In this document: piece after piece, positions 1 through 7,757 of the stretch
Numbering within the stretch: the stretch's first letter is position 1
How the letters are laid out: each line of letters begins with the position of its first letter
Source: a virus
Lineage: Duplodnaviria > Heunggongvirae > Uroviricota > Caudoviricetes
Reading direction: 5' to 3' (one strand)
DNA length: 7,757 nucleotides
IMG/VR virus record: IMGVR_UViG_2537562190_000025
The notes under the pieces: generated by a model
The model's database searches: none
What the model saw: only the letters and a program-made list of their open reading frames with translations
Told to the model about the DNA's origin: nothing
Position numbers and translations under genes: made by a program

Positions 1-888
1 ATGCCGCTGCTGGATAAGCTGCGTGAGCAGTACGGGGTCGGACCGGTATGCAGTGAACTGCATATTGCCCCGTCAACGTATTACCACTGTCAGCAACAGC
101 GACATCATCCGGATAAACGCAGTGCCCGTGCGCAGCACGATGACTGGCTGAAGAAAGAGATACAGCGCGTATACGATGAAAATCACCAGGTATACGGTGT
201 GCGTAAAGTCTGGCGTCAGTTGTTACGGGAAGGTATCAGAGTGGCCAGATGTACAGTGGCGCGCCTCATGGCAGTTATGGGACTTGCCGGTGTTCTCCGG
301 GGTAAAAAGGTCCGCACTACCGTCAGCCGGAAAGCCGTTGCCGCATGCGACCGCGTAAACCGTCAGTTCGTGGCAGAACGTCCAGACCAGTTGTGGGTGG
401 CTGATTTTACCTGGGTAAGCACATGGCAGGGCTTCGTTTATGTGGCGTTCATCATTGATGTGTTCGCCGGATACATCGTGGGATGGCAGGTCTCATCATC
501 CATGGAAACAACATTCGTGCTGGATGCACTGGAGCAGGCGTTGTGGGCCCGTCGGCCGTCCGGCACAGTCCATCACAGTGATAAAGGTTCTCAGTATGTA
601 TCACTGGCCTATACGGAGCGACTAAAAGAAGCAAAACTGCTGGCATCAACAGGGAGTACAGGTGACTCGTATGACAACGCGATGGCGGAGAGCATCAATG
701 GTCTTTACAAAGCGGAGGTAATACACCGTAAGAGCTGGAAAAACCGTGCAGAAGTGGAACTGGCCACACTCACGTGGGTGGACTGGTATAACAATCGACG
801 ATTGCTGGGAAGGCTGGGTCATATCCCTCCGGCAGAAGCAGAAAAAGCTTATTATGCTTCCATCAGAAACGATGATCTGGCAGCCTGA
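1..888 (+). CDS. IS3-family transposase OrfB (DDE/integrase-core domain), IS629/IS1203-like; 5-prime end and the upstream orfA lie outside the window
   Basis: 295-aa ORF open to position 1. Motifs typical of IS3-family OrfB catalytic core (WVADFTWV, HHSDKGSQY, DSYDNAMAESINGLYKAE). From memory the protein is near-identical to IS629 OrfB. Stop at 886-888. Confidence 0.9.
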   Translation: MPLLDKLREQYGVGPVCSELHIAPSTYYHCQQQRHHPDKRSARAQHDDWLKKEIQRVYDENHQVYGVRKVWRQLLREGIRVARCTVARLMAVMGLAGVLRGKKVRTTVSRKAVAACDRVNRQFVAERPDQLWVADFTWVSTWQGFVYVAFIIDVFAGYIVGWQVSSSMETTFVLDALEQALWARRPSGTVHHSDKGSQYVSLAYTERLKEAKLLASTGSTGDSYDNAMAESINGLYKAEVIHRKSWKNRAEVELATLTWVDWYNNRRLLGRLGHIPPAEAEKAYYASIRNDDLAA

Positions 889-930
889 GTTCACAGATAA
901 AACACTCTCCAGGAAAACCGGGGCGGTTCA
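1..930 (+). mobile_element. Right-hand portion of an IS3-family insertion sequence (IS629-like); right terminal inverted repeat about 889-930
   Basis: Transposase ORF followed by 42 bp ending ...CCGGGGCGGTTCA at 930, consistent with the IS3-family 5-prime-TG...CA-3-prime termini. Its reverse complement TGAACCGCCCCGG... matches my recollection of the IS629 terminal repeat. The left end is outside the window, so the IR pair cannot be verified here. Confidence 0.7.
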
Positions 931-959
931 TTGCTTTGATTTTATTCTTATCTTTCCCA

Positions 960-1014
960 TGGTACCCGGAGCGGGACTTGAACCCGCACAGCGCGAACGC
1001 CGAGGGATTTTAAA
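960..1014 (-). other. Truncated 3-prime fragment (~55 nt) of a tRNA-Leu(UAA)-like gene: anticodon-loop 3-prime side, variable arm, T-arm, acceptor 3-prime strand and CCA. Probable att core / direct repeat of the integrated element.
   Basis: Minus-strand read: TTTAAAATCCCTCGGCGTTCGCGCTGTGCGGGTTCAAGTCCCGCTCCGGGTACCA. T-arm GCGGG-TTCAAGT-CCCGC, acceptor strand TCCGGGT, discriminator A, CCA. No D-arm or 5-prime acceptor strand (GCCCGGA expected) is present upstream, so it is not a complete tRNA. Matches recalled E. coli leuZ 3-prime half. Confidence 0.75.
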
Positions 1015-1120
1015 AACTATCAACCACCATTTATAAATCATAACATTATGATTTTATTAACTTTGAAAATGGCTCTATACAACGCCATTTGAATCTATTG
1101 TCACTTTTTATCGCCACTTT

Positions 1121-2122
1121 TTACCCTCTATTGTCAAAAGGGTTCAATTCAACAGCAGCCTCTAAATGACCTGGAGCAAAATGCGCATAACGCATAGTCA
1201 TTTTTATATCGCTATGCCCCAGTATTTTTTGCAACACAAGAATATTTCCGCCCCGCATCATAAAATGACTGGCAAACGTGTGACGTAGCACATGAGTTAA
1301 TTGCCCATCAGGAAGCTCGATCTTCGCTCTCTTAATTGCAGCGTCAAAAGCCTCATAACATGGTGAAAATAGCGCTCCTCGTTTTTTGGGAAGCATAGCC
1401 TGCAATTGAGGTGAAATCGGTACAGTGCGGTTCTTCTTTCCTTTAGTTTTAACAAATGTGATTCGACCGGGCAGTACTTGAGATTGCTTTAATCCTTCTG
1501 CTTCACTCCACCGAGCACCAGTCGCAAGCCCAATACGGACAACAACCCCCAAATCTTTATTCCGTGACTCATCACACGCAATCAGAAGGCGTTCAATCTC
1601 ATCTACATACAGAAACGCCAGTTCCTTTTCTTCCTCACGAAACTTGCGAATACCAGTCAGGGGGTTTTCACCAGACCACTCCCCAAGGCGCTTCAGTTCG
1701 GCAAAAACAGCATGTAGATATGACTGCTCGCGATTAACGGTTGCTTCACTAAGTTTTTTCTTCCCCTTGGGATTCCATTCTCCTGATAGCCTTCTTTCCC
1801 GATAAGTGGCAAACATATTTTTGTCAAACTGAGAAGCAAATGGATCTCCCAGCCTGGAACAAATCGCCTCAAGTTTGACTTTGCGCTCTGCACCAGAGGA
1901 CAAGGTTTTACCGTACATCTCAAACCAACGAGCAATCAACTCAGAAAGACGAGGACCAGAACCATCTTGAAACTCGTCTCCAACTCTACTATTCATTAAA
2001 CGGCGCTCATAAGAGAGCGCCTCACTTTTTGTCGCAAACTGTTTACGAATGCGTTTTCCCGATGCCCCGTAGGGATAACATTCGCAAAGCCATTTACCTG
2101 ATGGAATCTTACGAACCGACAT
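1121..2122 (-). CDS. int: Tyrosine recombinase / phage integrase, P2-family
   Basis: 333-aa ORF. Conserved tyrosine-recombinase boxes: GLATGARWSEA (Arg), THVLRHTFASHF (His-x-x-Arg), GHSDIKMTMRYAHFAP (catalytic Tyr). Strong resemblance to recalled P2 Int (ITFVKTKGKKNRTVPIS, LQKILGH, YAHFAP). Lies directly next to the tRNA fragment. Confidence 0.95.
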   Translation of the reverse strand: MSVRKIPSGKWLCECYPYGASGKRIRKQFATKSEALSYERRLMNSRVGDEFQDGSGPRLSELIARWFEMYGKTLSSGAERKVKLEAICSRLGDPFASQFDKNMFATYRERRLSGEWNPKGKKKLSEATVNREQSYLHAVFAELKRLGEWSGENPLTGIRKFREEEKELAFLYVDEIERLLIACDESRNKDLGVVVRIGLATGARWSEAEGLKQSQVLPGRITFVKTKGKKNRTVPISPQLQAMLPKKRGALFSPCYEAFDAAIKRAKIELPDGQLTHVLRHTFASHFMMRGGNILVLQKILGHSDIKMTMRYAHFAPGHLEAAVELNPFDNRG

Positions 2123-2127
2123 TTTAG

Positions 2128-2475
2128 TTACTTATCACATAAATCAAATGCAGCCTTAGTGACATCCCCCAGACTCTTTTTTAACCCTGGGGCGGCATCA
2201 TTATCTAGCCAAAATGGATTATTGTTATCTAACGGTAACGCACCAAATGTTTTACCTTTTATTCGAGCCAAACCTGTAAGTGCATATAACTTATTATCGT
2301 CAAAATTCATCACATAAGGATTACCATCAAGACACTGTAATTGAACCTCATCAGAATTAAATGGCCATACCCCATTGAAACTCTCACGTTCAATAGTTTT
2401 AAAAGGCATTGCGACGGCGGAAAAAGAAAACATAGATAAAAAAGTAACTAATAGTTGAACCTTTTTTACTTTCAT
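2128..2475 (-). CDS. Small secreted (signal-peptide) protein, two Cys, possibly DUF2511/YebY-like
   Basis: 115 aa. N-terminal signal peptide MKVKKVQLLVTFLSMFSFSAVA with AxA cleavage site. Strong SD (GAGGT) 6 nt upstream of ATG. Two cysteines (QLQCLDGN and DLCDK) suggest a periplasmic disulfide. Only 5 nt upstream of int, so co-transcribed. Family assignment is from memory and weak. Confidence 0.7.
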   Translation of the reverse strand: MKVKKVQLLVTFLSMFSFSAVAMPFKTIERESFNGVWPFNSDEVQLQCLDGNPYVMNFDDNKLYALTGLARIKGKTFGALPLDNNNPFWLDNDAAPGLKKSLGDVTKAAFDLCDK

Positions 2476-2504
2476 ATCATTACCTCAATTTAGCTCAAGT
2501 AAGA

Positions 2505-3155
2505 TTACAAATTAAAAAACGCCCTAGAAATGACACCGCCTACCAAAACCCCTACGCAGATAAAGAATATTATTTCTTTTGGATAAAGTCGGATTAATTC
2601 TGAAGCACGAAGTCGGACTTCTGGTAAGGTCGAACTCTCTGTGTGGCTTGATGCCGATTGTTGCTCTAACCACGACAATGCAGACTGTAACTGAGAACGA
2701 GTAAGATCGTTTAAACGTCCTGTACCGAAATTGATATGGCAATACCGCAGAAGTTTTTGTCGAAGTCCACAGTCTTCACTGTTACGTAGTAATAAACTTA
2801 CAAGAGCCTTACAGGCATCATGATCTTTACATCGCTCAAGCATTGCATGCAGAAAACTCTCCGCTGTTTTATATTGATTTACTGTCATATCATCAATACC
2901 AGCTACACCAATCTCCGCATGTACTTTTTGCCAAATAATAAACGCTTCAGTATTGCTAGCTTCTGCAATAGCAGCAACCAAGCTATTTAGCTCCTTACGC
3001 TGAGCCTTAAGCAAAGGGCGATCGTCATCATCATTATTCGAAGGGATTGCGATATTGACAGTATGAGAACCATCATATCGCTCTATCTGAATATTCTTTT
3101 CGTGAAAATCACGCCCAGCAACGCGATTGTTTGAACCGTTTGAGTTGACGGCCAT
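2505..3155 (-). CDS. Hypothetical tail-anchored membrane protein (soluble ~190-aa N-terminal domain plus single C-terminal TM helix)
   Basis: 216 aa. Strong SD GGAGGTGAC before ATG. C-terminal hydrophobic stretch IIFFICVGVLVGGVISRAFF. N-terminal segment GSNNRVAGRDFHE repeats a motif found at the C-terminus of the upstream repressor. No recognisable catalytic motif. Confidence 0.75.
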   Translation of the reverse strand: MAVNSNGSNNRVAGRDFHEKNIQIERYDGSHTVNIAIPSNNDDDDRPLLKAQRKELNSLVAAIAEASNTEAFIIWQKVHAEIGVAGIDDMTVNQYKTAESFLHAMLERCKDHDACKALVSLLLRNSEDCGLRQKLLRYCHINFGTGRLNDLTRSQLQSALSWLEQQSASSHTESSTLPEVRLRASELIRLYPKEIIFFICVGVLVGGVISRAFFNL

Positions 3156-3170
3156 GTCACCTCCCTACTA

Positions 3171-3575
3171 TCACCTACCCTTAGTTTCGTTATAGTCACG
3201 ACCAGCGATACGGTTATTACCACCAGAAATATTTAACTCACGTCCTGATGGCTGAGTTTCCTTTTCACTGATCGCACCTTTTAAAGCCCCAATCACCGCG
3301 TTTTTCACATCTAACGAAGCTGCTCGAAAGCGAGTAATCAACTCCTGCTCATCATCGTTATAAGTTTCAGGTGAGTGAATTCCCAACACAACATACTGAA
3401 CATCAAGGCCAAAACGAGACAGCGCTGCCAAATACGCAGCATCAGGAAAGCTATCTCCTTTCTCATATCTAAGCTGAGTTAGCTTTTTGACTCCACCAAT
3501 GTCGCTCATGGCAACTTGACTAAGTCCCAATCTTTCCCTTTCCTCACGCAACCGCTGACCAATATCATTTTTCAT
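3171..3575 (-). CDS. XRE-family (Cro/CI-type) helix-turn-helix transcriptional regulator; probable immunity repressor
   Basis: 134 aa. N-terminal HTH (IGQRLREERERLGLSQVAMSDIGGVKKLTQLRYEKGDSFP). Placed at the head of the leftward operon, divergent from the rightward early operon, as for P2 C / 186 CI. C-terminal tail carries the GGNNRIAGRDYNE motif. Confidence 0.85.
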   Translation of the reverse strand: MKNDIGQRLREERERLGLSQVAMSDIGGVKKLTQLRYEKGDSFPDAAYLAALSRFGLDVQYVVLGIHSPETYNDDEQELITRFRAASLDVKNAVIGALKGAISEKETQPSGRELNISGGNNRIAGRDYNETKGR

Positions 3576-3650
3576 ACAAAAACCTTGATAGGTATCTTTT
3601 TTGATACCAAAATGATTTCACGAGCTATTAGATGATCACAATATACCACT
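3576..3650. promoter_or_regulatory. Divergent promoter/operator region between repressor and rightward operon
   Basis: 75-bp AT-rich intergenic region. Palindrome GGTATC-TTTTTT-GATACC (3591-3608) overlapped by two TTGATA hexamers (3585-3590 and 3601-3606) that resemble -35 elements. Confidence 0.5.
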
Positions 3651-3857
3651 ATGAAACAAGTTCTTCACGATACCAGATCACGCATTCCGCGTAACACCGC
3701 CACAGGTCCAAGACTGGCACTTCGGCTGTCCCTTGAGGAGCGAGCCGTCATTGATGAAATGGCAGCTAAAGAACAACGCTCATCCTCTAACATGGCGCGC
3801 ATGATCTTCCTTCGCGGCCTAGAGCTAACCCAGAAAGAACAAAACAAATCTTCCTGA
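3651..3857 (+). CDS. Small ribbon-helix-helix-like DNA-binding protein (CopG/Arc-like), first gene of the rightward operon
   Basis: 68 aa. Segment RLALRLSLEERAVIDEMAAKEQRSSSNMARMIFLRGLE fits the RHH beta-strand/helix pattern. No clear SD, so possibly leaderless or the start is misplaced. Overlapping minus-strand ORF 3665-3847 judged spurious. Confidence 0.5.
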   Translation: MKQVLHDTRSRIPRNTATGPRLALRLSLEERAVIDEMAAKEQRSSSNMARMIFLRGLELTQKEQNKSS

Positions 3858-3873
3858 TCAGGAGGCTAGTGGG

Positions 3874-4077
3874 ATGTCAGGTATAACCATCAATATCAAT
3901 GTGAATGCCCCCTATGTATCCCTGCAGAAATATGCAGAGATAACAGGTATCCCTCTTAATACGTGCAAAAAGATGTTGGCTGACGGTCGAATTATTATCC
4001 GCCCCAAACGCGCCAAAATGGAAAAGCCTGAAGTAAACCTTGTGGCGATGTTAAAAGACGCTTTGGCTAACAGCTAA
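3874..4077 (+). CDS. Cox/excisionase-like small HTH DNA-binding protein
   Basis: 67 aa. Strong SD (AGGAGG) upstream. Segment PYVSLQKYAEITGIPLNTCKKMLADGRIIIR resembles recalled P2 Cox (IPYQEFAKLIGKSTGAVRRMIDKGKLPVI). Position is the same as cox/apl in P2/186-type elements. Confidence 0.6.
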   Translation: MSGITININVNAPYVSLQKYAEITGIPLNTCKKMLADGRIIIRPKRAKMEKPEVNLVAMLKDALANS

Positions 4078-4098
4078 AACAATGAACAGAGCACCATC

Positions 4099-4449
4099 AT
4101 GAAAAAAAACGCTAATAATCCATACTCCAAATTTCGTAATGGCGTAGAACGCCATGTACACCACGTCGCTACCAGTGCATCACGTAGTAACAGTCGCTAT
4201 AACCTGAACGAGACGCACGCAACACCGGATGGCCACGCTGTAAAACAAATCGGCGAGCATGCCTGGCTGATTGAGAAAGCTGGAATCGTGGTCCACAAAT
4301 GCCCACGCAATCCGTTTACCGGAAACCGCATTTTTGCATTGAACTGCGGCGACAATCACTTCGGGCAGGATTTCACATTATACGAAGCACTTCGCACGGT
4401 TGATCGTCTGCTTCGCGGGCAAAGTTTTATTAAACAGGCTGATTTATAA
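4099..4449 (+). CDS. Hypothetical protein
   Basis: 116-aa ORF in operon context with coding-like composition; weak SD. No motif recognised. Confidence 0.55.
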   Translation: MKKNANNPYSKFRNGVERHVHHVATSASRSNSRYNLNETHATPDGHAVKQIGEHAWLIEKAGIVVHKCPRNPFTGNRIFALNCGDNHFGQDFTLYEALRTVDRLLRGQSFIKQADL

Positions 4450-4459
4450 CAGGTGCTTT

Positions 4460-4738
4460 ATGACCAAAGAGCATGCACAAGGTGTATTTATCCGTTTTAT
4501 TGATTTTCGCGGTGAACTGTTATTACGCGCATCAGCTATTGATGGAGTCGTCCCATCAGAAAAAAATGCAGCTACTTACGTTTATCTGAACGGCACGCGC
4601 CTGACCGTAGAACTTCCGTACCAGACTGTACACGAAATCATTAGCGAAGCTGAAAAGGCACGTCAGGTTAATGGCGATAAACCCTATATCGAAATTATCT
4701 GCATGGATTCAGAAGCTGAAATTCAGAAAGCAGATTAA
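4460..4738 (+). CDS. Hypothetical protein (start refined to the internal ATG at 4460)
   Basis: The track ORF 4400-4738 overlaps the preceding gene. The ATG at 4460 has an AGGTG SD 5 nt upstream and follows the upstream stop (4447-4449) by 10 nt. 92 aa. Confidence 0.6.
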   Translation: MTKEHAQGVFIRFIDFRGELLLRASAIDGVVPSEKNAATYVYLNGTRLTVELPYQTVHEIISEAEKARQVNGDKPYIEIICMDSEAEIQKAD

Positions 4739-4749
4739 AGGGTGTTGCA

Positions 4750-4992
4750 ATGGACAAAGAATATAAAACACTCATCAACAAAGCACTTGAGCGTTTTTAT
4801 TTTCGCTTAAGCGCATCAGGCGTTCATGCTGAACGTGCAGCCCGTGACTCATTGACCAGGGCAATCCGGAGTCTGTATGACGTGGCTTTTTACGCTGATG
4901 ATCTGGATGCACTTAACGAACTTTCCGAGCTGATCTGTGCCGCAGAATGCGGAGAACATATTGAACCGTATAAGCTGGGGAATATCGCATGA
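4750..4992 (+). CDS. Hypothetical protein
   Basis: 80 aa. SD AAGGGTG upstream. Stop overlaps the next start (ATGA at 4989-4992). Confidence 0.6.
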   Translation: MDKEYKTLINKALERFYFRLSASGVHAERAARDSLTRAIRSLYDVAFYADDLDALNELSELICAAECGEHIEPYKLGNIA

Positions 4993-5102
4993 GTATATTT
5001 ATCTCATGGCTTGTTCTGATTATTTCGGTGGCCTGCGCCATTGGGATTATGCGAATTATTAATTCAGTGAAAAAGATCGAGCGTTTTTTCTCTGATGAAT
5101 AA
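4989..5102 (+). CDS. Small hydrophobic peptide (37 aa, predicted single TM helix); not in the supplied ORF track
   Basis: Hand translation gives MSIFISWLVLIISVACAIGIMRIINSVKKIERFFSDE, stop TAA at 5100-5102. Start overlaps the upstream stop (ATGA), with GGGGAA SD-like sequence upstream. Confidence 0.4.
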   Translation: MSIFISWLVLIISVACAIGIMRIINSVKKIERFFSDE

Positions 5103-5195
5103 CGATACAAATAAAACATCAAATTAAATAAGAAAACGTGAAAACCATCCGTATTAACGGAGGTATTCGCACACGCAAATAACGGAGATACAAAA

Positions 5196-5606
5196 ATGCA
5201 CGCAAAAGAAGAAGGTATCATCAGAGCACTGAAAGAAATTTCAAAGATGGAAAGCGAAGTAGCGAAAAAAGCCGTGGCCAATGCTCACATGGACGTCGCA
5301 ACCCACACAATGATAGTCGCAAAAGTCACGGCAGAGGCTGCCAAAATCATCGAAGAACAGGGTGTGGAACTTGCGCTTCTCAAAACTAAACCAGTCACCG
5401 GACTGGATTTATCTGACACCGGACGCCTTATTTACACTATTGGCTCGGAGCCACAGCGATACACCATTATCGCCGGATTACAGAACAAATACCTGATCAC
5501 TCCTCACCCCATAAGGGAATCAACGCTTCTGACAAATCTCCGCCTGATAGAGCGCTCTCAAGTTGCATTCATTGATGACGCCCGACACACCGTATTTAAC
5601 GCATAG
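5196..5606 (+). CDS. Hypothetical protein
   Basis: 136 aa. SD ACGGAG 9 nt upstream. Preceded by an AT-rich 93-bp spacer (possible internal promoter) containing a TAACGGAG(G/A)TA direct repeat. Confidence 0.6.
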   Translation: MHAKEEGIIRALKEISKMESEVAKKAVANAHMDVATHTMIVAKVTAEAAKIIEEQGVELALLKTKPVTGLDLSDTGRLIYTIGSEPQRYTIIAGLQNKYLITPHPIRESTLLTNLRLIERSQVAFIDDARHTVFNA

Positions 5607-5629
5607 GGTTACTGGACAAAGGGGGTGCA

Positions 5630-5833
5630 ATGGCAATTAAGCATTTTCCCGTCGTTCGCTTTACCTCCAGAGGGCGCGAATACGAGGTCGACGAACGCCT
5701 GATTACCACTATCGACAAACATCGTTCGGAAAAGGATGCACACCACATCTACCTCACTGACGGTACTTACTTCTGCGCCACCAACGTGGCGCGGGTGAAT
5801 CTTATCCGACAGGTACAGGAGCCACGCAGATGA
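5630..5833 (+). CDS. Hypothetical small protein
   Basis: 67 aa. SD AAGGGGGTG upstream. Stop overlaps the start of the next gene (ATGA). Confidence 0.55.
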   Translation: MAIKHFPVVRFTSRGREYEVDERLITTIDKHRSEKDAHHIYLTDGTYFCATNVARVNLIRQVQEPRR

Positions 5834-6096
5834 CCATTCTGGACTACATCGCTACTCATCCGGGTTGTAGCGGCGGAGAGATCGCCGCAGCACTGAATAC
5901 TCCAACCACAGCCATTAATGCTGAGTTACGCCAACTTTGGCGCGGCGGCTTAGTCATCAGAACAAACCGCAGCACAGGTGGTCGCGCTCGCAAAACTGGA
6001 GGCCAGGCTTCTTACCACGTAAACCCGATGCCGTTCGGGTGTAGCAATCCACTTACTCACATGTTTAACCAGCTACTAAAGGAAGCCAGAACATGA
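5830..6096 (+). CDS. Small winged-helix/HTH-type DNA-binding protein (putative transcriptional regulator)
   Basis: 88 aa. Segment ILDYIATHPGCSGGEIAAALNTPTTAINAELRQLWRGGLVIR has a winged-helix pattern. AGGAG SD upstream. Translationally coupled to flanking genes. Confidence 0.6.
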   Translation: MTILDYIATHPGCSGGEIAAALNTPTTAINAELRQLWRGGLVIRTNRSTGGRARKTGGQASYHVNPMPFGCSNPLTHMFNQLLKEART

Positions 6097-6392
6097 GCAC
6101 CATCAACCACCAGAAGCTACGCGAACTGGCATTTGCCCTGCAACGAATGGCAACGCCTCAAAAATTACTGGCATTTCGCGCAATGCTCTCGCCGTCTGCT
6201 GTGCTGGCACTGCTGGATGAGCTGGAGCACGCCAGAACCACGGCTCCTGCCATTCGCCTGACACTCCATCATGAAATCGCTGATTTCTGCGCGACGTTGG
6301 AGGCACCAGGCGAACCGGAAACGCCGGAAGCAATACAGCAAGAGCTGCTGCAACGCATTGACAAGGTTTTTGATTTTTTTCTGAACCAGTAA
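6093..6392 (+). CDS. Hypothetical phage protein (N-terminus reminiscent of Ead/Ea22-like prophage proteins; weak call)
   Basis: 99 aa. SD AAGGAAG upstream. Start overlaps the previous stop. N-terminus MSTINHQKLRELAFAL resembles the recalled start of Ead/Ea22-like proteins. Confidence 0.55.
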   Translation: MSTINHQKLRELAFALQRMATPQKLLAFRAMLSPSAVLALLDELEHARTTAPAIRLTLHHEIADFCATLEAPGEPETPEAIQQELLQRIDKVFDFFLNQ

Positions 6393-6714
6393 GAAACCAG
6401 AACATGCACACACAAAAAAACCGCTTGCCATGCCGCAATCAGTCAGGTTACATTTCCGCTGCACCTCATAAAACGGGTGCCGGGATTCTCAACCCGATAC
6501 AGAGCAAAGCGCATAACCGCGCCAGCGGTTTTTTTGTGCGTACTGTATTGCCACGTCTTTTTCGCGTCAGAATTATGGCGGGGCGTACGGGGCCGACTTC
6601 GGTCGGGCCGGATTCTTTGCTCTCCGGTGTTGAGAACCCTGTACGTCTCGCCACCCCGAGATTCTCAACTCTGGATGGTGAGCTATTTCTATCACCGAGC
6701 AAAGAGGCCACACC
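6393..6714 (+). other. Structured GC-rich non-coding island inside the rightward operon (candidate ncRNA / regulatory leader)
   Basis: No convincing coding frame. Contains the terminator-like hairpin (6515-6535), a stable UUCG-type tetraloop hairpin GGCCGAC-TTCG-GTCGGGCC (6591-6609), and three copies of GATTCTCAAC / GTTGAGAA (6485-6494 direct, 6629-6636 inverted, 6661-6670 direct). Confidence 0.35.
6515..6535 (+). terminator. Candidate intrinsic terminator (short GC stem plus T7 run)
   Basis: AACCGC-GCCA-GCGGTT followed by TTTTT (T-run 6529-6535). Stem is only ~6 bp, so weak to moderate. Confidence 0.4.
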
Positions 6715-6927
6715 ATGGCAAACCGCAAACAACAGCGCGCATACGCTGCGCGTCGTCACATCCAGACTGAAATCAACCGTAGACTTTTCCGCGCATCACG
6801 CGTCGCGCAAATCATGCACATCAATATGCTGCATGAGCGCAGCCACGCGCTATCGAACATCTATTCCGCCTCTGTTTTCAGCTATCTGGCGGATGATCTG
6901 CGCGAGCTGCAACAACTCTTCCAGTAG
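6715..6927 (+). CDS. Hypothetical small basic protein
   Basis: 70 aa. SD AAGAGG 8 nt upstream. Balanced helical-looking composition, unlike the overlapping 205-aa ORF in another frame. Confidence 0.55.
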   Translation: MANRKQQRAYAARRHIQTEINRRLFRASRVAQIMHINMLHERSHALSNIYSASVFSYLADDLRELQQLFQ

Positions 6928-7017
6928 CAAAACAAACTCCATTAATTCCTGTTCCGGGCCTTTCCTGCACCTTGCGGCGGGAGGCCTTCGCACATCTGTA
7001 GTAAAGAGAATTGCAGC

Positions 7018-7407
7018 ATGATTGACGCTCATGACTTCACAAGATGGGTGCGCACACAGGACACCCGTCTGGCTCCCGTTCTTCAGGGATTATTTGATCT
7101 CTACATCCGTGGTCGTGACAACAGAGCACGCACCACAAAACCAGAGAATGCAGACACCCTTTATTTCACAGTAGACGACTGCTACCGCGTGGACTTCACA
7201 CCACACGGGCTGGCGTTGCACTGCCTGACACCACACGGAGAATCACTGCTGGCGTATTACGACTCCCCGGCCTCCGTATTTGCGGCAATGCTGGCGCATC
7301 GCACTGCTGGCGGGTGTGCCTCGCTGAGTGAATACACCGCTGAATTTAACCGCCTTTCTGCCCTCTTCTCGCAGGAGTGGCAGCGCGTGACAGGATACCA
7401 GCCATGA
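7018..7407 (+). CDS. Hypothetical protein
   Basis: 129 aa. AAGAGA SD-like sequence upstream. Stop overlaps the next start (ATGA at 7404-7407). Confidence 0.55.
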   Translation: MIDAHDFTRWVRTQDTRLAPVLQGLFDLYIRGRDNRARTTKPENADTLYFTVDDCYRVDFTPHGLALHCLTPHGESLLAYYDSPASVFAAMLAHRTAGGCASLSEYTAEFNRLSALFSQEWQRVTGYQP

Positions 7408-7757
7408 GTGAGTTTGCATGGAGCTGGAATGAACCACGGCCAGCCATTGATCCGGCCAGATTTACGGAGCACAGGCAGGAAACTGAAACCGACCTGCAAC
7501 GCGCCATCCGTTACTACCTTGAGGCGGACAAAAAGGCCCGGGAAGAACAGGAAGCGAAGGAGGAAGCCTTTTTCGCACAATCCGCCATGGGTAAAAAACT
7601 CATGGCATCCCTTGAGGAAGCCGGACAGCGTGAAAAGCTGGCACAGAGCATCATCAGTAAGCGCCGGGCAACAGAACAAGACCCGGTGGCCCGTGCCTTT
7701 GCCACACTGAAGGCGCTTCCCGTTTATCTGCGAGAACCTCTGAGCCGCCACCTCTCT
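7404..7757 (+). CDS. Hypothetical protein, 3-prime partial (runs off the window); not in the supplied ORF track
   Basis: Hand translation from ATG 7404 gives MSEFAWSWNEPRPAIDPARFTEHRQETETDLQRAIRYYLEADKKAREEQEAKEEAFFAQSAMGKKLMASLEEAGQREKLAQSIISK... with no stop to the window end. Start is translationally coupled to the upstream gene. Confidence 0.5.
   Translation, partial: MSEFAWSWNEPRPAIDPARFTEHRQETETDLQRAIRYYLEADKKAREEQEAKEEAFFAQSAMGKKLMASLEEAGQREKLAQSIISKRRATEQDPVARAFATLKALPVYLREPLSRHLS

Follow-up and report, generated by a model that had tools for sequence, protein, structure and literature searches.

A piece of a tRNA-Leu gene lies just past the end of an integrase gene in a viral DNA record (IMG/VR record IMGVR_UViG_2537562190_000025; 7,757 nt, the whole of which we call the window). 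That 3' fragments of tRNA genes serve as att repeats is textbook knowledge. The question raised by this locus is whether the fragment marks the end of an integrated prophage, belongs to the attachment site of a free phage, or is a tRNA gene, working or decayed, with no part in integration.

The leuZ fragment and the phage genes beside it

We found that the fragment (960-1014, minus strand) is the 3' end of leuZ, the gene for tRNA-Leu(UAA). With K-12 NC_000913 and strain RM11911 as sources of the leuZ reference sequences, the reverse complement of these positions, TTTAAAATCCCTCGGCGTTCGCGCTGTGCGGGTTCAAGTCCCGCTCCGGGTACCA, agreed with the 3' end of E. coli K-12 leuZ at 55/55 positions. It begins with base 1 of the 7-nt anticodon loop, takes in this loop, the 3' anticodon stem, the variable arm, the T arm and the 3' acceptor strand, and ends at CCA. 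No other copy of the 55-mer is present in the window, and in 200 shuffled sequences no match was found (0/200) with up to 3 mismatches allowed. ARAGORN called no tRNA anywhere in the window, and the Rfam tRNA model gave only a 13-bit match to the T arm, compared to a gathering score of 29. The other Rfam matches between positions 850 and 1150 were at chance level (E from 0.23 to 8, well under the gathering thresholds). The first-pass annotation had claimed, from the letters of the window, that only the 3' ~55 nt of the gene is present, from the anticodon loop to CCA, and that a tRNA finder would fail to call a complete gene. Both claims held.

The two edges of the fragment differ. At the 5' edge the identity to the tRNA breaks sharply: the window reads ...GATAGTT|TTTAAAA where leuZ reads ...CAAGGGA|TTTAAAA, and the anticodon loop TTTAAAA (1008-1014, minus strand) is the first sequence that the two have in common. 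At the 3' edge, identity to the leuZ locus runs on below position 960 to approximately 930. These ~30 nt (930-959, minus strand) are the start of 3'ETS-leuZ, the 3' external transcribed spacer, and agree at every base with K-12 and with the two RM11911 copies. Base 930 can be assigned either to this spacer or to the insertion sequence described below.

We found that the neighboring gene encodes a tyrosine integrase of the HP1/P2 type (1121-2122, minus strand; 333 aa; Pfam Int_N and Phage_integrase). Its position agrees with the original proposal that the body of the element, with int, lies at the higher coordinates. Aligned over its full length, Int has 58% identity to HP1 Int (E = 2e-139), and it matched the structures of the HP1 Int catalytic domain (PDB 1aih, 4.6e-75) and of P2 Int (5c6k, 3.6e-54). 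Residues R204, H277, R280, H303 and Y312 align with R207, H280, R283, H306 and Y315 of HP1 Int, and all five are conserved.

The int gene is transcribed toward att, and its stop codon is 106 bp from the core. The 106 bp between them (1015-1120, minus strand) are the phage P arm and are identical to the P arm of RM11911. They contain two TGGCG(A/T)T motifs on the minus strand (1110-1116 and 1081-1087) and an AT-rich inverted repeat at approximately 1033-1053. The P' arm of the relatives has three copies of the TGGCG motif with 11-bp spacing; such 7-mers also occur elsewhere in the window. We regard the TGGCG(A/G)T motifs as putative arm-type sites for Int. HP1 strand exchange was reportedly mapped to the anticodon stem-loop, and HP1 Int is said to bind arm repeats. 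This biochemistry and the point at which identity begins suggest that strand exchange here would take place inside the 7-nt anticodon loop. We reconstructed attP from the two prophage ends. No virion-derived genome with this int was found; the sole close record in the phage collection, NC_049344, is itself a prophage taken out of a chromosome.

The rest of the leftward (lysogenic) block lies upstream of int, at 2128-3575. From Pfam matches and RefSeq annotation it encodes a DUF2511/YebY-like protein (2128-2475, minus strand; 115 aa), an Flk_N-like protein (2505-3155, minus strand; 216 aa) and an HTH repressor-like protein (3171-3575, minus strand). The first two genes, between the repressor gene and int, are cargo-like and are kept in every assembly that encodes this Int. 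PADLOC gave no defence-system match for the ORFs of the int-repressor interval, and the repressor-like protein had weak HTH matches only.

The rightward early block begins with an ORF at 3651-3857. The second ORF (3874-4077, plus strand) encodes a Cox-like small DNA-binding protein, a candidate excisionase and switch protein. It is labeled "Cox-like excisionase and repressor" in NC_049344 and is weakly similar to HP1 Cox (26% over 57 aa; pairwise E = 6e-6). DUF4761 and DUF4754 proteins are also encoded by the rightward early genes. Annotations of the repressor/cox switch conflict: NC_049344 has a 68-aa "Arc-like repressor" at 3651-3857 (plus strand), and RefSeq E. coli annotation over the switch DNA has a 45-aa hypothetical protein at 3665-3802 (minus strand). 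Further along, some assemblies show 6404-7021 (plus strand) as a 205-aa ORF with a weak Phage_ASH match; in the identical sequence RefSeq has only a 70-aa internal ORF of the Derepression family (6715-6927).

A 124-bp repeat at the ends of prophages in leuZ

We found that the phage part of the window is present in E. coli chromosomes as a prophage in leuZ. Positions 930-7757 are identical (6828/6828) to several O103:H2-type STEC chromosomes, and among 5426 complete E. coli genomes, 386 contain at least 80% of this interval. The phage modules farther downstream vary from strain to strain in a mosaic fashion. Strain 2011C-4315 (100% identical) has, in this order, uvrC, pgsA, glyW, cysT, an intact leuZ, a 35.6-kb P2-like prophage, int, the fragment and yecA. 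Strain RM11911 (99.9% identical) has the same layout with a prophage of 36.7 kb. In K-12 MG1655, leuZ, 3'ETS-leuZ and yecA follow one another with no insert, which is the empty site.

These comparisons bear on a further statement of the first-pass annotation, that a second copy of the core should sit in an intact tRNA-Leu gene at the far end of the element, and on the comparison with an empty-site strain that it proposed. The second copy was found in the relatives, at a distance of 35,561 bp in 2011C-4315 and 36,655 bp in RM11911, and in K-12 leuZ leads directly to yecA. From the identical relatives we infer that an intact leuZ is also present at the far end in the window's own genome.

The prophage of 2011C-4315 has genes for ogr, hok, tail, lysis, head, portal/terminase, ParMR and a replication endonuclease. 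Both ParM/ParR-like partition genes and, near the far att end, a Hok/Gef toxin gene are found in the prophages of the relatives. The prophage of the O103-type strain also has a serine O-acetyltransferase gene beside the tail-fibre genes. These genes of the relatives are located at 14392-15667 and 40534-40674 of the retrieved RM11911 locus (L001) and at 15807-16379 of the 2011C-4315 locus (L005).

We found that the repeat extends beyond the tRNA. When the two RM11911 copies (4962-5085 and 41617-41740 of L001) were extended, they formed an exact direct repeat of 124 bp, made up of 55 nt of tRNA and 69 nt downstream. The idea of a duplicated att core was correct, but the length of ~55 bp given for it was not: the additional 69 bp are 3'ETS-leuZ with its terminator. 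The block is present twice in RM11911 (L001), twice in 2011C-4315 (L005) and once in K-12 (2247-2370 of the retrieved locus, L002). The annotated 67-nt 3'ETS-leuZ small RNA of K-12 (2249-2315 of L002) falls entirely within it. Past the 124 bp the two copies diverge fully: one is followed by the yecA flank, which is also found in K-12, and the other by phage DNA. The block ends just past a 9-bp stem and U7, which by folding are the terminator of the glyW-cysT-leuZ operon. A scan with a consensus terminator missed this minus-strand structure; it was clear on folding, and we used the folding result.

RyhB and RybB are both titrated by the 3'ETS-leuZ sponge. The sponge pairs with RyhB and drives RyhB decay, and it has a Rho-independent terminator at its end (PMC6191717). 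Lysogens have two full copies of 3'ETS-leuZ, and the displaced one closes the repressor-to-int gene block on its 3' side. At the level of titles and abstracts, we found no literature link between ETSleuZ and a prophage. The duplication of the sponge by the att repeat is a small descriptive addition, not a new type of system.

All 12 other loci with this int that we inspected have the full 124-bp block at the corresponding position, followed by yecA. In the 10 assemblies with an identical Int that were examined besides RM11911 and 2011C-4315, the block occurs once, beginning 106 bp past the int stop codon, and yecA comes ~357 bp after int. An O157:H7 genome also encodes the identical Int (WP_001300279.1) beside yecA, with the full 124-bp block.

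Across 5425 genomes the 124-bp core occurs 7105 times, that is, with approximately 1700 extra copies. At least one other type of element is found at the same leuZ site. In E. coli NZ_OW849064.1 a second full core (4001-4124 of the retrieved locus, L018) lies beside yecA with tail genes adjacent, and the integrase is not the one described here; judging from sequence, this is either a different element or one in the opposite orientation at the leuZ site.

Based on these comparisons, we think it highly probable (roughly 0.9) that positions 930-1014 are the int-proximal att junction of a P2-like (Peduoviridae, Xuanwuvirus-type) prophage in leuZ, the last gene of the glyW-cysT-leuZ operon. The HP1-type integrase would recombine an attP whose core copies 124 bp of the host, beginning at the anticodon loop of tRNA-Leu(UAA) and extending to where the operon ends. 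Were the crossover at the anticodon loop and the operon to stay intact, the phage would have to carry everything up to the operon end. Upon integration, leuZ would be rebuilt in full from phage DNA, with its spacer and terminator, at one prophage end. The original 124 bp would be displaced to the opposite end, where they lie beside yecA and 106 bp downstream of int, and it is this displaced copy that the window probably contains. An IS3-family element would later have transposed into the displaced copy ~30 nt past CCA, hiding the rest of the spacer and the flank.

For annotation, the fragment sets the boundary of the prophage: on the int side the core ends at 1014, and the P arm occupies 1015-1120. 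The proper label for the 55-nt piece is att repeat rather than tRNA pseudogene.

An IS3-family element in the core, and other readings of the junction

We found that the sequence on the other side of the core is an insertion sequence. Positions 1-930 (plus strand) are the right-hand part of an IS3-family element. Its transposase gene, orfB, occupies 1-888, with the ATG start codon at the very first base of the window, and its terminal inverted repeat closes with ...GGTTCA at 925-930. The family assignment is based on the DDE transposase encoded by orfB, which matched Pfam rve, HTH_21 and rve_3, and on TG...CA terminal inverted repeats. The terminal repeat suggests that the element is IS629/IS1203-like. 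The part in the window is 100% identical to an IS3-family copy on the 2011C-4315 plasmid NZ_CP024480.1. Its end also matches a copy in strain 2011C-4251 (L004; 97% identical) that begins TGAACC... at the left, has the inverted repeat TGAACCGCCCCGG at that other end, and is annotated in RefSeq as an IS3 family transposase with programmed frameshift.

The element sits ~30 nt into the displaced copy of 3'ETS-leuZ and cuts the 124-bp block. Because it occupies the lower coordinates, the flank there is not chromosomal. The first-pass annotation had placed the flank of the integrated element on this side, and on this point it was mistaken: ~30 nt of the block are followed directly by the IS.

The junction between the IS and att was absent from complete E. 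coli genomes, where the best matches all begin at window position 930. An exact 41-mer spanning the junction had no match in species-representative genomes, and in the 10 assemblies with an identical Int the core was followed by yecA in all cases, with no IS there. The copy in 2011C-4251 (2175-3430 of L004), an insertion independent of the one in the window, lies beside the intact leuZ, ~135 bp from the core on its phage side. Insertions near the leuZ att region may therefore recur, and the region may be a recurrent IS target.

The presence of the IS might also indicate a more complicated history, in which the fragment is an att scar but an IS-mediated deletion or inversion has uncoupled this end of the prophage from the other. 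There would then be no matching intact leuZ and no precise excision. An IS3-family element does abut the core, copies of this family are found at up to 51 places per genome in these lineages, and prophage-associated inversions have been reported in STEC (PMC8767318). However, the IS is complete up to its proper terminal repeat, which is what a simple insertion would give, and 6.8 kb on the prophage side match intact prophages at 100% identity, with no positive sign of rearrangement. We consider such an uncoupling quite unlikely.

A second reading is that the window contains the attP core of a free or episomal phage, or the internal junction of a tandem double lysogen, into which the IS inserted. 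The attP does not differ from the int-proximal junction anywhere in the P arm or the 124-bp core, and the only sequence that distinguishes the two is covered by the IS. Since the IS replaces everything past 30 nt of spacer and the two structures have the 124 bp in common, the window alone cannot separate them. The ParM- and ParR-like partition genes of the phage would also fit an episome. The related genomes argue the other way. Matches to the phage region were at 8365 chromosomal places, compared to 4 on plasmids, and yecA followed the core in 12/12 inspected loci with this int. Integration in the chromosome between leuZ and yecA in every relative inspected makes the prophage junction far likelier than attP, and we regard the latter as very unlikely.

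Two readings leave integration out. One is that the fragment is a tRNA pseudogene, left by decay or by truncation by the IS, and has nothing to do with site-specific integration. The partial tRNA does adjoin an IS, but its truncated 5' end faces the P arm and not the IS, and the breakpoint is the same to the base in hundreds of genomes that have no IS there, and in each of these leuZ is intact at the opposite prophage end. The paired intact leuZ and the 124-bp repeat in the relatives refute this reading, to which we give almost no weight. A functional phage-encoded tRNA-Leu, for which nothing beyond the 3' half speaks, is the least credible of all and is refuted by the ARAGORN result, by the Rfam tRNA score far under threshold, and by the sequence on the 5' side, where GATAGTT... 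mismatches the 5' anticodon strand AAGGGA of leuZ and neither a D arm nor a 5' acceptor strand is found upstream.

If the window is the prophage junction, as we think, the position of the two spacer copies might have consequences for the host. It is doubtful that the duplication of the sponge RNA matters for the physiology of lysogens and that the host of the IS-bearing strain depends on the 3'ETS-leuZ copy of the phage. Were this true, the copy supplied by the phage would hold the native place behind leuZ, and the displaced copy would be the 3' end, probably the terminator, of the repressor-to-int transcript, from which prophage transcription could yield extra sponge RNA. In the strain of the window the IS would have destroyed the displaced copy, and precise excision would leave leuZ without its spacer and terminator.

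Comparison with known systems

A prophage att scar in leuZ is known biology, and the element is in a leuZ-integrating group of P2-like phages with HP1-type Int that is widespread in STEC. The gene is the site of prophage Sp13 in E. coli O157:H7 Sakai (PMC8190617), of a prophage in STEC O121:H19 (PMC8767318) and of an integrative element in O145:H28 (PMC7067040). The site is the same in Sp13 and the leuZ prophages of non-O157 STEC; among the genomes examined, only the copy in the window has an IS3-family insertion in the displaced core.

The closest phage record is Escherichia phage 520873 (NC_049344; Peduoviridae, Xuanwuvirus), which is 93.9% identical over 71% of positions 930-7757 and has the same int/att region. 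It differs in being a prophage cut from a chromosome, and it begins inside yecA and has a split int and an IS100 insertion. Phage P88 has only the early region in common, and its integrase differs (39% identical). The element resembles P2 in phage type and in the order int, repressor, cox, replication gene A and late genes. P2 attB sites are not known to lie in tRNA genes and have only a short core in common with attP. In contrast, the core of the phage described here is a 124-bp copy of the end of a tRNA operon.

Among the closest known systems is the integration system of Haemophilus phage HP1. The corresponding locus in the H. influenzae chromosome has Gly(GCC)-Cys(GCA)-Leu(UAA)-Lys(UUU) in one operon and is orthologous to glyW-cysT-leuZ. 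The annotated attP of HP1 is directly downstream of int, and on the int-sense strand it reads TTTAAAATCCCTCGCC...GGGCACCA, followed by a spacer and a complete tRNA-Lys. The identity blocks of HP1 and of this phage both begin at TTTAAAATCCCTCG. H. influenzae 51P10H1 has a Gly-Leu-Lys and a Gly-Cys-Leu-Lys cluster (L071 and L073), each with the exact 55-mer of the HP1 core, and these are two potential HP1-type attachment sites.

In both phages a block identical to the host starts at the tRNA-Leu(UAA) anticodon loop and continues as far as the operon does. The order int, P arm, operon-end copy and P' arm is the same, with int transcribed toward attP. Both have TGGCG(A/G)T arm motifs, with 11-bp spacing in HP1 and in the P' arm of the relatives, and a Cox-like protein at the early-gene switch. 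The two systems differ in what the block contains: in HP1 it is ~181-182 bp and ends in a complete tRNA-Lys, whereas here it is 124 bp and ends in the small-RNA spacer and terminator. They also differ in host and phage group (Haemophilus and Hpunavirus compared to E. coli and a Xuanwuvirus-type phage), and the N-terminal, arm-binding part of Int is more diverged. The duplication of the sponge and the target held in common with HP1 leave current understanding unchanged. A modest addition is that the target site and the design of attP are conserved between HP1 of Haemophilus and these phages of E. coli.

Follow-up and report, generated by a model that had tools for sequence, protein, structure and literature searches.

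A repressor and a predicted tail-anchored Flk_N-domain protein with matched terminal tails, beside a variable cargo slot, in a P2-like prophage

What is the role of two small genes that stand between the immunity repressor gene and the integrase gene of a P2-like prophage? The window analyzed here, a stretch of 7,757 nt from the IMG/VR record IMGVR_UViG_2537562190_000025, belongs to an element with portal, terminase, P2-family capsid and GpA genes, and the prophage was detected in 599 of 5426 complete E. coli genomes. An initial annotation, made from the sequence without database searches, read the two genes as one lysogen-expressed exclusion or defense module. The reading preferred here, to which we give a probability of about one half, divides the interval differently: a conserved immunity cassette, made up of the repressor and an Flk_N-domain protein with pairing tails, would be followed by an independent, swappable cargo gene.

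Gene layout and protein families

The ORF map of the minus strand gives the order repressor, 216-aa tail-anchored protein, 115-aa secreted protein and int (Table 1). The earlier placement of two genes between repressor and int on this strand is borne out by the ORF coordinates (1121–3575), and the intergenic gaps of 5, 29, and 15 nt are matched exactly. The repressor gene and a Cox-like/Arc-like early operon are oriented divergently. A scan of positions 900–4100 found no terminator-like site on the minus strand and promoter-like sites at background frequency only, from which we infer that a single transcript of the repressor and the downstream genes is plausible. The GC content is 0.353 in the 115-aa gene, the lowest of the window, compared with 0.412 in the 216-aa gene, 0.440 in the repressor gene, 0.451 in int and 0.499 in the rightward operon. 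The AT richness ascribed to the block by the initial annotation therefore holds against the rightward operon, but most of it is due to the 115-aa gene.

Table 1. Features of the leftward block, in window coordinates.
Feature	Coordinates	Strand	Remarks
Tyrosine integrase, 333 aa	1121..2122	-	Last gene of the leftward block; Pfam Int_N and Phage_integrase
YebY/DUF2511-family periplasmic protein (predicted), 115 aa	2128..2475	-	Cargo gene of the variable slot; PF10709 match
Flk_N-domain protein, 216 aa, predicted inner-membrane tail anchor, conserved repressor partner	2505..3155	-	NCBIfam Flk, PF27202, phrog_5825
C-terminal transmembrane tail anchor (predicted), residues about 192–215	2511..2582	-	Hydropathy maximum and AF2 helix
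Flk_N helical domain, residues 46–173, five helices	2637..3020	-	
Flk_N protein N-terminal tail motif, residues 4–19, NSNGSNNRVAGRDFHE	3099..3146	-	Disordered region
Spacer between repressor and Flk_N gene, 15 nt	3156..3170	-	TGA TAG TAG run, then GGGAGG ribosome-binding site
Immunity-type Xre/HTH repressor, 134 aa	3171..3575	-	Pfam HTH_31/HTH_3, PHROG repressor families
Repressor C-terminal tail motif, residues 115–130, NISGGNNRIAGRDYNE	3186..3233	-	Kept in repressor homologues

The repressor exhibits an HTH domain (residues 1–64), two more helices (74–105) and a disordered tail (105–134; pLDDT about 45 in the AF2 monomer), with Foldseek matches to P22 C2, SinR and P2 C. The HTH domain with its helical extension resembles SinR of the SinR/SinI system (Foldseek match 1b0n). 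As in SinR/SinI and in the Mu repressor, which has a C-terminal ClpX determinant, the C-terminal tail looks regulatory; in contrast to both systems, the candidate partner here is a predicted membrane-anchored protein whose own tail copies that of the repressor.

The 216-aa product matches the NCBIfam Flk model (E = 8.6e-16, residues 37–166 to profile positions 20–149 of 339) as well as phrog_5825 in PHROGs, and PF27202 (Flk_N) is precomputed for the 98%-identical protein P0001 and for nearly all homologues. Since its score against the Flk equivalog NF007987 is 58.1 bits, below the full-length cutoff of 353, the phage protein is, judged by profile, a domain relative of Flk and not a Flk orthologue. 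A single hydrophobic segment lies at its extreme C-terminus (maximum of the Kyte-Doolittle 19-residue window 2.36, residues 195–213), within an AF2 helix spanning residues 192–215; K/R residues stand just before this anchor, and its glycines G202 and G206 are conserved in the family alignment. The predicted topology, with a C-terminal anchor and a cytoplasmic N-terminal part, is that of a tail-anchored protein, and the soluble N-terminal part with one C-terminal transmembrane segment that had been described for this product agrees with hydropathy and AF2. Flk (Fluke/RflH) of Salmonella and E. coli shares the Flk_N domain and the same arrangement of cytoplasmic N-terminal part and tail anchor; it is a cytoplasm-facing, tail-anchored, inhibitory component of the flagellar export switch (PMC13344023). 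Unlike the phage protein, Flk is chromosomal, about 330 aa long with two matched stretches, acts on flagellar type III secretion and has an MQP.SGPG-type N-terminus without the AGRD motif described below.

The 115-aa product is matched by Pfam PF10709 (28.2 bits, cutoff 21; E = 2.6e-6; residues 28–113 to profile positions 2–87 of 87), which is also precomputed for its homologues, and PDB entry 7n0j of YebY gives a weak match (E = 0.0028). Its signal-like N-terminus (residues 1–22, nt 2410–2475, AVA at 20–22) and its exactly two cysteines, C48 and C113, agree with the earlier description of a signal-peptide protein with two cysteines. At the sequence level, W37, C48 and C113 coincide with the conserved Trp and disulfide cysteines of YebY, for which Trp37 and a Cys48–Cys113 disulfide are reported (PMC8689200). 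The protein thus shares with YebY and MlbQ (DUF2511/PF10709) an above-gathering Pfam score, a signal peptide, the Trp and cysteine positions and a similar size. The genetic contexts differ: yebY belongs to the yobA-yebZ-yebY copper operon, whereas the gene studied here lies between a phage Flk_N gene and int, and no lantibiotic gene context surrounds it.

The initial annotation had found in neither protein a motif assignable to a known defense family. The two products do fall into recognizable families, Flk_N and YebY/DUF2511, but the statement stands for defense and exclusion families, of which PADLOC-DB 2.0 yielded none for either protein at E ≤ 1. The Pfam and PHROGs families matched by the two proteins are of unknown function only.

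A fixed gene pair and a variable slot

In 80 of 80 IMG/VR loci, representing 49 distinct pairs, a tail-bearing HTH ORF ends 2–18 nt before the Flk_N gene, and the Flk_N gene adjoins a tail-bearing repressor in all other loci examined too, across more than 12 genera and in P2-like as well as Mu-like phages. The pair recurs in Klebsiella, Citrobacter, Enterobacter, Rosenbergiella, Mixta, Izhakiella, Hafnia, Serratia, Arsenophonus and Salmonella, and in Mu-like phages of Pectobacterium, Gilliamella, Pseudomonas and Ralstonia; in the Mu-like phages int is absent and other cargo lies downstream of the Flk_N gene. The content of the slot between the Flk_N gene and int, by contrast, takes at least six forms among prophages that are otherwise alike. 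Among the 49 distinct pairs the slot holds a DUF2511 gene in 17, a gene for a BRCT/WYL protein of 288–314 aa in 9, DUF8087 in 8, a 244-aa membrane protein (TM244) in 1 and other ORFs in 8, while the remaining 6 have none or a truncated gene. Klebsiella prophages beside the same pgsA/uvrC flank carry either a DUF2511 or a BRCT/WYL protein in the slot, and one Mu-like relative carries a PADLOC TIR-TM gene there.

Conserved flanks with alternative contents, the mark of a cargo hotspot, are therefore found for the slot and not for the Flk_N gene. The earlier idea of a variable lysogen-side cargo slot near int is upheld for the 115-aa gene alone; the 216-aa gene is not cargo. The initial annotation had itself allowed that homologues in related elements might keep fixed synteny, and this is what comparison revealed for the 216-aa gene, the 115-aa slot being variable. 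Because the one gene is fixed to the repressor while the other comes and goes independently, the two genes do not form one cargo module as had been proposed.

It is accordingly very unlikely that the 216-aa and 115-aa proteins act together as a two-gene exclusion or defense system, and this model is largely refuted by the synteny data: the Flk_N gene has many other neighbors or none, 32 of the 49 distinct IMG/VR pairs lacking DUF2511, and the Mu-like phages, the alternative occupants in Klebsiella and the absence of defense-family matches all speak against it. On its side are the tight 29-nt spacing within one operon, the predicted locations of the products, one facing the cytoplasm and the other periplasmic, and the position of prophage-type DUF2511 genes, which in four of four lineages checked lie directly, and only, downstream of Flk_N genes. 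In view of this last pattern, a functional link between DUF2511 and Flk_N genes may exist.

Lambda rexAB/sieB, P22 sieA and HK97 gp15 are lysogen-expressed exclusion genes next to repressors. The genes studied here are alike in their presumed position on the lysogenic transcript and in the predicted membrane location, but their products have zero sequence or profile similarity to these proteins in Pfam, PHROGs and PADLOC; furthermore, the exclusion genes belong to the accessory set, whereas across phage types the Flk_N gene stays with its repressor family. The slot itself can be compared with the hotspots of P2-like prophages, as a small hotspot with alternative contents between the cassette and int; the major hotspots lie elsewhere, from GpA to GpQ and in the tail region, and, in contrast to them, most occupants of the present slot are not recognized defense genes (PMC9122126; PMC13586616). 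The study of YebY had already noted DUF2511 genes with a recombinase on one side and a phage repressor on the other (PMC8689200).

Matched tails of the repressor and the Flk_N protein

The disordered C-terminal tail of the repressor and the disordered N-terminal tail of the Flk_N protein (residues 1–45, pLDDT about 57 in the AF2 monomer) carry the same roughly 17-residue, G/N-rich motif (…GNRφAGRDφNE…). The motif is conserved among repressor homologues, and G7, N10, R11, G14, D16 and E19 are invariant in the Flk_N family alignment. The local alignment of the two tails scores 62 against a shuffle mean of 20.7 (z = 9.4; reached by 0 of 2000 shuffles), and across the examined pairs cognate tails reach z = 4.4–11.8 against shuffles. 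N and G are strongly enriched in the tails and L and P depleted, while Q is not enriched; G+N+Q+V+I make up 0.44–0.46 of the tails compared with 0.27–0.28 of the protein bodies, and K+P+L 0.06–0.08 compared with 0.20–0.21. The shared core of about 17 aa is rich in charged residues.

Four motif types are distinguished, and the matrix of tail scores is block-diagonal by type (43–69 within A, 38–47 within B, 50 for C, and 13–30 between A and the other types). Type B tails follow the pattern QQF.G.V..V..GD. In at least three of the four, the motif type changes jointly in both partners, with repressor bodies 41–82% identical across types; the type D tails match weakly (score 33, z = 4.4, reached by 6 of 2000 shuffles). 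Among the listed pairs of type A, no position-by-position covariation between the partners is evident, and the claim is therefore limited to co-switching at the level of types. The two motif copies are identical at 27 of 45 nt and encode the same residues with different codons, which argues for conservation at the protein level.

It is barely credible that the tails resemble each other only as the functionless remains of a local duplication, with the Flk_N protein simply a conserved membrane protein unrelated to the repressor. Duplication would be mechanistically easy, given that the motif copies are only about 90 nt apart, but a relic would decay, whereas the two tails still agree in more than 12 genera and have been matched anew in at least three divergent motif types; the codons have diverged between the copies, and a repressor relative without the tail (P0316, a single lineage) has no Flk_N gene after it.

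Two other sources of the shared motif were considered and rejected. A DNA-level repeat or recent gene conversion is ruled out by the low nucleotide identity and the synonymous codon differences. That repressor and Flk_N protein are joined by read-through or a frameshift is excluded by three consecutive stops at the repressor end, where the sequence reads two extra in-frame stops inside the spacer, and by relatives in which the two genes are in different frames or overlapping (gaps of 8, 11, or 17 nt, or a 4-nt overlap).

Further searches concerned additional copies, fusions and structure. In one Ralstonia phage (YO107_2) three adjacent products carry the motif, among them a small three-TM protein with the motif at its N-terminus; in the prophage studied here, no third copy was found within the 43-kb locus. 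Among 92 representatives, no Rosetta-stone fusion of HTH and Flk_N in one protein was found, and the AF2 monomer models of the two tails contain no beta structure. The lack of a natural HTH–Flk_N fusion, the weak type D and the restriction of the tail-less control to one lineage count against an immunity cassette with pairing tails, and matched tails could equally mean a common third binding factor.

The same tail peptide on both proteins suggests that repressor and membrane protein touch each other directly through it. In the E. coli Bab/Agp system, the products of neighboring genes signal through a shared amyloid motif, C-terminal in one and N-terminal in the other (10.1101/2024.11.07.622273), and the composition bias of the tails is the one reported for BASS motifs (10.1101/2020.01.06.895854). 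As in BASS (Bell effector and NLR), Bab/Agp (BASS11) and HET-S/NWD2, the genes are adjacent and co-oriented, and a short motif is C-terminal in the first product and N-terminal in the second. The motif is likewise disordered in the monomer (AF2), enriched in G, N, V, and I and depleted of K, P, and L, and of a type that is matched within a pair and different between pairs; more than two neighboring products can share it, and one partner is membrane-associated. Bab/Agp, like the present pair, lies in a prophage. The pair differs from these systems in that a DNA-binding phage repressor takes the place of the pore-forming effector, and a small tail-anchored Flk_N protein that of the NLR/STAND or TPR sensor: neither an NLR/STAND sensor nor a Bell/HeLo-type or other death effector is present. 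Described BASS motifs are also longer, about 25 residues, and less charged than the shared core here.

Readings of the cassette and their significance

From the C-/N-terminal geometry and the composition that the tails have in common with the BASS and Bab/Agp pairs, we infer by analogy that repressor and membrane protein are coupled directly. The Xre-type repressor and the cytoplasm-facing, tail-anchored Flk_N protein encoded directly downstream would form a two-gene immunity cassette, whose tails would pair by homotypic beta-type association, possibly with amyloid-like templating as in BASS/HET-S-type pairs. Through such pairing the Flk_N protein would capture, nucleate or release the repressor at the inner membrane, and immunity would be tuned or switched, for instance by an SOS-independent route of derepression or a buffer on free repressor. 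It is quite unlikely that the switch works by amyloid-like (prion-type) templating proper, in which a membrane-proximal trigger would aggregate the repressor tail, or a signal in the reverse direction would arm membrane effectors. The aggregated repressor would then be inactivated or relocalized in an all-or-none, self-propagating manner.

Rather than bind each other, the matched tails might both be read by the same host factor, such as FtsH, ClpXP, Lon, or a chaperone, and repressor stability would then depend on the membrane protein as a decoy or competitor; this reading is possible, though unlikely. Such a common reader would explain the matched motifs equally well. Both tails are terminal, disordered and exposed like protease tags (AF2), and the Flk_N tail is placed, by prediction, at the cytoplasmic face of the membrane. 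Phage parallels are lambda CIII, which protects CII from FtsH, and the Mu repressor with its C-terminal ClpX determinant. Under a host reader, however, one constant motif would be expected throughout a host clade, but several types co-switch per cassette while the bodies are conserved, a pattern more natural for partners that read each other. Moreover, known ClpX/FtsH tags are typically not G/N-rich and L/P-poor as these tails are.

Signaling could also start at the repressor and end at the membrane. In that case the repressor would guard a superinfection-exclusion or Abi effector, namely the Flk_N protein and, in some phages, other membrane proteins tagged with the motif, and the effector would be armed when the repressor tail changes state, for example under attack by the antirepressor of an incoming phage. 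The lysogenic side on which the genes lie and the three-TM protein of phage YO107_2 agree with such a role, as does the TIR-TM gene, which indicates that defense cargo can adjoin the cassette, and Bab/Agp amyloid-motif signaling drives a membrane-acting Abi effector in E. coli (10.1101/2024.11.07.622273). This arrangement is nevertheless distinctly unlikely: in known pairs the motif of the membrane effector is C-terminal and that of the sensor N-terminal, the reverse of the geometry here, and a protein with one C-terminal anchor that scarcely reaches into the periplasm makes a weak pore candidate. PADLOC gave zero matches, and a gene so firmly tied to one repressor family looks more like a regulator than like a portable defense gene.

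In the preferred reading, the cargo gene is independent of the repressor/Flk_N cassette. Its Sec-exported YebY/DUF2511 product would be expressed from the lysogenic transcript and may be a periplasmic small ligand- or protein-binding conversion factor; by analogy with MlbQ, protection against an envelope-targeting agent could follow.

Classical P2 is not SOS-inducible, and how many P2-like prophages leave lysogeny therefore needs explaining. The Flk_N protein, genetically locked to a repressor of whose tail it carries a copy, is a concrete candidate for an immunity regulator; no literature tying Flk-like proteins, DUF2511 or amyloid motifs to phage repressors was found. If the tails pair, the matched-terminal-motif design of amyloid signaling would extend from cell-death effectors to transcriptional control, and would reach unicellular Enterobacterales and their phages. 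If templating were true, this would be the first amyloid-signaling pair with a transcription factor as the controlled partner, and it would provide a derepression route for P2-like and Mu-like prophages that are not SOS-inducible, in about 10% of E. coli genomes. As carriers of the cassette amount to about 10% of complete E. coli genomes, O157:H7 and O103:H2 strains among them, any effect on prophage stability would be relevant to pathogen genomes. The slot beside int, with its BRCT/WYL proteins, DUF8087 and phage YebY, offers a compact place to seek new genes of lysogenic conversion or defense.

The leftward gene block and its genomic setting

The left half of the window is occupied by a block of four minus-strand ORFs encoding, in order of transcription, an Xre-type HTH protein, a tail-anchored protein, a secreted protein and a tyrosine integrase (int). 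The ORF coordinates confirm the annotated layout with gaps of 15, 29, and 5 nt. Opposite the HTH gene lies a rightward operon opening with Arc-like and Cox-like genes, which places the HTH gene in the position of an immunity repressor. No terminator-like sites were found on the minus strand in the scanned interval 900–4100, and a single transcript across the block is plausible from the sequence. As initially described, the two middle genes are AT-richer than the rightward operon, the 115-aa gene having the lowest GC content (0.353, and 0.412 for the 216-aa gene, vs 0.499).

Features of the window
Feature	Coordinates	Strand	Basis
IS629/IS3-family transposase ORF with ALIL frameshift pseudoknot	1-888		Rfam, 60.4 bits
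tRNA-Leu-like att core	~958-1015		
Tyrosine integrase, 333 aa	1121-2122	minus	ORF
Secreted protein, 115 aa	2128-2475	minus	ORF
Tail-anchored protein, 216 aa	2505-3155	minus	ORF
Xre-type HTH protein, 134 aa	3171-3575	minus	ORF
Arc-like repressor ORF	3651-3857	plus	full-length match to phrog_3431 (E = 1e-28)
45-aa ORF	3665-3802	minus	RefSeq; no PHROG match
isrK Hfq-binding sRNA match	6461-6535	plus	Rfam, gathering-level, 62.8 bits
C4 antisense RNA match	6571-6658	plus	Rfam, gathering-level, 78.5 bits, clan CL00128
ORF of phrog_3237, function unassigned	7018-7407		

The element is a P2-like prophage adjoining yecA. Identity to an IS-free reference prophage starts at ~924, and the IS therefore lies ~35 nt outside the att core. 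ARAGORN found no intact tRNA. The 45-aa RefSeq ORF is probably an annotation error at the first early gene, which it overlaps on the opposite strand. The isrK and C4 matches lie within the early operon, shortly upstream of the phrog_3237 ORF, and suggest a second, RNA-based regulatory layer in the prophage.

The same DNA is present in 599 of 5426 complete E. coli genomes, O103:H2 strains among them. Among 50,697 deposited phage genomes, close copies of the 216-aa and 115-aa genes are carried solely by Escherichia phage 520873 (NC_049344 / CP025923), the H26/H27 and H31/H32 matches being two records of this one phage. The match to each gene is broken there into three segments, suggesting frameshifts or sequencing errors. 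Prophages with this immunity type are common in genomes and seldom recovered as phage isolates.

A constant repressor companion and a variable slot

By profile comparison, the 216-aa protein carries a Flk_N domain (NCBIfam Flk, E = 8.6e-16 over residues 37–166, far under the equivalog cutoff; its homologues have precomputed matches to Pfam PF27202). In the AF2 model, 45 disordered N-terminal residues (pLDDT ~57) precede a confident five-helix domain (residues 46–173, pLDDT 94–98) and a terminal membrane helix; the single C-terminal anchor annotated earlier is borne out by one hydrophobic helix at the extreme C-terminus. This predicted topology is the same as that of host Flk, an inhibitory component with a part in holding the gate for flagellar export in the early state (PMC13344023).

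The 115-aa protein, with its signal-like N-terminus and two cysteines found as annotated, is assigned by sequence to the YebY/DUF2511 family (Pfam PF10709, 28.2 bits, cutoff 21; solved YebY structure 7n0j, E = 0.0028). Its residues W37, C48, and C113 correspond to the conserved tryptophan and disulfide cysteines of YebY, and Enterobacteriaceae DUF2511 members with a recombinase on one side and a phage repressor on the other have already been remarked upon (PMC8689200). The protein adds a member to a known family, and its context has been described before. Regarding its function, we can only say that it appears to be a small, periplasmic, disulfide-stabilised protein borne as cargo; a role in binding or protection, as proposed for the family member MlbQ, may be considered by analogy.

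The initial annotation had treated these two genes as one cargo module for exclusion or defence. The comparison with related prophages proposed there revealed variability only between the Flk_N gene and int: the Flk_N gene always lies directly 3′ of the HTH gene, while the gene before int varies. In IMG/VR, a co-oriented HTH ORF ends 2–18 nt upstream of every Flk_N gene (80 loci, 49 distinct pairs). The Flk_N gene thus accompanies this repressor family invariably and forms a cassette with it.

Contents of the slot between the Flk_N gene and int (pair counts from IMG/VR, carriers from the related prophages compared)
Occupant	Distinct pairs of 49 (IMG/VR)	Carriers
DUF2511	17	E. coli, Rosenbergiella, Klebsiella, Citrobacter
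BRCT/WYL	9	Klebsiella, Enterobacter (BRCT/WYL-like protein, 288-292 aa)
DUF8087	8	other E. coli, Izhakiella, Symbiopectobacterium
TM244	1	
Other ORFs	8	
None or truncated	6	
TM+WYL protein		E. coli N1420
Membrane protein, 242-244 aa		Mixta, Hafnia
440-aa protein		Salmonella
Empty		Serratia, Arsenophonus

Given this variable content, the DUF2511 gene is carried as cargo by a small hotspot, which agrees with the minor ‘integrase to primase’ hotspot described for P2-like prophages (PMC13586616); the slot belongs to a known kind of hotspot. The cargo label accordingly holds for the DUF2511 gene and fails for the Flk_N gene; a two-gene module is absent, as is evidence for defence, so that the earlier interpretation is partly supported. 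The reported lack of a known defence motif agrees with zero PADLOC model matches for either protein.

The second commonest occupants, BRCT and/or WYL-like proteins, recur in shuffled architectures (BRCT-WYL, 288–292 aa; TM-WYL, 314 aa; a 440-aa protein that has TM segments at the N-terminus and resembles BRCT in a C-terminal stretch; loci L002, L013, L037, and L038). They could serve in regulation or in defence, and gave no PADLOC match at a significant level. Mu-like phages also carry the cassette, with transposase and lysis genes on its flanks and different cargo after it, such as lipoproteins or a 267-aa membrane protein. On one Mu-like contig (L020, 4597–5862 in its own coordinates), the cassette is followed by a lipoprotein gene and a gene matching PADLOC TIR-TM (E = 4e-103), which shows that recognised defence genes can land beside it. 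O157:H7 strains carry the DUF2511 gene as well as the cassette.

Matched tails within the cassette

The two cassette proteins share a motif, located at the C-terminal end of the repressor (…ELNISGGNNRIAGRDYNETKGR) and at the start of the Flk_N protein (MAVNSNGSNNRVAGRDFHEK…). The tails align with a score of 62, whereas shuffled sequences average 20.7 (z = 9.4) and attain it in 0 of 2000 trials; both tails are disordered in AF2 models. A DNA repeat was rejected as the source, since the two copies agree at only 27 of 45 nt and encode their shared residues with different codons; a repressor–Flk_N fusion was rejected because three stop codons separate the genes.

Across phages the motif falls into types, and both partners of a cassette always share one type: A (G.GNRφAGRD[YF].E; Enterobacterales P2-like prophages and one metagenomic contig), B (QQF.G.V..V..GD[VI].N; a Mu-like metagenomic contig and Pseudomonas aeruginosa), C (Q[IE]FNG…GQF…IIN; Pectobacterium), and D (EQIAG..IY; Gilliamella), where the match is weaker. 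The tail score matrix is block-diagonal across types, the two tails switching together, and the repressor bodies remain alignable across types. Cognate tails are more alike than non-cognate ones, which is unexpected from neutral divergence of one matched ancestor; the matching must therefore be maintained or repeatedly re-created. Inside type A, no fine-scale covariation between partners was detected. The tails are rich in G, N, and I and poor in L and P (G+N+Q+V+I ~0.45 vs 0.28 in the bodies; K+P+L ~0.07 vs 0.20).

In Ralstonia phage YO107_2 (L041, ~1656–3708 in its own coordinates), the motif occurs on three consecutive products, namely at the repressor C-terminus (MQVFHQAPTGDIFGRDLV) and at the N-termini of a 285-aa Flk_N/coiled-coil/TM protein (KQEFSGPVGDVAGRDIIN) and of a small three-TM protein (RQDFHGPVGQVAGRDIIN); on this sequence evidence, it behaves like a portable tag. 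Downstream of a tail-less repressor relative lie other genes in place of a Flk_N gene. This arrangement is seen in an E. coli P2-like prophage (L022, 3501–4632), where a 117-aa Cys-rich protein and a distinct 140-aa coiled-coil protein follow; the latter also has a C-terminal membrane anchor and may be an analogous yet unrelated membrane partner.

Further variants were observed. A Salmonella enterica locus (L038, 767–2801) has three tandem HTH repressor paralogues upstream of the Flk_N gene, two with the full NRVAGRDYNEKK tail and one with a degenerate tail (ISDTGNNENK). Decayed copies occur in a Symbiopectobacterium endosymbiont (Flk_N ORF without N-terminal motif, repressor tail AGNNFHE, int split) and in Gilliamella (Flk_N gene in 53-aa and 92-aa pieces).

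Proposed coupling of the repressor to a membrane protein

Gene-pair geometry, disorder, composition and type-matching together mark amyloid-signalling pairs, for which reason the best-supported reading is that the repressor and the membrane-anchored Flk_N protein couple directly through a homotypic tail–tail association. The tails would bind each other, and repressor activity, location or stability, and with it immunity, could then be governed at the inner membrane; the direction of signalling and any amyloid character are conjectural. In the main alternative, a single third factor, for instance a protease, would recognise both tails, which are indeed terminal and exposed; however, motif types switching inside cassettes fit this less well.

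For such coupling there are precedents alike in logic and unlike in components. BASS motifs from filamentous bacteria are ~25 aa long, Q/N/G/V/I-rich and K/P/L-poor (10.1101/2020.01.06.895854), and Bab/Agp, an abortive-infection system borne by an E. coli prophage, is an amyloid-signalling pair demonstrated to work (10.1101/2024.11.07.622273). In contrast to BASS, the core shared by the repressor and the Flk_N protein is short (~17 aa) and charged, and both proteins fall outside the usual sensor and effector classes. The lack of beta structure in the AF2 tails and of covariation in type A also argues against a strict BASS assignment.

No description of this cassette with matched tails was found in the searchable literature. 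The interest of the region lies in this unexpected pairing of a repressor with a membrane protein, which is widespread and cheaply testable, and which could explain how immunity is regulated in such prophages.

Follow-up and report, generated by a model that had tools for sequence, protein, structure and literature searches.

Gene layout around the repressor junction

The window, by which we mean the whole stretch of DNA analysed (7,757 nucleotides, IMG/VR record IMGVR_UViG_2537562190_000025), carries on its minus strand a gene for an XRE-family prophage repressor, directly followed by the gene for a small membrane protein of 216 aa. One short peptide motif occurs in both products, at the end of the repressor (the tail) and at the start of the membrane protein (the head), and the features on both sides of the junction are collected in Table 1.

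Table 1. Features at the repressor/membrane-protein junction, in window coordinates.
Feature	Position	Strand	Detail
XRE-family prophage repressor gene	3171..3575	-	134 aa ORF
Tail copy of the motif, L114-E130 of the XRE protein, LNISGGNNRIAGRDYNE	3186..3236	-	last four residues, TKGR, follow the tail copy
Junction	3156..3173	-	TGA 3171-3173, TAG 3168-3170, TAG 3165-3167, Shine-Dalgarno GGAGG 3160-3164, GTGAC
Gene for the 216-aa C-tail-anchored membrane protein (Flk_N family, phrog_5825)	2505..3155	-	ORF
Head copy of the motif, V3-E19 of the 216-aa protein, VNSNGSNNRVAGRDFHE	3099..3149	-	
Conserved head extension, residues 20-38 of the 216-aa protein, KNIQIERYDGSHTVNIAIP	3042..3098	-	outside the folded domain
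Helical Flk_N-like cytoplasmic domain, residues 47-172 of the 216-aa protein	2640..3017	-	predicted by AF2
C-terminal transmembrane anchor, residues ~187-205 of the 216-aa protein	2541..2597	-	Kyte-Doolittle 187-205; AF2 helix 192-215

The repressor ORF ends in ...ELNISGGNNRIAGRDYNETKGR and is followed by TGA TAG TAG, by GGAGGTGAC and by the ATG at 3155, from which the 216-aa ORF starts with MAVNSNGSNNRVAGRDFHEKNIQI; the three in-frame stops and the strong Shine-Dalgarno sequence that a first-pass annotation had placed between the two copies are indeed there. The distance from the repressor stop codon to this ATG is 15 nt, and the two ORFs lie in one reading frame with three stops and six codons between them. 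Position 3155 is the true start of the 216-aa protein and does not leave the motif upstream, as had been considered, since GGAGG stands 7 nt 5' of the ATG, the next in-frame methionine is residue 90, the product annotated in RefSeq is identical, and the homologues listed begin in the same way. The additional stops are confined to the E. coli lineage, in which one locus (L152) has four, and the other lineages have a single TAA. The junction gap ranges across lineages from -23 to +62 nt, the commonest junction being an ATGA overlap, and repressor and partner stand in the three possible frame relations at 14, 9 and 6 loci. The triple stop and the common frame are, in fact, accidents of this lineage and carry no meaning. 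A terminator on the minus strand before int was not found, and the two genes probably belong to the same operon and are, to judge from these junctions, translationally coupled in most lineages. The lysogenic co-transcription of repc-e4 in phage Fc02 (PMC9936078) was set aside as support for this, because that paper compares the Fc02 repressor with lambda CI and Fc02 is absent from the phage matches to the B3 repressor.

The repressor consists of an HTH domain (residues 5-64), two helices (74-105) and an unstructured tail (106-134). In its AF2 model (ma4c8de63b35c) the HTH domain is predicted as a five-helix fold with pLDDT about 90, and it adjoins a tail, from residue ~105 to 134, in which pLDDT is about 50 or lower. 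Pfam matches (HTH_31, HTH_19, HTH_3) remain below the gathering cut-offs, NCBIfam matches are of the RstR/DicA type, and the PHROG families (phrog_8, phrog_4, phrog_3) are those of transcriptional regulators and repressors. With a family profile, the closest PDB relative of the HTH is the N-terminal domain of the P22 C2 repressor (E = 8e-7), the PDB matches ending at residue ~66; no Pfam match to Peptidase_S24, the domain of RecA-stimulated self-cleavage, is present in the 134 residues, and PADLOC-DB v2 gave only weak, HTH-level matches to RmrA. In phage 520873 the gene is divergent from Arc-like and Cox-like genes, and homologues are annotated as repressors in KS10, BcepMu, B3 and Ps59; gene position and homologue annotation identify the XRE protein as a putative prophage immunity repressor.

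The 216-aa protein matches phrog_5825 (E = 4e-103) and, over residues 37-166, the NCBIfam model of Flk, PRK10715 (E = 8.6e-16). The latter match covers model positions 20-149 of 339 with a score of 58 bits against an equivalog cut-off of 353 bits, so that the protein is not a full-length equivalent of Flk; together with the precomputed Pfam assignment of its homologues to PF27202 (Flk_N), it places an Flk_N domain in the protein. We found no literature on Flk_N/PF27202. Weak Pfam matches to zf-P11 and ELYS were taken as noise. The AF2 model (mab7e425d6070) predicts helices at residues 50-67, 71-82, 92-125, 129-143 and 153-172 with block-mean pLDDT of 79-92, pLDDT being below 50 at residues 1-27 and about 50 or lower up to ~40. 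Searched with Foldseek against the PDB, this model returned nothing significant (best E = 0.67), a profile of the protein had no match among PDB sequences and hence no solved relative, and PADLOC-DB v2 had no match for either the 216-aa or the DUF2511 proteins.

The tail and head motif within the window and across lineages

A motif common to the end of the repressor and the start of the membrane protein had been noticed in the first-pass annotation, and the likeness withstands statistical scrutiny. The best local alignment, of LNISGGNNRIAGRDYNE with VNSNGSNNRVAGRDFHE, has 10/17 identical residues and a BLOSUM62 score of 62. Shuffling the head 20,000 times never gave so high a score (mean 20, maximum 46), and neither did the N-termini of 1,188 other ORFs from the fetched loci, among which the best scorers were orthologous heads. 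The DNA identity, estimated by eye at two thirds over 36 nt, is close to that value: 27/39 nt (69%) agree in the 13-residue core, and 59% when 51 nt are compared. The aligned cores share 54% of their amino acids and 60% of their nucleotides; because only 47% of the identical residues have a common codon, the local duplication that had been offered as one explanation is rejected as a recent event at the DNA level. A function of the repeat in DNA or RNA was likewise rejected, because the direct repeats are 59-69% identical and their differences fall largely at synonymous sites. The similarity is maintained at the level of the protein. The window, like the entire 37.6-kb genome of phage 520873, contains two copies of the motif and no more.

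In both proteins few parts are as well conserved as the motif. Among the matches listed for the 216-aa protein, 120 of 120 homologues open with MxVNSxGxxNRxAGRDFxE, and (I/V)N(V/I)SGxGNR(V/I)AGRD(Y/F)xE forms the C-terminus of about 60 of the 120 XRE homologues among the matches listed, more distant ones having other G/N/Q-rich tails. Across 42 homologues that are 58-85% identical overall, S5, G7, N10, R11, D16 and E19 of the head are invariant and N4, G14 and R15 nearly so; I24, D28, T32, N34 and P38 are invariant in the head extension.

Furthermore, tail and head change together. Among 80 genome loci, tailed repressors are followed by an ORF with an N-terminus of the same variant, as in the tail and head pairs TVDYGNAQIGQASAGDIVN and TVSFGGAQIDQAAAGDINN, QQINGPISGGVAGRDFV and KQEINGDVEGGIAGRDIV, and FTQHGSGMQVGHVSAPV and FEQTGSGTQFGQVSGDV. 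A matching head is encoded by the next gene at about 39 of the 42 loci of Gamma- and Betaproteobacteria with a G/N/Q-rich repressor tail. The distinct IMG/VR loci are paired without exception (24/24), and the pair is present in phages B3, BcepMu and KS10; tail-less relatives have no matching head. In a permutation test that took in all 61 non-redundant loci (in an earlier version, loci had been picked by their cognate score), the summed cognate score was 1930 against 1242 +/- 51 for permuted pairings (z = 13.6 for cognate versus non-cognate similarity), a sum that none of 100,000 permutations reached. Several classes coexist within one host group: in Pseudomonas, the B3 class (NRTAGRDF) and those of L012 (QQFNAPVGSVTSGD) and L024 (FHGPVGQAVEGG) are each self-matched, and in the Enterobacterales at least two classes are each matched by their own neighbour alone. 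The rule has exceptions. At three loci (L019, L031, L033) a tail is present and no partner was detected within 3 kb, at two others (L003, L014) the cognate pairs are weakly similar, and in phage Ps59 the tail is degenerate and the head intact. In the enterobacterial class the tail mostly has RDY and the head mostly RDF, a consistent difference, and the match is therefore one of class and not of single residues. The pair is found in both Mu-like and P2-like prophages, two contexts in which the neighbouring genes differ, and the +/-3 kb flanks of the other loci contained neither a third copy of the motif nor a conserved third gene. Both checks that had been proposed, for the motif in homologues of the two proteins and for its co-variation, thus give a positive answer: in many prophages, both Mu-like and P2-like, repressor tail and membrane-protein head co-vary in sequence.

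A profile of the motif class, run against 1.84 billion representative proteins, gave 60 true matches, all of them terminal: 38 end no more than 7 residues from the C-terminus of HTH repressors, with XRE-type or CI-type N-terminal domains before the motif, and the other 22 belong to small membrane proteins, in which they start at residues 1-5. No NLR, TIR, CHAT or Bell protein is among these 60. The head-side carriers of one class comprise Flk_N tail-anchored proteins, Zn-ribbon proteins with two TM segments (Zn-ribbon+2TM) and B3-ORF20-like 2TM proteins, and the partners altogether, nearly all membrane proteins, have at least five architectures; the motif is portable, being attached to DNA-binding domains that are unrelated to one another and likewise to unrelated membrane proteins. 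Its cores are mostly 14-25 residues long and, in comparison with the rest of the same proteins, enriched in G (x2.4), N (x3.7), Q (x1.8) and V (x1.7), unenriched in I (x1.0) and depleted of L (x0.09), K (x0.5) and P (x0.6). Some partners (BcepMu gp18 and that of L062) have pseudo-repeats of the motif, and nearly all the repressor tails end in a K/R cluster.

Candidate explanations of the matched motifs

These data point to what would be an undescribed direct link between a phage master repressor and a membrane protein. The explanation that we favour, and consider probable, is that tail and head, short segments outside any globular domain with a high content of G, N, Q and V, are matched pairing motifs that couple the repressor to its membrane partner. 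The proposal, made already in the first-pass annotation, that an interaction motif links regulator and effector is strongly supported, because the motif is conserved in both families and its variants switch together across distant lineages. With the tail at the extreme C-terminus of the immunity repressor and the head at the extreme, presumably cytoplasmic-side N-terminus of the downstream membrane protein, we infer that the two would bind each other directly, most likely through a common beta-sheet or beta-arch, and that each repressor would thereby be tied to its cognate membrane partner alone.

As to the consequence of such pairing, we prefer the possibility of control of the repressor by the membrane protein. 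The membrane partner, once clustered, could capture or aggregate the repressor tails, and repression would then be lifted; since the repressor has a P22 C2-like HTH and no LexA-type self-cleavage domain, this could be how repression is relieved. Almost equally possible is the reverse direction, in which the repressor tail would restrain the membrane effector and keep it inactive until the repressor is lost or titrated, on the pattern of guard systems, addiction modules or abortive infection.

Amyloid signalling in the strict sense is a narrower form of the pairing explanation, in which the motif would fold as cross-beta or beta-solenoid and one partner would template the other in a prion-like, all-or-none fashion; its models are HET-s/NWD2, the BASS pairs and Bab/Agp. 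We hold it to be possible and put it forward tentatively. The gene layout is the one from which BASS were discovered, a C-terminus matching the N-terminus of the adjacent gene's product, the core is about 17-25 residues long, and the enrichment in G, N, Q and V with depletion of L, K and P is in line with the BASS report. Tail and head are both predicted to be unstructured in the AF2 monomer models, the pseudo-repeats of some partners recall HET-s and some BASS proteins, and a BASS pair is already known from an E. coli prophage hotspot. Against this stand the carriers: NLR/STAND, TPR, Bell and HeLo domains are all missing from them, and the profile search placed the motif class on none of these; the enterobacterial class is, in addition, fairly charged (R, R, D, E), and constitutive co-expression of both proteins in every lysogen would require a block on spontaneous templating. 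A prion-like, amyloid-templating switch wired to the prophage master repressor, in which clustering of the membrane protein would nucleate the motif and the repressor would aggregate irreversibly or, in an alternative form, a membrane killer capable of self-assembly would be capped by the tail of the repressor, is in our opinion possible, if less likely than not.

Direct pairing is not presupposed if both segments separately bind a third component, be it a host protease or adaptor (a ClpXP, Lon or FtsH degron), the membrane or a phage protein. In other phage repressors, for example Mu Rep, recognition by proteases depends on the C-terminal tail, and the K/R cluster that closes nearly all the tails would suit such a role. 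A co-evolving third factor encoded by the phage and binding both segments would also give co-variation within one operon. A host partner would be expected to impose one consensus per host, and what we find is at least three unrelated classes in Pseudomonas and at least two in the Enterobacterales; the common host partner or protease site that had been envisaged is unlikely because these classes coexist in one host genus, each matched to itself. Other points against a third component are the presence of only two motif copies in the 520873 genome and in the flanks elsewhere, the lack of a conserved third gene, and neighbours that differ between P2-like and Mu-like contexts, and overall we judge it improbable.

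Finally, that the repeat is a functionless relic of an old local duplication, a split gene or a programmed read-through, as the common frame of the two ORFs in this phage might suggest, is for practical purposes refuted: read-through and a split gene are rejected because frames and gaps vary between lineages, three or four consecutive stops exclude read-through here, the junction in most lineages is a lone TAA or an ATGA overlap, no fused homologue appears among the matches listed for either protein, and strong conservation of the motif in both proteins is combined with synonymous divergence.

Significance and comparison with known systems

Little is understood of how temperate phages leave lysogeny when their repressor is not LexA-like, or of the role of the small membrane proteins that adjoin repressor genes. 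A lineage-specific matched motif offers a testable hypothesis, namely signalling between membrane and repressor, in either direction, through a tag of 17-25 residues, and tractable phages lend themselves to its study: 520873 of E. coli, B3 of Pseudomonas, and BcepMu and KS10 of Burkholderia. Should the pairing prove amyloid-like, the reach of amyloid signalling would widen from immune NLR/effector pairs to viral transcriptional control; should it be a simple docking tag, the motifs would still form a set of protein-protein tags that is compact, portable and, it seems, orthogonal. A prion-like switch, if real, would provide an all-or-none device for induction or abortive infection to Mu-like and P2-like phages whose repressor does not cleave itself, would be the first amyloid signalling motif outside immune-sensor/effector pairs, and would be widespread in Proteobacteria, the model phages B3 and BcepMu included. 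The module is absent from the PADLOC defence-system models, the motif strings were not found in published papers, and no HTH or phage context was found in the ASM-detection paper.

Known amyloid signalling pairs are fungal HET-s/NWD2 and bacterial BASS1-10, with their Bell/NLR pairs, whose motifs are enriched in Q, N, G, V and I and depleted of K, P and L (Dyrka et al., 2020, 10.1101/2020.01.06.895854); more recently Bab/Agp, or BASS11, was described from an E. coli prophage hotspot (Ibarlosa et al., 2024, 10.1101/2024.11.07.622273). The gene pair described here resembles these systems in layout, with a new protein context. As in BASS/FASS, a motif of ~20 residues is C-terminal in one protein and N-terminal in the product of the adjacent gene, its length and, isoleucine aside, its composition bias agree, and it lies in what is predicted to be a flexible extension outside the globular domain; it is portable between unrelated domains, some members have pseudo-repeats of it and one partner is membrane-targeting. 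Like Bab/Agp, it is located in an E. coli prophage. Unlike BASS/FASS, the carriers are an HTH repressor and small integral or tail-anchored membrane proteins and not an immune sensor and a cell-death effector, and the membrane protein bears the N-terminal copy, whereas the membrane-targeting effector of BASS has the C-terminal one.

The two proteins have relatives of their own. With P22 C2, 434 cI and lambda cI the repressor shares the XRE-type HTH and a gene divergent from cro/ner/cox-type genes, but in place of their C-terminal S24 (LexA-like) domain of self-cleavage and oligomerisation it has two helices and the terminal motif. The membrane protein resembles Flk of Salmonella and E. coli, a C-tail-anchored regulator of flagellar export, in its Flk_N helical domain and C-terminal anchor, and differs from it in length (216 aa against a model of 339 positions), in being encoded by a prophage and in the N-terminal motif, which to our knowledge is missing from chromosomal Flk. 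Finally, the arrangement recalls lambda cI-rexA-rexB and the XRE-antitoxin/toxin operons, in that a membrane-protein product is encoded directly 3' of the repressor gene within one operon, the two genes often overlapping by 4 nt. No motif common to both proteins is known to us from those operons; the sequences here are unrelated to theirs, and the 216-aa protein has no PADLOC match.

Two copies of a motif across the repressor junction

The 134-aa XRE repressor and the 216-aa protein encoded next to it carry, at the C-terminus (tail) and at the N-terminus (head) respectively, two copies of one motif, whose best local alignment (LNISGGNNRIAGRDYNE / VNSNGSNNRVAGRDFHE) holds 10 identical residues out of 17 and scores 62, a value reached by none of 20,000 head shuffles (maximum 46) and by none of the 1,188 N-termini of other ORFs in the fetched loci. 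At the DNA level the copies are 69% identical in the 39-nt core, and 59% identical when 51 nt are compared. The similarity is therefore far beyond chance, and the first-pass annotation was correct in describing a shared motif, similar DNA and three stops between the copies; moreover, the true start of the 216-aa protein does not lie downstream of the motif.

All the relevant genes are on the minus strand, in the leftward order XRE repressor, 216-aa protein, DUF2511 protein and integrase, with Arc-like and Cox-like genes opposite the XRE gene; no terminator-like site was found on this strand between the repressor and integrase genes. An identical or nearly identical segment occurs in 525 of 5,426 complete E. 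coli genomes, as a prophage adjoining yecA, and the matching phage is the P2-like Escherichia phage 520873 (Peduoviridae, genus Xuanwuvirus). In the window an IS adjoins the integrase gene, and the reference strain has yecA at that position. The DUF2511 protein, whose N-terminus resembles a signal peptide, is likely a secreted moron within the same lysogenic operon. The adjacent isrK and C4 RNAs, in the early region of the prophage, form an RNA-based immunity or antirepressor control element resembling that of P1/P7, which coexists with the protein repressor.

Positions and strands of the features in the window
Feature	Position	Strand	Details
IS3-family transposase orfB	1-888	+	continues past the window's left end
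ALIL frameshift pseudoknot	1-72	+	Rfam, 60 bits
Prophage integrase gene	1121-2122	-	
DUF2511 protein	2128-2475	-	115 aa; phrog_2950; between 216-aa gene and int
216-aa ORF	2505..3155	-	ATG at 3155; N-terminus MAVNSNGSNNRVAGRDFHEKNIQI
XRE/216-aa junction		-	TGA TAG TAG, then GGAGGTGAC, then ATG at 3155
XRE repressor ORF	3171..3575	-	134 aa; ends ...GRELNISGGNNRIAGRDYNETKGR
isrK Hfq-binding sRNA	6461-6535	+	Rfam, 63 bits
C4 antisense RNA	6571-6658	+	Rfam, 78 bits

The two ORFs are in the same frame in the window, and the triple stop is limited to the E. coli lineage; elsewhere a single TAA is seen, the gap ranges from -23 to +62 nt and all three frame relations occur, an ATGA overlap being the commonest junction. 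These variable frames, gaps and stops rule out read-through or a split gene, and the junction simply reflects tight co-expression. A close relative of the window (L152) carries four in-frame stops in a row, TAG TGA TAG TAG (~3063-3082), its final sense codon having become a stop by mutation.

Conservation and co-variation of tail and head

The motif is present in homologues of both proteins. For the 216-aa protein, every one of the 120 homologues listed (58-98% identical, from many enterobacterial genera) begins with it, with S5, G7, N10, R11, D16 and E19 invariant. On the XRE side, (I/V)N(V/I)SGxGNR(V/I)AGRD(Y/F)xExKK closes the sequence of about 60 of the 120 homologues listed, and more distant ones bear other G-, N- and Q-rich tails. 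Nearly all motif-bearing XRE tails finish with a short K/R cluster (KK, KKNK, KRKE, RRRKTK, GKKK), for which membrane, DNA or protease contact are possible roles.

Each tail was compared with the beginning of the following ORF in 80 genome loci with repressor relatives, fetched from Gamma- and Betaproteobacteria. Where a repressor carries such a tail, the same motif variant almost always opens the next gene, as in Jeongeupia (TVDYGNAQIGQASAGDIVN / TVSFGGAQIDQAAAGDINN), a Rhodocyclaceae MAG (QQINGPISGGVAGRDFV / KQEINGDVEGGIAGRDIV), Aeromonas (LNFNGPVGTAFSGDATI / LNFHAPVEYAAGGDVKI), Brenneria (FHGDINGQFAGNKIVN / FNGTAQGQFSSRDIIN) and the loci L036 (FTQHGSGMQVGHVSAPV / FEQTGSGTQFGQVSGDV) and L020 (KQVFKGSVSGVAGRDVV / KQTFKGPVGDVAGNDVV). 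For the full set of 61 non-redundant loci the cognate similarity sum is 1930 versus 1242 +/- 51 for permuted pairings (z = 13.6; reached by 0 of 100,000 permutations), so that tail and head do co-vary. A matching head accompanies about 39 of 42 tails and is never present beside tail-less relatives, such as a chromosomal Pseudomonas XRE adjoining a response regulator; for three loci with G/N/Q-rich tails (L019, L031, L033), two of them different prophages of one Lysobacter genome, none was found within 3 kb. The pair also occurs in the transposable phages B3 (ORF18/ORF20, ISVTGDGNRTAGRDFHE / IEVTGSNNIVAGRDFIE), BcepMu (gp17/gp18) and KS10 (gp13/gp12). In Pseudomonas phage Ps59 (L167, 282-1297) the repressor tail is degenerate (NRTAGQVYHE versus NRTAGRDFHE) and the gp18 head intact (NNKVAGRDFIE); this pair may be decaying or retuned.

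Across 27 loci (447 aligned positions) residue identity between tail and head is 54% and nucleotide identity 60%, and identical residues use the same codon in only 47% of cases, which rules out gene conversion or a recent event of the local duplication initially suggested. The match is thus held at the protein level. Since the copies share class-specific features, either both changed in parallel or the motif was repeatedly copied from one gene to the other, and under either course their matching has been selected.

Terminal position and carriers of the motif

The NRxAGRD(Y/F)xE class, searched as a 24-position profile against 1.84 billion representative proteins, gave 62 matches at E <= 0.001. 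Thirty-eight are C-terminal (no more than 7 residues from the end) in HTH repressor-like proteins with XRE-type or CI-type N-terminal domains, and 22 are N-terminal (residues 1-5) in small membrane proteins; the other two, long proteins scored via many short stretches and with no site by a looser motif pattern, were rejected. Both copies were in adjacent ORFs at all 24 distinct motif loci in IMG/VR viral contigs. The membrane partners have at least five architectures: Flk_N with a C-terminal tail anchor; the BcepMu gp18 type (Flk_N-like domain, coiled coil, TM segment and small Cys-containing periplasmic domain); Zn-ribbon with 2 TM; B3-ORF20-like 2 TM; and a 'TGIWC' 2-TM type. With such varied carriers, the motif is therefore a portable tag on both the repressor and the membrane side. 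In L135, L145 (IMG/VR), P0260, P0265, P0266, P0273, P0285 and P0289, the tail and its preceding helix are joined to a different, CI-type N-terminal DNA-binding domain (MGNFQAALLRLKE...), so this domain has been swapped and the tail kept.

The XRE family profile matches the P22 C2 repressor DNA-binding domain, and a domain scan found no self-cleavage domain in the XRE protein. The 216-aa protein combines a helical Flk_N domain with a membrane anchor at the C-terminus; identification of the protein as Flk itself was rejected (58 bits versus a cut-off of 353). In AF2 models built with family alignments, the confident parts are the repressor HTH (5-64) and helices 74-105, and helices 50-172 and the TM helix of the 216-aa protein, while pLDDT is ~50 or lower in the repressor tail (~105 to 134) and in head residues 1 to ~40. 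The partners either have a tail anchor or begin with no signal peptide, so their heads should point into the cytoplasm, the compartment that holds the repressor.

Proposed pairing of tail and head, and known systems

We consider direct binding between tail and head somewhat probable; such binding, the most economical reading, would privately link each repressor with the membrane protein of its own operon. The common partner proposed in the first pass, in the form of one host factor recognising both copies, is unlikely, since unrelated motif classes coexist among the prophages of a single host genus, each matched only by its own neighbour; the phage genome holds no third copy of the motif. On sequence evidence, a third phage protein that co-evolves with both copies and contacts them is possible. 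Direct pairing could work in two directions: membrane-to-repressor control of prophage induction, attractive because the repressors have no self-cleavage domain, or a repressor guarding a membrane effector, which partner diversity and operon layout would suit equally well.

A literature search found no papers naming the motif or the tail/head pairing, and the module is not in the PADLOC defence-system models. The aligned cores contain more G (x2.4), N (x3.7), Q (x1.8) and V (x1.7) and less L (x0.09), K (x0.5) and P (x0.6) than the remaining parts of the proteins that carry them, and bacterial amyloid signalling sequences are reported to have the same composition bias (Dyrka et al., 10.1101/2020.01.06.895854). 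Some partners have two or three N-terminal pseudo-repeats of the motif (e.g., ...PVGQAIQAGEANIADRSVNIRAGSIGSVAGRDIVNVNHG...), among them BcepMu gp18 (L086, 2863-3645) and the L062 downstream ORF, and these recall the r1/r2 repeats of HET-s. In layout, length, composition, disorder and pseudo-repeats the pair thus resembles the amyloid signalling pairs HET-s/NWD2, BASS and Bab/Agp, the last from an E. coli prophage. However, the carrier proteins are entirely different; strict amyloid templating, a special case of direct pairing, is a doubtful proposition. Paired terminal signalling motifs are themselves known, and what is new here is the kind of protein that carries them and their biological setting.

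Follow-up and report, generated by a model that had tools for sequence, protein, structure and literature searches.

A 37-codon open reading frame (ORF) in the early region of a P88-like Escherichia coli prophage is, judging from its pattern of conservation, very probably a genuine protein-coding gene, and its product probably forms a helix in the inner membrane. As a whole, we consider the best explanation, and a moderately likely one, to be a genuine gene for an inner-membrane microprotein that would act by packing onto a partner. The gene lies in a 7,757-nt stretch of viral DNA (Caudoviricetes; IMG/VR record IMGVR_UViG_2537562190_000025), which we refer to in full as the window. The following features of the window are relevant here:

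3585-3613, + strand: candidate early promoter TTGATA-17-CAAAAT (a consensus match only), in the gap that separates the divergent repressor gene from the rightward operon.
4750-4992, + strand: the upstream partner gene, encoding an 80-aa DUF4754 protein (PF15946, phrog_2549; Pfam E=4.9e-54) with the sequence GCATGAGT.
4975-4981, + strand: Shine–Dalgarno (SD)-like CTGGGGA, 7 nt before the ATG of the small gene and within the DUF4754 coding sequence (anti-SD duplex).
4989-4992, + strand: ATGA start/stop overlap with the DUF4754 gene, a translational coupling signal read from the sequence.
4989-5102, + strand: the small gene, 37 codons plus TAA, with the product MSIFISWLVLIISVACAIGIMRIINSVKKIERFFSDE (ORF translation; WP_000021659.1; P88 gp07).
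4995-5051, + strand: codons 3-21, the predicted transmembrane (TM) helix IFISWLVLIISVACAIGIM (hydropathy and AF2).
5052-5099, + strand: codons 22-37, a juxtamembrane basic patch (R22, K28, K29 and R32) followed by a variable acidic end (from the sequence).
5070-5089, + strand: an A5 run (5070-5074) and a T6 run (5084-5089) in the tail codons, the origin of natural frameshift alleles.

A first-pass annotation of this DNA had proposed a 37-aa peptide at 4989-5102 (+ strand), and its translation matches ours exactly. The overlap from which it deduced coupling to the upstream gene is also present: the ATG (4989-4991) overlaps the TGA (4990-4992) of the 80-aa gene, and the SD-like CTGGGGA lies 7 nt upstream as well. 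The duplex of this site with the 16S anti-SD sequence (-5.5 kcal/mol) equals or exceeds in strength those of most neighboring operon genes (-2.1 to -6.6 kcal/mol). The length of 37 codons carries no weight on its own, as the 7.7-kb window contains 96 ORFs of at least 30 aa. A potential start-codon hairpin (CAUGAG...CUCAUG) was rejected, as the folded start region is no more stable than shuffled sequences (z=-1.0) and covariation gives it no support.

Residues 3-21 of the peptide are strongly hydrophobic (Kyte–Doolittle mean of 2.68 over 19 residues), with a summed Hessa-scale dG of about -2.9 kcal/mol, and a single-sequence AF2 model predicts one continuous helix from residue 2 to 36 (pLDDT 93). 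Hydropathy and the AF2 helix thus bear out the earlier suggestion of a single TM helix with a charged C-terminal tail. All charges of the peptide (R22, K28, K29, E31, R32, D36 and E37) follow the hydrophobic stretch, for which the positive-inside rule predicts an N-out/C-in orientation; we infer that the tail would be cytoplasmic, with the N-terminus outside. A lipoprotein or signal peptide can be ruled out by the missing basic n-region and a non-conserved cysteine: where a basic n-region and a conserved lipobox ([LVI][ASTVI][GAS]C) or AXA cleavage site would be expected, no basic residue precedes the hydrophobic core, and the sole cysteine (C16) is preceded by S-V-A and replaced by M, A or S in relatives.

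The window derives from a P88-like (Xuanwuvirus, P2 family) E. coli prophage. Over the 1.3 kb surrounding the small gene, prophages in many E. coli chromosomes match the window at 100% identity, and P88-group Peduoviridae (Xuanwuvirus, vB_EcoM-569R5 and Citrobacter phage PhiSM) at 86-94%. Leftward, the window encodes an integrase, two cargo genes and a helix-turn-helix (HTH) repressor. Rightward, the order is a DNA-binding protein, DUF4761, phrog_3800, DUF4754, the small gene, phrog_9338, further small genes, the isrK/C4 RNAs and gene A. This arrangement corresponds to the early lytic operons of P2 and 186 and marks the region as that of a P2-like phage. The placement in a rightward early phage operon, as originally suggested, therefore holds, with the Cox-side regulators of a P2-like, P88-like prophage on one side of the small gene and its replication gene A on the other. 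Several other gene pairs in this operon share ATGA overlaps, which is typical of a co-translated early operon; coupling is therefore not specific to the DUF4754/small gene pair. Upstream of the small gene, the + strand has a single sigma-70-like site, the candidate promoter at 3585-3613 (although the number of such sites in the region is not above that in shuffles), and the placement of this promoter agrees with Pe of P2 and pR of 186. Between 3613 and 4989, no + strand promoter-like site was found.

The first-pass annotation called the peptide unannotated, which is true only of the ORF track from which it worked, as PGAP and phage submitters already call the gene. RefSeq/PGAP lists it as WP_000021659.1 ("hypothetical protein") on DNA matching the window at 100% identity. 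The phage P88 record contains it as gp07 ("membrane protein", YP_009113050.1; 92% protein identity) in the same place after DUF4754. The record of vB_EcoM-569R5 names it "putative membrane protein", and UniRef entry A0A0F3SAN6 carries the name "Prophage membrane protein". Among 30 sampled genome rows, the 29 that cover the ORF all have a "hypothetical protein" feature there. The exact peptide sequence occurs on at least 1000 contigs of the public collection, and a 136-nt probe finds the small gene in 1295 of 5426 complete E. coli genomes (~24%), including O157:H7, O103, O121 and ST131 strains. PhiSM, which carries the small gene, grows on E. coli K-12 (PMC6456863). The names in the P88 gp07, WP_000021659.1 and A0A0F3SAN6 records are automatic and come without experiment, family model or paper. 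Our literature search found no paper containing the peptide sequence, the WP accession or "DUF4754", and no ribosome profiling or proteomics record for the small gene; the P88 and PhiSM papers do not discuss it.

The main evidence for a protein-coding gene comes from its conservation. To avoid bias, loci were gathered via the neighboring DUF4754 gene rather than via the peptide; they came from IMG/VR, from a set with one genome per species and from annotated records. None of the 93 distinct DUF4754-anchored contexts has a disrupted small ORF. Both the ATG and the ATGA overlap are kept in 91 of these; one context has a GTG start (GTGA), and another (L134) proved intact on inspection. Most contexts (86) have 37 codons, with three of 30 codons, three of 45 and one of 50 (from Salmonella). 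The 30- and 45-codon forms arise from slips in the A5 and T6 runs, and the contexts that deviate from 37 codons either differ solely after codon 28 or are the Salmonella version.

Parsimony counts on a neighbor-joining tree of the 49 distinct 114-nt haplotypes give 58 synonymous changes over 24.3 sites and 51 non-synonymous changes over 86.7 sites. This corresponds to an omega of ~0.25 in the frame of the small gene (binomial p=1e-12; recombination inflates parsimony counts, which makes this p-value approximate but leaves the contrast between frames unaffected), while the other two forward frames give 0.97 and 1.01. Pairwise Nei–Gojobori estimates agree (0.27 in frame, versus 1.28 and 1.03 in the other forward frames). 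The refutation proposed for the peptide, namely a frame that is not conserved in relatives and a random pattern of synonymous and non-synonymous changes, was thus put to the data, and the ORF came through with a low, frame-specific omega. On this pattern of substitutions, the small gene shows purifying selection that is specific to its frame. At the same loci, the pairwise pN/pS of the peptide (0.28) is close to that of DUF4754 (0.20).

An ORF on the opposite strand overlaps the small gene and could in principle be the real gene, with the 37-aa ORF as its shadow. This 122-aa antisense ORF (4913-5281, - strand) is long and open in the window and has an apparent omega of 0.31, a value that arises because it shares its third codon positions with the small ORF. 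Stop codons interrupt it in 34 of the 49 haplotypes, which identifies it as the shadow ORF; moreover, it is unannotated in every record examined and would cross two rightward genes and a spacer. We therefore regard an antisense gene as having a negligible chance of being the correct explanation.

Beyond the close relatives, the peptide belongs to a narrow family: when 1.84 billion cluster representatives were searched exhaustively with phmmer, just 7 clusters (at 50% identity) matched. Its members come from Escherichia, Shigella and, in a few cases, Salmonella. The family includes a 41-aa subfamily that is very abundant in E. coli (P0164, MSVFLSWVILIISVLMAIGIMRIIEALKNIESLFTGEERRK), a second 41-aa subfamily (P0163), a 59-aa form (P0165) and a 50-aa Salmonella form (MNCGIPVSVCFSWTVFALSIIAAIAIVRLWRAISKPDK...), which was located independently by synteny (L086). 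With the Salmonella DUF4754 and the Salmonella peptide as queries, nothing was found in IMG/VR or the phage collection. Every subfamily lies directly 3′ of an 80-aa DUF4754-like gene with an ATGA overlap (loci L138, L142-L146 and Salmonella L086). Three of the four diverged forms have an SD-like sequence at the same distance (GAGGAG in L138, GAGGTGG in L142 and AGGAGG in L146), and the DUF4754 C-terminal residues encoded at those sites differ between forms. Between subfamilies, DUF4754 is 28-46% identical (28-41% to the window) and the first 33 residues of the peptide are 42-64% identical (52-64% to the window). In most subfamily comparisons, dN/dS is lowest in the ORF frame.

At 55-72% nucleotide identity, the subfamilies retain the TM helix, W7, A17 and R22. 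W7 and A17 are invariant across subfamilies, and S6, I20, R22 and I24 nearly so; R22 is kept in six subfamily representatives and is a Q in allele P0123. Positions S6/W7, L10, S13, A17, I20 and I24 form an i, i+3/4, i+7 stripe with small residues. At a periodicity of 100 degrees per residue, the moment of conservation is larger than in 96.5% of permutations (p=0.035, from six sequences), which makes the placement of the conserved positions on one helical face suggestive, but not strong. The stripe (6, 10, 13, 17, 20 and 24) runs three residues past the predicted TM helix.

The tail behaves differently from the core. Its last nine residues are variable, with endings such as SDE, TGE, TEE, TDE and TDK, and alleles of 30 aa (...SVKKD), 34 aa, 45 aa (...KKIERFSL...) and 50 aa form sizeable clusters, which were reached with the 41-aa cluster member P0014 as query. 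The 45-aa form reaches 63 sequences in its largest cluster, and 388 contigs carry the 34-aa allele. Frequent frameshift alleles in the tail imply that this part of the protein is dispensable, or that the gene is weakly needed; at the level of substitutions, omega in the tail is still low (0.20). The charged C-terminal tail that the first-pass annotation noticed thus exists, but its extreme end is the least fixed part of the peptide, while the first 28 residues are always kept. From this distribution, the functional core would consist of the TM helix and the first basic residues behind it (R22...K28).

Part of the conservation could also reflect the nucleic acid itself. Nucleotide identity is locally high across the small ORF and lower in its flanks, and pS in the TM codons (0.10) is below that of DUF4754 (0.24), so that nucleotide-level constraint or recent recombination may contribute. 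In addition, a hairpin or palindrome at 5145-5163, 43-61 nt past the stop codon, is conserved in every subfamily, and gene content downstream of the small gene varies. These observations would fit a regulatory leader (uORF) or a nucleic-acid element, in which translation, or the RNA or DNA itself, controls the variable downstream genes via the spacer hairpin. Such an element, however, would not account for an omega of ~0.25 in one frame against ~1 in the other forward frames, nor for amino acid properties (TM helix, W7, A17 and R22) that persist at the nucleotide identities given above. The start-region fold does not exceed shuffles, and in L146, the ORF reads through the hairpin, so the distance from stop to hairpin is not kept. 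We thus give a leader or element very little credence, and return to the small gene as one that acts through its protein product.

DUF4754 and the small gene are adjacent in every locus examined and form a fixed two-gene cassette, which moves as a whole: phrog_3800 lies between DUF4761 and DUF4754 in the window and is absent there in L142-L145. AF2 confidently models DUF4754 as a helical hairpin (helices 2-48 and 52-66, pLDDT 88.6). For this model, Foldseek found no PDB match at E<=0.001; its hits were limited to designed helical bundles and fragments of ferritin, each with E>1. The two proteins diverge out of step, which argues weakly against an intimate specific complex; in L135, for example, replacement of the central part of DUF4754 leaves 45% identity, while the peptide is identical at 32 of 37 residues. 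A fusion of the two proteins by programmed -1 frameshifting was rejected, as the GGGAAAT heptamer is not conserved (it occurs in 15 of the first 85 loci, GGGGAAT being the majority form, and sequences of the other subfamilies are unrelated here). Relative to DUF4754, the small ORF occupies the -1 frame, in which just 5 codons before its ATG are open. The database does contain longer "fusion" proteins; these join the two genes via the +1 frame and appear to stem from frameshift errors or mutants.

Searches for known families point to no characterized function. A Pfam scan of the peptide found no family at E<=1, including the toxin families Hok/Gef, Ldr, TisB, Ibs, ShoB and Fst; PHROG, NCBIfam and PADLOC scans gave nothing significant, and a PDB sequence search gave no match at E<=10. 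The best, weak matches are phrog_18432 and phrog_5620 (E=0.3-0.5) and two generic TM matches (E=0.16). Hence, neither the family and PDB searches nor phmmer identified a homolog of characterized function, and by homology (whole-length similarity), the peptide is a member solely of the P88 gp07/WP_000021659 family. Holins and pinholins are encoded in the late lysis cassette beside an endolysin or spanin gene, and usually have at least 60 aa with a dual start or two to three TM helices. A role as holin or pinholin was rejected, since the small gene is in the early operon rather than the late lysis cassette, and encodes 37 aa with one TM helix and no Pfam or PHROG holin match.

A different possibility, which the first-pass annotation raised alongside host takeover, is that the peptide is a membrane-damaging toxin, whose oligomers depolarize or permeabilize the inner membrane in the manner of Hok, Ldr, TisB, Fst and ZorO, thereby shutting down host metabolism or killing cells with a derepressed early operon. 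Its N-terminal TM helix, short charged tail and size resemble the layout of Fst/Ldr-type toxins, and the small-residue stripe (S6/S13/A17) could equally serve self-association. Several features of the locus speak against this. The small gene lacks a transcription unit of its own and overlaps the preceding gene by 4 nt in a polycistronic operon, and the peptide has no match to a Pfam, NCBIfam or PADLOC toxin family, even at E<=1. Rfam detects no antisense RNA in 4700-5400 (E<=1), leaving room for an uncatalogued sRNA, and minus-strand promoter-like sites (including 5073-5046 and 5244-5217) are within chance expectation (3 found versus 4.4 expected). Early depolarization would also be counter-productive for a P2-like phage, which still has to replicate and carries a late lysis cassette. 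Prophage-borne type I toxins do exist (reviewed in PMC12648545). Taken together, we think a membrane-damaging toxin unlikely, and do not think that the peptide is the autonomous toxin of a toxin-antitoxin system.

The predicted inner-membrane location of a phage-encoded peptide that is widespread and apparently non-essential in E. coli prophages would also suit an exclusion factor, blocking the entry of secondary phage DNA like T4 Imm or HK97 gp15. Known exclusion genes, however, are usually expressed in the prophage from their own promoter, whereas the small gene is in a repressed early operon and has no promoter signal; neither a PADLOC match nor similarity to known Sie, Imm or Cor proteins was found. 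An exclusion factor is therefore improbable in our view, if less so than a leader or element.

For a microprotein that packs onto a partner, we propose the following sequence of events. The small gene would be transcribed within the repressor-controlled early rightward (lytic) operon, a timing that we infer from its position. It may be translated by ribosomes terminating on DUF4754 (through ATGA), by ribosomes loading at its own SD-like GGGGA, or by both. Residues ~3-21 would then span the inner membrane, placing the two-residue N-terminus in the periplasm and R22, K28, K29 and R32 in the cytoplasm. According to PMC7549839, SRP recognizes small membrane proteins of the 27-aa YohP type, whose insertion is post-translational. 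The conserved single helical face suggests helix–helix packing in the membrane, either on a TM helix of a host inner-membrane protein or on the peptide itself as an oligomer. The peptide might also serve as a membrane tether or partner that brings DUF4754 to the membrane or holds it there. By such packing, the peptide could modify an envelope process of the host at an early stage of lytic growth and thereby contribute, in an accessory role, to host takeover. The partner-binding mechanism specifically is tentative, and we rate it as possible rather than probable.

A bolder version would be that DUF4754 and the peptide constitute a previously unrecognized, two-component early host-takeover module of P88-like phages. 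Here, the peptide would dock on an essential inner-membrane machine (e.g. the divisome, the cell-wall/lipid II machinery or FtsH/YidC) and DUF4754 would act from the cytoplasmic side, in a role that soluble Fil and Dhr fill in 186. We regard this version as speculative and rather unlikely, with even less in its favor than a membrane-damaging toxin.

This analysis adds evidence for selection, delimits the conserved core (TM helix, W7, A17 and R22), and describes the obligatory pairing with DUF4754 and the range of subfamilies. PhiSM on E. coli K-12 offers a tractable experimental system for the small gene. A peptide with a host membrane machine as its target would provide a phage-derived probe for, or inhibitor of, this machine, whereas one without measurable effect would simply add to the list of accessory microproteins. 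Either outcome leaves current concepts unchanged.

Three groups of known small proteins invite comparison. Type I toxins (Hok/Gef, Ldr, TisB, Fst and ZorO) resemble the peptide in having ~30-50 aa with a hydrophobic helix and a charged tail, and some are encoded in prophages. Unlike these toxins, the small gene comes without an antisense RNA, a separate promoter, a long 5′ UTR or a family match, and it is overlapped by and co-translated with its upstream gene. The second group comprises 186 Fil (a cell-division inhibitor), Dhr, lambda Kil and T7 Gp0.4, which are small, non-essential and encoded in the first part of an early lytic operon. Kil and Gp0.4 are soluble proteins. In the 186 early operon, Fil and Dhr are encoded at the corresponding place, directly ahead of an internal spacer/terminator. 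Translation of 186 Fil (75 aa), Dhr (66 aa) and P2 Orf78 (56 aa) showed that all three lack a TM helix and do not resemble the peptide, to which they are unrelated in sequence. Kil and Gp0.4 block division through FtsZ (PMC11323111).

The third group consists of AcrZ, MgtS, MgrB, PmrR, KdpF, CydX and YohP-type proteins, which, like the peptide, have at most 50 residues and are essentially one TM helix. Where their action is known, AcrZ/MgtS-type regulators pack on a larger membrane protein, and by analogy, the one-sided conservation of the peptide would fit such a mode. They have no sequence similarity to the peptide. The small gene is already a public gene call and, as one for a small membrane protein encoded by a phage, of an ordinary type. 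It differs from the AcrZ/MgtS-type regulators in being encoded by a phage, coupled to DUF4754 and part of a lytic early operon rather than a stress regulon.

The tail codons of the small gene, a 37-codon ORF predicted to encode a single-TM peptide, contain two homopolymer runs, and a long ORF lies antisense to the gene:

5070-5074: A5 homopolymer run in the tail codons
5084-5089: T6 homopolymer run in the tail codons
4913-5281, - strand: 122-aa antisense ORF; it covers the small gene and the spacer, plus the first part of the gene that follows

These A5 and T6 runs give rise to natural alleles of 30, 34, 45 and 50 aa, which are common in E. coli: the 34-aa allele is present in 388 contigs, and the 45-aa alleles form clusters of up to 63 member sequences. 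Residues 1-28 are retained in all four. The antisense ORF is a shadow ORF: it shares its third codon positions with the small gene, stops interrupt it in 34 of the 49 haplotypes (the distinct 114-nt sequences of the small gene), and it is annotated in none of the records examined.

One of the loci collected for comparison, L135 (IMGVR_UViG_2547132274_000005), has a mosaic break within the upstream DUF4754 gene, in the part aligned to window positions 4800-4950. The central 150 nt of its DUF4754 gene share only 30-50% identity with the window, whereas identity is 82-94% at either end of that gene and also in the small gene and the spacer, a contrast that indicates recombination within the cassette (the DUF4754 gene and the small gene) that spared the peptide. 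Another of these loci, L084 (NZ_JBQPOM010000071.1), is on a 226-kb contig labelled 'Vagococcus sp. WN89Y', which contains the present Escherichia prophage module with 98% identity at the protein level; the Vagococcus label is most likely due to assembly contamination or mislabelling.

Downstream of the small gene, a 93-nt spacer contains a conserved hairpin and is followed by a variable slot:

5145-5163, + strand: hairpin/palindrome CC-A-UCCGU-AUUA-ACGGA-GG within the spacer
5196-5606, + strand: 136-aa gene (phrog_9338), the next gene 3′ of the spacer

The hairpin core, TCCGY-N4-RCGGAGG, is invariant across every subfamily (diverged form) of the small gene, Salmonella included, while the flanking spacer and the downstream gene vary between subfamilies. 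One pair of the hairpin shows a compensatory change from U-A to C-G. An intrinsic terminator was considered and rejected, since no U-tract is found at the hairpin, and Rfam gave no match there. An RNA element acting in processing, stability or antitermination is one possibility for the hairpin, a DNA operator another. The slot behind it differs among loci: P88 and several relatives are without the phrog_9338 gene and have a 67-aa gene (5630-5833 in the window) directly 3′ of the spacer, other loci have unrelated genes in its place, and the Salmonella locus retains it. The 136-aa gene has no match in Pfam.

The following features lie towards the integrase side and the start of the rightward operon:

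1-888, + strand: 3′ portion of a transposase ORF (IS3 family), adjoining the integrase end of the prophage
1-72: match to the ALIL frameshift pseudoknot (60.4 bits), in the transposase ORF
2128-2475 and 2505-3155, - strand: two cargo genes between integrase and repressor
3651-3857, + strand: 68-aa ORF (MKQVLHDTRSRIPRN...), overlapping the 45-aa ORF
3665-3802, - strand: 45-aa ORF annotated in RefSeq (WP_001673482.1)

In strain 2011C-4251, the otherwise identical prophage has yecA/tyrP as its neighbour on the integrase side, compared with the IS3-family transposase ORF here, so the window's copy has an IS adjoining the attachment-site side. The cargo gene at 2128-2475 encodes a 115-aa DUF2511 protein with a signal-like sequence at its N-terminus, the one at 2505-3155 a 216-aa protein with a hydrophobic segment at its C-terminus. 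Neither was matched by PADLOC; both are candidates for lysogenic conversion or defence. The putative 68-aa rightward ORF occupies the position expected of a first early gene of Cro/Cox-like type.

Two RNA matches lie in the interval separating the small early genes from gene A, and a short ORF follows them:

6461-6535, + strand: isrK (Rfam, 62.8 bits, above the gathering score)
6571-6658, + strand: C4 antisense RNA (Rfam, 78.5 bits, above the gathering score)
6715-6927: 70-codon ORF, 3′ of both matches

A similarly placed gene of 72-75 aa in related loci has a weak match to Pfam 'Derepression'. This region resembles an antirepressor or derepression module under C4 control, of the P1/P7 type, within a P2-like prophage.

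Follow-up and report, generated by a model that had tools for sequence, protein, structure and literature searches.

A P4-type IsrK–C4 antisense-RNA immunity cassette is very probably encoded ahead of the replication gene of a P2-like prophage

Predicted RNA genes in an apparent gap

What occupies the interval 6393–6714 of this prophage, which public annotation variously leaves empty or labels as an ‘ash family protein’, a ‘transcriptional regulator’ or a hypothetical protein on the minus strand? An earlier note on the window (the whole stretch of 7,757 nucleotides analysed here) had described it as a GC-rich, structured island interrupting an operon. Judged from the sequence, the interval very probably is an IsrK/SeqA–C4/CI antisense-RNA immunity cassette of the P4 type, carried by a P2-like prophage of the P88/Xuanwuvirus type. 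This kind of cassette is already known from the immI region of P1/P7, from satellite P4 and from Salmonella Gifsy-1, and the current understanding of it stands; in the limited literature that we searched, we found no account of such a cassette in P2-like phages. The features listed in the earlier note are real and are jointly the parts of this cassette, which comprises, with its neighbouring genes, the following elements:

6404–7021, plus strand: eta-like ORF of 205 aa (‘frame 0’), from the ORF listing and its translation
6425–6454, plus strand: sigma-70 promoter-like site (TTGCCA, 18-nt spacer, TACATT), from a consensus scan
6461–6535, plus strand: IsrK/SeqA-like leader RNA (Rfam RF01394, isrK)
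6486–6493, plus strand: putative a1 target UUCUCAAC, within hairpin 2 (loop and 3' side), complementary to a'
6501–6509, plus strand: putative b1 target AGAGCAAAG, in the single-stranded stretch of IsrK, complementary to b'
6515–6535, plus strand: IsrK intrinsic terminator, a 6-bp GC-rich stem followed by U7, equivalent to the 3' hairpin of the isrK model
6571–6658, plus strand: C4/CI antisense RNA (Rfam RF01695, C4)
6614–6623, plus strand: putative b' antisense element, in a 12-nt hairpin loop, reverse complement of b1 and b2
6629–6636, plus strand: putative a' antisense element GUUGAGAA, in a single-stranded junction, reverse complement of a1 and a2
6662–6669, plus strand: putative a2 target UUCUCAAC, directly 3' of C4
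6697–6705, plus strand (entry 6697–6707): putative b2 target GAGCAAAGA, overlapping the Shine-Dalgarno sequence AAGAGG (6702–6707) of the epsilon-like gene
6715–6927, plus strand: epsilon-like ‘derepression protein’ gene, 70 aa (Pfam PF25738, Derepression)
7018–7407, plus strand: orf129 (phrog_3237, function unknown), its start overlapping the eta-like stop (ATGA)
7404–7757, plus strand: 5' part of the P2-type replication endonuclease gene A, from the annotation of a 100%-identical E. coli locus

The interval was indeed structured, folding better than shuffled sequences (z = −4.5, reached by 0 of 200), and its GC content exceeded that of the window, if only mildly (53.7% versus 47.4%). Both RNA models matched over their full length and above their curated thresholds: isrK with 62.8 bits (gathering score 50, E = 5.6e-12, model positions 1–77 of 77) and C4 with 78.5 bits (gathering score 45, E = 1.3e-14, model positions 1–87 of 87). 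The earlier note had offered a small RNA or a leader controlling downstream genes among its options, which pointed in the right direction, and these matches identify the system that it had not recognised; its remark that the locus is not a retron is accepted.

The IsrK-like RNA consists of hairpin 1 (6461–6480), hairpin 2 (6481–6496), a single-stranded stretch and the terminator. The latter was also found independently of the isrK model, as a hairpin at 6515–6530 with seven T at 6529–6535, in agreement with the terminator-like hairpin and T run reported earlier. A weak CRISPR-repeat match (RF01343, 21.7 bits, sub-threshold, E = 0.54) is this same hairpin read on the opposite strand and was set aside as chance. 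RF03163 (c4-a1b1) gave no match in the window at E ≤ 1 even though isrK matched, and the a1 and b1 elements are present despite this; elsewhere, RF03163 scored 44.1 bits in P4, below its gathering score of 46.7, and 48.1 bits in Gifsy-1.

Upstream of IsrK, the site at 6425–6454 is a putative promoter in the position of P51b of P1. It aligned with P1c4/P51b, a promoter annotated in P1, and with the equivalent regions of P4 and Gifsy-1, and both of its hexamers were invariant in all 16 unique homologues of the same geometry. The predicted transcription start (around 6461) lies 3' of the ATG of the long ORF at 6404. A second promoter-like site (6548–6576) was left out of the system: its −10 element is the conserved 5' end of C4 (AAUUAU), and its −35 element varied among homologues (TTGCCA 50, TCGCCA 22, TGTCAT 21).

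C4 folds into a long stem (6576–6592/6637–6653) that encloses a UUCG hairpin (6593–6606) and the b' hairpin (6607–6628), with a conserved AUG at 6575–6577. The stem of the C(UUCG)G hairpin (6593–6597/6602–6606) falls within the tetraloop hairpin that had been placed at 6591–6609. When 11 sequences, among them those of P1, P4, Gifsy-1 and relatives from metagenomes, were folded jointly with RNAalifold, 11 of the 27 consensus pairs carried compensatory, two-sided changes. The C4 RNA of the window would, like others of its family, be excised by RNase P from a longer transcript, yielding a stable RNA of about 77 nt.

Putative antisense and target elements that vary together

The three copies of a 10-bp motif seen earlier are better described as two direct copies and one imperfect inverted copy than as three identical ones, since GATTCTCAAC occurs exactly at 6484–6493 and 6660–6669 and, inverted and with one mismatch, at 6629–6638 (three matches versus 0.52 expected; three were reached in 4 of 200 shuffles). 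These copies correspond to the target sites a1 and a2 and to the antisense element a', and the position of a2 relative to C4 matches that annotated for a2 of P1. A second triplet, GAGCAAAG, lies at 6502–6509 (plus), 6615–6622 (minus) and 6697–6704 (plus), corresponding to b1, b' and b2 (three matches versus 0.34 expected). This b triplet had escaped the earlier note, as had the fact that b2 overlaps the next gene's ribosome-binding site; the Shine-Dalgarno sequence in question ends 7 nt before the epsilon-like ATG at 6715.

For three of the four element pairs, the predicted duplex was better than those with shuffled targets (0–1 of 500 shuffles reached the observed value), with −12.2 kcal/mol for b'/b1 (shuffles −5.7 ± 1.7) and −14.3 kcal/mol for b'/b2 (shuffles −6.2 ± 1.8). 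The a'/a2 duplex was weaker, with 26 of 500 shuffles reaching the observed value. Duplexes between C4 loops and targets came to −33 to −37 kcal/mol for cognate and mostly −17 to −30 kcal/mol for non-cognate combinations; this separation is only partly clean, one non-cognate pair scoring like the cognate ones, and we therefore make no prediction of heteroimmunity between particular phages.

Homologues were retrieved with an invariant 21-nt core, and 123 loci shared the C4 core. Among these we counted 28 combinations of a'/b' loops, whose targets nearly always changed in step at fixed offsets, although the loci are closely related and the covarying types are thus not independent events. About 20 different b' cores were present among the relatives, each nearly always accompanied by matching b1 and b2 elements, and about 10 different a' cores with matching targets; for a few loop types, exact Watson-Crick matching did not reveal a clear b1 or b2. 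Complementarity averaged 7.8 nt (b) and 7.1 nt (a) within a type, compared with 4.4 nt across types. Indeed, the window and phages P88 and P884B11 differ almost solely in a1/b1, b'/a' and a2/b2, with complementarity kept throughout. Because the targets covary with a' and b' at fixed offsets, this constitutes strong covariation in favour of RNA–RNA pairing. As read from these alignments, the repeats are antisense and target elements of RNA that covary in triplets across homologues.

Overlapping genes and competing explanations

The epsilon-like gene is the predicted regulated target of the RNAs. Its product matched PF25738 with 31.6 bits (cut-off 27; P4 epsilon itself scores 170 bits) and aligned with P4 epsilon by BLASTP at 30% identity (E = 3e-9). 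No Icd/Kil-like leader ORF was found between C4 and this gene, NF033153 matching the P4 ORF and nothing in the window, and profile searches found no Icd-like or Ant-like protein in the window either; the translational target therefore differs from those in P1 and P4. An NCBIfam search returned nothing for the 205-aa ORF, the epsilon-like protein or orf129. The stop of orf129 overlaps the ATG of gene A at 7404, and a homologue of A lay downstream of C4, with a median distance of 800 nt, in 77 of the 123 related loci.

Might this prophage hold a genuine module that is no longer active or is falling into decay? A premature TAG shortens the product of the epsilon-like gene (70 aa versus 76 aa in most relatives), and an IS3-family element abuts the prophage end. 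Against this, the truncation costs the last 6 residues only, no damage is seen in any RNA element, in the hexamers of the promoter-like site or in any a/b pairing, and sequences at least 99% identical are present in 148 E. coli records, with a further 351 at 95–99%. Decay is accordingly improbable, even though it is the best surviving of the alternatives. Overall, the sequence had matches in 1849 of 5426 complete genomes.

It is less probable still that the interval acts solely as a cis-acting terminator/antiterminator leader without a trans-acting antisense RNA. The intrinsic terminator at 6515–6535 would suit such a leader, and b'/a' of the unprocessed RNA are predicted to pair in cis with a2/b2. 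The full C4 architecture is conserved, however, including the long acceptor-like stem, and the homologous C4/CI RNAs of P1 and P4 act in trans after excision by processing of a longer transcript (PMC4825925, PMC3632133). Moreover, the existence of many heterospecific a/b types is easiest to understand with a specificity exerted in trans, as in immunity.

Contrary to the earlier claim that no convincing ORF is present, an ATG-initiated ORF of 205 aa (6404–7021) spans the promoter-like site, both RNA genes, a2/b2 and, out of frame, the whole epsilon-like gene. It starts 11 nt past the upstream stop, without overlap, and its own stop overlaps the ATG of orf129 at 7018 (ATGA); among homologues, ATGA overlaps at the ends of this ORF occur in several unrelated contexts. 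The frame was open in 77 of 82 unique homologues, which as close relatives do not count as independent events, whereas the other two frames have stops in the variable elements. It was also open across all 43 of 43 epsilon-like variants (synonymous shuffles gave 0.17–0.65 per sequence).

We refer to this ORF as eta-like, as it appears to correspond to P4 eta; its Pfam Phage_ASH match lies under the cut-off (19.3 bits, cut-off 26), and P4 eta matches the same family at 82.4 bits. The Phage_ASH and PHROG ‘transcriptional regulator’ matches cover only aa 4–114, which is the RNA-coding part, and the shared RNA-coding DNA alone may account for the similarity. BLASTP of the 205-aa ORF against the P4 ‘cI’ ORF gave no convincing alignment, though the two contain homologous RNA genes in the same frame.

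Is the interval, then, a plain protein gene for an Ash/Eta-like ‘transcriptional regulator’, with the RNA-model matches and repeats as by-products? The ORF exists, its frame is conserved, it has the Pfam and PHROG matches just described, and its relatives are annotated as a ‘transcriptional regulator’ or ‘ash family protein’ (it is an annotated gene in P884B11, and the latter label is used in some E. coli). We nevertheless consider this highly unlikely. Apart from the restriction of the matches to the RNA-coding part, the variation sits in six short blocks that are mutual reverse complements, which protein constraints do not predict, and compensatory stem changes freely alter the peptide (GPTSVGP, GQPPGWP, GEPKGSP). 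The C-terminal half of the ORF is an out-of-frame reading of a gene with real homology. Furthermore, the sequence record of P4 continues to list the ‘cI’ ORF as a repressor protein, yet the P4 repressor is the CI RNA (PMC10111431, PMC3632133).

The earlier note had named an intact gene across the interval in homologous elements as a sign of a decayed pseudogene. Such an intact ORF is present, in homologues and in the window itself, and this leaves the RNA function unrefuted, because P4 reportedly has its RNA genes within eta, an ORF that is translated (PMC10111431, in its summary of Forti et al. 1999). With the ORF intact and the RNA elements conserved, we ruled out a decayed pseudogene.

That the repeats are instead protein-binding DNA sites, such as an operator for a small DNA-binding protein of the operon, or an origin-like element, as had also been proposed, is suggested by the direct and inverted copies of the 10-bp motif and by the DNA-binding proteins (including a MarR-like one) encoded upstream, but can be dismissed with near certainty: there are two different motifs, each in a direct, an inverted and a direct copy, with the inverted copies at single-stranded positions of a conserved RNA fold, b2 over a Shine-Dalgarno sequence, a layout identical to the experimentally defined a1/b1/a2/b2 sites of P1, and no iteron-like array.

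Known relatives, proposed mechanism and meaning

In a four-way alignment of the window with P1, P4 and Gifsy-1, the promoter, hairpins, terminator, C4, a2, b2/Shine-Dalgarno sequence and start codon all lined up. The P4 immunity region reads PLE – seqA – cI/CI RNA – seqC – kil/eta – epsilon – orf151 – alpha. As in the window, the Rfam families isrK/seqA and C4/CI follow each other in this order and precede a gene of the epsilon family and one for replication. In both, the RNA genes and promoter region lie inside a long ORF, of the Phage_ASH/eta type in P4 and putatively so in the window, which reads through the conserved AUG of C4 in the same frame and has stop/start overlaps at its ends (apart from the 11-nt gap at the start in the window). 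The two differ in that the window belongs to a P2-like helper-type phage and P4 is a satellite; in the Icd/Kil-like domain (nested kil), which P4 has and the window lacks; and in the downstream replication gene, which is the P2 gene A in the window and the alpha primase gene in P4. Between C4 and epsilon there are 57 nt in the window, where b2 falls on the epsilon-like gene's own Shine-Dalgarno sequence, and 245 nt in P4. The eta-like ORF covers the whole epsilon-like gene, whereas P4 eta ends at the epsilon start, and the a' element of P4 has the opposite polarity.

For the P1/P7 immI region (P51a/b – a1 b1 – c4 – a2 b2 – icd – ant1/2), the likeness lies in a C4-family RNA with a1/b1 upstream and a2/b2 downstream at near-identical spacings, the promoter position (P51b), b2 over the ribosome-binding site of the first downstream ORF (icd in P1), an anti-repressor as cargo and several immunity specificities (compare P1 with P7). 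The P1 record annotates a1, b1, c4, a2, b2 and the icd ribosome-binding site in the geometry of the window. In P1/P7, a C1 operator is located at the promoter. The window, in contrast, lacks icd and carries as cargo a member of the unrelated small epsilon family rather than Ant; its cassette is spanned by the eta-like ORF, P1 having no co-directional upstream gene; and its leader, besides matching isrK, ends in a strong intrinsic terminator.

Gifsy-1 (isrK – orf45 (STnc1160) – anrP) likewise has isrK and C4 (STnc1160) homologues in tandem, an ORF through the C4 AUG that ends in an ATGA overlap with the downstream gene, and an anti-repressor as cargo, which in Gifsy-1 induces the prophage. Gifsy-1 is, however, lambdoid; its anti-repressor is an ORF6N-type protein; and orf45 has just 45 codons, with no long eta-like frame through isrK. 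The published Gifsy-1 mechanism stresses activation in trans by IsrK, not repression by C4. IsrK supplied in trans activates translation there, and in P4 seqA is required for immunity. The translated orf45 of Gifsy-1 starts at the conserved 5' AUG of C4 and has an ATGA overlap with anrP (PMC4825925).

From the P1/P7, P4 and Gifsy-1 precedents we infer the following lysogenic lock and lytic bypass. In a lysogen, the internal promoter would fire and most transcripts would end at the IsrK terminator, while read-through transcripts would yield stable C4 RNA by processing, which in P1 and P4 is the work of RNase P. C4 would use a' and b' to pair with a2 and b2, either in its own read-through transcript or in RNA of a superinfecting phage of the same type, thereby blocking translation of the epsilon-like gene; the untranslated RNA would then be terminated (Rho-dependent in P1 and P4), leaving orf129 and A unexpressed. 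The outcome would be sequence-specific immunity and a lock on lysogeny, with IsrK competing for or cooperating with C4 via a1/b1. Silencing of the replication gene by CI-type premature termination is suggested by the gene order C4, epsilon-like gene, orf129, A. Transcripts from an upstream early promoter, on the other hand, would carry the ATG at 6404, such that ribosomes translating the eta-like ORF could prevent terminator formation, C4 folding and Rho loading. Lytic transcription would thereby reach orf129 and A, in line with P4, where translation of eta reportedly overrides RNA-dependent termination. The mechanistic precedents are described in PMC4825925 and PMC3632133 and, for P4, in PMC10111431 as a summary of Forti 1999 and Sabbattini 1995.

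A wider reading is conceivable, though we regard it as rather doubtful: P2-like phages of the helper type, those of the P88/Xuanwuvirus group, might possess their own complete P4-style RNA immunity/induction switch directly before gene A, composed of the eta-like ORF, IsrK, C4 and an epsilon-like anti-repressor, with at least about 20 b and about 10 a specificities reassorting as modules, the 205-codon ORF kept only as a ‘ribosome track’ that overrides the RNA lock, and cross-talk between helper and satellite RNAs. If true, the modular reassortment of a/b specificities would suggest diversifying selection for heteroimmunity, and the ‘ribosome track’ would overprint an entire anti-repressor gene. 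As P4-like satellites carry the same cassette with opposite polarity of the a element, helper and satellite RNAs might also pair with or titrate each other, adding an RNA-level layer to helper–satellite conflict.

At the strength of the main reading, the unannotated gap just ahead of the replication gene, in a prophage type that is very common in E. coli, turns into a regulatory module with defined parts, and Phage_ASH together with several PHROG ‘regulator’ families would largely represent DNA encoding the IsrK and C4 RNAs. The eta–CI–epsilon module of P4 would have a close counterpart in helper-type phages of the P2 family, which bears on the origin of satellite parts and on possible cross-talk. 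The naturally covarying a/b specificities would offer ready material for studies of RNA-based heteroimmunity.

IsrK- and C4-type RNAs in the early operon

The interval 6393-6714 lies within the rightward early operon of the prophage, with a small Ead/Ea22-like gene (6093-6392) on its left and a gene for a 70-aa protein (6715-6927) on its right. The earlier note had described it as structured and had proposed Rfam and covariation searches. Its predicted folding is indeed better than that of shuffled sequences (z = -4.5), and the Rfam search returned two full-length matches above curated thresholds, isrK and C4; the c4-a1b1 model had no match in the window.

Features of the prophage and its cassette
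1-888: IS3-family transposase fragment (orfB), abutting the integrase end of the prophage
1-72: ALIL frameshift pseudoknot (Rfam, 60.4 bits)
1121-2122, minus strand: phage integrase
3171-3575, minus strand: HTH repressor-like gene
6425-6454: promoter-like site, hexamers invariant in homologues; positional equivalent of P1 P51b
6461-6535: isrK (RF01394), 62.8 bits, gathering score 50
6486-6493: a1, putative target, loop of IsrK hairpin 2
6501-6509: b1, putative target
6548-6576: second sigma-70-like match (TTGCCA, 17 nt, AATTAT), between IsrK terminator and C4
6571-6658: C4 antisense RNA (RF01695), 78.5 bits, gathering score 45
6614-6623: b', putative antisense element, 12-nt loop of second C4 hairpin
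6629-6636: a', putative antisense element, single-stranded in C4
6662-6669: a2, putative target
6697-6705: b2, putative target, overlapping the Shine-Dalgarno AAGAGG (6702-6707), which the ATG at 6715 follows after 7 nt
7018-7407, plus strand: orf129, separated from the epsilon-like gene (6715-6927) by a conserved 90-nt spacer
7404: start of P2-type replication endonuclease gene A

In P4, the two RNAs are named seqA and CI RNA (PMC3632133, PMC4825925). Their order is as in the window both in this satellite (Rfam scan: isrK 8615-8692, C4 8420-8507, upstream of epsilon) and in Salmonella Gifsy-1 (isrK 34240-34316; C4, or STnc1160, 34131-34214), and the archetype layout is annotated in the P1 GenBank record (promoters P51a and P51b, a1, b1, c4 RNA, a2, b2, icd and ant). 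When the window, P4, Gifsy-1 and P1 were aligned, the promoter hexamers, the two hairpins of the leader, the terminator and the conserved C4 start GAAUUAUGG all coincided, as did a2, b2 together with its Shine-Dalgarno, and the start codon that follows. Covariation gave a matching picture, with 11 of 27 pairs of the C4 secondary structure compensatory in a set including P1, P4 and Gifsy-1, and with target blocks changing in step. The terminator hairpin with seven T noticed earlier is present at 6515-6535, as is the UUCG-type tetraloop hairpin, C(UUCG)G, at 6593-6606; the supposed GC-richness is only mild (53.7% versus 47.4% for the window).

Systems of this kind are well known, and existing Rfam models recognise both RNAs; for P2-like phages, the literature searched contained no account of the cassette. 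P1 and P4 carry an Icd/Kil-like leader ORF, whereas none was found in the window, so that the anti-repressor gene itself would be the translational target. The window further differs from P4 in that its host is a helper-type phage, the a-element polarity is opposite and the putative eta-like ORF overprints the entire epsilon-like gene, and from Gifsy-1 in that its frame is long, passing through IsrK.

Complementary elements and their variation

The earlier note had reported three copies of a 10-bp motif. Two copies of GATTCTCAAC are present (6484-6493 and 6660-6669), but the inverted copy at 6629-6638 is imperfect. The motif breaks down into a1, a' and a2, and a second triplet, made up of b1, b' and b2, had been overlooked. 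Judged from sequence, the repeats are antisense and target elements, for which we consider the comparative evidence decisive. The cassettes of the window, P88 and the related phage P884B11 are near-identical, with differences almost only in the six a/b blocks, and these blocks stay complementary to each other inside each of the three. We then compared 123 loci, namely 120 IMG/VR loci fetched by the invariant C4 core plus these three phages. They comprise 28 b'/a' combinations, in which some 20 b cores and 10 a cores reassort as modules, and in nearly every type the reverse complements lie at constant offsets up- and downstream. Mean complementarity to a locus's own flanks was 7.8 nt (b) and 7.1 nt (a), as compared with 4.4 nt to flanks of other types. 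The duplex energies of three of the four element/target pairs beat shuffled controls; the a'/a2 duplex is weaker, its observed value being reached by 26 of 500 shuffles.

In P4-like satellites (L016, L075, L116 and P4 itself, L123), a' is pyrimidine-rich (UUUCCAC or UUCUCAC) and the targets are GUGGAAA or GUGAGAA, while in P2-like phages (the window, P88 as L001, and others) a' reads GUGGAAA or GUUGAGAA, with UUUCCAC or UUCUCAAC as targets. Given this reversal, the satellite CI RNA resembles the helper target site over about 7 nt, which may have arisen by chance, the sequence space being small, or may hint at RNA cross-talk between helper and satellite.

An open frame across the RNA genes

Contrary to the earlier view that the interval holds no convincing ORF, it is crossed by a 205-codon ATG ORF (6404-7021). 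Its ATG precedes the -35 hexamer by 21 nt, and the frame runs through IsrK, the terminator, C4, a2/b2, the whole epsilon-like gene (in another frame) and the spacer, to an ATGA overlap with orf129. We first suspected spurious translation of RNA genes. Indeed, the ORF's matches (PHROG, and Pfam Phage_ASH at 19.3 bits, below cut-off) are restricted to the RNA-coding part, and where the stems carry compensatory changes, its amino-acid sequence is not maintained. This suspicion is countered by the conserved openness of the frame, which is stop-free over 6461-6714 in 77 of 82 unique homologues. Within a same-geometry set (n=32) the variable elements never bring a stop into this frame, as they do into the other two, and it is open over all 43 distinct epsilon-like coding sequences, while synonymous shuffles leave it open in 17-65% per sequence. 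ATGA overlaps with neighbouring genes also occur at the start or end of the frame in unrelated contexts.

Two precedents explain such a frame. P4 eta (199 aa, Phage_ASH 82.4 bits) is the same frame, via the same conserved AUG at the C4 5' end. According to a summary of Forti et al. 1999 (PMC10111431), seqA, CI and the constitutive promoter are all contained in eta, which is coupled to the gene upstream, is translatable solely from upstream transcripts and, when translated, blocks CI-dependent termination. In Gifsy-1, the ORF from the same C4 AUG is exactly the 45-aa orf45, whose translation and coupling to the anti-repressor anrP were shown experimentally (PMC4825925). From the conserved openness and these precedents we infer, at about an even chance, that 6404-7021 is an eta-like ORF.

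In some relatives (IMG/VR loci L014 and L004, from about -480 to +680 relative to the C4 core), this frame continues without interruption into a downstream gene, assigned to the Rha family by PGAP in comparable E. coli loci. These fusion ORFs have about 290-390 codons, with the N-terminal 100-160 or so residues from IsrK–C4 DNA and an internal start directly after b2. Such fusions are probably why PHROG 'transcriptional regulator' families of about 300 aa match the window ORF.

Putatively controlled genes, proposed mechanism and distribution

The epsilon-like gene, whose ribosome-binding site lies under b2, matches Pfam PF25738 (Derepression) and is 30% identical to P4 epsilon (E = 3e-9), which inactivates the P2 repressor and thereby derepresses P2 (PMC8628076). 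Its stop TAG (6925-6927) is CAG in most relatives, so that the product has 70 aa where 76 are usual (…LFQ*QNKLH*), and the window may carry a slightly truncated allele. Orf129 is joined to gene A by an ATGA overlap. In the spacer (6928-7021), a strong hairpin is predicted at about 6950-6992 and a second one encloses the orf129 Shine-Dalgarno and ATG (total -28 kcal/mol); these might serve in processing or termination, or might act as a gate on orf129 translation, making it depend on ribosomes from the eta-like frame.

Our analysis covers the sequence, structure, complementarity and covariation of the cassette, from which we infer all functional steps. The internal promoter-like site would give transcripts starting near 6461, without the start codon of the 205-codon ORF, most of which would stop at the IsrK terminator, and C4 would be made by processing of read-through RNA. 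The 6548-6576 match could be C4's own promoter; its -10 coincides with the conserved 5' end of C4, its -35 differs among homologues, and the match is probably fortuitous. Pairing of processed C4 with a2 and b2 would leave the epsilon-like gene untranslated and, by polarity, prevent expression of orf129 and A, resulting in sequence-specific immunity and a lysogeny lock, in cis and in trans. IsrK would bear decoy target copies; it may either titrate C4, like its Gifsy-1 counterpart, or aid termination, as P4 seqA does. Transcripts from the upstream early promoter would include the ATG at 6404, and ribosomes on the eta-like frame would prevent terminator and C4 formation, carrying lytic transcription through to A.

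The nearest phages are P88-like P2-family members (Xuanwuvirus; about 89% identity over 6300-6800), and cassette-related sequence occurs in 1849 of 5426 complete E. coli genomes. Among the 123 loci, the downstream cargo is an epsilon-like gene plus P2-type A in 77, so that one group of P2-like phages carries the cassette stably; the cargo is P4-like (kil plus alpha) in 5 and other, including Rha-type genes, in about 29. Classical P2 is not known to be inducible by mitomycin C. P88, a carrier of the cassette, was recovered after induction with mitomycin C (PMC5285337). Next to the integrase gene, a genome with 100% cassette identity over 6440-6730 has yecA and tyrP rather than IS3.

Annotation of the interval is inconsistent: an E. 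coli genome with 100% identity has no feature there, elsewhere it is called 'transcriptional regulator', 'ash family protein' or a minus-strand hypothetical, and the P4 GenBank record still carries a 'cI gene product' protein over CI RNA. In P4 (L123), Phage_ASH (PF10554) matches eta, the ORF across seqA–CI–seqC DNA (8168-8767, minus strand), whereas epsilon (7888-8175, minus strand) is PF25738 and has no Phage_ASH match. In a survey of P4-like satellites that equates Ash with epsilon, PF10554 served as the marker for 'epsilon' (PMC8628076), and this marker probably tracked the RNA immunity region. The points of interest are the putative eta-like overprinting frame and the large repertoire of reassorting specificities, as well as the occurrence of one cassette common to P2-like phages and their P4-like satellites.
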